A model generated the notes under the pieces. That model ran no database searches. It had not been told where the DNA came from and saw only the letters and a program-made list of their open reading frames with translations. This document shows positions 1 to 40,294 of a stretch of 40,294 nucleotides of DNA, piece by piece; positions within the stretch are counted from its first letter, which is position 1, and every line of letters begins with the position of its first letter. Made by a program: the position numbers and the translations under genes. The stretch comes from Rhodanobacteraceae bacterium (GTDB lineage: Bacteria > Pseudomonadota > Gammaproteobacteria > Xanthomonadales > Rhodanobacteraceae). The stretch covers positions 1 to 40,294 of the forward strand of contig DASVDY010000093.1 of NCBI GenBank assembly GCA_036380855.1. The letters run 5' to 3'.

Positions 1-364
1 TCTCGTCCACGATCACGCGCATCTTTTCCAGCTGCGCGGCATTGTCGGCCTGCAGCGATTTCAGTTGCGCATCCAGCGTGGCACGCACCTCGTTCAGGCG
101 CTTTTCGTTGTCGGCGGTCAGGCCCGAGAGCGTCTGCCGCAATTGTTCGGCCAGCCGCGCCAGCGACTCGGCCAGTTCGCCGCGGCCGGCGCGCTGCTCC
201 TCGCGCAACACGCGTTCGATGCGCTCGCTGTCGCCGCGCAGTGCATCGAGCCTGGCGGCGAGCGCGGAATCCTCCGGTTGCCGCGTGCGTTTCAGCAGCG
301 CGACCAGCAGCCCGCAGGCGGCGAGCAGCGCGATCAGTACCAGGACGAGCAGGACGGTGTTCAC
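1..364 (-). CDS. rmuC: DNA recombination protein RmuC, N-terminal part (3' end lies beyond window start)
   Basis: Not in the ORF track because it runs off the edge. My reverse-strand translation from GTG at 364 gives VNTVLLVLVLIALLAACGLLVALLKRTRQPEDSALAARLDALRGDSERIERVLREEQRAGRGELAESLARLAEQLRQTLSGLTADNEKRLNEVRATLDAQLKSLQADNAAQLEKMRVIVDE. That is one N-terminal TM helix followed by a coiled coil, as in RmuC. An in-frame TGA lies a few codons upstream of the GTG. Confidence 0.6.
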   Translation of the reverse strand, partial: MNTVLLVLVLIALLAACGLLVALLKRTRQPEDSALAARLDALRGDSERIERVLREEQRAGRGELAESLARLAEQLRQTLSGLTADNEKRLNEVRATLDAQLKSLQADNAAQLEKMRVIVDE

Positions 365-425
365 GGCGGCAACGATGACGAGAGATGCGCGAAGTGTACG
401 CGCCCCGGGTCTCAGGAGCTGAGCG

Positions 426-1373
426 TCATTCCAGGTGATCGGCAGCTTCGTGCAGGTCCGCGACGTGCTGCTCCCACCAGCGCGCTTCCGCGGCAAACGG
501 GAACGCGGCGGGAAACGCCGGATCGTGCCAGCGCTCGGCGACCCAGCCGGCCCAGTGCACCTGGCGCATGGCGCGCAGCGCCGGGACCAGCGCGCGCTCA
601 CGCGGATCGAAGTCGCGGAATTGCGCGTAGCCTTCCAGCAGCGTGTCGAGGGCATCGTCGTCGCTTGCGAGCATCCACAGGTCCTGCACCGCCGGGCCCA
701 TGCGCGCGTCGTCCAGGTCCACGAAATGCGGGCCGGCATCGGTCCACAACAGGTTGCCGGGATGGCAATCGCCGTGCAGCCGGATTTGCGCGACCCGGCC
801 CACGGCTTCGCAGCGGCTGGCCACCGCCGCATCCACCCGCCGGATCGCCCGTGCGTAGTTTTCATGCAGGCGCGCGGGCAGCAGCGACGACGCCTGCACC
901 GCGCGCGACGGCGCCCCGATGAAGGTCGCGCGATCGAGCGTGCCGCGATGCCGGAACGGCGTCCGCGCGCCGACCGCGTGCATGCGCGCCAGCAGGCGTC
1001 CGATCCATTCCAGGTGCTCGCGCGACTCCATTTCGCCGGCGCGTCCACCGCGGCGCGGATAGATCGAGTAGCGGAAACCGGCGTGGCGCAGCAGCGTTTC
1101 ACCATCGAACGCCAGCGGCGCGATCACCGGCAATTCGGCGTCGGCCAGCTCGCGCGCGAAGGCGTGCTCTTCCGCGATCGCTTCGTCGCTCCAGCGCTGC
1201 GGCCGGTAGAACTTGGCCACCACGAAGCCGCCGTCTTCCAGCCCGATCTGGTAGACGCGGTTCTCGTAACTGTTCAGCGCAAGCAGCCGGCCGTCGGGAT
1301 CGAGGCCCGCCGCGGCGATGGCATCGAGCGCGGTGTCGGGCGTGAGTTCCGAGTAAGGGGCTTGTGCGTTCAC
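426..1373 (-). CDS. srkA: Stress-response serine/threonine kinase SrkA (YihE/RdoA family)
   Basis: 315-aa ORF. It has the phosphotransferase-fold catalytic loop HGDCHPGNLLW and the metal-binding FVDLDD motif. The N-terminal LALNSYENRVYQ and FVVAKFYRPQRW segments are typical of YihE/SrkA. Confidence 0.85.
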   Translation of the reverse strand: MNAQAPYSELTPDTALDAIAAAGLDPDGRLLALNSYENRVYQIGLEDGGFVVAKFYRPQRWSDEAIAEEHAFARELADAELPVIAPLAFDGETLLRHAGFRYSIYPRRGGRAGEMESREHLEWIGRLLARMHAVGARTPFRHRGTLDRATFIGAPSRAVQASSLLPARLHENYARAIRRVDAAVASRCEAVGRVAQIRLHGDCHPGNLLWTDAGPHFVDLDDARMGPAVQDLWMLASDDDALDTLLEGYAQFRDFDPRERALVPALRAMRQVHWAGWVAERWHDPAFPAAFPFAAEARWWEQHVADLHEAADHLE

Positions 1374-1398
1374 CAGCCCATTGTTGCAGGGCGGCCGC

Positions 1399-1610
1399 TC
1401 AGGTGGCGACGTTGCGCGTATTCACCGCCCGCTGCGGCACCACCGCCATGGTCAGGCGCGAGATGCAGGTGAGCTCGCCCGCCTCGTTCTCGATGCGGAT
1501 TTCCCACACCTGGGTGCTGCGGCCCACGTGCAGCGGCCGCGCGGTGCCGGTGACCACGCCCTCGCGCACCGCGCGCAAATGGTTGGCGTTGATCTCGAGC
1601 CCGACCGTGG
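1399..1610 (-). pseudogene. Displaced 3' fragment of the PaaI-type thioesterase gene (duplicate of 3062-3241)
   Basis: The C-terminal 60+ residues of track ORF 1399..1773 (VGLEINANHLRAVREGVVTGTARPLHVGRSTQVWEIRIENEAGELTCISRLTMAVVPQR) are identical to the C-terminal region of the intact gene at 3033..3479. The upstream part of that ORF (MSQSNCSKPKVKPHC...) is read-through into low-GC insert DNA and shows no thioesterase similarity. Confidence 0.8.
1410..1610. repeat. Direct repeat, copy 1 (core 1431-1610)
   Basis: 1431-1610 aligns base-for-base with 3062-3241 (offset 1631) with 3 mismatches, at 1480/3111, 1525/3156 and 1555/3186. A further homologous block cgttgcgNgtattcac occurs at 1410-1425 and 3001-3016, separated from the core by a ~40-bp indel in copy 2. 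Confidence 0.9.
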
Positions 1611-1715
1611 GGACAGCAACACTGACGGAGGACTCGCGAATTGAGCGTGCGTCGAGCTCGGGGGCCGAGCGCCCGTTGTAAGAATTTGCCGACAAGAAGT
1701 TAGGAAAAACTCCCG

Positions 1716-1744
1716 TTGACGACCCCTGGCAGTGAGGCTTTACT
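1716..1744 (+). promoter_or_regulatory. Candidate sigma70-type promoter for the islet genes
   Basis: TTGACG (1716-1721), a 17-nt spacer, then TTTACT (1739-1744). It is followed by an 8-bp inverted repeat GAGCAATT (1754-1761) / AATTGCTC (1783-1790) that could be an operator. Identified by pattern match only. Confidence 0.25.
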
Positions 1745-1810
1745 TTCGGCTTGGAGCAATTGCTTTGCGACAAGAGCTACTGAATTGCTCTCACGTCAAT
1801 TCACCTTCAT

Positions 1811-2767
1811 GTGATAAAAAGGGGTATTCCAATCAGAAAGGGAATTGCTTTTGCCCTAGGCGCGGTAATCTTCTCTGCCGCTCAGGCACAGATTGTCGCA
1901 AAAGATTGTACGGGGTGTTCTACGTCGGAAATCGAAGCGTTGGCTCCCAACTGCTCGAGTGGATACTCCTACATCACGAATTTCACATCCCAAAACATGT
2001 ACAAGGTCTGCTTCATGTGGGATGTCAACGACGCATATCGCCCCCCTCGAAGAGAGAAAGATTATTCTTGGGCAAGCCCGGAATCACGGTATAAGCTCGA
2101 ATTCCAAGCTTATGAGAACGTCTACCTTTACAACGGTCATTTTGAAGGCTTGGCGATGTACGTGCACGTTCAGACACCTGCAGCTGTGAGAGCGTCGACT
2201 TCATTTGCCAGCTACGGAAGCTTGACGTCTGCTGATAATGGATATGTGAACGCCTTCGATACTGTAACTTCGGTCACAGACAACAATCGGGTGGTGGCGT
2301 ACCTGATGAGTACTAACTTCAACGCAGAAGACATCAAGAACTGGAACCCTCCATTCGGCCCCGCATTAGTTGCAGCAATCGCCCAATTGGAAAATGCGAT
2401 TAAGTCAAACGATATTAGCTTCCAAAACTTCAACGCGACATACATCGTTGAGTTCCCGGACGGAAGCCAGCGAACATACAGGTACGACCCTACAGGCCAT
2501 ATCTTCGTCGCTGTTCCCGGGACAGCCTATGACGCGCACGGTAACAAGATTCCCGAGAATGCGAACATGGCAACCAACGGCGGCGGGACGGCGAATTACG
2601 ACTACACCGGAGGCGGCCCTGGGTACGACCAGCCAAACATGGAGACTGTCCTGCGAAATCTCGGGGCCCAAGGCATTCCGGTTGTCAGTGGCGGTGGTGG
2701 TGATCAGATCGAGTGTTCTTGGAACGACAGCACAAACACCCTATCGTGCACGATCAAGCAATTCTGA
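1811..2767 (+). CDS. Secreted Cys/Gly-rich protein of unrecognised family (318 aa)
   Basis: The N-terminus MIKRGIPIRKGIAFALGAVIFSAAQAQ/IV has the form of a Sec signal peptide: basic n-region, hydrophobic core and an AQA cleavage motif. The mature part has six Cys (CTGC, NC, VC near the N-terminus; ECSWNDSTNTLSC at the C-terminus) and Gly-rich tracts (NGGGTANYDYTGGGPGY, VSGGGGD). The GTG start has no obvious SD. I recognise no family. Confidence 0.7.
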   Translation: MIKRGIPIRKGIAFALGAVIFSAAQAQIVAKDCTGCSTSEIEALAPNCSSGYSYITNFTSQNMYKVCFMWDVNDAYRPPRREKDYSWASPESRYKLEFQAYENVYLYNGHFEGLAMYVHVQTPAAVRASTSFASYGSLTSADNGYVNAFDTVTSVTDNNRVVAYLMSTNFNAEDIKNWNPPFGPALVAAIAQLENAIKSNDISFQNFNATYIVEFPDGSQRTYRYDPTGHIFVAVPGTAYDAHGNKIPENANMATNGGGTANYDYTGGGPGYDQPNMETVLRNLGAQGIPVVSGGGGDQIECSWNDSTNTLSCTIKQF

Positions 2768-2794
2768 TGCATTCGACCAGGAGCAACTACAACC

Positions 2795-3028
2795 ATGAGC
2801 TACGCCGCGTTGGGAATCTTGCTGGCGATAATTGCCCTGTATACGCACTCTGTCCCGGCCAGATTAGCTTTGGGTGCTTTTGTGTTGTTGCTATCTGGAT
2901 TGTTTCTTTACCAGCGTAAGCGAGCTGAAAAGGATGCTCGATCTAGAATCGCACTCGCATTGAGTTGCGCGTCAGCCGTGCTCGGAATGTGGGATCTCGT
3001 CGTTGCGGGTATTCACATGGCCGGATAG
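2795..3028 (+). CDS. Small multi-pass membrane protein (77 aa), partner of the secreted protein
   Basis: AGGAG lies 11 nt upstream of the ATG. There are two to three hydrophobic helices (AALGILLAIIALYT, LALGAFVLLLSGLFLY, IALALSCASAVLGMWDLVVAGI) with a basic loop QRKRAEKDARSR. The last ~9 codons lie inside the direct-repeat homology (3001-3016), so the native C-terminus may have been altered. Confidence 0.5.
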   Translation: MSYAALGILLAIIALYTHSVPARLALGAFVLLLSGLFLYQRKRAEKDARSRIALALSCASAVLGMWDLVVAGIHMAG

Positions 3029-3241
3029 CACTTCAAGAGGCGTTGTGGCGGTGGTGCCCGCGCTGCGGCACCACCGCCATGGTCAGGCGCGAGATGCAGG
3101 TGAGCTCGCCGGCCTCGTTCTCGATGCGGATTTCCCACACCTGGGTGCTGCGGCCGACGTGCAGCGGCCGCGCGGTGCCGGTGACGACGCCCTCGCGCAC
3201 CGCGCGCAAATGGTTGGCGTTGATCTCGAGCCCGACCGTGG
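3001..3241. repeat. Direct repeat, copy 2 (core 3062-3241)
   Basis: See copy 1. This copy forms the 3' end of the intact thioesterase gene. Confidence 0.9.
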
Positions 3242-3479
3242 CCATGCCTTCTTCGCAGCAAAGCATCGCCGCGGTGCTCCCCAGCGTTTCCGCCAGCGCG
3301 ACCGACGCGCCGCCGTGCAGGATGCCGTAGGGCTGGCGGGTGCGCGAGTCCACCGGCATCGTGCCGCGCAGGAAGTCGTCGCCGATCGCGGTGATGCGGA
3401 TGTCTATCGTGCGCATCAGCGTGTTCTCGCTCCAGCGATTGATGGTGGCGAGGTCGACTTCCTGCTTCCAGATTGACAT
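3033..3479 (-). CDS. PaaI/YbdB-type hotdog-fold acyl-CoA thioesterase
   Basis: The GILHGGASVALAETLGS motif and overall layout match the PaaI thioesterase family. The start is placed at ATG 3479 (MSIWKQEVDLATIN...), giving 148 aa, rather than at the upstream start in the track. Confidence 0.85.
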   Translation of the reverse strand: MSIWKQEVDLATINRWSENTLMRTIDIRITAIGDDFLRGTMPVDSRTRQPYGILHGGASVALAETLGSTAAMLCCEEGMATVGLEINANHLRAVREGVVTGTARPLHVGRSTQVWEIRIENEAGELTCISRLTMAVVPQRGHHRHNAS

Positions 3480-3586
3480 AGAGGCCCCAGATGAGTCGCG
3501 ATCATCCGATCGCAGGATCGAAACAGCAGTCATCCATGCGGGTAATCAGGCTCCGAATTGTGCCGCGTTTCGGCGACAATGCCGGC

Positions 3587-4639
3587 ATGTCACACTTTGT
3601 TACCTTGGCCGCCAGCGGCAAGCGCTTCGAGGTGCGCGAGGGCGAGACCGTGCTGGAAGCCGCGCAGCGCGCGGGGCTTGCGCTCTCCTACTCGTGCCTC
3701 GCGGGCGTCTGCGGCAGTTGCAAGGCCACGCTGCTGGAGGGCGAGTGCGCCTATCCGCGCAATCCCCCGGCCGCCTTGAGCGCCGCCGAGCGCGCGCGCG
3801 ACGCGGTGCTGCTGTGCCAGGCGGTGCCGCAGACCGACCTCGTGATCGCCGCCCGCGAAGTGGCATCGGTCGAGGACCTGCCGCGCCGCGTCGTGAGCGC
3901 GAAGGTGATCGCGAAGGAGGCGCTGGCGCCGGACATGGTCCGGCTGCGGCTGCAGACCACGCCGCGCCTGCGCTGGTTGCCGGGACAGTATCTCGACGTG
4001 CTGCTGGAAGACGGCCGGCGTCGCGCGTTCTCGATCGCCCTGGCGCCGCACCTGGGCCCGCAACTGGAATTGCACGTGCGCCACGTCGCCGGCGGCGGAT
4101 TCACCTCGTTCGTGTTCGACGAACTGGCGCCCGGCGACACGCTGCGCGTGGAGGGCCCGCTCGGAACCTTCGTGCCGCGCGAAGATTCCGAGCGGCCGAT
4201 GATCCTGATGGCCGGCGGCGCGGGCTTCGCGCCGATCAAGGCGCTGGTCGAGCACTTCCTGCACCTTGGCACGCGCCGCGCGATGCACCTCTACTGGGGC
4301 GCGCGCACGGCGGCGGACCTTTATCTGCGCGAGCTTCCGCAGCAGTGGGCGCGCGAGGCCGAGCGCCTCGAATGGCAGGCGGTGCTTTCGGATGCGCACG
4401 CCGCGCACGAAGCGCATGCGCGCACGGGCCTGGTGCATGAGGCGGTGCTCGAGGACCATCCCGATCTTTCCGGCTTCGACGTCTACATGAGCGGCCCGCC
4501 GGCGATGATTGACGCCGGCCGCCGCGCGTTCGTGGAGGCGGGATTGCCGGAAGACCGGCTTTATTACGACTCGTTCGACTATGCCCCGGACGTGCTGGCG
4601 CAGATTCTTTCGAACCGCGCCGGCATCCACGGGCTCTAG
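3587..4639 (+). CDS. 2Fe-2S ferredoxin / FAD-NAD(P)H oxidoreductase (AscD / Fre-like, CDP-6-deoxy-delta-3,4-glucoseen reductase family)
   Basis: Plant-type ferredoxin cysteines CLAGVCGSC...LLCQA, flavin motif RAFSIA and nucleotide motif MAGGAGFAP are present. The start is placed at ATG 3587 (MSHFVTLAASG). Confidence 0.85.
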   Translation: MSHFVTLAASGKRFEVREGETVLEAAQRAGLALSYSCLAGVCGSCKATLLEGECAYPRNPPAALSAAERARDAVLLCQAVPQTDLVIAAREVASVEDLPRRVVSAKVIAKEALAPDMVRLRLQTTPRLRWLPGQYLDVLLEDGRRRAFSIALAPHLGPQLELHVRHVAGGGFTSFVFDELAPGDTLRVEGPLGTFVPREDSERPMILMAGGAGFAPIKALVEHFLHLGTRRAMHLYWGARTAADLYLRELPQQWAREAERLEWQAVLSDAHAAHEAHARTGLVHEAVLEDHPDLSGFDVYMSGPPAMIDAGRRAFVEAGLPEDRLYYDSFDYAPDVLAQILSNRAGIHGL

Positions 4640-4641
4640 TT

Positions 4642-5913
4642 TCAACGCGCGGGTCGCACCGGCTCGCCCGGCAACCTCGGCATCCCGTGCTGGTCGCGCT
4701 CTTCCACCGCGACCACGCCGGTGTCGCGCGTCGCGTCGCGCGGGCTGAGCGCGACCGTCTTGCCGTGCATGGCGCGCAGCGCGTTGGCGTAGCAGCGCAT
4801 CGCTTCCGCCTGCTCGCCCAGCGCCGAGTGCGCCTCGCCCAGCGTTTCCCAGCCATCCACGCTGTCGGGCTGCAGTCCGACGGCGCGACGCAGGTATTCG
4901 CGCGCGCGCTGCGGCTGTTGCGTGCGCAAGGCCAGCCGGCCGAGCGTGACCAGCAAGCCCGCATCGTTGGGATGCGCCGCCAGCCATCCATCCGCGGTGC
5001 GCAGCCGCGCGGAAGCATCATCGCCCGCCAGCGCGCCGTACAGTGCGACCAGCTGCGGCGACCACTCGCGGCGCAGCGCGCCTTCGATTTCGTCCATCGC
5101 CGCCAGCGGCGAATCCAGTTCTGCGGAGCGCTGCGCGAACGCGGCAAGCGCCTCCGGCGCGATGCGCTGCTGGCGCGACAGGCCGTTCCACAAGCCGTGC
5201 AGCGATTCCACGTCCTTCGCCGATTCCAGCGCAGCGGCGAGCACGCGGGCTTCCAGTGCGGCGAACCCGCGCGCGCCGAGCGCGTTGCTCTTGCGCAGCG
5301 GATCCAGCGCCGCGCGTGCGCGCTGCGGTTGGCCGGCCGCGAGCGCGGTGAGCGCGAGTTCGTGCCAGCCCGAAGGCGGCAACCGGTTGGCGTCGGCCTC
5401 CGGCAGCAACAGTGCGAGCGCTTCGTCGTAGCGGCCCTCGCGGCGCAGGATGCGCGCACGCAGCATGCGTGCGGCCTGCGGCGCGTACTGGCCGGCTTCG
5501 TCCAGGGTTTCCAGTGCGCGCGCGGGTTCGCCACGACGGTGCGCGGCTTCGGCCGCGGCCAGCAACGCGGGCGCGCGCAGCGGCGCGTGTTGCGCGGCGC
5601 GCTCCAGCGCGCGCCCGGCTTCGGCGTGACGGCCTTCGGCCAGCGCGACCATTCCGTCGAACAGGCGCTTGCGGCTGATCCGGCGATGCCGGCGCGTGAG
5701 CGCGCCGAACGGCCAGCGCAGCAGCCACAATGCCAGCGCCACCGCCGCCCAGGCGGCGACCAGCAGCAGCGCCGCGCCCACGACGGTCGCTTCGATCCGC
5801 CATCCGCGCATGCGGATCAGCACGTAGCCCGGATCGGTCGCCAGCCAGTTCCAGGCGATCGCGCCCAGCGCGGCGATCGCGATCAACAGCAGCAGCCAGC
5901 GCCAGGGTTTCAT
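4642..5913 (-). CDS. hemY: HemY-like heme biosynthesis-associated TPR membrane protein
   Basis: 423 aa with two N-terminal TM helices and then TPR-like Ala/Leu/Arg-rich repeats. It is last in a hemD-hemX-hemY gene order and shares an ATGA start/stop overlap with hemX at 5910-5913. Confidence 0.85.
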   Translation of the reverse strand: MKPWRWLLLLIAIAALGAIAWNWLATDPGYVLIRMRGWRIEATVVGAALLLVAAWAAVALALWLLRWPFGALTRRHRRISRKRLFDGMVALAEGRHAEAGRALERAAQHAPLRAPALLAAAEAAHRRGEPARALETLDEAGQYAPQAARMLRARILRREGRYDEALALLLPEADANRLPPSGWHELALTALAAGQPQRARAALDPLRKSNALGARGFAALEARVLAAALESAKDVESLHGLWNGLSRQQRIAPEALAAFAQRSAELDSPLAAMDEIEGALRREWSPQLVALYGALAGDDASARLRTADGWLAAHPNDAGLLVTLGRLALRTQQPQRAREYLRRAVGLQPDSVDGWETLGEAHSALGEQAEAMRCYANALRAMHGKTVALSPRDATRDTGVVAVEERDQHGMPRLPGEPVRPAR

Positions 5914-6953
5914 TTCCGCCGCCCGCCCGTGCTGGCGGCCGGGGCCGGGAGCACCGACTGCAGGCCGTGGCTGGCACGCAGGCCACGCAGCACCGCAAGT
6001 GCATTGCCGGGTGCGACCGCGATTTCCGCGGGCACGTTGCCGAGCCTTGCGAGTTCGGCCGCGGCGTTGCGCACGGCCGGGCGGCTCTTGTCGAAGCGTG
6101 TGTCGAGCAGGTTCGAGGCGCGCGCGAGTGCATCGCGATAGCCCGGCTGGTCCTGGGCGAGCAACCCCGCCTGCGCCCGCGCGAGATCAACTTGCAGCAG
6201 CTCGCGCGCGAGATTGGCATCGGCCACCGGAACCTGCGATCTGTCATCGTGATGGATGCGCAGGATGCCGCCGAAGGCACGCCGGATTCTTGCCCACCAG
6301 CCATCGCCGCTGGCCGTCGTTGCCTCCGCGCGGGGTTCGACGAGCGGCAGGGTGGCGACCTGCCGGCGCAGCGCATCCAGCGCGGCCAGTGCCTGCGCGT
6401 GCTGCGGCGCGTTTTGCGCCAGCGCCTCGCACTCGTTGGCGGTGCTCTCGCGCGCCGGGGCGAAGGCCGGATTCTGCACGTGCGCCAGCGCCTGCCCGGC
6501 GAGCTGGCATGCGCGCAGCGCGCCATCGGCGTCGTGCAGCAGGGTCAGGCGTTGCTGTTCGGTGACCAGCAGGAATTCGGCATCGTCCAGCAGCAGCACG
6601 TCGTGCCCGCGCAGTTGCTGGTCCGACAGCGCGCCGAGCGCGGCTTCCAGATTGCGCATGCGCTGGTCCATGTCCTGGTCCGCATCGCGTTTGGCGCGGA
6701 CGTCGCCTTCCAGCGCATCGGTGCGATTCGCAAGCAACTGCTGCCGGGCCGCATCGGCTGCCTCGCCGTGCTCGAGCGCGGCGAGGCGCGCCTGCAACTG
6801 AGTCTCGCGGGCGTCCGCATCGGATTGCACGTGCCGCTGCTGCCACGACAGCCACGCGATCAGCGCCAGTGCGAGCAGCGCCAGCAGCAAGGCCAAGGTT
6901 GCGAGCAGTGATGAGGTGCGGCGCGGCGCCGCATGGGCGGGAGCTTCGTTCAT
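5910..6953 (-). CDS. hemX: HemX-like (uroporphyrinogen-III C-methyltransferase-annotated) membrane protein
   Basis: The start is placed at ATG 6953 (MNEAPAHAAPRRTSSLLATLALLLALLALALIAWL). It has a single TM helix followed by a long coiled coil and lies between hemD and hemY. The track ORF extends spuriously to 7460. Confidence 0.8.
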   Translation of the reverse strand: MNEAPAHAAPRRTSSLLATLALLLALLALALIAWLSWQQRHVQSDADARETQLQARLAALEHGEAADAARQQLLANRTDALEGDVRAKRDADQDMDQRMRNLEAALGALSDQQLRGHDVLLLDDAEFLLVTEQQRLTLLHDADGALRACQLAGQALAHVQNPAFAPARESTANECEALAQNAPQHAQALAALDALRRQVATLPLVEPRAEATTASGDGWWARIRRAFGGILRIHHDDRSQVPVADANLARELLQVDLARAQAGLLAQDQPGYRDALARASNLLDTRFDKSRPAVRNAAAELARLGNVPAEIAVAPGNALAVLRGLRASHGLQSVLPAPAASTGGRRK

Positions 6954-6999
6954 GGGCGGCAATGCTAGCTCGCGGGCGCGCGGGTGCAAGCGCTCGAGG

Positions 7000-7767
7000 T
7001 CACGGCCGCGCGTGCGCGGCGACGATCGCGGCGACCAGATCGCCGTCGTGGGCCGATTCCGCGCGCAGCACGCGTGCAAAGCCGGCCGCGCGCGCCGCCT
7101 GCAACAGCCGCGCACTGCTGGCGATCGCGGTGCCGCCGAGCAGCGCACGTTTCGCGTTTCCCGGCAAGGCGGCGAGCAGGTTCCGCAGCGCCTCGCTGCT
7201 GGAGAGCGGCACGTACAGCGGCGCGCGATTGCGCGACAACGCCGACGCGTGCCGCCGGTCCAGTCGTGCCGGCACGCGCTGGTAGACGTGCGCGGCCGTG
7301 ATGCGTGCGCCGCGCTCCCGCAACGTGCCGTCGAGCAAACCGCGTCCGCCCGGCGCGCCGACGATGCCGACGCGCTTGCCGCGCACGCGTTGCAGTCCGG
7401 GCAGCGCGAGCATGCCTTCACTGTCGGCGCGCGCGGGAATCGTTGCATCGAGACCGGCAATGCGCAGCGCCGCGGCGGTTCCGCTTCCCGGCACGATCAC
7501 CGCCGCGCGCGTGCGCAGCGGCAGCAGCCGCGCGGCGAACCGCACGGCGGCGGGACTGGTGAAGATCACGACGTCACCGCCCAGCGCTCCACGCAACGCG
7601 GTGCGCGCGGCATCCGGATCGCCCGCCGCGCGCAGGCTCGAACCCGGCAGCGGCACGGCGGTGCCGCCCAGCGCCAGCACGCGCGCGCGCAGCGCCGCGC
7701 CCGCGCCGACCGGGCGCGTGATCGCGACGCACGCACCGGCCAGGGGTTTTCCGGATCGGCTCGACAT
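7000..7767 (-). CDS. hemD: Uroporphyrinogen-III synthase
   Basis: 255 aa with a two-lobed HemD-like sequence (ITRP...GG..V.LP, VIFTSPAAV, GSGTAAAL). It is first in the hemDXY operon. Confidence 0.8.
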   Translation of the reverse strand: MSSRSGKPLAGACVAITRPVGAGAALRARVLALGGTAVPLPGSSLRAAGDPDAARTALRGALGGDVVIFTSPAAVRFAARLLPLRTRAAVIVPGSGTAAALRIAGLDATIPARADSEGMLALPGLQRVRGKRVGIVGAPGGRGLLDGTLRERGARITAAHVYQRVPARLDRRHASALSRNRAPLYVPLSSSEALRNLLAALPGNAKRALLGGTAIASSARLLQAARAAGFARVLRAESAHDGDLVAAIVAAHARP

Positions 7768-7866
7768 GGCGCGATGCTAATCGAATGTGCGTCGGCGGGC
7801 TTGTCCGAACGAAGATCCGTGTCCACACTTCGGATTCCACGCCGATCGCTTTCAGGTTTCCCCGAT

Positions 7867-8331
7867 ATGGACGACACCGACCACGCCGCGCTGTCGGCAC
7901 GGTTGCAGGACTACATCCTCGAACACATTCCGCTGGCGCGCACGATGGCGTTGCGCGCCGCGCGCTACGACGGCGCGGAGCTGGAGCTGACCGCGCCGCT
8001 TGCGCCCAACATCAACGACAAGGGTTGCGCCTTCGGCGGCAGCATGGCTTCGCTGATGACGCTCGCGGGCTGGGGGCTGGTGGAGCTGGCGTTGCGTGCG
8101 CGCGGGATCGAGTGCGACATCTACGTCGGCGATTCGACGATCCGCTATCGCGAGCCGCTGTTCGGCGAATTGCGCGCCACCGCACGGTTCGCCGAAGCCG
8201 ACGCGCTCGGGGTCTTCCTGAAGACCCTGGATGCCCGCGGCAAGGCGCGCATCCAGGTCGCCTGCGCGATCGCCGGCGACCGGCAGGATGCGGCCACGCT
8301 GGAGGCGGCGTTCGTCGCCAAGGCGCACTGA
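7867..8331 (+). CDS. YiiD_C-type (hotdog fold) putative thioesterase
   Basis: 154 aa starting MDDTDHAALSARLQDYILEHIPLARTMAL..., with NDKGCAFGGSMASLMTLAGWG typical of the YiiD C-terminal thioesterase domain. It corresponds to the last part of track ORF 6916..8331. Confidence 0.7.
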   Translation: MDDTDHAALSARLQDYILEHIPLARTMALRAARYDGAELELTAPLAPNINDKGCAFGGSMASLMTLAGWGLVELALRARGIECDIYVGDSTIRYREPLFGELRATARFAEADALGVFLKTLDARGKARIQVACAIAGDRQDAATLEAAFVAKAH

Positions 8332-8399
8332 GCGCCCTGTCGCGACCCGGCGGCGCGGATTGATGCACAATCGGCGCAACCTTGCCGCGGGAGTTCCCC

Positions 8400-8816
8400 A
8401 TGCGCCGTCTCGTCGCCGCCCTCGCATTCGCCGCGCTGATCGCCGGCTGCGCCAATATCTCCACGCACGCCAAGGACCAGGCCCGCGACGAGGCACTCGC
8501 GCACTACGCCGCCACCTTGCGCTTCGGCGATTTCGCCAGCGCCTGGCAGTTCGTGGACCCGAAGGTGCGCGCCGAACATCCGCTGGATGCCGCGGCAAGG
8601 GCGCGCTACGGCGCGGTGGAGGTCGGCGGCTACGAAACAGATGGACCCAGCGCGATTGACGCGGACACAATCGAGCAGACCGCGCGGATCAGCCTGATCG
8701 TCAAGTCCAGCCAGACGTCCTACGATGTCGTGGACCATCAGGTCTGGAAGTACGACGCCACCGCGAAACACTGGTGGCTGGAATCGGGGCTGCCGGACAT
8801 CACGCCCGGGCACTGA
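8400..8816 (+). CDS. Lipoprotein of unknown function
   Basis: MRRLVAALAFAALIAGC carries a lipobox (IAGC). The start is placed at ATG 8400. Confidence 0.65.
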   Translation: MRRLVAALAFAALIAGCANISTHAKDQARDEALAHYAATLRFGDFASAWQFVDPKVRAEHPLDAAARARYGAVEVGGYETDGPSAIDADTIEQTARISLIVKSSQTSYDVVDHQVWKYDATAKHWWLESGLPDITPGH

Positions 8817-8875
8817 GCGGCGGTTCGCGTTGACCGCGCGCATGGCCGATAATGCGCGACCGCCCGTCGCCCACC

Positions 8876-9325
8876 ATGCCCATGAACGACATCCTGCCGC
8901 GCATCCCGCAATTCATCGCCCACCATCCGCTGCTGATTGCGGCCTTCGTCGTGATCGTGCTGGCGCTGATCGGACTGGAGGGCACGCGGCGGTTTCGCGG
9001 TTTCAAGGAGCTGACGCCCGCCGGTCTCACCCAACTGATCAACCGGAACGACGCGCTGGTGATTGATGTCTCCCCGATCGCCGATTTCGAGAAGGCGCAT
9101 GTGCCCGGCTCGCGACACATCGCGCCCAGCCAGTTCGATCCGGAGAACAAGGAGCTGAAGAAGGTGCGCGAGCTGCCGGTGGCGATCGTCTCGCGCAACG
9201 GCGCCGAATCGGAGAAGGCCGCGCGCCGGCTGGTCAAGGCCGGCTTCACCCGCGTGTACACGCTGTCCGGCGGCATCGAGGCGTGGCGCCGCGCGGACCT
9301 GCCGCTGGCCAAGGGTCGAGGCTGA
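8876..9325 (+). CDS. Membrane-anchored rhodanese-domain protein
   Basis: An N-terminal TM helix (HPLLIAAFVVIVLALIGL) is followed by a rhodanese fold (VIDVSPIADFEKAHVPGSRHI ... VAIVSRNGAESEKAARRLVKAGFTRVYTLSGGIEAW). The start is ambiguous between 8852, 8876 and 8882. Confidence 0.75.
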   Translation: MPMNDILPRIPQFIAHHPLLIAAFVVIVLALIGLEGTRRFRGFKELTPAGLTQLINRNDALVIDVSPIADFEKAHVPGSRHIAPSQFDPENKELKKVRELPVAIVSRNGAESEKAARRLVKAGFTRVYTLSGGIEAWRRADLPLAKGRG

Positions 9326-9359
9326 GCGCAGTCGCAAGCTGTCGCCTGCGAGCAGGCTC

Positions 9360-10076
9360 CTACAGCTCCTCGATTCCGGTCACCTTCGCGCGCCGCATCA
9401 GCCAGCCCACGCCGCGCAGGTCGGCCAGGCCCACCCACAGGCGATCGAGCATCCCGTACTTGGACACGCCGCGCGTGCGCGGACGGTGTCCGACCGGCAC
9501 GCTGACGCTCTCGAAGCCCGCGCGTTTCACCAGCGCCGGCAGGTAGCGGTGCATGTGGTCGAAGTAGGGCAGGATCAGGAAGGTCTCGCGTTCGAACAAC
9601 TTCAGGCCGCAGCCGGTATCGGGCGTGGCGTCGCGCAGCATGCGCGAACGCACCCCGTTGGCGATCTTCGAGGAGATGCGCTTGTTGAAGGTGTCGCGGC
9701 GCGTGGTGCGCCAGCCGGCGAACAGCTTGATCTCGGGTTTGGCCTGCGCGCGCGCATCCAGCAGCTTCGGGATGTCGGCCGGATCGTTCTGGCCGTCGCC
9801 GTCGAGCGTGGCGATCCACTTTCCGCGCGCGGCGCGCACGCCGTTCCAGATGGCCGTGCTCTGGCCGCTCTGCTTCAGATGTTTGACGATGCGCAGTTCC
9901 GGATGGCGCGAGCGCTCGGCCTGCAGCACCGCCAGCGAATCGTCGGAACTGCGGTCGTCCACATAGACGACTTCGTAGTCCACGCGGCCGCGCAGGGCGG
10001 CAGCGATTTCGGCCAGCAGCGGAGGGATGTTGTCGCGCTCGTTGAACACCGGCACGACGACGGAAAGCTCGGGCAT
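9360..10076 (-). CDS. Family 2 glycosyltransferase (polyprenol-phosphate sugar transferase-like)
   Basis: LSVVVPVFNERDNI, VVYVDDRSSDDS and TLDGDGQNDP (DxD) are GT2/DPM1-like hallmarks. Confidence 0.85.
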   Translation of the reverse strand: MPELSVVVPVFNERDNIPPLLAEIAAALRGRVDYEVVYVDDRSSDDSLAVLQAERSRHPELRIVKHLKQSGQSTAIWNGVRAARGKWIATLDGDGQNDPADIPKLLDARAQAKPEIKLFAGWRTTRRDTFNKRISSKIANGVRSRMLRDATPDTGCGLKLFERETFLILPYFDHMHRYLPALVKRAGFESVSVPVGHRPRTRGVSKYGMLDRLWVGLADLRGVGWLMRRAKVTGIEEL

Positions 10077-10148
10077 TGGCGTAAGGCCCCGGACGGATGA
10101 GCCGCGATTATCGCGTAGAGCTTGCGAACAGGCGAATCGCGCCCTCCA

Positions 10149-10266
10149 ACCCGCCGATGCGAACGATGGCGGGTCGAGACCCGCGCATCGGCGGTTGAGC
10201 CCCGCGCATCGGCGGGTTGAGCCCCGCGCATCGGCGGGTCAAGATCCGCGCATCGGCGGGTCAAGA
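10149..10266. repeat. Tandem ~22-bp palindrome-containing repeat array (4 direct copies, one partial copy, one inverted copy)
   Basis: The unit (A/C)CCCGCGCATCGGCGG(G)T(T/C)(G/A)AG is repeated head-to-tail from 10179 to about 10265. An inverted copy CCCGCCGATGCG lies at about 10150-10163. Each unit contains the 5-bp stem CCCGC/GCGGG. Confidence 0.85.
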
Positions 10267-10272
10267 CCCGCC

Positions 10273-10998
10273 CTACAGTTCCCCGAGCGCCTGCTGCACC
10301 GGCGGTTGCAGGGCATCGCGCAGGGTGCGTTCCACCTGCGCGAAGCCGCGTGCGTCGGCGCCGAGCAGCAGCAGGGTGCCGTGTTCCAGCGGCAGCTCGC
10401 GCCCCTGCCAGCCGGCGTGGTGGAAGTCGCGGGCGTGCGCGAGGCTGCGGCCGACGAAATACAGCGCGGTCACCGGCTCGTTGTTGATGCGGAACACCAG
10501 GTGCACGGTGGGGTGGCGGCCGACGTCGCAGTCGCGCACGAAAACCGCACCCTCCGGCATCGCGTGCAGGTCCACGCCGCGCGCGGCGAAATCGCGGCGC
10601 AGATCGGCATCCGACACCGGTTGCGTTCGCGCCAGCGCGAAGGCTTCGCCGCGCAGGTGCGCCACGCTCATGGCCGGAAGCGGATCGGCTTGCGCGTTGC
10701 GGTTCCAGCCGAAGGTACCCACGCCGACCGCCAGCAGCAGCGACGCCGCCAGCGCCAACCCGACCTGCAAGCGGCGCGTGCGCACGCGCGTGCGCGTGGC
10801 CTGCGCCAGCAGGATGCGTTCGGCCAGGCCCGCCGGCGGCTCGATCGCCAGCGCAGACGCGATGCGCCGCTCCAGGCGTTGCGCACGCCACCACGCCTCG
10901 GTGCAGCCGTCGTGGCAACTGTCGCGGTGGGCGACGAACTCGATTTCGCGCGCGCGCGGTTCGGCTGCGAGCCGGCGCCGGAATTCAAGGCAGTCCAT
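10273..10998 (-). CDS. Anti-sigma factor (DUF3379-like, single TM)
   Basis: The N-terminal zinc-finger-like region is MDCLEFRRRLAAEP...HRDSCHDGC, and there is a central TM helix (LQVGLALAASLLLAVGVGTF). It overlaps the upstream ECF sigma gene by 14 nt. Confidence 0.75.
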   Translation of the reverse strand: MDCLEFRRRLAAEPRAREIEFVAHRDSCHDGCTEAWWRAQRLERRIASALAIEPPAGLAERILLAQATRTRVRTRRLQVGLALAASLLLAVGVGTFGWNRNAQADPLPAMSVAHLRGEAFALARTQPVSDADLRRDFAARGVDLHAMPEGAVFVRDCDVGRHPTVHLVFRINNEPVTALYFVGRSLAHARDFHHAGWQGRELPLEHGTLLLLGADARGFAQVERTLRDALQPPVQQALGEL

Positions 10999-11530
10999 GG
11001 GACGCCTCCTTCTCTTTCATGCTTGCACCATCCTCCAGCACGGTGCGCAGCTTCTGCCGCGCTCGAAAGAGCTGGGTCATCACCGCGCCCGGTTTGCAGC
11101 CGAGCTCGGCCGCGATCTCCTCGCAGGAGAAGCCGCCCAGAACCTGCATCAGCAGCGGCTCGCGGTATTTGGGTTCCAGTTGCAGGATCGCCGCGCGCAC
11201 CTGCGCGTCGGAGCCGGCGCGCTCCGGATCCACCGCCGCGGTGTCCTCCACGAGGTTGTCGTCCAGTTCGCCCAGATCCAGCCGCTTGCGCTCGAAGCCG
11301 CGCGCGTGTTCGCGGCGCAGGATGGTCAGCAGCCACGGCTTGGCGGCCGCGCCATCGCGCAACGAGTCCAGCGCGCGCCAGGCGCGGAGCAGGGTCTCCT
11401 GCACCAGGTCCTGCGCGCGCGCGTCCTCACCGCACAGCCAGTAGGCGAAGCGGTAGAGGTCGTTCGCGTGCGCGCGCACCAGCGCGTCGAATTGGCGTTG
11501 CCTGCTGCCCACTTTGGGAAAGACCGGCAT
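10985..11530 (-). CDS. ECF-type RNA polymerase sigma-70 factor
   Basis: Region 2 (LYRFAYWLCGEDARAQDLVQETLLRAW) and region 4 (FSCEEIAAELGCKPGAVMTQLFRARQKL) are present. Confidence 0.9.
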   Translation of the reverse strand: MPVFPKVGSRQRQFDALVRAHANDLYRFAYWLCGEDARAQDLVQETLLRAWRALDSLRDGAAAKPWLLTILRREHARGFERKRLDLGELDDNLVEDTAAVDPERAGSDAQVRAAILQLEPKYREPLLMQVLGGFSCEEIAAELGCKPGAVMTQLFRARQKLRTVLEDGASMKEKEASHGLP

Positions 11531-11550
11531 GGCGCAGCGTCCCTTTCAAG

Positions 11551-11650
11551 CCTCTTTGACACGGATAAAAGCGGAAAAGTCCGGATAAAGTCGGAAAGCA
11601 GATCGAAAAGACCTATCCGAGTTGATCCGCGTGCATCCGTATCAAAGAGG
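11551..11650. repeat. ~100-nt imperfect palindromic element built from ACGGAT/ATCCG decamers (family shared with 37514-37592)
   Basis: Outer arms CCTCTTTGA (11551-59) and TCAAAGAGG (11642-50) are perfectly complementary, and ACGGAT pairs with ATCCGT just inside them. The segment CGGATAAAAGCGGAA (11562-76) matches the reverse complement of 37559-37573. Confidence 0.65.
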
Positions 11651-11653
11651 ATT

Positions 11654-12514
11654 TCACCGCAATTTGGCCAGCACGCCTTCCAGCTCGTCCGAGCTGTGAT
11701 AGCGGATCGTCAACTTGCCGCGGCCGTTGCGCCCGTGCGCGATCTGCACGCGCGCGCCGAGCTTTTCGCTCAATTCCCGTTCCAGCGCGGCGATGTCGGG
11801 GTCGGCATTCGGCGCCCGCTTCTTTGCCGAAGGCGCCAGTTGCGCCAGTCGTACCGCGTCTTCCAGCTCTCGCACCGACCATTGTTCGGCGGCGGCTTTC
11901 TCGGCCAGCGCGATGGCGCGCGGCGCGGGCAGGGTGCCGAGCGCACGCGCGTGGCCCATTTCGATCCGGCCGTGCTCGAGCAGGCGCCGGATGGCTTCCG
12001 GCAGTTCCAGCAGCCGCAGCAGATTGGTGACGGCCACGCGCGAGCGACCGACCGCATCGGCGGCCTGCTGCTGGGTGAGGTCGAATTCCTCGATCAGGCG
12101 GTGCAATGCCTGCGCTTCTTCCAGCGCGGAGAGTTCCTCGCGCTGGATGTTCTCGATCAGCGCCATCGCCAGCACCGCCTGCGGCGCGACGTCGCGCACC
12201 ACCGCCGGCACTTCGGCGAGGCCCGCCTTCTGCGCGGCGCGCCAGCGGCGCTCGCCGGCGATCAGTTCGAACTTGTCGCGACCCAGCGCGCGCACCACGA
12301 CCGGCTGGATCAGGCCCTGCGCCTTGATCGAGGCGGCAAGCTCGTCGAGTTTCGCCTCGTCCATGTGCTGGCGCGGCTGGTATTTGCCCGGCGCGATCTG
12401 CGTCACCTGCAAGGTTCGCAGTTCCTCGCCGCCGGCTTCCGGTTCGTTCGTGTCGCGGCCGCCCAGCAGCACGTCCAGATCGCGCGAGCCCAGGCCTCTT
12501 CTCTTCGCCGACAT
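11654..12514 (-). CDS. parB: Chromosome partitioning protein ParB
   Basis: The start is placed at ATG 12514 (MSAKRRGLGSRDLDVLLGG). ParB box GERRWRAA and HTH LTQQQAADAVGRSRVAVTNLLRLL are present. The track ORF extends spuriously upstream. Confidence 0.9.
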   Translation of the reverse strand: MSAKRRGLGSRDLDVLLGGRDTNEPEAGGEELRTLQVTQIAPGKYQPRQHMDEAKLDELAASIKAQGLIQPVVVRALGRDKFELIAGERRWRAAQKAGLAEVPAVVRDVAPQAVLAMALIENIQREELSALEEAQALHRLIEEFDLTQQQAADAVGRSRVAVTNLLRLLELPEAIRRLLEHGRIEMGHARALGTLPAPRAIALAEKAAAEQWSVRELEDAVRLAQLAPSAKKRAPNADPDIAALERELSEKLGARVQIAHGRNGRGKLTIRYHSSDELEGVLAKLR

Positions 12515-12522
12515 CGTCGTCC

Positions 12523-13311
12523 TCAGTTGCTCGCGGCGGGAGCGGGCGTGCCGCGCTCGCGGCGGATCATTTCGCCGGCAAGGCCCAGGTAAGCGATCGC
12601 ACCGCGCGACTCGCGGTCGTAAAGGTTGATCGGCTTGCCATGGCTGGGCGCTTCGGCCAGGCGCACGTTGCGCGGGATGATCGAGCGCAGCACCTTGTCG
12701 CCGAAATGCTTCGTGAGCTGCGCGGAGACATCGTTGCCGAGGTTGTTGCGCACGTCGAACATGGTGCGCAGCAGGCCCTCCACTTCCAGTCGCGGATTGA
12801 GCCGCGCGCGCACGGCCTTCACCGTGTCGAGCAGCGAGGTCAGGCCCTCCAGCGCGAAGTATTCGCACTGCACCGGGATCAGCACGCTGTGCGCGGCGGC
12901 CAGCGCGTTCAAGGTCAGCAGGTGCAGCGACGGCGGGCAGTCAATCAGGATGGTGTGGTAGCGGTCGCCCAGCTTGGCGAGCTGTTCCTTCAGGCGCGAC
13001 TCGCGTGCGATCGCGTCCATCAGCTTCAGTTCCGCGGCGGTGAGATCGCGCCCGCCCGGCAGCAGGTCGTAGCCGGCCTCGGTGGGCACGATCGCCGATT
13101 CGATGCTCGCCTCCTCCAGCAGCACCTCGCAGCCGGTGGGGTGCACGTCGCGCTTGTCTATGCCCGAGGCCATCGTGGCATTGCCCTGCGGATCCAGGTC
13201 CACCAGCAGGATCTTGCGCTTGGTTTCGGAAAGCGCGGCGGCGAGATTCACCGCGGTGGTGGTCTTGCCGACCCCGCCTTTCTGGTTGGCGATGGCGATG
13301 ATGCGCGTCAT
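12523..13311 (-). CDS. parA: Chromosome partitioning ATPase ParA (Soj)
   Basis: The start is placed at ATG 13311 (MTRIIAIANQKGGVGKTTTAVNLA), which contains the deviant Walker A motif KGGVGKTT. Confidence 0.9.
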   Translation of the reverse strand: MTRIIAIANQKGGVGKTTTAVNLAAALSETKRKILLVDLDPQGNATMASGIDKRDVHPTGCEVLLEEASIESAIVPTEAGYDLLPGGRDLTAAELKLMDAIARESRLKEQLAKLGDRYHTILIDCPPSLHLLTLNALAAAHSVLIPVQCEYFALEGLTSLLDTVKAVRARLNPRLEVEGLLRTMFDVRNNLGNDVSAQLTKHFGDKVLRSIIPRNVRLAEAPSHGKPINLYDRESRGAIAYLGLAGEMIRRERGTPAPAASN

Positions 13312-13375
13312 GGGATGCAACGGTTCCCCTGAACCTCTGGACAGCGGAACGCGGAGATTAGCATCGCACCGCGAT

Positions 13376-14008
13376 TCACGCCCGGCGGATTTCCACAAGA
13401 TGCCGCTGCGCATCCAGCCCGGGGACGTCCAGCGCGTGGACGGCTTCCACTTTGAAACCGGCCGGCACCTGCGCCAGCTCGGCGGATTCGATCTGGCCCT
13501 TCATCGCCAGCCACACGCCCTCCGGCGCCAGCGCGTGCCCACCCCGGGCCAGCATGTCGGCGAGGCTGGCGAAGGCGCGCGCGGTGATGCAGTCGAACCG
13601 GCCTTGCAGATCCTCGACCCGCACCTGCTCCACCTTCACGTTCGGCAGCGGCAGCGCGCGTGCGGCCTCGCGCAGGAAACGCGCCTTCTTGCCGTTGCTG
13701 TCCACCAGCGTCACTTTCAGCCCGGGCCGGGCGATCGCGAGCGGAATCCCCGGCAGGCCGGCGCCGCTGCCGAGGTCGGCCAGGGTCTGGCCCCGCACGA
13801 ACGGCAGCACGGCCAGCGAGTCCAGCAGATGGCGCGTCACCATCTCGGCCGGGTCGCGCACCGCGGTGAGGTTGTAGGCCTTGTTCCAGCGGACCAGCAG
13901 GTCGAGGTAGTCGAGCAGGCTTGCGCGCGCGCCGGCTGGCAGTTCCAGCCGCAGCGCATGAAGACCGCGCTCGAGCTGCTCGCGCAAGGATTCGTGGGAA
14001 TCGGTCAA
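13376..14008 (-). CDS. rsmG: 16S rRNA (guanine527-N7)-methyltransferase RsmG (GidB)
   Basis: SAM motif DLGSGAGLPGIPLAI is present, and the gene order is rsmG-parA-parB. Confidence 0.9.
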   Translation of the reverse strand: MTDSHESLREQLERGLHALRLELPAGARASLLDYLDLLVRWNKAYNLTAVRDPAEMVTRHLLDSLAVLPFVRGQTLADLGSGAGLPGIPLAIARPGLKVTLVDSNGKKARFLREAARALPLPNVKVEQVRVEDLQGRFDCITARAFASLADMLARGGHALAPEGVWLAMKGQIESAELAQVPAGFKVEAVHALDVPGLDAQRHLVEIRRA

Positions 14009-14014
14009 GGCTAC

Positions 14015-14051
14015 GGCCCCAAAAAACGAAAGCCCGCAATCGGCGGGCTTT
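14015..14051 (-). terminator. Rho-independent terminator downstream of the SPFH gene
   Basis: On the - strand, GAAAGCCCGC-CGAT-(T)GCGGGCTTTC (14027-14051) is followed by a U-run (complement of AAAAAA at 14021-14025 and adjacent bases). Confidence 0.8.
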
Positions 14052-14075
14052 CATCATGTCACGTGCGCAGCTCGA

Positions 14076-14558
14076 TCAGGCGGCCAGGTCCAGCTCCACC
14101 CGGGTCACCAGTACGCCACGCTCGCGCAGGCTGCTGTTCAGCGCCTGCTTGAGGTACAGGTTGCGCGCGCGCAGATCGTTGCCGGTGCCGGTCGCCACTT
14201 CCGGCAAGGCGCCGATCACGCGCGTGCGGATCATGTCGTCGGCACGATCAATCACGGACTCGGCGCGCTCCGGGTCGAGCACCTGCCACCACACCCGGCC
14301 GCGCAGGGTTTCGGCCTGCGGATGGCCTTCCACCTGCACGCGTTCCTCGATTGCGAGGGTGTAGCCGGAAATGCTGATCTTGTGGGCGATGCGCTCGATC
14401 AGCGGCACCACCACGTGCATGCCGGGGGTCAAGGTGCGGGTGGGCTTGCCGAGGCGGCGCAGCGTGTAGACCTGGCCTTCCGGAATCCGCTTGACGCACA
14501 CCGCTGCCAGCAATCCGACTACGGCAAGCAAGCTGAGCAGGGTGAGCGTCGAGAACAT
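14076..14558 (-). CDS. Small SPFH/band-7 domain membrane protein
   Basis: An N-terminal TM helix (FSTLTLLSLLAVVGLLAAV) is followed by the SPFH-like segment RIPEGQVYTLRRLGK...GMHVVVPLIERI. ATG 14558 is preferred over TTG 14597. Confidence 0.55.
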   Translation of the reverse strand: MFSTLTLLSLLAVVGLLAAVCVKRIPEGQVYTLRRLGKPTRTLTPGMHVVVPLIERIAHKISISGYTLAIEERVQVEGHPQAETLRGRVWWQVLDPERAESVIDRADDMIRTRVIGALPEVATGTGNDLRARNLYLKQALNSSLRERGVLVTRVELDLAA

Positions 14559-14655
14559 AATCTTTGAAAATCCGTATCTTGGTGGTTTCTTTTGCAACGC
14601 GACTGCGAAAGGTGGCGCAGCGTTCGGATCGGATAGTGCCTTAATCCTAATTTAA

Positions 14656-16772
<2,117 letters not shown>

Positions 16773-17055
16773 GATCCCCTTCCCGTGGCCTTGGCTGAAT
16801 CCAGTTCAAGCATACACATCTGGCGACGGCGCTCAATCGGGCCCGGCGACGAACTGTCGCAACTGCGAGACGATTCGGCTCTTGCCAGCGCCTGCATCGG
16901 GCCTACCATGAAACCCATTCCTCAGGCGGAATTTCGGCCGGACGGAACAGGGGGTGGCAAGGGACTGCGGCAGGCGCGTGCGTCCGGGACAACGCGCGAG
17001 TTCTTGCCGGGCATGCAGGAAAGCGTGCCGCCACAGCGGCGCGGGACGGCCATCG

Positions 17056-17084
17056 GGAGGGGCGGAAACGCCCCTCCTTTTTTT
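17056..17084 (+). terminator. Strong intrinsic terminator with no upstream + strand gene (leader attenuator or sRNA terminator)
   Basis: GGAGGGGCG (17056-64), a GAAA loop and CGCCCCTCC (17069-77) are followed by TTTTTTT (17078-84). A second T7 run lies at 17093-99. Confidence 0.8.
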
Positions 17085-17169
17085 GTGGGCGGTTTTTTTG
17101 TTCACGCGACGCCCCCATGCTGTCACACGCGCCTGCCATAATCCCCCCGTTCGTCACGAGTCGCTTCGC

Positions 17170-18999
17170 GTGCAAGATCACGCCTTCCTGCAATCGGCCG
17201 TCGTCTTCCTGCTTGCAGTGGTGATTGCCGTGCCGCTGGCGCGGCGGCTGAAACTCGGATCGGTGCTCGGGTACCTGGCGGCCGGCGTGGCGATCGGTCC
17301 GTTCGGACTGCAATGGGTGCGCAACCCGGGCGCGATCGCCGGCATCTCCGAGCTGGGCGTGGCATTGCTGCTGTTCGTGATCGGACTCGAGCTCTCGCCG
17401 CAGCGGTTGTGGGTGATGCGCCGTTCGGTATTCGGCGCCGGCGCCGCGCAGGTGGTCGCCTGTGCCGCGGCCCTGGGCGCGATCGCCCACTTCGGTTTCG
17501 GCATGGGCCGGGCCAGCGCCAGCGTGATCGGGCTCGGGCTCGCGCTGTCCTCGACCGCCTTCGGATTGCAGACGCTGGCCGAACGCAAGGAGCTGCCGAG
17601 CGCGCATGGCCGGCTCGCGTTCGCCGTCCTGCTGTTCCAGGATCTGGCCGCGATCCCGCTGATCGCCGCCATTCCGTTGCTGGGCGTGCAGGTCGCCACC
17701 CATGCCGGGCAGCCGTGGTGGCTGGGCGCGTTGCGCGTGATCGGGGTCATCGCGGTGGTGGTGATCGGCGGCCGTTTTGCCTTGCGGCCGCTGTTCCGCG
17801 CGGTGGCGAAGACGCGGCTGGTCGAGGTGTCCACCGCGACGGCATTGCTGGTGGTGATCGGAACCGCGTACCTGATGCAACTTGCCGGCATTTCGATGGC
17901 ACTCGGCACGTTCCTCGCCGGCGTGCTGCTGGCCGATTCCGAGTACCGGCACGAGCTCGAATCACACATCCAGCCGTTCGAAGGATTGCTTCTCGGCCTG
18001 TTCTTCATCGCGGTCGGAATGGGCGTGGACCTGCACCTGCTGGTCGCGCATCCATGGATCGTGTGCGGGCTGGTCGCGCTGCTGCTCGCCTGCAAGGCGC
18101 CACTGCTGGCAGCGATCGCGCGCCTCGCCGGGCTGGATTACCCGGGGTCGGTCCGGATGGCCGTGCTGCTGGCCGGGGGCGGCGAATTCGCCTTCGTCGT
18201 CTTCAAGCTGGCCGCCGAACGCGGCCTGCTCGATGCCGACCAGCACCGCCTGCTGGTGCTGGTCATCACGCTCAGCATGGCCGCGGTGCCGCTGCTGGTG
18301 CTGGCGGGCGCGCGGCTGCCGGCCGCGCAGGGGCCGAAGCGCGAATTCGACGCGATCGAAGGCGATGCGCCGCGCGTGATCATCGCCGGGTTCGGTCGCG
18401 TGGGCCAGATCGTGGCGCGCCTGCTGCGCGCGCACCACATCCGCTTCACCGCGCTGGAATCCTCCGTCGAGCAGGTGGACCTGTCGCGGCGCTTCGGCGG
18501 CACCGAAATCTACTTCGGCGATCCTTCACGCATGGAACTGCTGCGCGCCGCGCAGGCCGACAAGGCCGAAGTATTCGTGCTCGCCACCGACGATCCGGAG
18601 ACCAACGTGCGCACCGCGCGCATCGTGCGGCGCCTGTATCCGCATCTCAAGATCATCGCGCGCGCGCGCAACCGCCAGCATGCATTCCGGCTGATGGACC
18701 TCACCTCGCCCGAGGTGGTGGTGCGCGAGACCTTCCATTCCAGCCTGAAGATGGCGCAACTGACGCTGGAGGCGCTGGGGCTCGCGCCGGAAGCGGCGCG
18801 CTCGCGGGTGGAAACGTTCCGCCGCTACGACGAGCAACTGCTGCGCGACCAGCACCTCGTCTACGACGACGACGCGGCGATGGTGCAGAGTTCGAAGGAA
18901 GCTTACGCGGAGCTGGAGCGGCTGTTCGAGGCCGATATCGCCTCGAATGTCGTCGAGATCACTCCGCCGACGACGCGGGCTGGCGCAGCACGCGACTGA
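17170..18999 (+). CDS. kefB: Glutathione-regulated K+ efflux (K+/H+ antiporter) KefB/KefC family with C-terminal TrkA-N domain
   Basis: The N-terminus VQDHAFLQSAVVFLLAVVIAVPLARRLKLGSVLGYLAAGVAIGP matches Kef N-termini. The Rossmann motif RVIIAGFGRVGQIVARLL is present. The start is placed at GTG 17170 within the longer track ORF. Confidence 0.85.
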   Translation: MQDHAFLQSAVVFLLAVVIAVPLARRLKLGSVLGYLAAGVAIGPFGLQWVRNPGAIAGISELGVALLLFVIGLELSPQRLWVMRRSVFGAGAAQVVACAAALGAIAHFGFGMGRASASVIGLGLALSSTAFGLQTLAERKELPSAHGRLAFAVLLFQDLAAIPLIAAIPLLGVQVATHAGQPWWLGALRVIGVIAVVVIGGRFALRPLFRAVAKTRLVEVSTATALLVVIGTAYLMQLAGISMALGTFLAGVLLADSEYRHELESHIQPFEGLLLGLFFIAVGMGVDLHLLVAHPWIVCGLVALLLACKAPLLAAIARLAGLDYPGSVRMAVLLAGGGEFAFVVFKLAAERGLLDADQHRLLVLVITLSMAAVPLLVLAGARLPAAQGPKREFDAIEGDAPRVIIAGFGRVGQIVARLLRAHHIRFTALESSVEQVDLSRRFGGTEIYFGDPSRMELLRAAQADKAEVFVLATDDPETNVRTARIVRRLYPHLKIIARARNRQHAFRLMDLTSPEVVVRETFHSSLKMAQLTLEALGLAPEAARSRVETFRRYDEQLLRDQHLVYDDDAAMVQSSKEAYAELERLFEADIASNVVEITPPTTRAGAARD

Positions 19000-21900
19000 C
19001 GCCCGGCATCGCCCGCGGCGCGAGTTCCATCGCGAGGTCCACCAGGCCGAGCAGGCGCGCGACGTCAGAAGGCGTGCGCCCGAAGCCGTCGGTGCCTTCG
19101 CGGTTGGCGCCGCGAGCGAGCAGCGCGCGCGCCGGCGCGAACAGCGCGTGCATTGCGCAGGCGTGCAAGGCACCGACACCGCGCGCATCGGCGCGGTCCG
19201 GGTTGGCGCCGGCGTCCAGCAGCGCCGGCAGCAGCGCGGCGAGATGGGTGCCGTCGGCTACCGCGTCCGGCTTGGCCTGCGCACCGAGCAGCAACAGCAA
19301 CGGCGTGGCGCCCTGCGCGTCGGCGGCATCCACGCGTGCCGGATCCTTGCCGCAGGTGCGCAGCAGCGCGTCCAGCAGCCGACGGCAGCGCAGGCTGTCG
19401 CGGCTGTCGAAACAGAACCGCGCGGCGGCATGCAGCGCGGTGCGGCCATGCTCGTCGGTGAGCGCAGGATCGGCGCCGCGTTCGAGCAGCGCCTCGACGA
19501 TCTCCGGAAAGCCCAATGCCGCGGCGACCATCAGCGCGGTCGCATTGCCCGGCAGTCGCTGGTCGGCCCTGGCGCCGTGCTCAAGCAGCAGCTTCACCAC
19601 TTCGACGCGGCGGGCGCTGACCGCGGCAGACAGCGGCGTCGCGCCCGATTCGGCGGCCAGCATCGCGTCGGCACGCGCCTGCAGCAGTCGCTGCGCGGCA
19701 TCAACGTGGCCTGCGCCGCAGGCGCGCAGCAGCGCGCTCGCGCCGCGCTCGTCGCGCGTGTTGATCGGGAAGCCCAGCTCCAGCAATTTCGAAACCGCAT
19801 CCGCATCGCCACAGGAGGCAGCCAGTGGCAGGTCGCTTGCGCGCAGCGGGCGCTGCGGCAGCGGCCATGCGCCCCAGCGCAACCAGTGTTCCAGCGTGGC
19901 ATCGCCGCGCGCCAGCGCCAGGCCCAGCGGCGTTTCGCCATTGGCAGCCGGGCACTCCGGATCGGCGCCGTGAGCGACCAGCGCACGCACCAGCGGCAAC
20001 GCCGCCGCGCGATCGGCATTCAGCGCAATGTGCAGGGGCGTGGCGCCGTCGCGATCGCGTACGTTGGGGTCGGCCCCGCGCTCGAGCAGTGCGTCCAGCA
20101 CCGGAGCCAGGGCCGCGCAGGCGGCGTAGTGCAGCGGCGTGCGGTGGCCCGGATCGGCGCCGAAGGCATCCGCGCCGCGCGCGAGCAGGTCCAGCGCGAA
20201 CGGCGCCGCCTGCGGCGCATCCACCAGTTTCGCAAGCGTGCGGGCGTACAGGCCGGCGCCGCTGCAGCTCGCACCGGCCTCGAGCAACTGGCGCAGGGCA
20301 TCCTGCGATTCGGGCAGGCGCTCGATCAGCGCATCGAACAGGCGCACCCCGTCGTCGAGTGTCGGTTCCGCGCCCAGCCCGTGTTCCAGCAACCACTGGC
20401 GTGCGCCCGCGTGCTCGGCTTCCGACAGTTCCAGGTACAACGCGGCAAGTTCCGCGACCGGCCAGGCGCGTGCGCGCTCGGCAAAGCCGGCCACCACCGC
20501 CCAATGCCCGAAGCGCAACGCATCGAGCAGGTGCGCGGGCGTGTCGGCGCCCGGCTCTGGCTGCGCCGCAACGGCGTGCGAAGACGGCAGCGGCTTGCTC
20601 GGGTCGAGCAGCGCGACCAGGTCCCAGCGGCCCGCGTTGGCCGCGTGTTCCAGCGCATTGCGGCCATCGGCACTGCGGGCATGCGGATCGGCGCCGGCGG
20701 CGAGCAGCGCCTGTATGCAGCGTGCGTTGGCGCGTGGCGACTGGCAGGCCAGCAGCAGTGCGTCGCGACCGTGCGCATCGCGCGCGTGCACGTCCGGCTG
20801 GGCGGCGAGCAGCGCTTCCAGCACTTCGCATGCGCCCGCGCGGGCGGCTTCCATCAGCGCGGTCGTGCCGTGGCGGTCGGCGAGGTTCGGGTTTGCGCCC
20901 GCTTCCAGCAGCGTTCGCGCAATGCCGGGGTGGCCTTCCAGCGCCGCACTCATCAGCGCGCTGCGGCCCAGGCTGTCCACCGCGTCCACGCGCGCCTTGT
21001 GCTTGAGCAGGATCTGCACGCCCTGCGGATCGTCGTCGGCCACCGCCGCCGCGGCCAGCAGCGCGGGCTCGCCCTGCGCCGGCTCGCACTTCGCGCCGTG
21101 CTCCAGCAGGAATTTCAGCAGGCTCCAGTTGCCCGCGCCGGCGGCCGAACCGAGCGGCGAGTGACGGTTGCGATTGAGCGCGTCCAGCGGTGCCTGCGCG
21201 TCAATCAGAATCGCCGCGATCGAAGGCTCGGCGGCGAGCGCCGCGTGGTGCAGCGGCGTGTTGCCGTCGCGATCGCACAGCCGCGGATCGGCGCCGTTGG
21301 CGAGCAGGGTCATGACCGCTTCGGCGCGCCCGTGATAGCTGTCCCGCGTGGCGGCGAGCAGCGCGGTGACGTCGGCGTGCGCGCGGTTGACCTGGGCGCC
21401 GCGCGCAATCAATGCGCGCAGCAGTCGGGTGTCGGGCAGCAGCGCCGCGAGCACCAGCGCGCTGCGCTGGTCGCGCGCGCCGGCTGCGGGCAGCGCATCC
21501 GGATCGGCGCCCGCTTCCAGCCATTGCAGCGCGCGGTCCACTTCCCCCGCGCGCGAGCTGTCCAGCAATCCCTGGTTCAACGCGGCCTGCGGAAGCTGCG
21601 ACGGGTTGGCGTGCGATGCGGTGTCCGGATCCGCAGCGGGCGCGAGCGGGGTATCGCCGGATTCGGCTCGCGGCGGTTCCTCGCCGCCACGGGGCCTGTC
21701 GCGACTTCCGCAGAGCAGGATGCGCAGCGTGCGGTTGGCGGCAATCAGCGTGCACAAGGGCAGCAGCACGATCGCGTACAGGAACAGCGCCGCGGTGCGC
21801 AACTCGTCGGGCATCACCGAACCCACGCCGGCCAGCGCGAGCGCGCCGAATGCGAGCGCAAGATAGGCGAGCGCGGCGGGCAGGAAATGGCTGAAAAAAT

Positions 21901-22396
21901 GGTCCTGCTCGCCCGTGAGGTGCGTGGCGAAGGCGACACTGCGGGTCAGCGCGGTGGAAATCCATGAGCGCTCTTCGCCTTGGGGAAAGGCGTCGTCCCA
22001 TACGAACACCAGGCCGAACGCGGGCCACAGTCGCCACAGCAGTGCGAGCGCCGCGACCAGCGCCGCGCACAATGCCAGGGTCGCAACCAGCGAAGGCGCC
22101 TGCGACAACGCCAGCAGCGGCCACGCCACGAGCACGAACACCACCGCGGTGTAGAACGAGAACAGGATCAGGTGCGTCGCGCCGCGCAGCAGGACGGTGC
22201 GCAGGAAGGAGGTCTCCGGGTCGAAGCCGATCGCATGGCACATCGCCGCCATGCACAGGGTATTGGCCAGCAGCAACGGCAGCAGGGCGAGGGTGCGCGC
22301 ACCGAAGGCGGCCAGTGCGACCGCCGCCAGGGCGGGCAGGAAGCAGGGCAGGGAAAGCAGCAGCGGCGGCCGTCGGCGCGGCTTGGAGCTTGGCAT
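18959..22396 (-). CDS. Large membrane-anchored ankyrin-repeat protein (1145 aa)
   Basis: The N-terminal ~230 aa contain about 6 hydrophobic helices. After a Pro/acidic linker come about 19-20 ANK-like repeats in two blocks (e.g. GADPRLCDRDGNTPLHHAA, GANPNLADRHGTTALMEAA, GADPNVRDRDGATPLHIAL, GADPALTDEHGRTALHAAA). Confidence 0.85.
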   Translation of the reverse strand: MPSSKPRRRPPLLLSLPCFLPALAAVALAAFGARTLALLPLLLANTLCMAAMCHAIGFDPETSFLRTVLLRGATHLILFSFYTAVVFVLVAWPLLALSQAPSLVATLALCAALVAALALLWRLWPAFGLVFVWDDAFPQGEERSWISTALTRSVAFATHLTGEQDHFFSHFLPAALAYLALAFGALALAGVGSVMPDELRTAALFLYAIVLLPLCTLIAANRTLRILLCGSRDRPRGGEEPPRAESGDTPLAPAADPDTASHANPSQLPQAALNQGLLDSSRAGEVDRALQWLEAGADPDALPAAGARDQRSALVLAALLPDTRLLRALIARGAQVNRAHADVTALLAATRDSYHGRAEAVMTLLANGADPRLCDRDGNTPLHHAALAAEPSIAAILIDAQAPLDALNRNRHSPLGSAAGAGNWSLLKFLLEHGAKCEPAQGEPALLAAAAVADDDPQGVQILLKHKARVDAVDSLGRSALMSAALEGHPGIARTLLEAGANPNLADRHGTTALMEAARAGACEVLEALLAAQPDVHARDAHGRDALLLACQSPRANARCIQALLAAGADPHARSADGRNALEHAANAGRWDLVALLDPSKPLPSSHAVAAQPEPGADTPAHLLDALRFGHWAVVAGFAERARAWPVAELAALYLELSEAEHAGARQWLLEHGLGAEPTLDDGVRLFDALIERLPESQDALRQLLEAGASCSGAGLYARTLAKLVDAPQAAPFALDLLARGADAFGADPGHRTPLHYAACAALAPVLDALLERGADPNVRDRDGATPLHIALNADRAAALPLVRALVAHGADPECPAANGETPLGLALARGDATLEHWLRWGAWPLPQRPLRASDLPLAASCGDADAVSKLLELGFPINTRDERGASALLRACGAGHVDAAQRLLQARADAMLAAESGATPLSAAVSARRVEVVKLLLEHGARADQRLPGNATALMVAAALGFPEIVEALLERGADPALTDEHGRTALHAAARFCFDSRDSLRCRRLLDALLRTCGKDPARVDAADAQGATPLLLLLGAQAKPDAVADGTHLAALLPALLDAGANPDRADARGVGALHACAMHALFAPARALLARGANREGTDGFGRTPSDVARLLGLVDLAMELAPRAMPGVSRVLRQPASSAE

Positions 22397-22693
22397 TGAA
22401 CGGAAACTCGCAACGGCGGAAGCGCCGCAGTATACGCAAGGCTCACGCGCGCAAACGGTAACGCGGCGTTAATTGCGGCGGCCCGCGGTCGCCCGGAAAT
22501 CGAATGCGCGCCGGCGGGCCCGTTGCGCGATCGGGGGCCCTTGACCGGGGTCAATGCGCCGCGACGGCGCTTTCTTCAGGCTCTTGATTCCTCGTCGCGA
22601 TCCGTTCACAGTGGCGCCCGGGAGTTCAAACAAGCGTATGAATAGCGCCATCCGGCGCCTTCGCGCGCGTCTCAACCTGAGGGAGAACGTTTC

Positions 22694-24076
22694 ATGAGTA
22701 CGACTTCGATGTTCCGGCGGCGCGCGCGTGGCCTGGTCCTCGCGGCCCTGACGGTTGCAGTGGCCGGCGCGCTGGTCAGCACGGATGCCTCGGCCGCCGG
22801 TTTCCAGATCAAGGAAAACAGCGCCAAGGCGCTCGGTCGCGCCTTCGCCGGCGTGGATACCGCCGGCGACGACGTCTCGGTGGTGGTCAACAACCCGGCG
22901 GCGATGGCGGATTTGCAGGGCACCGCCTTCCAGGCGGATATCACTGCCATTGACGTCAACACCCAGTTCCACGGCAGCGGCACCGACGCGTTCGGCTTTC
23001 CGCTCAGCGGGGGCAATGGCGGCAACGGCGGCGACGTGACTCCGGTGCCGGCGATGTATTTCTCGGCGCCGATCAACGACGCCTGGCGCATCGGCTTCGC
23101 GTTCACCGCACCTTATGGCCTCAAGACCCAGTACGACAGCGGCTGGATGGGCCGTTACCAGGCGTTGAAGTCGAAGGTGACTTCGATGGATATCACCGGT
23201 TCGATTTCGTGGCAGGTCAATCCCCAGGTCGCGTTGGGCCTGTCGCTGATCGCGCAGAAGACCAAGGTTGACCTCAGCAACGCGGTGGATTTCGGCGCGG
23301 TCATCGCCGGTGCGCAGATCCAGCAGTGCATCGCGCTGGGCGGCGATCCCGCCACCTGTCCGGCGAGCGTGAGCGTGCTGCCGCAATCGGCCGACGGCAC
23401 CGCCCGCGTGCAGGGCGACGACTGGAGCTACGGCTGGGCGCTCGGCGCGGAGTTCAAGCCCACCGAGCAGGACCGCATCGGCCTGTCCTACCACGCCAAG
23501 ATCAACCACACGATCAGCGGCACGGCCACCTTCCAGCTTCCGCCGGTGGCGCAGACGCTGGGCCTCGGGGCGGTATTCGCCAATGGCGGCGCCAGCGGCG
23601 ACTTCGCCACGCCGGCCTCTGCCACCTTCACCTACTGGCATGTCGGCAATGGGCCGGTGAGCTGGGGCGCCAATCTTGGCTGGACCAAGTGGGATTCGTT
23701 CCAGCAACTGGCGATCAGGTTCGACAATGGAACCTCTTCCGTGGAACCCGAAAACTGGCGGAACACCTTCTTCGGCTCGCTCGGCATGGACTACAAGCTC
23801 AACGAGCAGTGGACGCTGCGCGGCGGCGTGGCCATTGACCAGACGCCGACCCGCGACGAAACCCGCACCCCGCGCATTCCGGACGGCATGCGCCGCTGGC
23901 TTGCATTCGGCGTGGGTTATGCGCCGAGCCAGAACGTCGAGTTCAATGTCGGCTACGCGCACCTGTTCGTGGACAACGGCGACGTGAACAACATGTCCGC
24001 CACCGGCGACCACCTTGTCGGCAGCTTCGACAACAGCGGCAACCTGCTCAGCGTGTCGGGCACGTTCCGCTTCTGA
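22694..24076 (+). CDS. fadL: Outer-membrane long-chain fatty acid / hydrophobic compound transporter (FadL/TodX family)
   Basis: A signal peptide is followed by AGFQIKENSAKALGRAFAG, the hallmark FadL N-terminal hatch. The C-terminal beta-signal ends in ...SGTFRF. SD GGGAGA lies upstream. Confidence 0.9.
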   Translation: MSTTSMFRRRARGLVLAALTVAVAGALVSTDASAAGFQIKENSAKALGRAFAGVDTAGDDVSVVVNNPAAMADLQGTAFQADITAIDVNTQFHGSGTDAFGFPLSGGNGGNGGDVTPVPAMYFSAPINDAWRIGFAFTAPYGLKTQYDSGWMGRYQALKSKVTSMDITGSISWQVNPQVALGLSLIAQKTKVDLSNAVDFGAVIAGAQIQQCIALGGDPATCPASVSVLPQSADGTARVQGDDWSYGWALGAEFKPTEQDRIGLSYHAKINHTISGTATFQLPPVAQTLGLGAVFANGGASGDFATPASATFTYWHVGNGPVSWGANLGWTKWDSFQQLAIRFDNGTSSVEPENWRNTFFGSLGMDYKLNEQWTLRGGVAIDQTPTRDETRTPRIPDGMRRWLAFGVGYAPSQNVEFNVGYAHLFVDNGDVNNMSATGDHLVGSFDNSGNLLSVSGTFRF

Positions 24077-24162
24077 ACCGGGGCTGGCGCGCCCTCGACC
24101 AGGGCGCGCTTCGGCTGCACGGACGGGGCGTCCGACACACCGGATCATGGAGATCGCAAAAA

Positions 24163-24195
24163 GAAAGCCGGCCATCCTGGCCGGCTTTCTTTTCA
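24163..24195 (+). terminator. Rho-independent terminator after fadL
   Basis: GAAAGCCGGCC, loop ATCCT, GGCCGGCTTTC, followed by TTTT. Confidence 0.75.
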
Positions 24196-24572
24196 GGGGA
24201 TCGAAAAAGGAGCCGGGGCATCCCTGCCGCCGCATTCGTCCGTGGATTCCTTGCGAGCCCGGCCCCTGAATACGAACGAGCTTCCCGCCGCGTCCGCCTC
24301 CGGTTCGACGCGAGCGCCGAGGCGGAGAACCTCATCCCTGATTCAGGCGCGCACCAACCGCACGCGGCGCGTCCCTGCGCGTGGAGAGTGACGCAAGCGG
24401 GATGCCAAGCTCCAACGGATGGCCTGTTCAATAGAATCAGGTGCTTGCCGCCAAATCCTTGGCGCCATTTCGGGCATTGTGCAAAAGCCATACTTCCGGC
24501 CGGGCGATTTGCACGGCAGGGCTGGGCTCAGCGGCGATGCCGGGGGCCGGCCTTGTCGCCGGCGCAAGCGCC

Positions 24573-27500
24573 CTACTCGGCCATGGTCAGCAGGCTGGCG
24601 TTGCCGCCCGCGGCCGTGGTGTTGATCGTCACCGTGCGTTCGGTGGCGAAGCGCAGCAGGTAGTGCGGGCCGCCGGCCTTGGGGCCGGTGCCGGAAAGGT
24701 TTTCGCCGCCGAACGGCTGAACGCCAACCACCGCACCGATCTGGTTGCGGTTGACGTAAGTGTTGCCGACGCGCGCGCGGCGGGTGATGTGCTCGATGGT
24801 TTCGTCAATGCGGCTGTGGATGCCGAGCGTCAGCCCGAAGCCGGTCGCGTTGATCGCGTCAATGACTTGATCGAGTTCGCTCGCCTTCCAGCGCACCACA
24901 TGCAGCGCCGGACCGAACACTTCCTGGGTCAGCACGCTGATCGAGGGAATCTCGTAGGCGCGCGGCACGAAGAAGGTGCCGTGCTCGCTGCCCGGCGCGA
25001 GCTTCGCCTGGTTGATCAGCTTCGCTTCGCGGCCCATGCGCTCGGCATGTTCGTTGAGCACGCTGCACGAGGGCACGTCAATCACCGGACCGACGTCGGT
25101 GGACAGCAGCGCCGGGTCGCCGACGGTCAGTTCGTCCATCGCGCCGGACAGCATCGCGATCACCTTGTCGGCGATGTCTTCCTGCACGAACAGCACGCGC
25201 GCGGCGGAACACCGTTGGCCCGCGGAATCGAACGCGCTCGCCATCACATCCTTGACCAGTTGCTCCGGCAGCGCGGAGGAATCGGCGATCAGCGCATTCT
25301 GGCCGCCGGTCTCGGCGATCAGCGCCGCGATCGGCGCCTTGCGCGCGGCCAGCGTGCGGTTGATCGTCCAGGCGGTCTCGGTCGAACCGGTGAAGCACAC
25401 GCCGGCGATTTCCGGCCGGGTCAGCAGCGTGTTGCCGAGCACCGAGCCTTTGCATGGCACGAACTGCAGCACCATCTCCGGCACGCCGGCCTCGTGCAGC
25501 AGCTTCACCATCGCGTGGCCGACCAGGGTGGTCTGGTCCGCAGGCTTGGCGATCACCGAGTTGCCCGCGGCAAGACCCGCCGCGATCTGGCCGGTGAAAA
25601 TCGCCAGCGGGAAATTCCACGGCGAGATGCACACGAACACGCCGCGCCCGCGCAGGTACAGGCGGTTGCTTTCCCCGGTCGGGCCGGGCAATTCCTGCGG
25701 TTCGCCGAACAGCTTGCGCGCCATCGCGGCGTAGTAACGGCACATGTCGGCCGCTTCGCGCACTTCGGAAATCGCGGCGGGAATCGTTTTGCCCGCCTCG
25801 CGCACGCATAGCGCGACGAACGCGCCGCGGCGCTGTTCGAGGAGATCGGCTGCGCGCTCCAGGATCACCGCGCGACTGGCGGCCGGCAGCGTGTCCCAGC
25901 CTTCCTGCGCGGCCACCGCATTGGCAAGTGCGCGCTCGATGGTCGCGGCATCGGCATTGCGGCTCCTGCCCACCACCACACGACGGTCGGCCGGATTGGT
26001 GACGTCGCGCTCGGGCTCGTTCGAGTTCGCGCCGGGTACCAGCGGAGCCGCGGACCACGGCGCGTGCGGCGCGTTGACGGTTTCGGCGAGCGCTTTCAGC
26101 TCGTCGTCGTTGGCAAGGTTGACGCCCATGGAATTCTTCCGCAGTGAACCGTAGAGATTGACCGGCAGGGGGATGCGCGGGTGTTCGTAGCGCCCGCCAT
26201 GCGCGGCGCCGAAGGCGCGCACGATCTGCACCGGGTCGGCGACCAGGTCGCGCACCGGCACGGCTTCGTCAATAACACGATTGACGAACGAGGTGTTGGC
26301 GCCGTTCTCCAGCAGGCGCCGCACCAGGTAAGGCAGCAAGTCCTCGTGGCTGCCGACCGGCGCGTACACGCGACAAGGCACGTTCCAGCGGTCGGCGCCG
26401 ATCACCTCCGAATACAGGTCCGCGCCCATCCCGTGCAGGCGCTGGTATTCGAATGGACGTCCGTTCGCGATGTGGTGGATCGCACTGATCGTGTGCGCGT
26501 TGTGGGTGGCAAATTGCGGATAGATCCACTCGCTGCCAGCATCCAGCAGCTTCTTCGCGCAAGCGAGATAGGACACGTCCGTGTTGGGCTTGCGCGTGAA
26601 CACCGGATATCCGGAAAGCCCCAGCTCCTGTGCGCGCTTGATTTCCGAATCCCAGTACGCACCCTTCACCAGCCGCACGCACCAGCGACGGTTGGCCGCT
26701 TTCGCGGTCTGCGCGAGCCAGTCAATCACGAATGGCGCACGCTTCTGGTAGGCCTGTACCGCGAGGCCGAAGCCGTTCCAGCCTTCCAGCGATTTCGCCG
26801 CGAACACCGCGCCGACGATGTCCAGTGACAATTCAAGACGATCGGCTTCCTCGGCATCCACGGTCATGCCGATGCCATGCTGTTTCGCCAGTTGCGCCAG
26901 TTGCAGCAGCGCGTCGGTGAGTTCGACGTGCGCGCGCTCGCGCTTGGCGACTTCATAGCGCGGATGCAGCGCGGAAAGCTTGACCGAGATGGATGGCGCC
27001 TCGCGCACATCCGCCCACGGACCACGCTTGCCGAGTGCGACGATCGCATCGGCGTAGGCCTTGAAATAGCGCTGCGCATCCGGCGCGGTCAGCGCGGCCT
27101 CGCCCAGCATGTCGTAGGAATAGCGGTAGGCGGCGTTGCCGTTCTTGGCCGAACGATCCAGCGCTTCCTCTATCGAGCGGCCCATCACGAACTGGTGACC
27201 CATGATGCGCATCGCGCGGCGCACGGCCAGCCGGATCACCGGTTCGCCCGCGCGCGCGATCAGGCGCTTGAACGCGCCGGCGGCATCGCGCCGCGTGGCA
27301 TCGGCGAGGTTCACCAGCCGCCCGGTCAGCATCAGGCCCCAGGTCGAGGCGTTGACGAACAGCGAATCGCTGCTGCCGAGATGCTTCTTCCAGTCCGCCT
27401 CGCCCAGCTTGTCGCGGATCAGCTTGTCGGCGGTCAGCCGGTCGGGGATGCGCAGCAACGCCTCGGCCACGCACATCAGCAGCACGCCTTCCTCGGAGGA

Positions 27501-27737
27501 AAGATCGTACTGGCGCATGAAGGATTCCACCGCGCTCTGGTCGGCCGCCTTGGCGCGCACGCGCGCGACCAGTTCCGCGGCCTGCGCCAGCACCAGCTCG
27601 CTTTGCGCACCCGGCAATTCAGCCTGGTCGAGCAGCGCGGAAACCGCCTGCGTTTCGTCCATGCTCCACGCGGCGGTGATGCGCGCGCGCAGCGGATCGG
27701 CCGAGACGGGCAGTTCGGGTAAAAGGATGTCGGCCAT
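24573..27737 (-). CDS. putA: Bifunctional proline dehydrogenase / L-glutamate-gamma-semialdehyde (P5C) dehydrogenase PutA
   Basis: The start is placed at ATG 27737 (MADILLPELPVSADPLRARI), giving 1054 aa. A PRODH barrel region (AYRYSYDMLGEA, LVKGAYWD) is followed by an ALDH domain (FTGSTETA, ETGGQNA, catalytic Cys context GQRCSA). There is no N-terminal RHH DNA-binding domain. Confidence 0.9.
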   Translation of the reverse strand: MADILLPELPVSADPLRARITAAWSMDETQAVSALLDQAELPGAQSELVLAQAAELVARVRAKAADQSAVESFMRQYDLSSEEGVLLMCVAEALLRIPDRLTADKLIRDKLGEADWKKHLGSSDSLFVNASTWGLMLTGRLVNLADATRRDAAGAFKRLIARAGEPVIRLAVRRAMRIMGHQFVMGRSIEEALDRSAKNGNAAYRYSYDMLGEAALTAPDAQRYFKAYADAIVALGKRGPWADVREAPSISVKLSALHPRYEVAKRERAHVELTDALLQLAQLAKQHGIGMTVDAEEADRLELSLDIVGAVFAAKSLEGWNGFGLAVQAYQKRAPFVIDWLAQTAKAANRRWCVRLVKGAYWDSEIKRAQELGLSGYPVFTRKPNTDVSYLACAKKLLDAGSEWIYPQFATHNAHTISAIHHIANGRPFEYQRLHGMGADLYSEVIGADRWNVPCRVYAPVGSHEDLLPYLVRRLLENGANTSFVNRVIDEAVPVRDLVADPVQIVRAFGAAHGGRYEHPRIPLPVNLYGSLRKNSMGVNLANDDELKALAETVNAPHAPWSAAPLVPGANSNEPERDVTNPADRRVVVGRSRNADAATIERALANAVAAQEGWDTLPAASRAVILERAADLLEQRRGAFVALCVREAGKTIPAAISEVREAADMCRYYAAMARKLFGEPQELPGPTGESNRLYLRGRGVFVCISPWNFPLAIFTGQIAAGLAAGNSVIAKPADQTTLVGHAMVKLLHEAGVPEMVLQFVPCKGSVLGNTLLTRPEIAGVCFTGSTETAWTINRTLAARKAPIAALIAETGGQNALIADSSALPEQLVKDVMASAFDSAGQRCSAARVLFVQEDIADKVIAMLSGAMDELTVGDPALLSTDVGPVIDVPSCSVLNEHAERMGREAKLINQAKLAPGSEHGTFFVPRAYEIPSISVLTQEVFGPALHVVRWKASELDQVIDAINATGFGLTLGIHSRIDETIEHITRRARVGNTYVNRNQIGAVVGVQPFGGENLSGTGPKAGGPHYLLRFATERTVTINTTAAGGNASLLTMAE

Positions 27738-27963
27738 CGAAAGGACCGCGAAGGCGAAAGGGCAAAGCGCGAATTGTAGATCGTCGGCCTGTGTTTTCGC
27801 GAGATGCCGATAGGCATCCCGTGCGCGCTTGCGCGGAGCGTCCGCATGGGCGTGCCCGTCGCGGGAAAACCCGACGCATCGCTCGACGGCAAGCATTTCT
27901 TGCCCGCGGCGGCAACACGGCTTTATGATTGTGCGGTTGTACGGCGCCGTGGAAAGGAACTCC

Positions 27964-28449
27964 ATGATCATGCGTGTGCCGGATGCCGCCGATGCGGGGC
28001 AGGTGACGTTGCTGCTCGCCCCCAACCGGGCGTTGAGTCGCGGCGCGCTGCGCAGATGCAGCGGCGTCCTGGTGCTGGCGGGTGCGGCGGTGGCGCTGAT
28101 GGCCGCGTGGCAGGGCAACGTATTTGCGCCGCTGTTCGCGCTGCTGGAGGCTCCGTGCGTGGTGGCTGGGTTGTGGGTCGCTTGGCAGGCCGGCGAGCGG
28201 CGCGAACGGATCACGCTGGATGCGCACAGCCTGCGCATCGAAGTGGTTCCGCCGCGCGACGGCGCGGTGGCGTTTCCGTCGGCCTGGGTGCGGGTGCGCC
28301 TGCGCGACTGGGGAGGGCATCGGCATGTCCTGCTCGCAGCCTACGGGCGCGAGCGCGAAGTCGGCGCTTTCCTCGGCGACGAGGAACGCCTGGAGTTGTC
28401 CAGGGAGCTTCAATCCGCCCTGGCGGTGTTGACCGGCAGGAAAATGTGA
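27964..28449 (+). CDS. DUF2244-like two-TM membrane protein associated with cytochrome oxidase clusters
   Basis: MIMRVPDAADAGQVTLLLAPNRALS..., with two TM helices (VLVLAGAAVALMAAW, LLEAPCVVAGLWVAW). It lies immediately upstream of coxB. Confidence 0.65.
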   Translation: MIMRVPDAADAGQVTLLLAPNRALSRGALRRCSGVLVLAGAAVALMAAWQGNVFAPLFALLEAPCVVAGLWVAWQAGERRERITLDAHSLRIEVVPPRDGAVAFPSAWVRVRLRDWGGHRHVLLAAYGREREVGAFLGDEERLELSRELQSALAVLTGRKM

Positions 28450-28451
28450 AT

Positions 28452-28633
28452 GGTGCGGCCATGGATGGCCGCTGTTTGATCCTGGCGATCAGGGATGATC
28501 GCAAAGAGACGAGAAGTGCAGACATGGATGTCTGCTTTTTGACCTTGCGATCAGGGATGATCGCAAAAACTCGAAACGGTGCGGCCATGGACGGCGGCTG
28601 TTCGATCTGCGCGATCGGGAAGGTCGCAAAAGG
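28452..28633. repeat. Three tandem 63-bp double-hairpin repeat units (cox-spacer repeat family, short form)
   Basis: Hairpin-a copies are GCGGCC-ATGGAT-GGCCGC (28455-72), GCAGAC-ATGGAT-GTCTGC (28518-35) and a degenerate GCGGCC-ATGGAC-GGCGGC (28581-98). Hairpin-b copies are GCGATC-AGGGAT-GATCGC (28485-502 and 28547-64) and a degenerate third copy (28611-27). Confidence 0.9.
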
Positions 28634-28642
28634 CCACGGGGT

Positions 28643-29554
28643 ATGAATCTGATGAGACCGAGCAACATCCTGCGCGCCGCCGCGACATTCGGCGCATTGC
28701 TGGCATCCACGGCCGTGCTGGCGAACCCGGTGCCCTGGCAGATGAACCTCACGCCCGGCGTGACCGACGAGTCGCACGCGATCTACACGCTGCACATGGC
28801 GGCGTTCTGGGTTTGCGTGGCGATCGGCGTGGTGGTGTTCGGCGCGATGATCATCGCGATGTTCCGCTTCCGCAAATCGCGCGGTGCGGTGGCCGAAACC
28901 TGGAGCCACAACACCAAGCTGGAATTCTTCTGGACCCTGATCCCTGTCTTGATCCTGGTCGGCCTGGCGACGCCGGCCACCATCATGGTCCGCCACATGT
29001 ACGACTCCACCGCATCGGACATGACCATCAAGGTCACCGGCTACCAGTGGAAGTGGCGTTACGACTACGTATCGTACGAAGGCAAGCAGGTCAACAAGGT
29101 CGGCTACATGTCCAAACTGGCCGCCGACAGCAACCGCATCCGCCAGCTCGATTCCGGGCTGGACCCCGGCAGCGTGTCCGACCACGGCTTCAAGGATTAC
29201 CTGCTGGACGTGGACAAGCCGCTGGTGATCCCGGCCGGCCTGAAGGTGCGCTTCGTGGTGACCGGCGGCGACGTGATCCACGGCTTCTGGATCCCGCCGT
29301 TCGGCATCAAGAAGGATGCGATCCCCGGCATCATCAACGACGTGTGGGTGAAGGTGGACAAGCCCGGCATCTATCGCGGCCAGTGCCACGTGCTCTGCGG
29401 CCAGGACCACGGCTTCATGCCGATCGTGGTGAACGTGCTGCCGAAGGCGCAGTTCGAATCCTGGCTGGCCGCGCAGGAATCCAAGGCCGCGCTGGACAAG
29501 GCCGCCCACACCGCGCAGGCCGCATCAGCCGCACCAATCGTTGCTCAACACTGA
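28643..29554 (+). CDS. coxB: Cytochrome c oxidase subunit II (CuA subunit, no fused cytochrome c)
   Basis: It has a signal/TM region, two TM helices, and the cupredoxin domain with CuA ligands DVIHGFWIP and C-H-V-L-C-G-Q-D-H-G-F-M. Confidence 0.9.
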   Translation: MNLMRPSNILRAAATFGALLASTAVLANPVPWQMNLTPGVTDESHAIYTLHMAAFWVCVAIGVVVFGAMIIAMFRFRKSRGAVAETWSHNTKLEFFWTLIPVLILVGLATPATIMVRHMYDSTASDMTIKVTGYQWKWRYDYVSYEGKQVNKVGYMSKLAADSNRIRQLDSGLDPGSVSDHGFKDYLLDVDKPLVIPAGLKVRFVVTGGDVIHGFWIPPFGIKKDAIPGIINDVWVKVDKPGIYRGQCHVLCGQDHGFMPIVVNVLPKAQFESWLAAQESKAALDKAAHTAQAASAAPIVAQH

Positions 29555-29583
29555 TTCGGAGCGTGCTCGCCCTATCTAAAAGC

Positions 29584-29740
29584 GTGGACACGGATGTCCA
29601 CTTTTTGATTTTCGCAATCATGGATGATTGCAGGAACAACCATGCAGCCACGGATGGCTGCTTCTGGAGATAGGCGAAGCGAAGGACTTGCGGATAGTCC
29701 AGTTGTCGGTGGCTTCGGCGATCAGGGACGATCGCACAAA
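29584..29740. repeat. Cox-spacer double-hairpin repeats (2-3 units, same orientation as 28452-28633)
   Basis: Copies seen: GTGGAC-ACGGAT-GTCCAC (29584-601), GCAATC-ATGGAT-GATTGC (29614-31), GCAGCC-ACGGAT-GGCTGC (29644-61), GGACT-TGCGGAT-AGTCC (~29685-701) and GCGATC-AGGGAC-GATCGC (29718-35). Confidence 0.85.
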
Positions 29741-29773
29741 TAAACACGCTCAACGGAGCGACGAGGTTTGAAC

Positions 29774-31393
29774 ATGGCACATGATGCAGCCCTGATGCAC
29801 GACGAGCACCACCACGAAGCGCCCGAAGGCTTCTTCCATCGCTGGGTGATGTCCACCAACCACAAGGACATCGGCACCCTCTACCTGATCTTCTCGCTGA
29901 CGATGTTCTTCGTCGGCGGCGCGTTCGCGATGGGCATCCGCGCCGAGTTGTTCAAGCCCGGCATGCAGTTGATGCAGCCGTACTTCTTCAACGAACTCAC
30001 CACCATGCACGCGCTGGTGATGATCTTCGGCGCGATCATGCCGGCGTTCGTGGGCCTTGCGAACTGGATGGTGCCGATCATGATCGGCGCGCCGGACATG
30101 GCGCTGCCGCGCATGAACAACCTGTCGTTCTGGATCCTGCCGTTCGCGTTCTGCCTGCTGCTCTCGACGTTCTTCATGCCCGGCGGCGCGCCGGCAGCGG
30201 GCTGGACGATGTATCCGCCGCTGGTGCTGCAGGGCGGCGACGCGATCGCCTTCATGATTTTCGCGATCCACCTCATGGGCATCAGCTCGATCATGGGCGC
30301 GATCAACATCATCGCGACCATCCTCAACATGCGCGCACCGGGCATGGACCTGCTGAAGATGCCGCTGTTCTGCTGGTCGTGGCTGATCACCGCGTTCCTG
30401 CTGCTGGCGGTGATGCCGGTGCTGGCCGGTGCGGTGACGATGCTGCTGACCGACAAGTTCTTCGGCACCAGCTTCTTCAACGTCGGCGGCGGCGGCGACC
30501 CGGTGCTGTACCAGCACGTGTTCTGGTTCTTCGGGCACCCCGAGGTCTACATCATGATCCTGCCCGCGTTCGGGCTGATCTCGGAAATCATCCCGACCTT
30601 CGCGCGCAAGCCGATCTTCGGCTACAAGGCGATGGTTTACGCGATCGCCTGCATCGCGTTCCTGTCGTTCATCGTGTGGGCGCACCACATGTTCACGGTG
30701 GGCCTGCCGATCGGCAGCGAGCTGTTCTTCATGTACGCGACCATGCTGATCGCGGTGCCGACCGGCGTGAAGGTGTTCAACTGGGTCACCACGATGTGGC
30801 GCGGCTCGATGACCTTCGAGACACCGATGCTGTGGGCGATCGCGTTCGTGGTGCTGTTCACCATCGGCGGCTTCTCCGGCGTGATGATGGCGCTGGTGCC
30901 GGCCGACTTCCAGTACAACCAGACCTACTTCATCGTCGCCCACTTCCACTACGTGCTGGTGACCGGCGCGGCCTTCGCGATCATCGGCTCGGTCTACTAC
31001 TGGCTGCCGAAGTGGACCGGCAACATGTACAGCGAATTCTGGGGCAAGGTGCATTTCTGGAACAGCGCGATCTGGGTGAACGTGCTGTTCTTCCCGCAGC
31101 ACTTCCTGGGGCTGGCCGGCATGCCGCGCCGCATCCCCGACTACAACGTCGCCTTCGCGGACTTCAACATGGTCTCCTCGATCGGCGGCTTCCTGTTCGG
31201 CGCCTCGCAGCTGATCTTCGTGGGCGTGGTGATCCACTGCGCGTTCTTCTCGAAGAAGCGCGCCCCGGCCAGGGTCTGGGAAGGCGCGCGTGGCCTGGAG
31301 TGGACGCTGTCCTCGCCGCCGCCGCACCACAGCTTCAGCACGCCGCCGGTGATAGACGACAGCGTGTTGGCGCACGGCGACGTGCTTCATTGA
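29774..31393 (+). CDS. ctaD: Cytochrome c oxidase subunit I (A-family heme-copper oxidase)
   Basis: [27 protein letters not shown] (His-Tyr and Glu of the D-pathway), HHMFTVG and VAHFHYVLV are present. ATG 29774 has GAGG 10 nt upstream. Confidence 0.95.
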
Positions 31394-31600
31394 TTTGTGC
31401 GATCTCCATGATCGCTGCCCGACAAACCCTGAGGCATGTCGAACGAGCTTGAATCTGCAAACACCAGAAGCGGCCATCCATGGCCGCGCACTTTCAAATT
31501 TGTGCGATCGTCCATGATCGCTTCCGGTCAAGTCACGAGGCGTGTTGAACGAGCTTGATTTTGCAGACACCAGAAGCGCACATCCATGTGCGCACTTTCG
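31394..31600. repeat. Two tandem 105-bp long-form cox-spacer repeats in inverted orientation
   Basis: GCGATC-TCCAT-GATCGC (31399-415), GCGGCC-ATCCAT-GGCCGC (31470-87), GCGATC-GTCCAT-GATCGC (31504-21) and GCGCAC-ATCCAT-GTGCGC (31576-93). The loops are the reverse complement of the ANGGAT loops in the other spacers. Confidence 0.9.
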
Positions 31601-31617
31601 AACAACAGCATGCTCCG

Positions 31618-31767
31618 ATGCAGCAAGCGGAAATGAATTCAAAGACTGAAAACGATTCAAAGCAGCAGCGCATGGCGCGGCGAACGGCATGGATCCTCGG
31701 CATCATCGCGATTGCGATGTTCGTGCTGAGCATCGTGCAGCAGCTCGCGCTGACGCATCACATTTGA
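31618..31767 (+). CDS. Cytochrome oxidase small assembly protein-like single-TM peptide
   Basis: ...KQQRMARRTAWILGIIAIAMFVLSIVQQLALTHHI is a basic stretch followed by one TM helix. It sits directly after ctaD, where such ~40-50-aa peptides occur in other proteobacterial cox clusters. The start is ATG 31618 or ATG 31633. Confidence 0.5.
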   Translation: MQQAEMNSKTENDSKQQRMARRTAWILGIIAIAMFVLSIVQQLALTHHI

Positions 31768-31798
31768 TGCGCAGGGCGGAATTTTGTTATTGAGGGGC

Positions 31799-31841
31799 GC
31801 GGCCGAAGGCCGTGAAGCTCTGAGTGCGATCCGCTGATCGC
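31799..31841. repeat. Degenerate single cox-spacer double hairpin
   Basis: CGGCC-GAA-GGCCG (31800-12) and GCGATC-CGCT-GATCGC (31826-41), in the same a-then-b order as the 28452 array. Confidence 0.5.
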
Positions 31842-31871
31842 GTTGGACCACCGAAGAACGGGAACCGGAAC

Positions 31872-32738
31872 ATGTCGCAACAAGGCACCTATTACATCCC
31901 GCACGGCAGCCGCTGGCCGATCATTGCCGCGATCGGGCTGTTCCTGTTCATGATCGGCGCGGCCAACTGGCTCAACGGCAACGTCGGCGCCGGCCACGTG
32001 ATCATCGCGATCGGCGCGCTGACCATCATCGGCATGATGATCGGCTGGTTCGGATCGGTGATCCACGAATCCCTGCGCGGCACGTTCAACAGCCAGGTGG
32101 ACGTTTCGTTCCGCATGGGGATGATGTGGTTCATCTTCTCCGAGGTGATGTTCTTCGGTGCGTTCTTCGGCGCGCTGTTCTACACGCGCATGTTCACCAT
32201 CCCGATCCTGGGCGGCGAGGGCAGCGGCGCGCTGACCAACCAGTTCCTGTGGAGCGGCTTTGCGCCCGCCTGGCCGACCAACGGTCCGGCCCACGTCGGT
32301 GGTCCCTTCGGCGTGATGCCGCCCTGGGGCATCCCGCTGGTCAACACCTTGCTGCTGCTGACTTCGAGCGTCACGGTCACCATTGCCCACCACGCGCTGC
32401 GCGCCAACCACCGCGGTCGCCTGCTGCTGTTCCTCGCGCTGACGGTGATGCTGGGCGCAGGCTTCCTCTACATGCAGGGCCACGAGTACTACGAGGCCTA
32501 CACCAACCTCAACCTGACCCTGCACAGCGGCATCTACGGCTCGACGTTCTTCCTGCTGACCGGCTTCCACGGCCTGCACGTGACGCTCGGCACCATCATG
32601 CTGACGATCATCTGGCTGCGCTGCGTGCGTGGCCACTTCAACCGCGAACACCACTTCGGCTTCGAGGCGGTGGCCTGGTACTGGCACTTCGTGGACGTGG
32701 TGTGGCTGTGCCTGTTCCTGTTCGTCTACGTCCTCTGA
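31872..32738 (+). CDS. ctaE: Cytochrome c oxidase subunit III
   Basis: 288 aa with seven hydrophobic helices and conserved FFLLTGFHGLHVTLG and WYWHFVDVVWL. Confidence 0.9.
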   Translation: MSQQGTYYIPHGSRWPIIAAIGLFLFMIGAANWLNGNVGAGHVIIAIGALTIIGMMIGWFGSVIHESLRGTFNSQVDVSFRMGMMWFIFSEVMFFGAFFGALFYTRMFTIPILGGEGSGALTNQFLWSGFAPAWPTNGPAHVGGPFGVMPPWGIPLVNTLLLLTSSVTVTIAHHALRANHRGRLLLFLALTVMLGAGFLYMQGHEYYEAYTNLNLTLHSGIYGSTFFLLTGFHGLHVTLGTIMLTIIWLRCVRGHFNREHHFGFEAVAWYWHFVDVVWLCLFLFVYVL

Positions 32739-32855
32739 CCGCGCGGAGGCTCGCGCTGACGTCGTTGCACGCCCGCTCGCAAATGCTCATTGACTAAGTG
32801 TCAACTCCGCTTTGCTCACGGGCTATGCCTGGTCAGCGCTTCGCCCGCGCGGTCA
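32736..32855. repeat. Nested inverted repeat (long stem-loop) in the convergent ctaE / DUF2909 spacer
   Basis: TGACCGCGCGG...GCGCTGAC (32736-60) is complementary to GTCAGCGC...CCGCGCGGTCA (32832-55). The apical part contains GCAAA/TTTGC and the palindrome TTGAC-TAAGT-GTCAA (about 32790-804). Confidence 0.5.
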
Positions 32856-32905
32856 TAGGCTGAGGCTTAGTTGGGTACTGCGGAGAGAATTACAGCTGCA
32901 GCCGC

Positions 32906-33127
32906 TTACTGGCCGACGCCGTGCGGGTGCAGCCACCCCGCCCAGATCCCCAGCGCGATCAGTCCGATCAGCAACAGGGAGAGTGCGATGCGGCGGGTCA
33001 GCGCCCAGGCCATCTTGCCGCCGTCGCTGGTGCGGTCGGTCATCATGAAGTACAGCGCCTGTCCGAGGTTGTACACGACCACCAGGAACACGATTACCAG
33101 TACGACCTTGAACAGCGTGGGATTCAT
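32906..33127 (-). CDS. Twin transmembrane helix small protein (DUF2909)
   Basis: 73 aa: MNPTLFKVVLVIVFLVVVYNLGQALYFMM...RIALSLLLIGLIALGIWAGWL. It has two TM helices and lies in a cox-cluster context. Confidence 0.75.
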   Translation of the reverse strand: MNPTLFKVVLVIVFLVVVYNLGQALYFMMTDRTSDGGKMAWALTRRIALSLLLIGLIALGIWAGWLHPHGVGQ

Positions 33128-33196
33128 TGCGATGGCCGGCAGAATGGGCGCGGCAATTATAGCGGCGGCGTCAAGCCGGCCCGACGCGCGCGTCCC

Positions 33197-33934
33197 GTGA
33201 TCCGCATCCGCCGCCCCTCGCTGTTCGCCGTTCTGCTGACGCTTGCCGGCATCGCCGCATTCGTTGCGCTCGGGGTCTGGCAACTGCGCCGTGCGCAGGA
33301 GAAGGAAGCCTTGCTCGCGCGCTTCGCGCAGGCCGCGCACGCGGCGGTGCAGCCGTTCGCCGAGGTTGCCGACGCGCCGCCGCAGGCGGTCTATCCGCAT
33401 GTGCGCGTACAAGGTCGCTATGCCGCGCACCGCGTCTACATCCTCGACGACCGCCTTCAAGCGGGTCGCCTTGGCGTGAACGTGTTCGTGCCGTTCCTTC
33501 CGGACCACGGTGGCCGCGAGTTGCTGGTGAACCAGGGCTTCCTGCCACGGGAAGGCCCGCAGGAGGCATTGCCGGACCTGCCGCCGTTGCCCGAAGGCGA
33601 GGTCACGCTGACCGGCCTGTACGCGCCGCCGCCGGCGCCGGGCCTGAAACTGGGAGGCAATCCCTTGACCCACGAGAGCGCGTGGCCCAAATTGCTGACG
33701 TTCATTGACCTGCGCGCGCTCGCCGGCGACCTGCATCAGGCGCTGTACCCGCGCGTGCTGCTGCTGGATCCGAACCCGGCCAGCCCGTATGTCCGCGAAT
33801 GGACGCCCGACGTGATGCCGCCCTCGCGCCACCGCGCCTACGCGCTGCAGTGGTTCTCCTTCGCCGTGGCGGCGCTTGTGATCTTTTTCATCATGCATCG
33901 CGAGCGGCAGGCAACAAAGGGTGGGAGAGAATGA
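33197..33934 (+). CDS. SURF1-family cytochrome oxidase biogenesis protein
   Basis: GTG 33197 is the first in-frame start. The N-terminal TM helix plus GVWQLRRAQEK, then VNQGFLPRE, and the C-terminal HRAYALQWFSFAVAALVIFF are typical of SURF1/Shy1. Confidence 0.8.
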   Translation: MIRIRRPSLFAVLLTLAGIAAFVALGVWQLRRAQEKEALLARFAQAAHAAVQPFAEVADAPPQAVYPHVRVQGRYAAHRVYILDDRLQAGRLGVNVFVPFLPDHGGRELLVNQGFLPREGPQEALPDLPPLPEGEVTLTGLYAPPPAPGLKLGGNPLTHESAWPKLLTFIDLRALAGDLHQALYPRVLLLDPNPASPYVREWTPDVMPPSRHRAYALQWFSFAVAALVIFFIMHRERQATKGGRE

Positions 33935-34479
33935 CATCGCTTCGCCGCCAACGCCTGAAATTCCTGCTGGTGCTGTCGTTGTTCGCGGCGCCGGTGCTGG
34001 TCGGCATCGTGCTGGTCGCGATGGGCTGGATGCCCGGCACCAAGAGCTATGGCCTGCCGATCCTGCCGCAACGCAACCTGGCGAGCGTGCCGGTGCACCT
34101 GCAGAGCGGGCAGCCGTTTGCGTGGCGCGATCGCGCATTCCACTGGACGCTGGTGGCGCTGCCGGGACCCGACTGCGAGGAGCGCTGCATGCGCGCGCTG
34201 GACATGATGCATCGTGCGCGCATCACGTTGAACCAGCATGCGGACCAGTTGCGCCTGCTGTATCTGGGTCCGCCGCCGCAGGGCGATCAGGCCCGCATGC
34301 TGATGCAACCGTGGAGCGTCGGCGGGACTTCTTCGCACGCGTTCGACGACCTGCGTCCCGGCCGGCGCGATTCGGTGGCCGCTGTGCTCGTCATGCCCGA
34401 CGGCGTGGCCCTCACGCATTATCCCGCAGGCTTCGATCCTGATGGTCTCAAGAAAGACATGCAAAAGGTGATCCGATGA
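33931..34479 (+). CDS. Membrane-anchored conserved hypothetical protein with a CxxxC motif (cox-cluster associated)
   Basis: ATGA overlaps occur at both ends (33931-34 with SURF1, 34476-79 with ctaA). There is an N-terminal TM helix (FLLVLSLFAAPVLVGIVLVAMGW) and the motif ALPGPDCEERC. Confidence 0.65.
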   Translation: MTSLRRQRLKFLLVLSLFAAPVLVGIVLVAMGWMPGTKSYGLPILPQRNLASVPVHLQSGQPFAWRDRAFHWTLVALPGPDCEERCMRALDMMHRARITLNQHADQLRLLYLGPPPQGDQARMLMQPWSVGGTSSHAFDDLRPGRRDSVAAVLVMPDGVALTHYPAGFDPDGLKKDMQKVIR

Positions 34480-35684
34480 ACGTGCGCCGGCCCTTGCGTG
34501 CACTTGCCTGGATTGCCTGCGCGTTCGCGTTCTGTGTGATCGTGTTCGGTGCGTTCGTGCGGCTGTCCAACGCCGGCCTGTCGTGCCCGGACTGGCCGAC
34601 CTGCTACGGCCACGTCACCTGGCCGCAGCGCCCGCATGCGATCGCCAAAGCCGATGCCGCGTTTCCGGATCGGCCCTACGAAACGCACAAGGCCTGGCGC
34701 GAGCAGACGCACCGTTTCCTCGCCGGCACCCTGGGCGTGCTGGTGCTGGCGCTTGCGCTCGCGGCGAGCTGGCGCGTGCGCCGGCGCCTGCTGCTGGTGA
34801 TCGCCGGCATCGCGCTGATTGCGATCGGCATTCCGCTCTACATGGCGCGGCATTACGTTCCCTCCAGCATCGTGGCGGCGGCCGGCGAAGCGCTGCTGCT
34901 GGGCTGCACGCTGTTCTGGCGCGGCGGTGGCTGGCGGCGCGTCGCGGTGCTGACGCTGGCGGTGGTGTCGTTCCAGGCGCTGCTGGGCATGTGGACGGTG
35001 ACGTGGTTGCTGAAGCCGATCGTGGTGTCGGGGCACCTGCTGGGCGGCATGACGACGTTCGCGCTGCTGGCGTGGCTTGCGTGGAACTCGAGCGGCGCGC
35101 ATGCACGAACACCGCGCGAAGCCTCGCTGCAGACCGCGGTCGTGATCGGCCTGGTGCTGCTGGCCTGCCAGATCTTCCTCGGCGGATGGACATCGTCGAA
35201 CTACGCCGCGCTTGCCTGCGGCATCGGCCCGCAATCGTTCCCGAAGTGCCTCGGCCAGTGGTGGCCGCCGGTGGATTTCCACCAGGGCTTCATCCTCTGG
35301 CGCGGCATCGGCGTGAACTTCGAAGGCGGCATCCTGGACGCGGCGGCGCGCAGCGCGATCCAGATTGCGCACCGCTTCGGCGCGTTGGTCGTGTTCGTGT
35401 ACCTCGCGTGGCTCGCGCACAAGGTCGCGCGTGCAGGGTTGCGCGGACTCGGCATTGCGCTTGGCGTTCTGCTGCTGGCGCAGGTCGCGCTGGGCATCAG
35501 CAACGTGATGTTCGGTCTGCCGCTGGCGGTGGCGGTCGCGCACAACGGCGGCGCCGCGCTGCTGCTGTTCACGGTGGTGTCGCTGGTGGCCCATACCCAG
35601 CGCGCCCGCGCCGGCGTCCCTGCCACCCAGCCGCTTGCCCTTGATGAAAGTTCGGGATCGCGCGCAGGCGCGCTCCTACAATAG
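34476..35684 (+). CDS. ctaA: Heme A synthase (COX15/CtaA)
   Basis: [22 protein letters not shown], multiple TM helices and conserved His (EQTHRF, IAHRFGA) are present. Confidence 0.85.
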
Positions 35685-35688
35685 GCGG

Positions 35689-36609
35689 ATGTTCTCCCTC
35701 GCTTCCCAATATTTCGAGCTGACCAAGCCGCGCATCGTCGCGCTGCTGGTGTTCACCGCCGTCATCGGCATGTTCCTGGCGGTACCCGGCGTGCCGCCGT
35801 GGCGCGCGCTGGTTTTCGGCACGCTCGGCATCTGGCTTGCATCCAGCTCGGCCGCGGCGCTGAACCAGTTGATTGACCAGCGCATAGACAAGGTGATGGC
35901 GCGCACCTCGCACCGGCCCCTTCCGAGCGGCACGCTGACCACGCGCCAGGTGCTCACTTTCGCGGTGATCATCGGCGTGCTCTCGATGGCGGTGCTGTTC
36001 TTCCTCGTCAACCCACTGACCGCGCTGCTGACTTTCGCCGGCCTGATCGGTTACGCGGTGATCTACACCGCGTTCCTGAAACGCGCCACCCCGCAGAACA
36101 TCGTGATCGGCGGGCTGGCGGGCGCGATCCCGCCGCTGCTGGGCTGGTCGGCAGTCACCGACATGCGCGGCCCGACCGACTGGGCCTACGCGCTGCTGCT
36201 GGTTCTGATCATCTTCGCCTGGACGCCGCCGCACTTCTGGTCGCTCGCGATCTTCCGCCGCGAGGACTACAAGCGCGCCTGCATCCCGATGCTGCCGGTC
36301 GCCTACGACGTGCAGTACACGCGCTGGCACGTGCTGTTCTACACCGTGCTGCTGGTGCTGGTCACATTGCTGCCTTATCTCACCGGCATGAGCGGGCTGT
36401 GCTATCTCGGCGGCGCGCTGGTGCTCGGCATCGCCTATCTCTATTACGCGGCGCGGCTGATGCGGCCGCCGGACGAACTGTTCGCGATGCGCGCGTTCGG
36501 CTATTCGCTGGTCTACCTGATGGCGCTGTTCGCGTTCCTGCTGATGGACCACTGGCTGCTGGCACCGATGGTGCCGCACGCCGGCTACGTGCTGGAGCGG
36601 GTCGGCTGA
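35689..36609 (+). CDS. ctaB: Protoheme IX farnesyltransferase (heme O synthase)
   Basis: [33 protein letters not shown] and [10 protein letters not shown] are present. The start is ATG 35689. Confidence 0.9.
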
Positions 36610-36610
36610 A

Positions 36611-37504
36611 ATGCCAGGCGTGTTGCACTGGTTCGTGCCCTGGGAGCCCTCACCCACCGCGGTGATCTGCTTCCTCGTCGCGGCGCTTTTGTATTGGCGC
36701 GGCACGCGACGGTCGCCACTGACGACCACCCGCCTTCGGCAACTGGCGTTCTGGTCGGGACTGGCCGTGATCTACATCGGCCTGCACACGCAGCTCGACT
36801 ATTACGCCGAGCACGAGTTCTTCGTGCATCGCCTGCAGCACCTCGGCCTGCATCACCTCGGTCCGTTCCTGATCGCGCTGGCCTATCCGGGCGCGGCGTT
36901 CCGCCGCGCGCTGCCGATCGGATTCCGCGCCCGCGTGCTGCGGCCGGCGCTGACGCGCGGACCGCTGCGCTGGGCGTTGGACGTGCTGTTCAACCCGGTC
37001 ATCGCATCGCTGCTGTTCTTCGGGCTGATCTGGTTCTGGCTGTGGCCCGCGGTGCATTTCGACGCGATGCTCGACTGGCGGCTCTATCGCGTGATGAACT
37101 GGAGCATGGCCGTGGACGGCCTGCTGTTCTGGTGGCTGATCCTGGACCCGCGCCCGCGCCCGCCGGCGCGGCTGGCACCGGGGGTGCGGATCCTGGTGGC
37201 GCTGGCGGTGATGATTCCGCAGATCCTGGTCGGCGCCTACATCACCTTCGCCCACGGCGACCTCTACCCGATCTACGACCTGTGCGGCCGCGCGTTTGGC
37301 GGGGTCAGCCAGGCCACCGATCAATACCTGGGCGGGCTGATCCTGTGGATTCCCTCATCCATGATGAGCGTGCTCGGTGCGCTGGTCGCGTTCCGGCACT
37401 GGCTGCGGCTTTCCACCCGTGGGCGCCTTGCGATCCAGCAGCGCTGGAAGGCGCAGCGGAAGCTGCAACAACGGCAGCTCGAGCAGCGCGGCGCGTCCAC
37501 GTAA
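36611..37504 (+). CDS. ctaG: Caa3_CtaG-type (Bacillus-type) cytochrome c oxidase assembly membrane protein
   Basis: 297 aa and polytopic, with W..P....I and HEFFVHRLQHLGLHHLGPFLIALA His-rich motifs as in the Caa3_CtaG family. It follows ctaB with a 1-nt gap. Confidence 0.75.
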   Translation: MPGVLHWFVPWEPSPTAVICFLVAALLYWRGTRRSPLTTTRLRQLAFWSGLAVIYIGLHTQLDYYAEHEFFVHRLQHLGLHHLGPFLIALAYPGAAFRRALPIGFRARVLRPALTRGPLRWALDVLFNPVIASLLFFGLIWFWLWPAVHFDAMLDWRLYRVMNWSMAVDGLLFWWLILDPRPRPPARLAPGVRILVALAVMIPQILVGAYITFAHGDLYPIYDLCGRAFGGVSQATDQYLGGLILWIPSSMMSVLGALVAFRHWLRLSTRGRLAIQQRWKAQRKLQQRQLEQRGAST

Positions 37505-37513
37505 CCGTTTTTT

Positions 37514-37592
37514 CGACGCGGATCAACACGGATGGACACGGATCAAGGGTAAAAAGCTCTTCCGCTTTTATCCGCGTTGATCCGTATCAAGG
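37514..37592. repeat. Palindromic ACGGAT/ATCCG-decamer element (family shared with 11551-11650) in a convergent spacer
   Basis: CGGATCAAC (37518-26) is complementary to GTTGATCCG (37575-83). ACGGAT is repeated at 10-nt spacing (37527-32, 37537-42). ATCAAGGG is repeated directly (37541-48, 37585-92). Confidence 0.6.
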
Positions 37593-37609
37593 GCTTTTGC
37601 TTTCGCCAC

Positions 37610-38068
37610 CTACGGGCCCGTCGCATTGGCGGGCCGCACCGGCCACGTCGCCTGGACCGTTTGGCCGCCGGCGAAGTGCAGCGTGAGGCGCACCGCGTCG
37701 CCCGGTTGGATCGGGTGTTTCGGATCCATCAGCATCAGGTGATAGCCGCCGGGCACCAGCTTCACCGCGCCATGCGCGGGGATGACGAGTGCATCCACCA
37801 TTTCCATGGTGTCCTTGCCGTTCTTCTGCATCGAGCGATGCAGCATCGCCATCCCGTAATCGGCGCTGTCGGCGGCAATGAACTTCACCGGGGTGTCGCC
37901 GTCGTTGCGGATCGTGGCGTAACCGGCCGCGGGCAGGTTGGCGGGCAGCCAGCGCACCCAGCCGCGCTCGACCGAAATCGCAGGCGCCGGCGTCGCCGCG
38001 AACGTGCCGCGTGCCAGCAGCAGGCAGGCTGAGGCCAGGAAAGCGAGGGTGGGCGAGGGTATTTTCAT
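37610..38068 (-). CDS. Periplasmic copper chaperone PCu(A)C (DUF461)
   Basis: A signal peptide is followed by the Met/His copper motif region MAMLHRSMQKNGKDTMEMV and GGYHLMLMD. Confidence 0.85.
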   Translation of the reverse strand: MKIPSPTLAFLASACLLLARGTFAATPAPAISVERGWVRWLPANLPAAGYATIRNDGDTPVKFIAADSADYGMAMLHRSMQKNGKDTMEMVDALVIPAHGAVKLVPGGYHLMLMDPKHPIQPGDAVRLTLHFAGGQTVQATWPVRPANATGP

Positions 38069-38661
38069 GAGCCCTGCCCGATGAGCAATTTCACGTCGTG
38101 CGCGATTTCATCCGGCGAATCGGCCGACGTGCCGAGCAACCGCGCATGGCCTTGCGGTCCGAAGATGTAGATCGCCGAGCTGTGGCTCACTTCGTAGCCG
38201 CCGCCGGGATGCGTGGCATCGCGATTGAAAGCCGCCCGGTAACGCTTCGCCATCGCGGCGATCTGCGCGGGCGTGCCGGTCAGCCCGACGATGCGCGGAT
38301 CGAACGCGGTCACGTACTGGTGCAGCACCTGGGGCGTGTCGCGCGCCGGGTCCACGCTGACGAACAGGATCCGCACCTTGTCCGCTTCGGCGCCGAGTTT
38401 CTGCATCGCCAGGTGCAGGTGCACCAGGGTCAGCGGGCACACGTCCGGGCAATGCGTGTAGCCGAAGTACATCATCACGTACTTGCCGCGGAAATCCGTC
38501 GCGGTCATCGGCTTGCCGGTATCCGAAACCAGGTTGAATTGGAGATCCGGAAGATGCCCGCGCACGTCGTTCAATTGCCAGGGGGGCGGCGCATGGCTGC
38601 ATGCGGCCAGCAGGAGCGCGCCCAGCGCGGGCAGCAGGAGTCGTCGCAAGGTTGGAAGCAT
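38065..38661 (-). CDS. SCO1/SenC-family copper chaperone (lipoprotein)
   Basis: The start is placed at ATG 38661 (MLPTLRRLLLPALGALLLAAC, with lipobox). The thioredoxin-fold motif FGYTHCPDVCP and a downstream His (VSHSS) are present. It shares an ATGA overlap with the PCuAC gene. Confidence 0.85.
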   Translation of the reverse strand: MLPTLRRLLLPALGALLLAACSHAPPPWQLNDVRGHLPDLQFNLVSDTGKPMTATDFRGKYVMMYFGYTHCPDVCPLTLVHLHLAMQKLGAEADKVRILFVSVDPARDTPQVLHQYVTAFDPRIVGLTGTPAQIAAMAKRYRAAFNRDATHPGGGYEVSHSSAIYIFGPQGHARLLGTSADSPDEIAHDVKLLIGQGS

Positions 38662-38962
38662 CACGGGCCAGCGGGTGAGTCGAAACCCCGATGATACGCG
38701 CAGGGTTGACGGATTGCTGCGCTGCCGCGAAAATATGCGCGCCGCAAGATGCGTCCGCATCGCGCGGTACCCGTGTCCACCAAGCAAAGGTTATGGACGT
38801 ACACCCTAGTCGCAGCGCCGCCATCTGCTCGCATCGGATGACGGCGACCAACAACCGGTTCGCCCGCGGCCACCGCTCAGGCCCGGTCGGCGCTTTCCTC
38901 GACTAGGAAAGTCCGGCCCGCTCCTGACGATGCCGTCGGCATCGTTATCGAGGAGATGGGCC

Positions 38963-39085
38963 ATGAAACTCCTTCGTGAATTCTGCTTGCGCCTGGCGGC
39001 CCGCCATGCGCCGCATTCGCGCAATCGCAATCGCCGTGCGTGGCACGTGACCGTGCCTGCGCCGCGCGTGCGCCCGCAAGCCTGA
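38963..39085 (+). CDS. Candidate 40-codon leader ORF in the mgtA 5' region (speculative)
   Basis: GGAGA lies 7 nt upstream of ATG 38963. Translation: MKLLREFCLRLAARHAPHSRNRNRRAWHVTVPAPRVRPQA. The early codons are unusual for this genome (AAA, CTT, CGT, TTG), and there is no homology evidence. Confidence 0.2.
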   Translation: MKLLREFCLRLAARHAPHSRNRNRRAWHVTVPAPRVRPQA

Positions 39086-39180
39086 TGCACCGAAGTACGC
39101 GAAAACGAAATTCGCTTTTGCGATCCCGACCGTGTCGGATTGATCGCCGCCCCCTGCTGCGCTGATTCCACGGACCGACC

Positions 39181-39220
39181 GCTCGCTTCGTGGCAAAACC
39201 TGAAGTCCACGGAAGCGAGC
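39181..39220 (+). promoter_or_regulatory. Stem-loop sequestering the mgtA Shine-Dalgarno
   Basis: GCTCGCTTC-GTGG (39181-93) pairs with CCAC-(G)-GAAGCGAGC (39207-20), giving 13 bp with one bulge. The 3' arm contains the GGAAG SD and ends 1 nt before ATG 39222. An upstream CCACGGA (39168-74) could pair alternatively with TTCGTGG (39187-93). Confidence 0.5.
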
Positions 39221-39221
39221 C

Positions 39222-40294
39222 ATGCTGCAAACCCCGCCGAACGACACGCCCAACGCCGCCGCCGCGAAGAACGGCGCGAGTGGTGCGCGCCCGCGCGCGG
39301 CGGAACAGGCCTGGCGCACGAACGCGGAACTGTTGCAGGAACTGGACACCAGTCTCGCGGGACTCGACCAGGAGCAGATCGAGGCGCGGCTGGATCGCGA
39401 CGGCGCCAACGAAGTCAGCCACGAGAAGCCGCCGCACTGGTCGCGACAGCTGCTGCGCGCTTTCAAGAATCCGTTCATCGTGGTGCTGCTGGTACTGGCC
39501 GCGGTGCAGTTGTTCACTTCGGACGACATTACCGGCCCGATCATCATCGGCGTGATGGTGCTGATCAGCGCCAGCTTGAGCTTTACCCAGGAATACCGTT
39601 CCTCCAAGGCCGCCGAGAAATTGAAGGCGATGGTGCGCAACACCGCCACCGTCACCCGGCGCGCCTCCGACGGCCACAGCGAGCGCATCGAGGTGCCGGT
39701 CGGCGAGCTGGTCGCCGGCGACATCGTGCATCTCGCCGCGGGTGACATGGTCCCGGCGGACCTGCGCCTGCTCGGTGCGAAAGACCTGTTCGTCAGCCAG
39801 GCCATCCTCACCGGCGAATCGCTTCCGGTCGAAAAGAGCGCTCCGTTGCCGGGCATGGGCACGCAGTCGGCAGCCACGCCGCTGGATTTGCCGGGCGTGT
39901 GCTACATGGGCACCAACGTGATCAGCGGCAGCGCGACTGCCGTGGCCGTTGCGACCGGCGCACGAAGTTACCTCGGTTCGCTGGCGCGCACCATCGTCGG
40001 CCAGCGCGTGCAGACCAGCTTCGATCGCGGCGTCAACAGCGTGTCGTGGCTGCTGATCCGCTTCATGGCGGTGATGGTGCCGATCGTTTTCCTGATCAAC
40101 GGATTCGACAAGGGCAACTGGCTGGAAGCCTTCCTGTTCGCGTTGTCCGTCGCCGTCGGGCTGACGCCGGAGATGCTGCCGCTGATCGTCACCGCCAACC
40201 TCGGCAAGGGCGCGCTGGCCATGTCGCGGCGCAAAGTCGTGGTGAAGCGCCTCAACGCGATCCAGAACTTCGGCGCGATGGACGTGCTGTGCAC
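39222..40294 (+). CDS. mgtA: Magnesium-translocating P-type ATPase MgtA, N-terminal ~357 aa (continues beyond window end)
   Basis: My translation gives MLQTPPNDTP...LDRDGANEVSHEKPPHWSRQLLRAFKNPFIVVLLVLAAV...GDIVHLAAGDMVPADLRLL...LTGESLPVEK...GLTPEMLPLIVTANLGKGALAMSRRKVVVKRLNAIQNFGAMDVLC. It ends just before the expected DKTGT site. It is not in the ORF track because it has no stop within the window. Confidence 0.9.
   Translation, partial: MLQTPPNDTPNAAAAKNGASGARPRAAEQAWRTNAELLQELDTSLAGLDQEQIEARLDRDGANEVSHEKPPHWSRQLLRAFKNPFIVVLLVLAAVQLFTSDDITGPIIIGVMVLISASLSFTQEYRSSKAAEKLKAMVRNTATVTRRASDGHSERIEVPVGELVAGDIVHLAAGDMVPADLRLLGAKDLFVSQAILTGESLPVEKSAPLPGMGTQSAATPLDLPGVCYMGTNVISGSATAVAVATGARSYLGSLARTIVGQRVQTSFDRGVNSVSWLLIRFMAVMVPIVFLINGFDKGNWLEAFLFALSVAVGLTPEMLPLIVTANLGKGALAMSRRKVVVKRLNAIQNFGAMDVLC

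Follow-up and report, generated by a model that had tools for sequence, protein, structure and literature searches.

A low-GC two-gene islet beside srkA in a Rhodanobacteraceae bacterium: probable tandem addition of an alternative allele by host recombination

The window, i.e., the whole stretch of 40,294 nt of Rhodanobacteraceae DNA that was analysed, opens with the 5' part of rmuC, an intergenic spacer, the stress-response kinase gene srkA and a thioesterase gene, with a low-GC islet inserted at the 3' end of the thioesterase (Table 1). The translation of rmuC (VNTVLLVLVLIALL...LDALRGDSERIE) matches the rmuC N-termini of loci L082 and L002, and the counterpart in L001, an ORF of 479 amino acids, is taken by us to be RmuC from recognised sequence motifs rather than from a Pfam scan. 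SrkA scores 425.9 bits against its NCBIfam model (cut-off 194), and an exact-sequence look-up of the window protein returned no record. The thioesterase occurs twice, as the initial annotation had proposed, namely as an intact gene on the right and as an orphan 3' fragment on the left, located 25 nt from the start of srkA. The two copies differ in their C-terminal ends: the orphan consists of the native tail AVNTRNVAT* (1399-1429) followed by the left repeat, and the intact gene ends in the replacement tail GHHRHNAS* (3033-3060).

Table 1. Features of the srkA locus and of the inserted islet (positions in the window).
Feature	Position	Strand	Description
rmuC, 5' part	1-364	-	Downstream of srkA; GTG start at 362-364
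Native rmuC-srkA intergenic spacer	365-425		61 nt; motif GTGTACGC...GTCTCAGG kept across relatives (alignment)
srkA (stress-response kinase A, YihE type)	426-1373	-	Pfam APH, E = 2.1e-38; NCBIfam NF008738
Orphan thioesterase 3' fragment	1399-1610	-	C-terminus ...VVPQRAVNTRNVAT; native tail plus left repeat
Left direct repeat	1430-1610		181 nt
Illegitimate joint	1610-1611		Thioesterase codon interior abuts first base of spacer'
Spacer' (decayed copy of the rmuC-srkA spacer)	1611-1671		Left end of insert; aligned to 365-425
Islet leader	1672-1810	+	TTGAC...TTACTTT promoter-like element, by eye, common to L082
ORF318, secreted protein	1811-2767	+	318 aa; signal peptide, conserved Cys pairs
ORF77, small membrane protein	2795-3028	+	77 aa; two hydrophobic segments by eye
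16-nt patch at the 3' end of ORF77	3001-3016		15/16 match to native thioesterase tail 1410-1425
Intact thioesterase	3033-3479	-	C-terminus ...VVPQRGHHRHNAS; Pfam 4HBT, E = 2.6e-21
Hairpin	3046-3079		Perfect 13-bp inverted repeat, 8-nt loop; spans right repeat boundary
Right direct repeat	3061-3241		181 nt; within functional thioesterase

The direct repeats had been delimited at 1431-1610 and 3062-3241 with 177 identical bases out of 180; they are real, and each copy is one base longer, which brings the identity to 178 out of 181. The three mismatches (1480/3111, 1525/3156 and 1555/3186) all fall at the third position of thioesterase codons and are synonymous, and at each of them the derived base occurs in the orphan copy, the right copy being identical there to both L103 and L082. 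The extra homology previously reported between the native tail and the 3' end of ORF77 was also recovered, none of 3000 shuffles being as good, and is interrupted by an indel of 40-44 nt located, in the right copy, between the 16-nt patch and the repeat; the codons of ORF77 at the patch differ in L082, L084 and L104. The insert (1611-3060) has a GC content of 51.9%, against 67.8% for the remaining window, with values of 0.475 to 0.61 in 200-nt windows, in agreement with the low-GC insert first described, now measured at about 1.45 kb with two genes. Both islet ORFs are read from the plus strand and srkA and the thioesterase copies from the minus strand, as had also been stated.

With respect to the cargo, the leaders of the window and of L082 are homologous (0 of 2000 shuffles reach the score), and a strict sigma-70 scan of the leader called no promoter. 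A resemblance between the leader and L084's long native spacer, suspected by eye, was dropped after 36 to 783 of 2000 shuffles reached the score. The window copy of ORF318 lacks the ATG of its relatives because of an 8-nt deletion. Its AlphaFold2 model (pLDDT 81.8, pTM 0.77) gave no match in a fold search against the PDB (best Foldseek E = 0.27, TM about 0.1), and the protein belongs to no Pfam or NCBIfam family. Scanning the JGI metagenome with the ORF318 alignment yielded relatives of no more than 28-50% identity, all located in other contexts. In close relatives, ORF77 comes after ORF318 every time. The cargo represents a minor lead, consisting of a confidently modelled secreted protein devoid of structural relatives and a small membrane partner.

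An empty site, in which the thioesterase is directly followed by srkA, occurs in about 21 Rhodanobacteraceae relatives, which establishes the insertion that the initial annotation had assumed. The breakpoints are given exactly by L103, whose alignment runs to 3061 and picks up again at 1610, its thioesterase gene being continuous across position 1610/1611. Thioesterase and srkA adjoin or overlap in relatives, so that the insertion splits a probable operon, and the earlier suggestion of co-transcribed genes separated by the islet is probably correct. As for the C-terminus found at the empty site, relatives carry the native tail, i.e., that of the orphan left copy; a tail similar to the replacement one occurs in L082, with a frame-shifted version in P0035/L104. 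The orphan tail shares 28 of 31 nt with that of P0020/L103, with the same amino acids and three differences that are all synonymous. Since both these differences and the repeat mismatches are synonymous only, the orphan appears to have recently belonged to a working gene. Over its full length, the chimeric orphan ORF matches none of 5.8 billion proteins, and no other window-type chimera was found there.

The left end of the insert derives from the other side of srkA. Spacer' aligns end to end with the native spacer (43 of 59 positions identical, 0 of 5000 shuffles reaching the score; 4 of 2000 for a local alignment) and can also be aligned to the corresponding spacers in L082, L084, L001 and L002, its conserved motif being lost. 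Homology of the insert to native flanking DNA, named beforehand as an observation that would speak against an integrated element, was thus found for the left 61 nt. With a spacer copy on the left and a thioesterase 3' end on the right, both ends of the insert are homologous to the sides of srkA. At the joint 1610/1611 itself, at most about 2 nt of microhomology (GG) can be deduced from the junction sequences.

Related islets occupy the same locus with other junctions. In L082, a single contig carries, in succession, rmuC, the spacer, the islet, the hairpin and the thioesterase, with single-copy flanks and no srkA (type A hereafter). L084 is a mirror image of the window, the duplicated part lying at the rmuC end: a spacer of the window type, then the islet and a 44-nt thioesterase fragment, are followed by an L001-type rmuC fragment (26 codons from the 5' end), an L001-type spacer and the 3' end of srkA, and the two matches at its illegitimate joint share a 6-nt overlap, CGCACC. 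Where the window has spacer', both L082 and L084 show a genuine spacer and rmuC ahead of the islet. Three different sets of junctions are thus found, in the window, L082 and L084, all in the same locus. L082, L084 and L104 are each represented by a single short, unvalidated metagenome contig (samples SRR31724283, SRR25158533 and ERZ1505409, respectively).

An assembly artefact, in which co-existing srkA and islet strains were stitched together in tandem, is very unlikely to account for the structure. The repeat copies do differ as two alleles would, and the window-type joint was detected in none of the other data sets, nor was an independent contig with it found; L081 (SRR33674689), which is 98.5% identical, ends before reaching either junction. 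However, the joint contains no shared sequence by which an assembler, whether graph- or overlap-based, could have crossed it, a type-A strain would have rmuC before spacer' where none occurs, and L084 provides an analogous additive structure from an independent sample.

The insert had been interpreted as a discrete integrative element, either decayed, trans-mobilised or inserted by a new mode. The absence of recombinase, transposase and terminal inverted repeats on which this interpretation was built is real: domain scans of the islet ORFs and of all likely genes in the 40-kb window detected neither a recombinase nor a transposase domain, and no terminal inverted repeats delimit the insert. 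A distant enzyme acting in trans may nevertheless exist. A tRNA scan found none, an Rfam scan gave no match, and no repeated att-like core or dif-like site was detected. Nor was the insert traced elsewhere to a plasmid or phage, no plasmid, phage or viral relatives being found for the islet or ORF318. The repeat consists of 181 nt of coding sequence and the only palindrome lies at one junction, which does not correspond to an att-type core; similarly, a duplication of 181 nt devoid of terminal inverted repeats and transposase does not correspond to a transposon, IS or MITE. Taken with the spacer-derived left end and the varying junctions, these results do not favour a discrete integrative element in any of its three forms.

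The hairpin deserves separate consideration. Its outer arm repeats the MAVVP codons in inverted orientation, and both arms are identical in L082 (loop of 8 nt) and L104 (loop of 7 nt), a perfect conservation that hints at some function. In a 76-nt context, its fold energy amounts to -35 to -39 kcal/mol (z = -2.5 to -3.9). The terminator scan did not call it; no U tract follows the stem in the window or L082, and CUUUUU follows it in L104. A dispersed REP-like or recombination site was considered and rejected, the hairpin being single-copy in the window, present in L082 alone among 95 loci and not found in the JGI metagenome contigs. It does not resemble a dif site, as judged from the generally known dif consensus: it is a GC-rich, unrepeated 13-8-13 palindrome with a 7-nt loop in L104. 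That the conserved 13-bp stem serves as a recombination site for a host enzyme is hardly credible.

A related explanation invokes a trans-mobilised mini-element, a 1.63-kb circle carrying the thioesterase 3' end and inserted by a site-specific recombinase of the host or a helper, with the palindrome as a possible core. The layout is indeed that of attL, element and attR at the 3' end of a restored gene, the outer arm is the same in three islet variants despite very different neighbouring non-coding DNA, and lox/FRT-type sites possess a comparable arm and spacer geometry. Yet the palindrome lacks a counterpart at the left junction or the native site, its loop varies between islets, and the insert begins on its left with spacer DNA of the host. 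Related islets reside in the same locus with other junctions, no recombinase occurs within 40 kb, and the distant ORF318 homologues in L083, L089, L090, L093 and L094 have no flanking direct repeats. Such an element accordingly seems highly improbable.

We rather consider, with a probability of roughly 0.6, that the islet is an alternative allele of the srkA slot added in tandem by host recombination, and not a self-mobile element. The Campbell-type layout initially recognised is retained, the topology being that of a single crossover, in which the repeats are the shared segment and one copy is cut where homology ends. According to this proposal, the rmuC ← srkA ← thioesterase locus contains a polymorphic slot, occupied by srkA in most Rhodanobacteraceae and by the low-GC two-gene islet in some. 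A type-A allele, as in L082, comprises the putative promoter, ORF318, ORF77 and the hairpin-terminated replacement tail of the thioesterase. A piece of such an allele, beginning at base one of the spacer next to rmuC and ending 181 nt into the thioesterase, would have been added to a native locus without exchange of srkA, to give two tandem alleles, the first made of spacer, srkA, native tail and the 181-nt thioesterase segment, and the second of spacer', islet, hairpin tail and the thioesterase starting with the same 181 nt. This would require a single homologous exchange of the RecA type within the 181-bp segment, together with an illegitimate joint at 1610/1611, and no site-specific recombinase would take part. 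The incoming DNA, presumably acquired by uptake, may have been a circularised chromosomal fragment integrated by a Campbell-type single crossover, in which case the joint would correspond to the point of circle closure, or a linear molecule integrated by ends-in homology-facilitated illegitimate recombination (HFIR). Subsequently, if this presumed order of events is correct, the structure could spread by ordinary double crossover, the 181 nt of the orphan serving as its left arm and the body of the thioesterase gene as its right arm, which would account for the young-looking orphan and the old-looking spacer'. The identity of spacer' to the native spacer (about 73%), compared with that of the repeats (98%), nevertheless calls for an extra assumption, either that spacer' hitch-hiked with the islet or that the orphan was refreshed at each transfer.

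This disparity also bears on another scenario, an old local tandem duplication of the spacer, srkA, tail and 181-nt thioesterase segment, after which the islet replaced one srkA copy and gene conversion kept the 181-nt copies alike. The joint between thioesterase position 1610 and the equivalent of spacer position 365 is exactly what such a duplication would leave, and the 15/16 patch looks like a product of conversion. The right copy, however, cannot convert the native tail of the orphan or the 25-nt gap, both of which are free of excess decay, compared with a divergence of 27% in spacer'. Moreover, the exclusively synonymous third-position differences of the repeats are unlike neutral decay, and replacement of the second srkA would require homology to the left of spacer', which a type-A donor does not offer. 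An old duplication therefore appears unlikely.

More speculatively, and with a rather low probability, the islet could be seen as a mobile unit of a recombinase-free, "borrowed-homology" type that permanently carries host arms and spreads among Rhodanobacteraceae. With the same reserve, the arms might be the thioesterase 3' arm with its hairpin-terminated tail and the relic of the rmuC-srkA spacer. Because it carries host arms, such a unit would spread purely by host homologous recombination after DNA uptake, and it would have been added repeatedly beside srkA because cells that keep srkA are favoured.

Compared with known systems, the islet shares with the integrase-borne islands of tRNA, tmRNA and protein gene 3' ends the direct repeats, the low GC content, the restored frame with a replacement C-terminus and the empty site. 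It differs from them by the lack of an integrase, a 181-bp repeat far longer than an att core, the varying junctions of sister islets, and the homology of its far end to what lies downstream of the next gene. A single homologous exchange plus an illegitimate joint could leave a long direct repeat that mimics the footprint of an integrase, and direct repeats around a low-GC insert at a gene 3' end do not by themselves prove a site-specific element. Xer-dependent elements (IMEX) and pdif modules similarly consist of small recombinase-free modules moved by host enzymes, but the islet is devoid of a dif-like site, its sole palindrome being GC-rich, single-copy and variable in loop length.

The islet also resembles Campbell-type insertion-duplication by a single homologous crossover, known from non-replicating plasmids that bear an internal or 3' piece of a gene: the repeats coincide with the segment in common, only one of the two copies is complete and functional, the other being truncated where the homology of the circle ends, and a RecA-type exchange requires no dedicated recombinase. 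In contrast to that system, no vector or replicon occurs here, and the presumed circle would have consisted of 1.63 kb of chromosomal DNA from an alternative allele, closed illegitimately. [quoted passage not shown] As in HFIR, foreign low-GC DNA would have entered through a homologous anchor at one end (181 nt, 98% identity) and an illegitimate joint at the other, with a microhomology of about 2 nt at most in the window and 6 nt in L084. Laboratory HFIR products usually delete the recipient DNA adjoining the anchor, whereas here the joint lies inside the anchor, an ends-in geometry, so that the event duplicates 181 nt without any loss. The process is reportedly also treated in de Vries and Wackernagel 2002 and Prudhomme et al. 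2002. The islet would offer a natural, sequence-resolved case of foreign genes joined to a chromosome without mobile-element machinery.

Finally, transformation after which a target gene is present as two tandem alleles has been demonstrated experimentally as transformation-triggered merodiploidy in Streptococcus pneumoniae, where the incoming replacement allele likewise comes to lie in tandem beside an intact resident one, and both persist (PMC3784515). The pneumococcal duplications described there cover 100-900 kb and are bordered by IS-derived repeats, whereas the present one amounts to about 1.2-1.6 kb with a unique illegitimate joint (PMC3784515). A slot that may hold srkA, the islet or both could serve as a system in which to compare additive with replacement recombination in soil Xanthomonadales.

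The structure formed by the low-GC islet and the two copies of the thioesterase 3' end that border it is best explained as a mimic of an integrase footprint, arising by general recombination. The direct repeats reported in the initial annotation were recovered as two 181-nt segments (1430-1610 and 3061-3241) with 178/181 identical bases, together with the reported contrast in composition (51.9% GC between the repeats vs 67.8% in the remaining window) and the additional homology between 1410-1425 and 3001-3016 (15/16 identical, reached by 0 of 3000 shuffles). The latter stretch, 3001-3016, looks like a window-specific conversion patch spanning the 40-nt indel. The reported lack of recombinases, transposases and terminal inverted repeats also holds: neither the islet nor any likely gene of the 40-kb window encodes a recombinase or transposase domain, and searches for terminal inverted repeats, tRNA genes and Rfam matches all remained negative. 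The rival idea of a site-specific element mobilised in trans is highly improbable. Dif-dependent elements insert at the chromosomal terminus; in the window, a ParA-type ATPase gene adjoins rsmG (gidB) (12526-14050, minus strand), which suggests a location near the replication origin and not the terminus.

Features of the locus and positions of the hairpin in three islet variants
Feature	Locus	Position	Strand	Remarks
rmuC 5' end	window	1-364	minus	
rmuC-srkA spacer	window	365-425		61 nt
srkA	window	426-1373	minus	
Gap between srkA and orphan fragment	window			25 nt
Orphan thioesterase 3' fragment	window	1399-1610	minus	C-terminus AVNTRNVAT (stop)
ORF318 (islet)	window	1811-2767	plus	
ORF77 (islet)	window	2795-3028	plus	
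Intact thioesterase	window	3033-3479	minus	C-terminus GHHRHNAS (stop)
Hairpin	window	3046-3079		8-nt loop
Hairpin	L082	1580-1613		8-nt loop
Hairpin	L104	about 1083-1115		7-nt loop

The left end of the insert, 1611-1671, aligns end-to-end with the resident rmuC-srkA spacer at 43 of 59 identical positions, a score reached by 0 of 5000 shuffles. This spacer relic is also alignable to the spacers of loci L082, L084, L001 and L002 from other genomes or contigs, and is devoid of the motif common to all functional spacers. One end of the insert is therefore a relic of DNA from beyond srkA and the other is the 3' end of the thioesterase gene, so that the insert is read as a copy of the srkA slot that holds other genes, instead of an element with its own ends. 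Owing to this homology with a native spacer, the discrete element proposed in the initial annotation is not borne out.

The empty site sought by the initial annotation does occur. The host belongs to the Rhodanobacteraceae, its SrkA showing 78% identity to the closest match, and in about 21 related genomes the ferredoxin reductase, thioesterase and srkA genes follow one another without any islet, the last two adjoining or overlapping. In the best comparator, L103 (GCA_036377975; 87.5% DNA identity to the window over 7 kb), the alignment breaks exactly at 3061 and picks up again exactly at 1610. The native C-terminus of the clade is that of the orphan fragment, AVNTRNVAT, and the orphan tail differs from L103 by three bases, all synonymous.

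Two joining events are required: a homologous exchange inside the 181-nt segment, and an illegitimate joint between 1610 and 1611. This arrangement would result either from circularisation of a 1631-bp fragment and its Campbell-type crossover or, equally well, from an ends-in form of homology-facilitated illegitimate recombination. An assembly artefact is very unlikely because no sequence is shared at the 1610/1611 joint, although no independent contig carrying this joint was found on search. All three mismatches between the repeats are synonymous third-position changes, the orphan copy having the derived base each time, and no amino acid of the orphan tail has changed; the orphan thus belonged to a working gene until a short time ago. 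The spacer relic, by contrast, shows 27% divergence, and an old local duplication with gene conversion is accordingly unlikely. This association of a young orphan with a diverged relic fits an islet that dragged the relic along. Once made, the tandem form could be moved by ordinary double crossover, the 181 nt of the orphan serving as the arm on the left and the body of the thioesterase gene as that on the right, and we infer that the orphan would be refreshed at each such transfer.

A collection of 5.8 billion proteins yielded 19 homologues of ORF318, the closest of which share this gene neighbourhood. L081 matches window 1694-3037 at 98.5% identity and stops before both junctions. L082, L084 and L104 are single short metagenome contigs each. 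In L082 (79% identical), rmuC, spacer, islet, hairpin and thioesterase follow on one contig, srkA is absent and the flanks are single-copy, an arrangement (type A) that we call a srkA-replacement allele; L104 (76%) shows the same islet-hairpin-thioesterase junction. L084 (70%) is a mirror image of the window, in which a window-type spacer, the islet and a 44-nt internal thioesterase fragment precede a 26-codon 5' fragment of L001-type rmuC, an L001-type spacer and the 3' end of srkA; at the joint, 6 nt (CGCACC) belong to both the thioesterase match and the rmuC match. Addition of type-A-like DNA to a locus with srkA thus appears to have happened at least twice, with the duplication on the thioesterase side in the window and on the rmuC side in L084. 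More distant homologues (41-58% identical) reside at unrelated loci, with flanking repeats at none of the five loci scanned. An upstream hairpin, GCGTGTAGGAAA(A/C)ACCCTACA, is common to ORF318/ORF77 cassettes of 55-58% identity at other loci (L085-L087, left flank, and L095), one of which adjoins an apparent radA-type gene, by by-eye translation only.

The hairpin of the islet is a perfect 13-bp inverted repeat, and the replacement tail GHHRH is an inverted copy of the MAVVP codons. The window, L082 and L104 have the same arms despite very different neighbouring non-coding DNA, and the stem is thus probably under selection. It is plausibly a candidate 3' stem-loop between the convergent thioesterase and ORF77 transcripts; a U tract follows the stem in L104 and is absent from the window and L082. 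The hairpin may act as a terminator, as an RNA stabiliser or in another way. A recombinase core site was rejected, because the hairpin is single-copy, no partner was found at the left junction and the L104 loop is one of 7 nt.

With respect to the cargo, ORF318 possesses a signal peptide and conserved cysteine pairs, and its confidently predicted structure (pLDDT 81.8, pTM 0.77) has no match in the PDB. No Pfam or NCBIfam family was assigned, and no relatives were found in plasmids, phages or viruses. Together with P0001-P0019 it forms a small secreted-protein family scattered in Xanthomonadales, including a Xanthomonas albilineans member. Through an 8-nt deletion (approximately TGCCATGG, region 1800-1850) the window has lost the ATG at which ORF318 starts in L081, L082 and L084, and the frame is held open only by an upstream GTG (1811) devoid of a spaced Shine-Dalgarno, so that ORF318 may be weakly expressed or decaying. 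ORF77, a small membrane protein, comes next in all close relatives with sufficiently long contigs. Its last codons in the window are antisense to the native thioesterase tail at 15/16 positions; the same codons agree among L082, L084 and L104, to which the window is only about half identical. A secreted effector with its membrane partner is only a guess.

Other observations concern the thioesterase gene and the window. P0142, a protein from a 12.9-kb ENA contig, is a same-clade thioesterase ORF into which a fragment of the PurD N-domain (PF02844), about 65-70 residues long, is inserted in frame after codon 6, which represents either another rearrangement or a chimeric assembly. P0140, a 71-aa gene call from a 1.2-kb JGI contig, starts with MATVG almost exactly at the start of the 181-nt repeat, and may be a further orphan 3' fragment or simply reflect the end of the contig. 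The window also contains a 1169-aa ORF (18962-22468, minus strand) that consists of little else than ankyrin repeats (Ank_2, E = 1e-73), which is unusual for a free-living gammaproteobacterium.

Campbell-type crossover, homology-facilitated illegitimate recombination and the tandem keeping of resident and incoming alleles have all been demonstrated in experiments (PMC3240628, PMC3784515). The structure formed by the repeats and the islet is real and neatly interpretable, and adds a new natural case to a type of event that is already known.

What the first reader, a model, noticed from the sequence alone, without database searches (positions are those of the whole stretch)
1811..3028. Islet cargo: a Sec-secreted Cys/Gly-rich 318-aa protein plus a 77-aa multi-TM partner, a candidate undescribed two-gene module
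Seen in sequence: ORF 1811-2767 has a clear signal peptide (basic n-region, hydrophobic core, AQA/Q). It has six Cys arranged as N-terminal CxxC...C...C and a C-terminal C-x9-C, and Gly-rich tracts near the C-terminus. Twenty-seven nt downstream, with its own AGGAG, is a 77-aa protein made almost entirely of hydrophobic helices with one basic loop. I recognise no family for either protein.

Inference: a secreted, disulfide-stabilised protein followed by a tiny membrane protein on a horizontally acquired islet is the usual layout of bacteriocin or secreted-toxin plus immunity pairs. Other roles, such as an adhesin or a phage-derived lysis/exclusion module, are equally open. The last ~9 codons of the small ORF are built from repeat-derived sequence (3001-3028), so its C-terminus may be a recombination product.
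Basis: partly seen in the sequence, partly recalled or inferred. Interest (0 to 1): 0.7.

Follow-up and report, generated by a model that had tools for sequence, protein, structure and literature searches.

The report
Uncharacterised exported protein plus small membrane partner
Both genes are real and conserved together: an exported protein from a large unnamed family with no recognisable fold, followed by a tiny membrane protein. Their function is unknown, the insertion is old rather than recent, and this genome's copy of the large gene has lost its normal start codon.

Summary
The sequence features are there and both ORFs are real genes. Both have homologues. dN/dS is 0.04-0.05 for the large gene (window or L011 vs L012) and 0.08-0.26 for the small one.

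The 318-aa protein belongs to a large uncurated family: 453 clusters at 50% identity, no Pfam, NCBIfam, PHROG or PADLOC match. Its model is confident (pLDDT 82) but matches nothing in PDB or BFVD. The only recognisable element is one Rhs/YD-like hairpin.

The 77-aa three-helix ORF follows the large gene in every close relative with downstream sequence. A sister clade carries an unrelated PLDc_N 2-TM ORF in that position. Other clades carry none.

- The module is old. It sits next to rmuC and the thioesterase in at least four other lineages, with saturated synonymous sites, yet keeps GC3 near 0.5.
- An 8-bp deletion removed the family's ATG start in this window. The ORF survives only through an upstream GTG with no Shine-Dalgarno sequence.
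- The small ORF's C-terminus is native. The left repeat copied it, not the reverse.

Function is unresolved. I weakly favour an envelope antagonism module (about 0.3). An orphan periplasmic protective protein is nearly as likely.

The parts
1706..1734 (+). Putative promoter of the module: TTGACG, 17-nt spacer, TTTACT
   Evidence: The -35/-10 block aligns with TTGACA...ATTACT in L012 and TTGACA...TACACT in L014. The tool's strict sigma-70 scan did not call it because the -10 lacks A at position 2. Putative only.
1811..2767 (+). Large gene: 318-aa exported protein. Signal peptide is codons 1-26 (nt 1811-1888). The mature protein is 292 aa, 32 kDa, pI 4.66.
   Evidence: ORF listed. Homologues, alignments. 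dN/dS 0.04-0.05 against L012. AF2 model pLDDT 81.8, pTM 0.77. Physical properties.
1818..1834 (+). Ancestral ribosome-binding site (AAAGGGG, 1818-1824) and the scar of an 8-bp deletion at the 1826/1827 junction that removed the family's ATG start
   Evidence: Alignment A3: L011 reads GGGGTA-TGCCATGG-TTCC where the window reads GGGGTA-TTCC. L012 and L013 keep CCATGG and L014 has TCATGA, so all four keep the ATG.
2426..2560 (+). Conserved core of the family (residues about 206-250): F-x-DGS...Y-x-Y/F-D...VPGTA-x-D-x-x-GN-x-IPE, an Rhs/YD-repeat-like beta-hairpin meander
   Evidence: Sub-threshold Pfam RHS_repeat hit at residues 216-231 (17.6 bits against a cut-off of 22). A local 24-aa match to Rhs protein 8h8b. 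The 3143-aa YD-repeat protein P0038 hits this stretch 14 times. The invariant or near-invariant residues D217, S219, D241 and N245 lie here.
2779..2783 (+). AGGAG Shine-Dalgarno sequence of the small gene, 11 nt upstream of its ATG
   Evidence: Sequence read.
2795..3028 (+). Small gene: 77-aa basic (pI 9.9) membrane protein with three helices. Inferred topology is N-in, C-out, with the basic loop in the cytoplasm.
   Evidence: ORF. Eight homologues of 77-81 aa. dN/dS 0.08-0.26. AF2 helices at 4-16, 20-42 and 49-76, at low confidence (pLDDT 63.5). Hydropathy. Unrelated to PLDc_N (hhalign probability 0.4%).
3001..3243 (.). Right copy of the direct repeat: the last 26 nt of the small ORF, its 2-nt tail, and the 3' end of the intact thioesterase gene
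1410..1612 (.). Left copy of the direct repeat. It is 98% identical over 181 nt, begins with a 16-nt piece of the small ORF's 3' end, and carries a deletion of about 40 nt relative to the right copy. It forms a 5'-truncated thioesterase pseudogene (ORF 1399-1773, minus strand).
   Evidence: Repeat D1. 16-mer match. Alignment A5. Partial 4HBT hit covering only the C-terminal half of the domain.
3033..3533 (-). Intact hotdog thioesterase (4HBT; EntH/MenI/PaaI-like). It converges on the small gene, with the two stop codons 4 nt apart.
   Evidence: Pfam 4HBT 3.3e-21. NCBIfam hotdog thioesterase. Orthologues flank the module in L012 and L030.
426..1373 (-). APH-family kinase gene lying between rmuC and the module. 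It is absent from that position in L012 and L030 and lies on the other side of the module in L013.
   Evidence: Pfam APH 2.1e-38. Synteny comparisons.
1..372 (-). 5' part of rmuC, the conserved left neighbour of the module in relatives
   Evidence: Window 1-122 matches the RmuC gene (PF02646) of L030 at 82%. L012 positions 2-210 match window 216-423 at 78%.

Best explanation
Shown (about 0.9 confidence):
- This is a self-contained two-gene unit with one putative promoter.
- Gene 1 encodes a Sec-exported, soluble, acidic 32-kDa protein. It has a conserved CxxC just after the cleavage site, a C-terminal disulfide-stapled hairpin, and a core made of an Rhs/YD-like beta-hairpin.
- Gene 1 belongs to a large unnamed family of about 290-aa proteins in soil Proteobacteria, especially Xanthomonadales. 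The predicted fold matches nothing solved.
- Gene 2, 27 nt downstream, encodes a clade-specific three-helix inner-membrane protein.
- The unit is compositionally foreign but old. It has been inherited at the rmuC/thioesterase junction across several lineages.

Inferred (about 0.3 confidence):
- The unit works at the cell envelope in interbacterial antagonism.
- The exported protein is the active, non-enzymatic, target-binding component. It acts in the periplasm or, if passed on by a type II system, outside the cell.
[quoted passage not shown] Here the unit is probably in the toxin-decays, protection-stays state, or is expressed only weakly from GTG 1811.
For: - Reality and linkage. Homologues and purifying selection support both genes. 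The small ORF is present after the large gene in the window and in all five distinct clade-A relatives with downstream sequence.
- A second small partner. An unrelated PLDc_N 2-TM ORF occupies the same position in all five distinct clade-C loci. Two unrelated small membrane partners for two subfamilies recalls the 3-TM and 4-TM immunity types of pore-forming colicins (established knowledge).
- Accessory-gene behaviour. The genes form low-GC islets of 1-1.5 kb at different chromosomal sites. IS elements are adjacent in L003 and L006. L006 sits inside an X-Tfe (XVIPCD) / LprI effector-immunity cluster. L028 has three tandem paralogues next to GmrSD and RelA_SpoT genes. L019 and L025 carry extra truncated paralogues.
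- Independent lesions in the large gene with the small gene intact. The window has the 8-bp start deletion. L030 has an in-frame TAA at codon 190, from GAR to TAA.
- A precedent in the same order. The Bcn-A bacteriocin of Xanthomonas perforans depends on xpsD (T2SS) and has an immunity protein predicted to lie in the inner membrane (PMC7259588).
Against: - No toxin feature is visible. There is no conserved catalytic-type residue; the invariant or near-invariant positions are Cys, Gly, Phe and turn residues of the YD-like motif. There is no hydrophobic or amphipathic insertion element (maximum KD19 of 0.73). The variable linker at 126-141 is absent in clade B.
- Many family members have no small membrane ORF: L001, L019, L025, L024, L026 and L028.
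- Bacteriocin loci are usually strain-variable. This unit has been kept at one locus under strong purifying selection through divergence down to 53% amino-acid identity.
- A Sec signal peptide shows export to the periplasm only. No secretion route is demonstrated.
- No expression data are available.
- Two lesions among six loci is a small sample. L030 is a metagenome assembly.
Confidence: 0.3

Rival explanations
1. Orphan protective (immunity-type) periplasmic protein. The large protein stays in the periplasm and neutralises an incoming envelope-targeting effector from competitors (T4SS, T6SS or a bacteriocin). The small membrane protein would be a second, independent protective gene in the same small defence islet, or an accessory.
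For: - The invariant residues are structural rather than catalytic, and the protein is acidic (pI 4.66).
- Diverged paralogues occur in tandem arrays, with truncated copies.
- Most loci hold the gene alone, with no toxin gene beside it.
- L006 lies inside an X-Tfe/LprI effector-immunity cluster.
- L028 lies beside defence-type genes and small soluble ORFs.
- The gene has been retained for a long time under purifying selection.
Against: - No cognate effector is known, and only one of about ten loci is near effectors.
- At 32 kDa with three sub-domains it is large for an immunity protein.
- The tight, clade-wide pairing with a small membrane ORF is not explained.
- It is not a lipoprotein. I recall that Xanthomonadales T4SS immunity proteins usually are; this was not checked here.
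Confidence: 0.25
2. Envelope physiology, not antagonism. The large protein would be a periplasmic binding or structural protein, for example carbohydrate- or peptidoglycan-binding through the YD-like hairpins, or redox- or metal-active through the conserved CxxC. It would work with a small inner-membrane partner in stress tolerance or envelope maintenance.
For: - The unit has been inherited vertically at one locus under strong purifying selection. Its rate of change is similar to hemY (54% identity against 57%).
- A CxxC sits at a strand-to-helix junction directly after the signal-peptide cleavage site and is conserved in more than 90% of 75 diverse members.
- PLDc_N small proteins are widespread stand-alone membrane proteins that are not tied to toxins (my own knowledge; no relevant literature was found).
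Against: - Distribution is patchy, with insertion at different sites, IS association, paralogue arrays and repeated decay.
- GC3 stays foreign at about 0.5 against 0.83-0.87 in host genes.
- No match to thioredoxin, HMA or any binding-protein family by Pfam or Foldseek.
Confidence: 0.2
3. In this particular genome the large gene is a relic, whatever the family does. Without its ATG and its Shine-Dalgarno-to-start geometry it is not productively translated, and only the small gene, if any, still functions. This is orthogonal to the functional readings above.
For: - The 8-bp deletion removed the ATG that is conserved in L011, L012, L013 and L014.
- The only in-frame canonical start upstream of the signal peptide is GTG 1811, and it has no purine-rich Shine-Dalgarno sequence.
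- L030 shows an independent nonsense lesion.
Against: - The ORF is otherwise intact and still encodes a plausible signal peptide.
- The window is only 1.5% diverged from L011, so decay cannot be judged.
- Initiation without a Shine-Dalgarno sequence at GTG, with an A-rich downstream context, is possible.
Confidence: 0.4
4. Phage-derived lysis or exclusion module, with the small protein acting as a holin-like protein.
For: - The small protein has three helices.
- The L013 orthologue gives a weak Pfam Phage_holin_3_7 hit (E = 0.078).
Against: - The large protein has no relatives in 50,697 phage genomes or in IMG/VR contigs, and neither protein has a significant PHROG match; the large-protein model has no BFVD match.
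- No phage genes occur in any of the loci examined.
- The inferred N-in/C-out topology is opposite to that of class I holins (established knowledge).
Confidence: 0.03
5. A recently integrated islet whose flanking 181-243-nt direct repeats are its attachment sites.
For: Direct repeats of the thioesterase 3' end flank the low-GC segment.
Against: - There is no integrase.
- L012 and L030 carry the same module between rmuC and the thioesterase. L030 lacks the second thioesterase copy; the L012 contig ends inside the thioesterase, so only the left side can be judged there.
- The left repeat includes a 16-nt piece of this lineage's own small-ORF 3' end. It is therefore a secondary, lineage-specific duplication of the right junction.
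- dS between orthologous modules is saturated.
Confidence: 0.05

Closest known systems
Pore-forming colicins with small integral-membrane immunity proteins (E1-type with 3 TM helices, A-type with 4 TM helices). Comparison from established knowledge.
   Same: A larger protein gene sits next to a very small multi-helix inner-membrane protein. Different toxin subfamilies use unrelated immunity types, which parallels the p77 and PLDc_N partners seen here.
   Different: - Colicins have no Sec signal peptide, are plasmid-borne, SOS-induced and released by a lysis protein.
- Their killing domain is a helical bundle with a hydrophobic hairpin. This protein is an alpha/beta fold, soluble, with a maximum KD19 of 0.73.
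- There is no sequence or fold match.
- Both genes here are co-oriented.
Xanthomonas perforans Bcn-A bacteriocin locus (PMC7259588)
   Same: It comes from the same bacterial order. The locus encodes a YD/Rhs-repeat toxin whose activity depends on xpsD (T2SS), a 290-aa accessory protein with a signal peptide, and a small immunity protein predicted to lie in the inner membrane.
   Different: - Bcn-A is a 1,398-aa Rhs protein with many YD repeats, and the locus has five genes.
- The window protein has one YD-like hairpin, and no Rhs protein is encoded nearby.
- No homology to Bcn-A ORF4 or ORF5 could be tested, because their sequences are not held.
- The two published ORF4 helix peptides have no counterpart in the family alignment.
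Rhs / YD-repeat proteins (Pfam RHS_repeat PF05593; PDB 8h8b)
   Same: The family's most conserved stretch (vvFpDGSkrtYkfD...G.A.D..GN.IPE) aligns locally to single YD repeats. A 3143-aa YD-repeat protein matches it 14 times.
   Different: - There is only one repeat unit, below the Pfam threshold.
- There is no repeat shell, no Rhs core motif and no C-terminal toxin domain.
- Foldseek finds no Rhs or Tc structure.
PLDc_N small membrane proteins (PF13396)
   Same: In the sister clade, the position directly downstream of the large gene is occupied by a PLDc_N-type ORF with 2 TM helices (56-60 aa, or 70 aa as listed in L003). Pfam E-values run from 1e-5 to 5e-3 for four of the five ORFs scanned; the L007 ORF gave no hit.
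   Different: The window's 77-aa protein is not a member. It gives no Pfam hit, and hhalign probability is 0.4%. It has three helices rather than two.
Periplasmic immunity-protein arrays of T4SS/T6SS systems (for example X-Tfi in Xanthomonadales, or orphan immunity islands). Comparison from established knowledge.
   Same: The protein is exported, non-enzymatic and acidic. It shows tandem diverged paralogues, orphan occurrences in low-GC islets, and one locus inside an X-Tfe/LprI cluster.
   Different: - There is no cognate effector.
- It is not a lipoprotein.
- It matches no curated immunity family.
- It is accompanied by a small membrane ORF.

Membership tests
Type-I Sec signal peptide (exported protein) | Basic n-region, hydrophobic h-region of 10-15 residues, and a small-x-small cleavage motif; no lipobox and no twin-arginine motif | tested here: met
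   MIKRGIPIRKGIAFALGAVIFSAAQA|Q. The same pattern is conserved in homologues. Judged by inspection only; SignalP is not available. It shows export to the periplasm, not secretion.
Pore-forming colicin + immunity | Helical pore-forming domain with a hydrophobic helical hairpin | tested here: not met
   The model is alpha/beta. Maximum KD19 in the mature protein is 0.73. No colicin Pfam hit and no Foldseek hit.
Pore-forming colicin + immunity | Adjacent small immunity protein with 3-4 TM helices, homologous to the Cai/Cei families | tested here: not met
   A small three-helix protein is adjacent, but it matches no immunity family in Pfam, NCBIfam or PHROGs. This is a resemblance of form only.
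Pore-forming colicin + immunity | Plasmid-borne, no signal peptide, lysis gene present | tested here: not met
   No plasmid match. A signal peptide is present. There is no lysis gene in the 1.4-kb unit.
Rhs / YD-repeat toxins | Many tandem YD repeats forming a shell | tested here: not met
   There is one sub-threshold RHS_repeat hit (17.6 bits against a cut-off of 22). The protein is 318 aa. No Rhs structure appears in Foldseek.
Rhs / YD-repeat toxins | Rhs core motif followed by a variable C-terminal toxin domain | tested here: not met
   The C-terminus is conserved family-wide and ends in a Cys-stapled hairpin. There is no variable tip.
PLDc_N (PF13396), tested for the 77-aa ORF | Match to the PF13396 profile: two TM helices and the W...P..G..Y motif | tested here: not met
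   No hit at E <= 1. hhalign of A6 against A7 gives probability 0.4%.
Thioredoxin-like or HMA-type CxxC domains, tested for the N-terminal domain | Profile or fold match to a CxxC redox or metal-binding domain | tested here: not met
   The N-domains of seven diverse members gave no such Pfam hit at E <= 10. Foldseek found no such match. The geometry (strand, CxxC, helix) is suggestive only.
Integrative island with att repeats | An integrase or recombinase, and repeats created by integration | tested here: not met
   There is no recombinase ORF. The repeat is a secondary duplication that contains small-ORF sequence. L030 carries the module without the second thioesterase copy; L012 shows the same rmuC-module-thioesterase order, but its contig ends inside the thioesterase.
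Phage holin or lysis cassette | Phage context, an endolysin partner, and a holin family match | tested here: not met
   Searches were negative. The only hit is the weak Phage_holin_3_7 match (E = 0.078) for the L013 orthologue.
Effector-immunity pair (T4SS/T6SS) | Adjacency to a cognate effector gene | tested here: inconclusive
   There is none in the window. One locus (L006) lies within an X-Tfe/LprI cluster, but next to an IS element. The other loci have housekeeping neighbours.
Toxin-immunity module in general | Toxicity of the large protein and specific protection by the small one | not testable with these tools
   This needs expression and competition experiments.

The most novel reading that the evidence does not exclude
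The pair would be founding members of a new class of envelope antagonism module in Xanthomonadales and other soil Proteobacteria. It would consist of a Sec-exported, disulfide-stapled, non-enzymatic protein with a previously unseen fold, built around a lone YD-like hairpin. This protein would kill or block cells at the envelope. Protection would come from interchangeable, unrelated micro-membrane proteins: the p77 family in one clade and PLDc_N in another. That would also give PLDc_N proteins their first function. The persistently unameliorated GC3 would reflect selection, for example xenogeneic silencing or expression control, rather than recent transfer.
Probability: 0.15. Interest if true: 0.75.

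Novelty: new variant of a known kind. Interest (0 to 1): 0.45.

Why it matters
- The large protein represents at least 453 sequence clusters (at 50% identity) of exported proteins.
- Assigning the family a role would annotate hundreds of orphan genes, whichever role it is: toxin, protective protein or envelope factor.
- It could also give a first functional handle on PLDc_N micro-proteins.
- The locus is a clean natural example of a gene pair that keeps foreign codon composition through long vertical inheritance. That bears on how amelioration and silencing work.
- For this particular genome the practical message is more modest. The large gene has lost its normal start, so the copy here may be poorly expressed or silent.

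Tried and rejected
- **Curated libraries.** Pfam, NCBIfam, PHROGs and PADLOC were searched with both proteins, with 18 further family members, and with isolated N- and C-terminal domains. Nothing passed threshold. There was only a local RHS_repeat hit and a 22-aa MAP-domain match in P0004.
- **Solved structures by sequence.** Searches with the single protein and with the 75-sequence profile found only 24-aa YD-repeat matches.
- **Fold search.** Foldseek of the pLDDT-82 model against PDB and BFVD gave a best E of 0.27-0.30 and TM-scores of about 0.1.
- **N-domain as HMA or thioredoxin-like.** This was considered because of the strand-CxxC-helix arrangement. It was rejected for lack of any profile or fold match.
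- **Mobile-element or viral origin.** Plasmids, phage genomes and viral contigs gave no relatives.
- **RNA elements.** Rfam found nothing in 1300-3700. The 5'-UTR hairpin is not significant (z = -1.3).
- **Second word-index search.** The search with the broad alignment added almost nothing because of the candidate cap.
- **Metagenome scan.** The narrow alignment gave seven loci.
- **Relationship between the two small-ORF families.** Rejected.
- **Repeats as att sites.** Rejected.
- **Order of events for the kinase and the truncated thioesterase copy.** The arrangements in the window, L012/L030 and L013 could not be reconciled into a sequence of events, because the relatives' contigs are only about 1.8 kb.
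- **Literature.** Searches on PLDc_N and on Rhodanobacter bacteriocins gave nothing specific. The glycinecin A primary paper is not held.
Full report
**What is in the sequence**

The window is about 67-73% GC. The stretch from about 1620 to 3030 drops to 49-55%. It holds two co-oriented ORFs.
- ORF 1811-2767 is 318 aa and starts with GTG.
- ORF 2795-3028 is 77 aa and starts with ATG. It lies 27 nt downstream, behind an AGGAG at 2779-2783.

The large product begins with a basic n-region, a 13-residue hydrophobic core and AQA|Q. Its cysteines are at 33, 36, 48, 67, 302 and 313. The C-terminal pair is therefore C-x10-C, not C-x9-C. The mature protein is 292 aa, 32 kDa and pI 4.66, and it has no hydrophobic segment (maximum KD19 of 0.73).

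The small product is basic (pI 9.9). It forms three helices (4-16, 20-42, 49-76) around a loop, QRKRAEKDARSR. By the positive-inside rule this suggests an N-in, C-out topology, which is an inference.

**Both are real genes**

The word-index search found 19 relatives of the large protein. All are labelled hypothetical. They come from Rhodanobacteraceae, Xanthomonas albilineans and metagenomes.

An exhaustive profile search found 453 clusters at 50% identity with E <= 1e-3, and 133 with E <= 1e-10. Nearly all are full-length proteins of 270-330 aa. Named members are rare; one is from Dyella sp. ASV21.

The small ORF has eight relatives of 77-81 aa.

Nei-Gojobori dN/dS is 0.04-0.05 for the large gene (window or L011 against L012) and 0.08-0.26 for the small gene. 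Synonymous sites are saturated in most comparisons.

**What the large protein is**

No curated profile matches it in Pfam, NCBIfam, PHROGs or PADLOC. The same holds for 18 further family members and for isolated domains.

The AlphaFold model built from 20 sequences is confident (pLDDT 81.8, pTM 0.77). It shows three parts:
- an N-terminal alpha/beta domain (residues 28-119), with the CxxC sitting between the first strand and the first helix;
- a helical middle (148-197);
- a C-terminal beta domain (202-316) ending in a hairpin that carries Cys302 and Cys313.

Foldseek finds nothing in PDB or BFVD. The best E-values are 0.27-0.30 and TM-scores are about 0.1.

Across 75 diverse members the invariant or near-invariant positions are C33, C36, G51, F215, D217, S219, D241, N245 and C313. 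Six of these fall in the stretch F-x-DGS...VPG-x-A-x-D-x-x-GN-x-IPE. This stretch aligns locally to single Rhs/YD repeats:
- Pfam RHS_repeat at 17.6 bits, below the cut-off of 22;
- PDB 8h8b;
- a 3143-aa YD-repeat protein that hits it 14 times.

The conserved residues therefore look structural. No catalytic signature and no membrane-insertion element is visible.

**Is the small ORF a partner?**

- **Window's clade** (54-98% identity). Every locus with downstream sequence has the small ORF 20-27 nt after the large gene: L011, L012, L013, L014-16 and L030.
- **Sister clade** (X. albilineans, Rhodanobacter sp. T12-5 and metagenomes). All five distinct loci instead carry an uncalled or separately called 2-TM ORF of 56-60 aa (a 70-aa ORF in L003), 0-73 nt downstream. 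These match Pfam PLDc_N with E from 1e-5 to 5e-3 in four of the five ORFs scanned, two of them above the gathering score; the L007 ORF gave no hit. They are unrelated to the 77-aa family (hhalign probability 0.4%).
- **Third clade** (L001, L019, L025). There is no small ORF. A convergent ABC-2 permease gene follows within about 45 nt.
- **Distant members** (L024, L026, L028). None has a small ORF either.

A small membrane partner is therefore a recurrent feature of the family, but not a universal one.

**Behaviour of the family**

In every high-GC genome examined except L028, the gene is a low-GC islet of 1-1.5 kb. GC3 is 0.35-0.59 against 0.82-0.87 in host genes; in L028 it is 0.73.

The chromosomal sites differ:
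- IS elements abut the gene in L003 and L006.
- L006 lies inside a cluster of XVIPCD-type T4SS effectors and LprI genes.
- L028 has three tandem paralogues (31-70% identity) beside GmrSD and RelA_SpoT genes.
- L025 and L019 carry extra truncated paralogues.

No relative was found on plasmids, phages or viral contigs.

**The islet is old, and the repeats are secondary**

L012 shows rmuC 5' end, then the module, then the thioesterase 3' end. L030 (a 71-kb contig) shows rmuC, module, thioesterase, DUF2845, hemY, hemX, hemD; the rmuC, thioesterase and hemY-onward parts follow the same order as the window. L013 shows rmuC, module, a 44-nt thioesterase fragment, then the kinase.

Divergence of the module tracks that of its neighbours:
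- window against L012: large protein 81%, small 71%, thioesterase C-terminal part 94%;
- window against L030: large protein 54%, small 45%, hemY 57%, thioesterase 82%.

With dS saturated, this indicates long vertical inheritance at this junction. GC3 has nevertheless stayed near 0.5.

The window-specific feature is the APH-family kinase gene (426-1373) plus a 5'-truncated thioesterase copy (1399 to about 1620), both lying between rmuC and the module.

The direct repeat is 1430-1610 against 3061-3241, at 98% identity. It extends leftward to a 16-mer at 1410-1425 that matches 3001-3016 in 15 of 16 positions. Chance expectation is 0.03 matches in the window. That 16-mer lies inside the small ORF's 3' end, and about 40 nt between it and the repeat are deleted in the left copy.

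The small ORF's C-terminus is conserved in L012, L013 and P0176. The left copy was therefore made from this lineage's own right-hand junction. The small ORF is not a recombination product, and the repeats are not att sites.

**The large gene is damaged here**

In L011 (98.5% identical over 1352 nt), L012, L013 and L014, the Shine-Dalgarno sequence AAAGGGG (GAGGG in L014) is followed by an ATG start, within CCATGG in L011-L013 and TCATGA in L014. The window lacks 8 bp (TGCCATGG) at the 1826/1827 junction.

This deletion removes the ATG. It also brings an upstream GTG (1811) into frame, so an ORF with a plausible signal peptide survives. GTG 1811 has no Shine-Dalgarno sequence, and the old one now faces ATT/ATC. 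Translation is therefore uncertain.

Independently, L030 has an in-frame TAA at codon 190 (GAR to TAA), with the rest of the gene and the small ORF intact.

**Interpretation**

What is shown is a conserved, self-contained pair: an exported protein and a small membrane protein, from an undescribed family with an unmatched predicted fold.

What it does is not shown. I weakly favour an envelope-level antagonism module, at about 0.3. In that reading the exported protein is the active component and the small membrane protein is the producer's protection. The grounds are:
- the recurrent small membrane partners, drawn from two unrelated families;
- the accessory, mobile-in-origin behaviour of the family;
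- the two lesions in the large gene that spare the small one;
- the precedent of the xpsD (T2SS)-dependent Bcn-A bacteriocin of X. perforans, whose immunity protein is predicted to lie in the inner membrane (PMC7259588).

Against this reading:
- no toxin-like feature is visible;
- several clades have no partner ORF;
- the locus has been stable for a long time;
- a Sec signal in a diderm proves export to the periplasm only.

An orphan periplasmic protective protein (0.25) fits the non-enzymatic conservation pattern and the paralogue arrays about as well. A physiological envelope role (0.2) cannot be excluded. A phage origin and a recent integrative islet are unlikely.

**Verdict**

The label of undescribed two-gene module holds for this clade. 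The toxin/immunity reading remains a hypothesis. The claims of recent acquisition and of a chimeric small-ORF C-terminus are wrong.

Interest is moderate. This is a sizeable unnamed family with a new predicted fold and an unusual compositional history, but no mechanism is known and the copy in this genome is probably crippled.

Noticed in passing
window 1811-3028, compared with L012, L013, L014 and L030: The module's GC3 stays at about 0.48-0.59 in every lineage, while host genes at the same locus have GC3 of 0.82-0.87. Synonymous sites between the orthologous modules are saturated. The foreign composition has therefore not ameliorated despite long vertical inheritance, which points to selection on composition or to repeated homologous replacement from a low-GC pool.
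   Followed up: partly
window 426-1620: The APH-family kinase gene and a 5'-truncated thioesterase copy (ORF 1399-1773, minus strand, fused to islet-derived codons) lie between rmuC and the module only in this window. L012 and L030 lack the kinase there, and L013 has it on the other side of the module, next to a 44-nt thioesterase fragment. The order of rearrangements could not be resolved.
   Followed up: partly
window 3026-3035; L030 8217-8246: The small gene and the thioesterase gene converge with their stop codons 4 nt apart in the window. In L030 they overlap by 30 nt. There is no terminator between them, so the two transcripts would collide or overlap in antisense.
   Followed up: no
L030 7602-7604: The orthologous large gene in a 71-kb ENA metagenome contig carries a single in-frame TAA (from GAR) at codon 190. 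The gene is otherwise intact and the small ORF is intact. This could be a recent pseudogene or an assembly error.
   Followed up: partly
L028 3510-8541 (JGI Ga0105249 contig): Three tandem paralogues of the family (270, 300 and 298 aa) are interleaved with small soluble ORFs (83, 167 and 81 aa, no Pfam match). They lie directly downstream of GmrSD_N and RelA_SpoT genes in a low-GC patch. It looks like a defence or immunity-type island.
   Followed up: partly
L006 185-9214: One family member with its PLDc_N partner sits beside an IS (DDE_Tnp_1), between two LprI / XVIPCD T4SS-effector gene pairs and a HigB/HTH toxin-antitoxin pair.
   Followed up: no
clade-C homologues, alignment A1 columns about 128-165: The low-confidence linker (window residues 126-141) is replaced in clade C by a hydrophobic or amphipathic insert of about 25 aa that ends in AxA-like motifs (for example ...IINVIILSANA and ...MVSVAKAQGS). 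In clade B it is absent. It may be a processing site or a variable surface loop.
   Followed up: no
window 17001-18500, 22001-22500 and 34501-37500: There are strong AT-skew excursions: -0.25 to -0.33, +0.46, and -0.23 to -0.34. GC is somewhat lower (0.57-0.63) around 28.5-32 kb in the composition profile. These regions were not examined.
   Followed up: no
Logan, ENA and JGI contigs carrying family members: Most contigs carrying the family are only 1-4 kb long. These low-GC islets in high-GC genomes seem to assemble as isolated fragments, which probably hides the family's genomic context in metagenomes.
   Followed up: no
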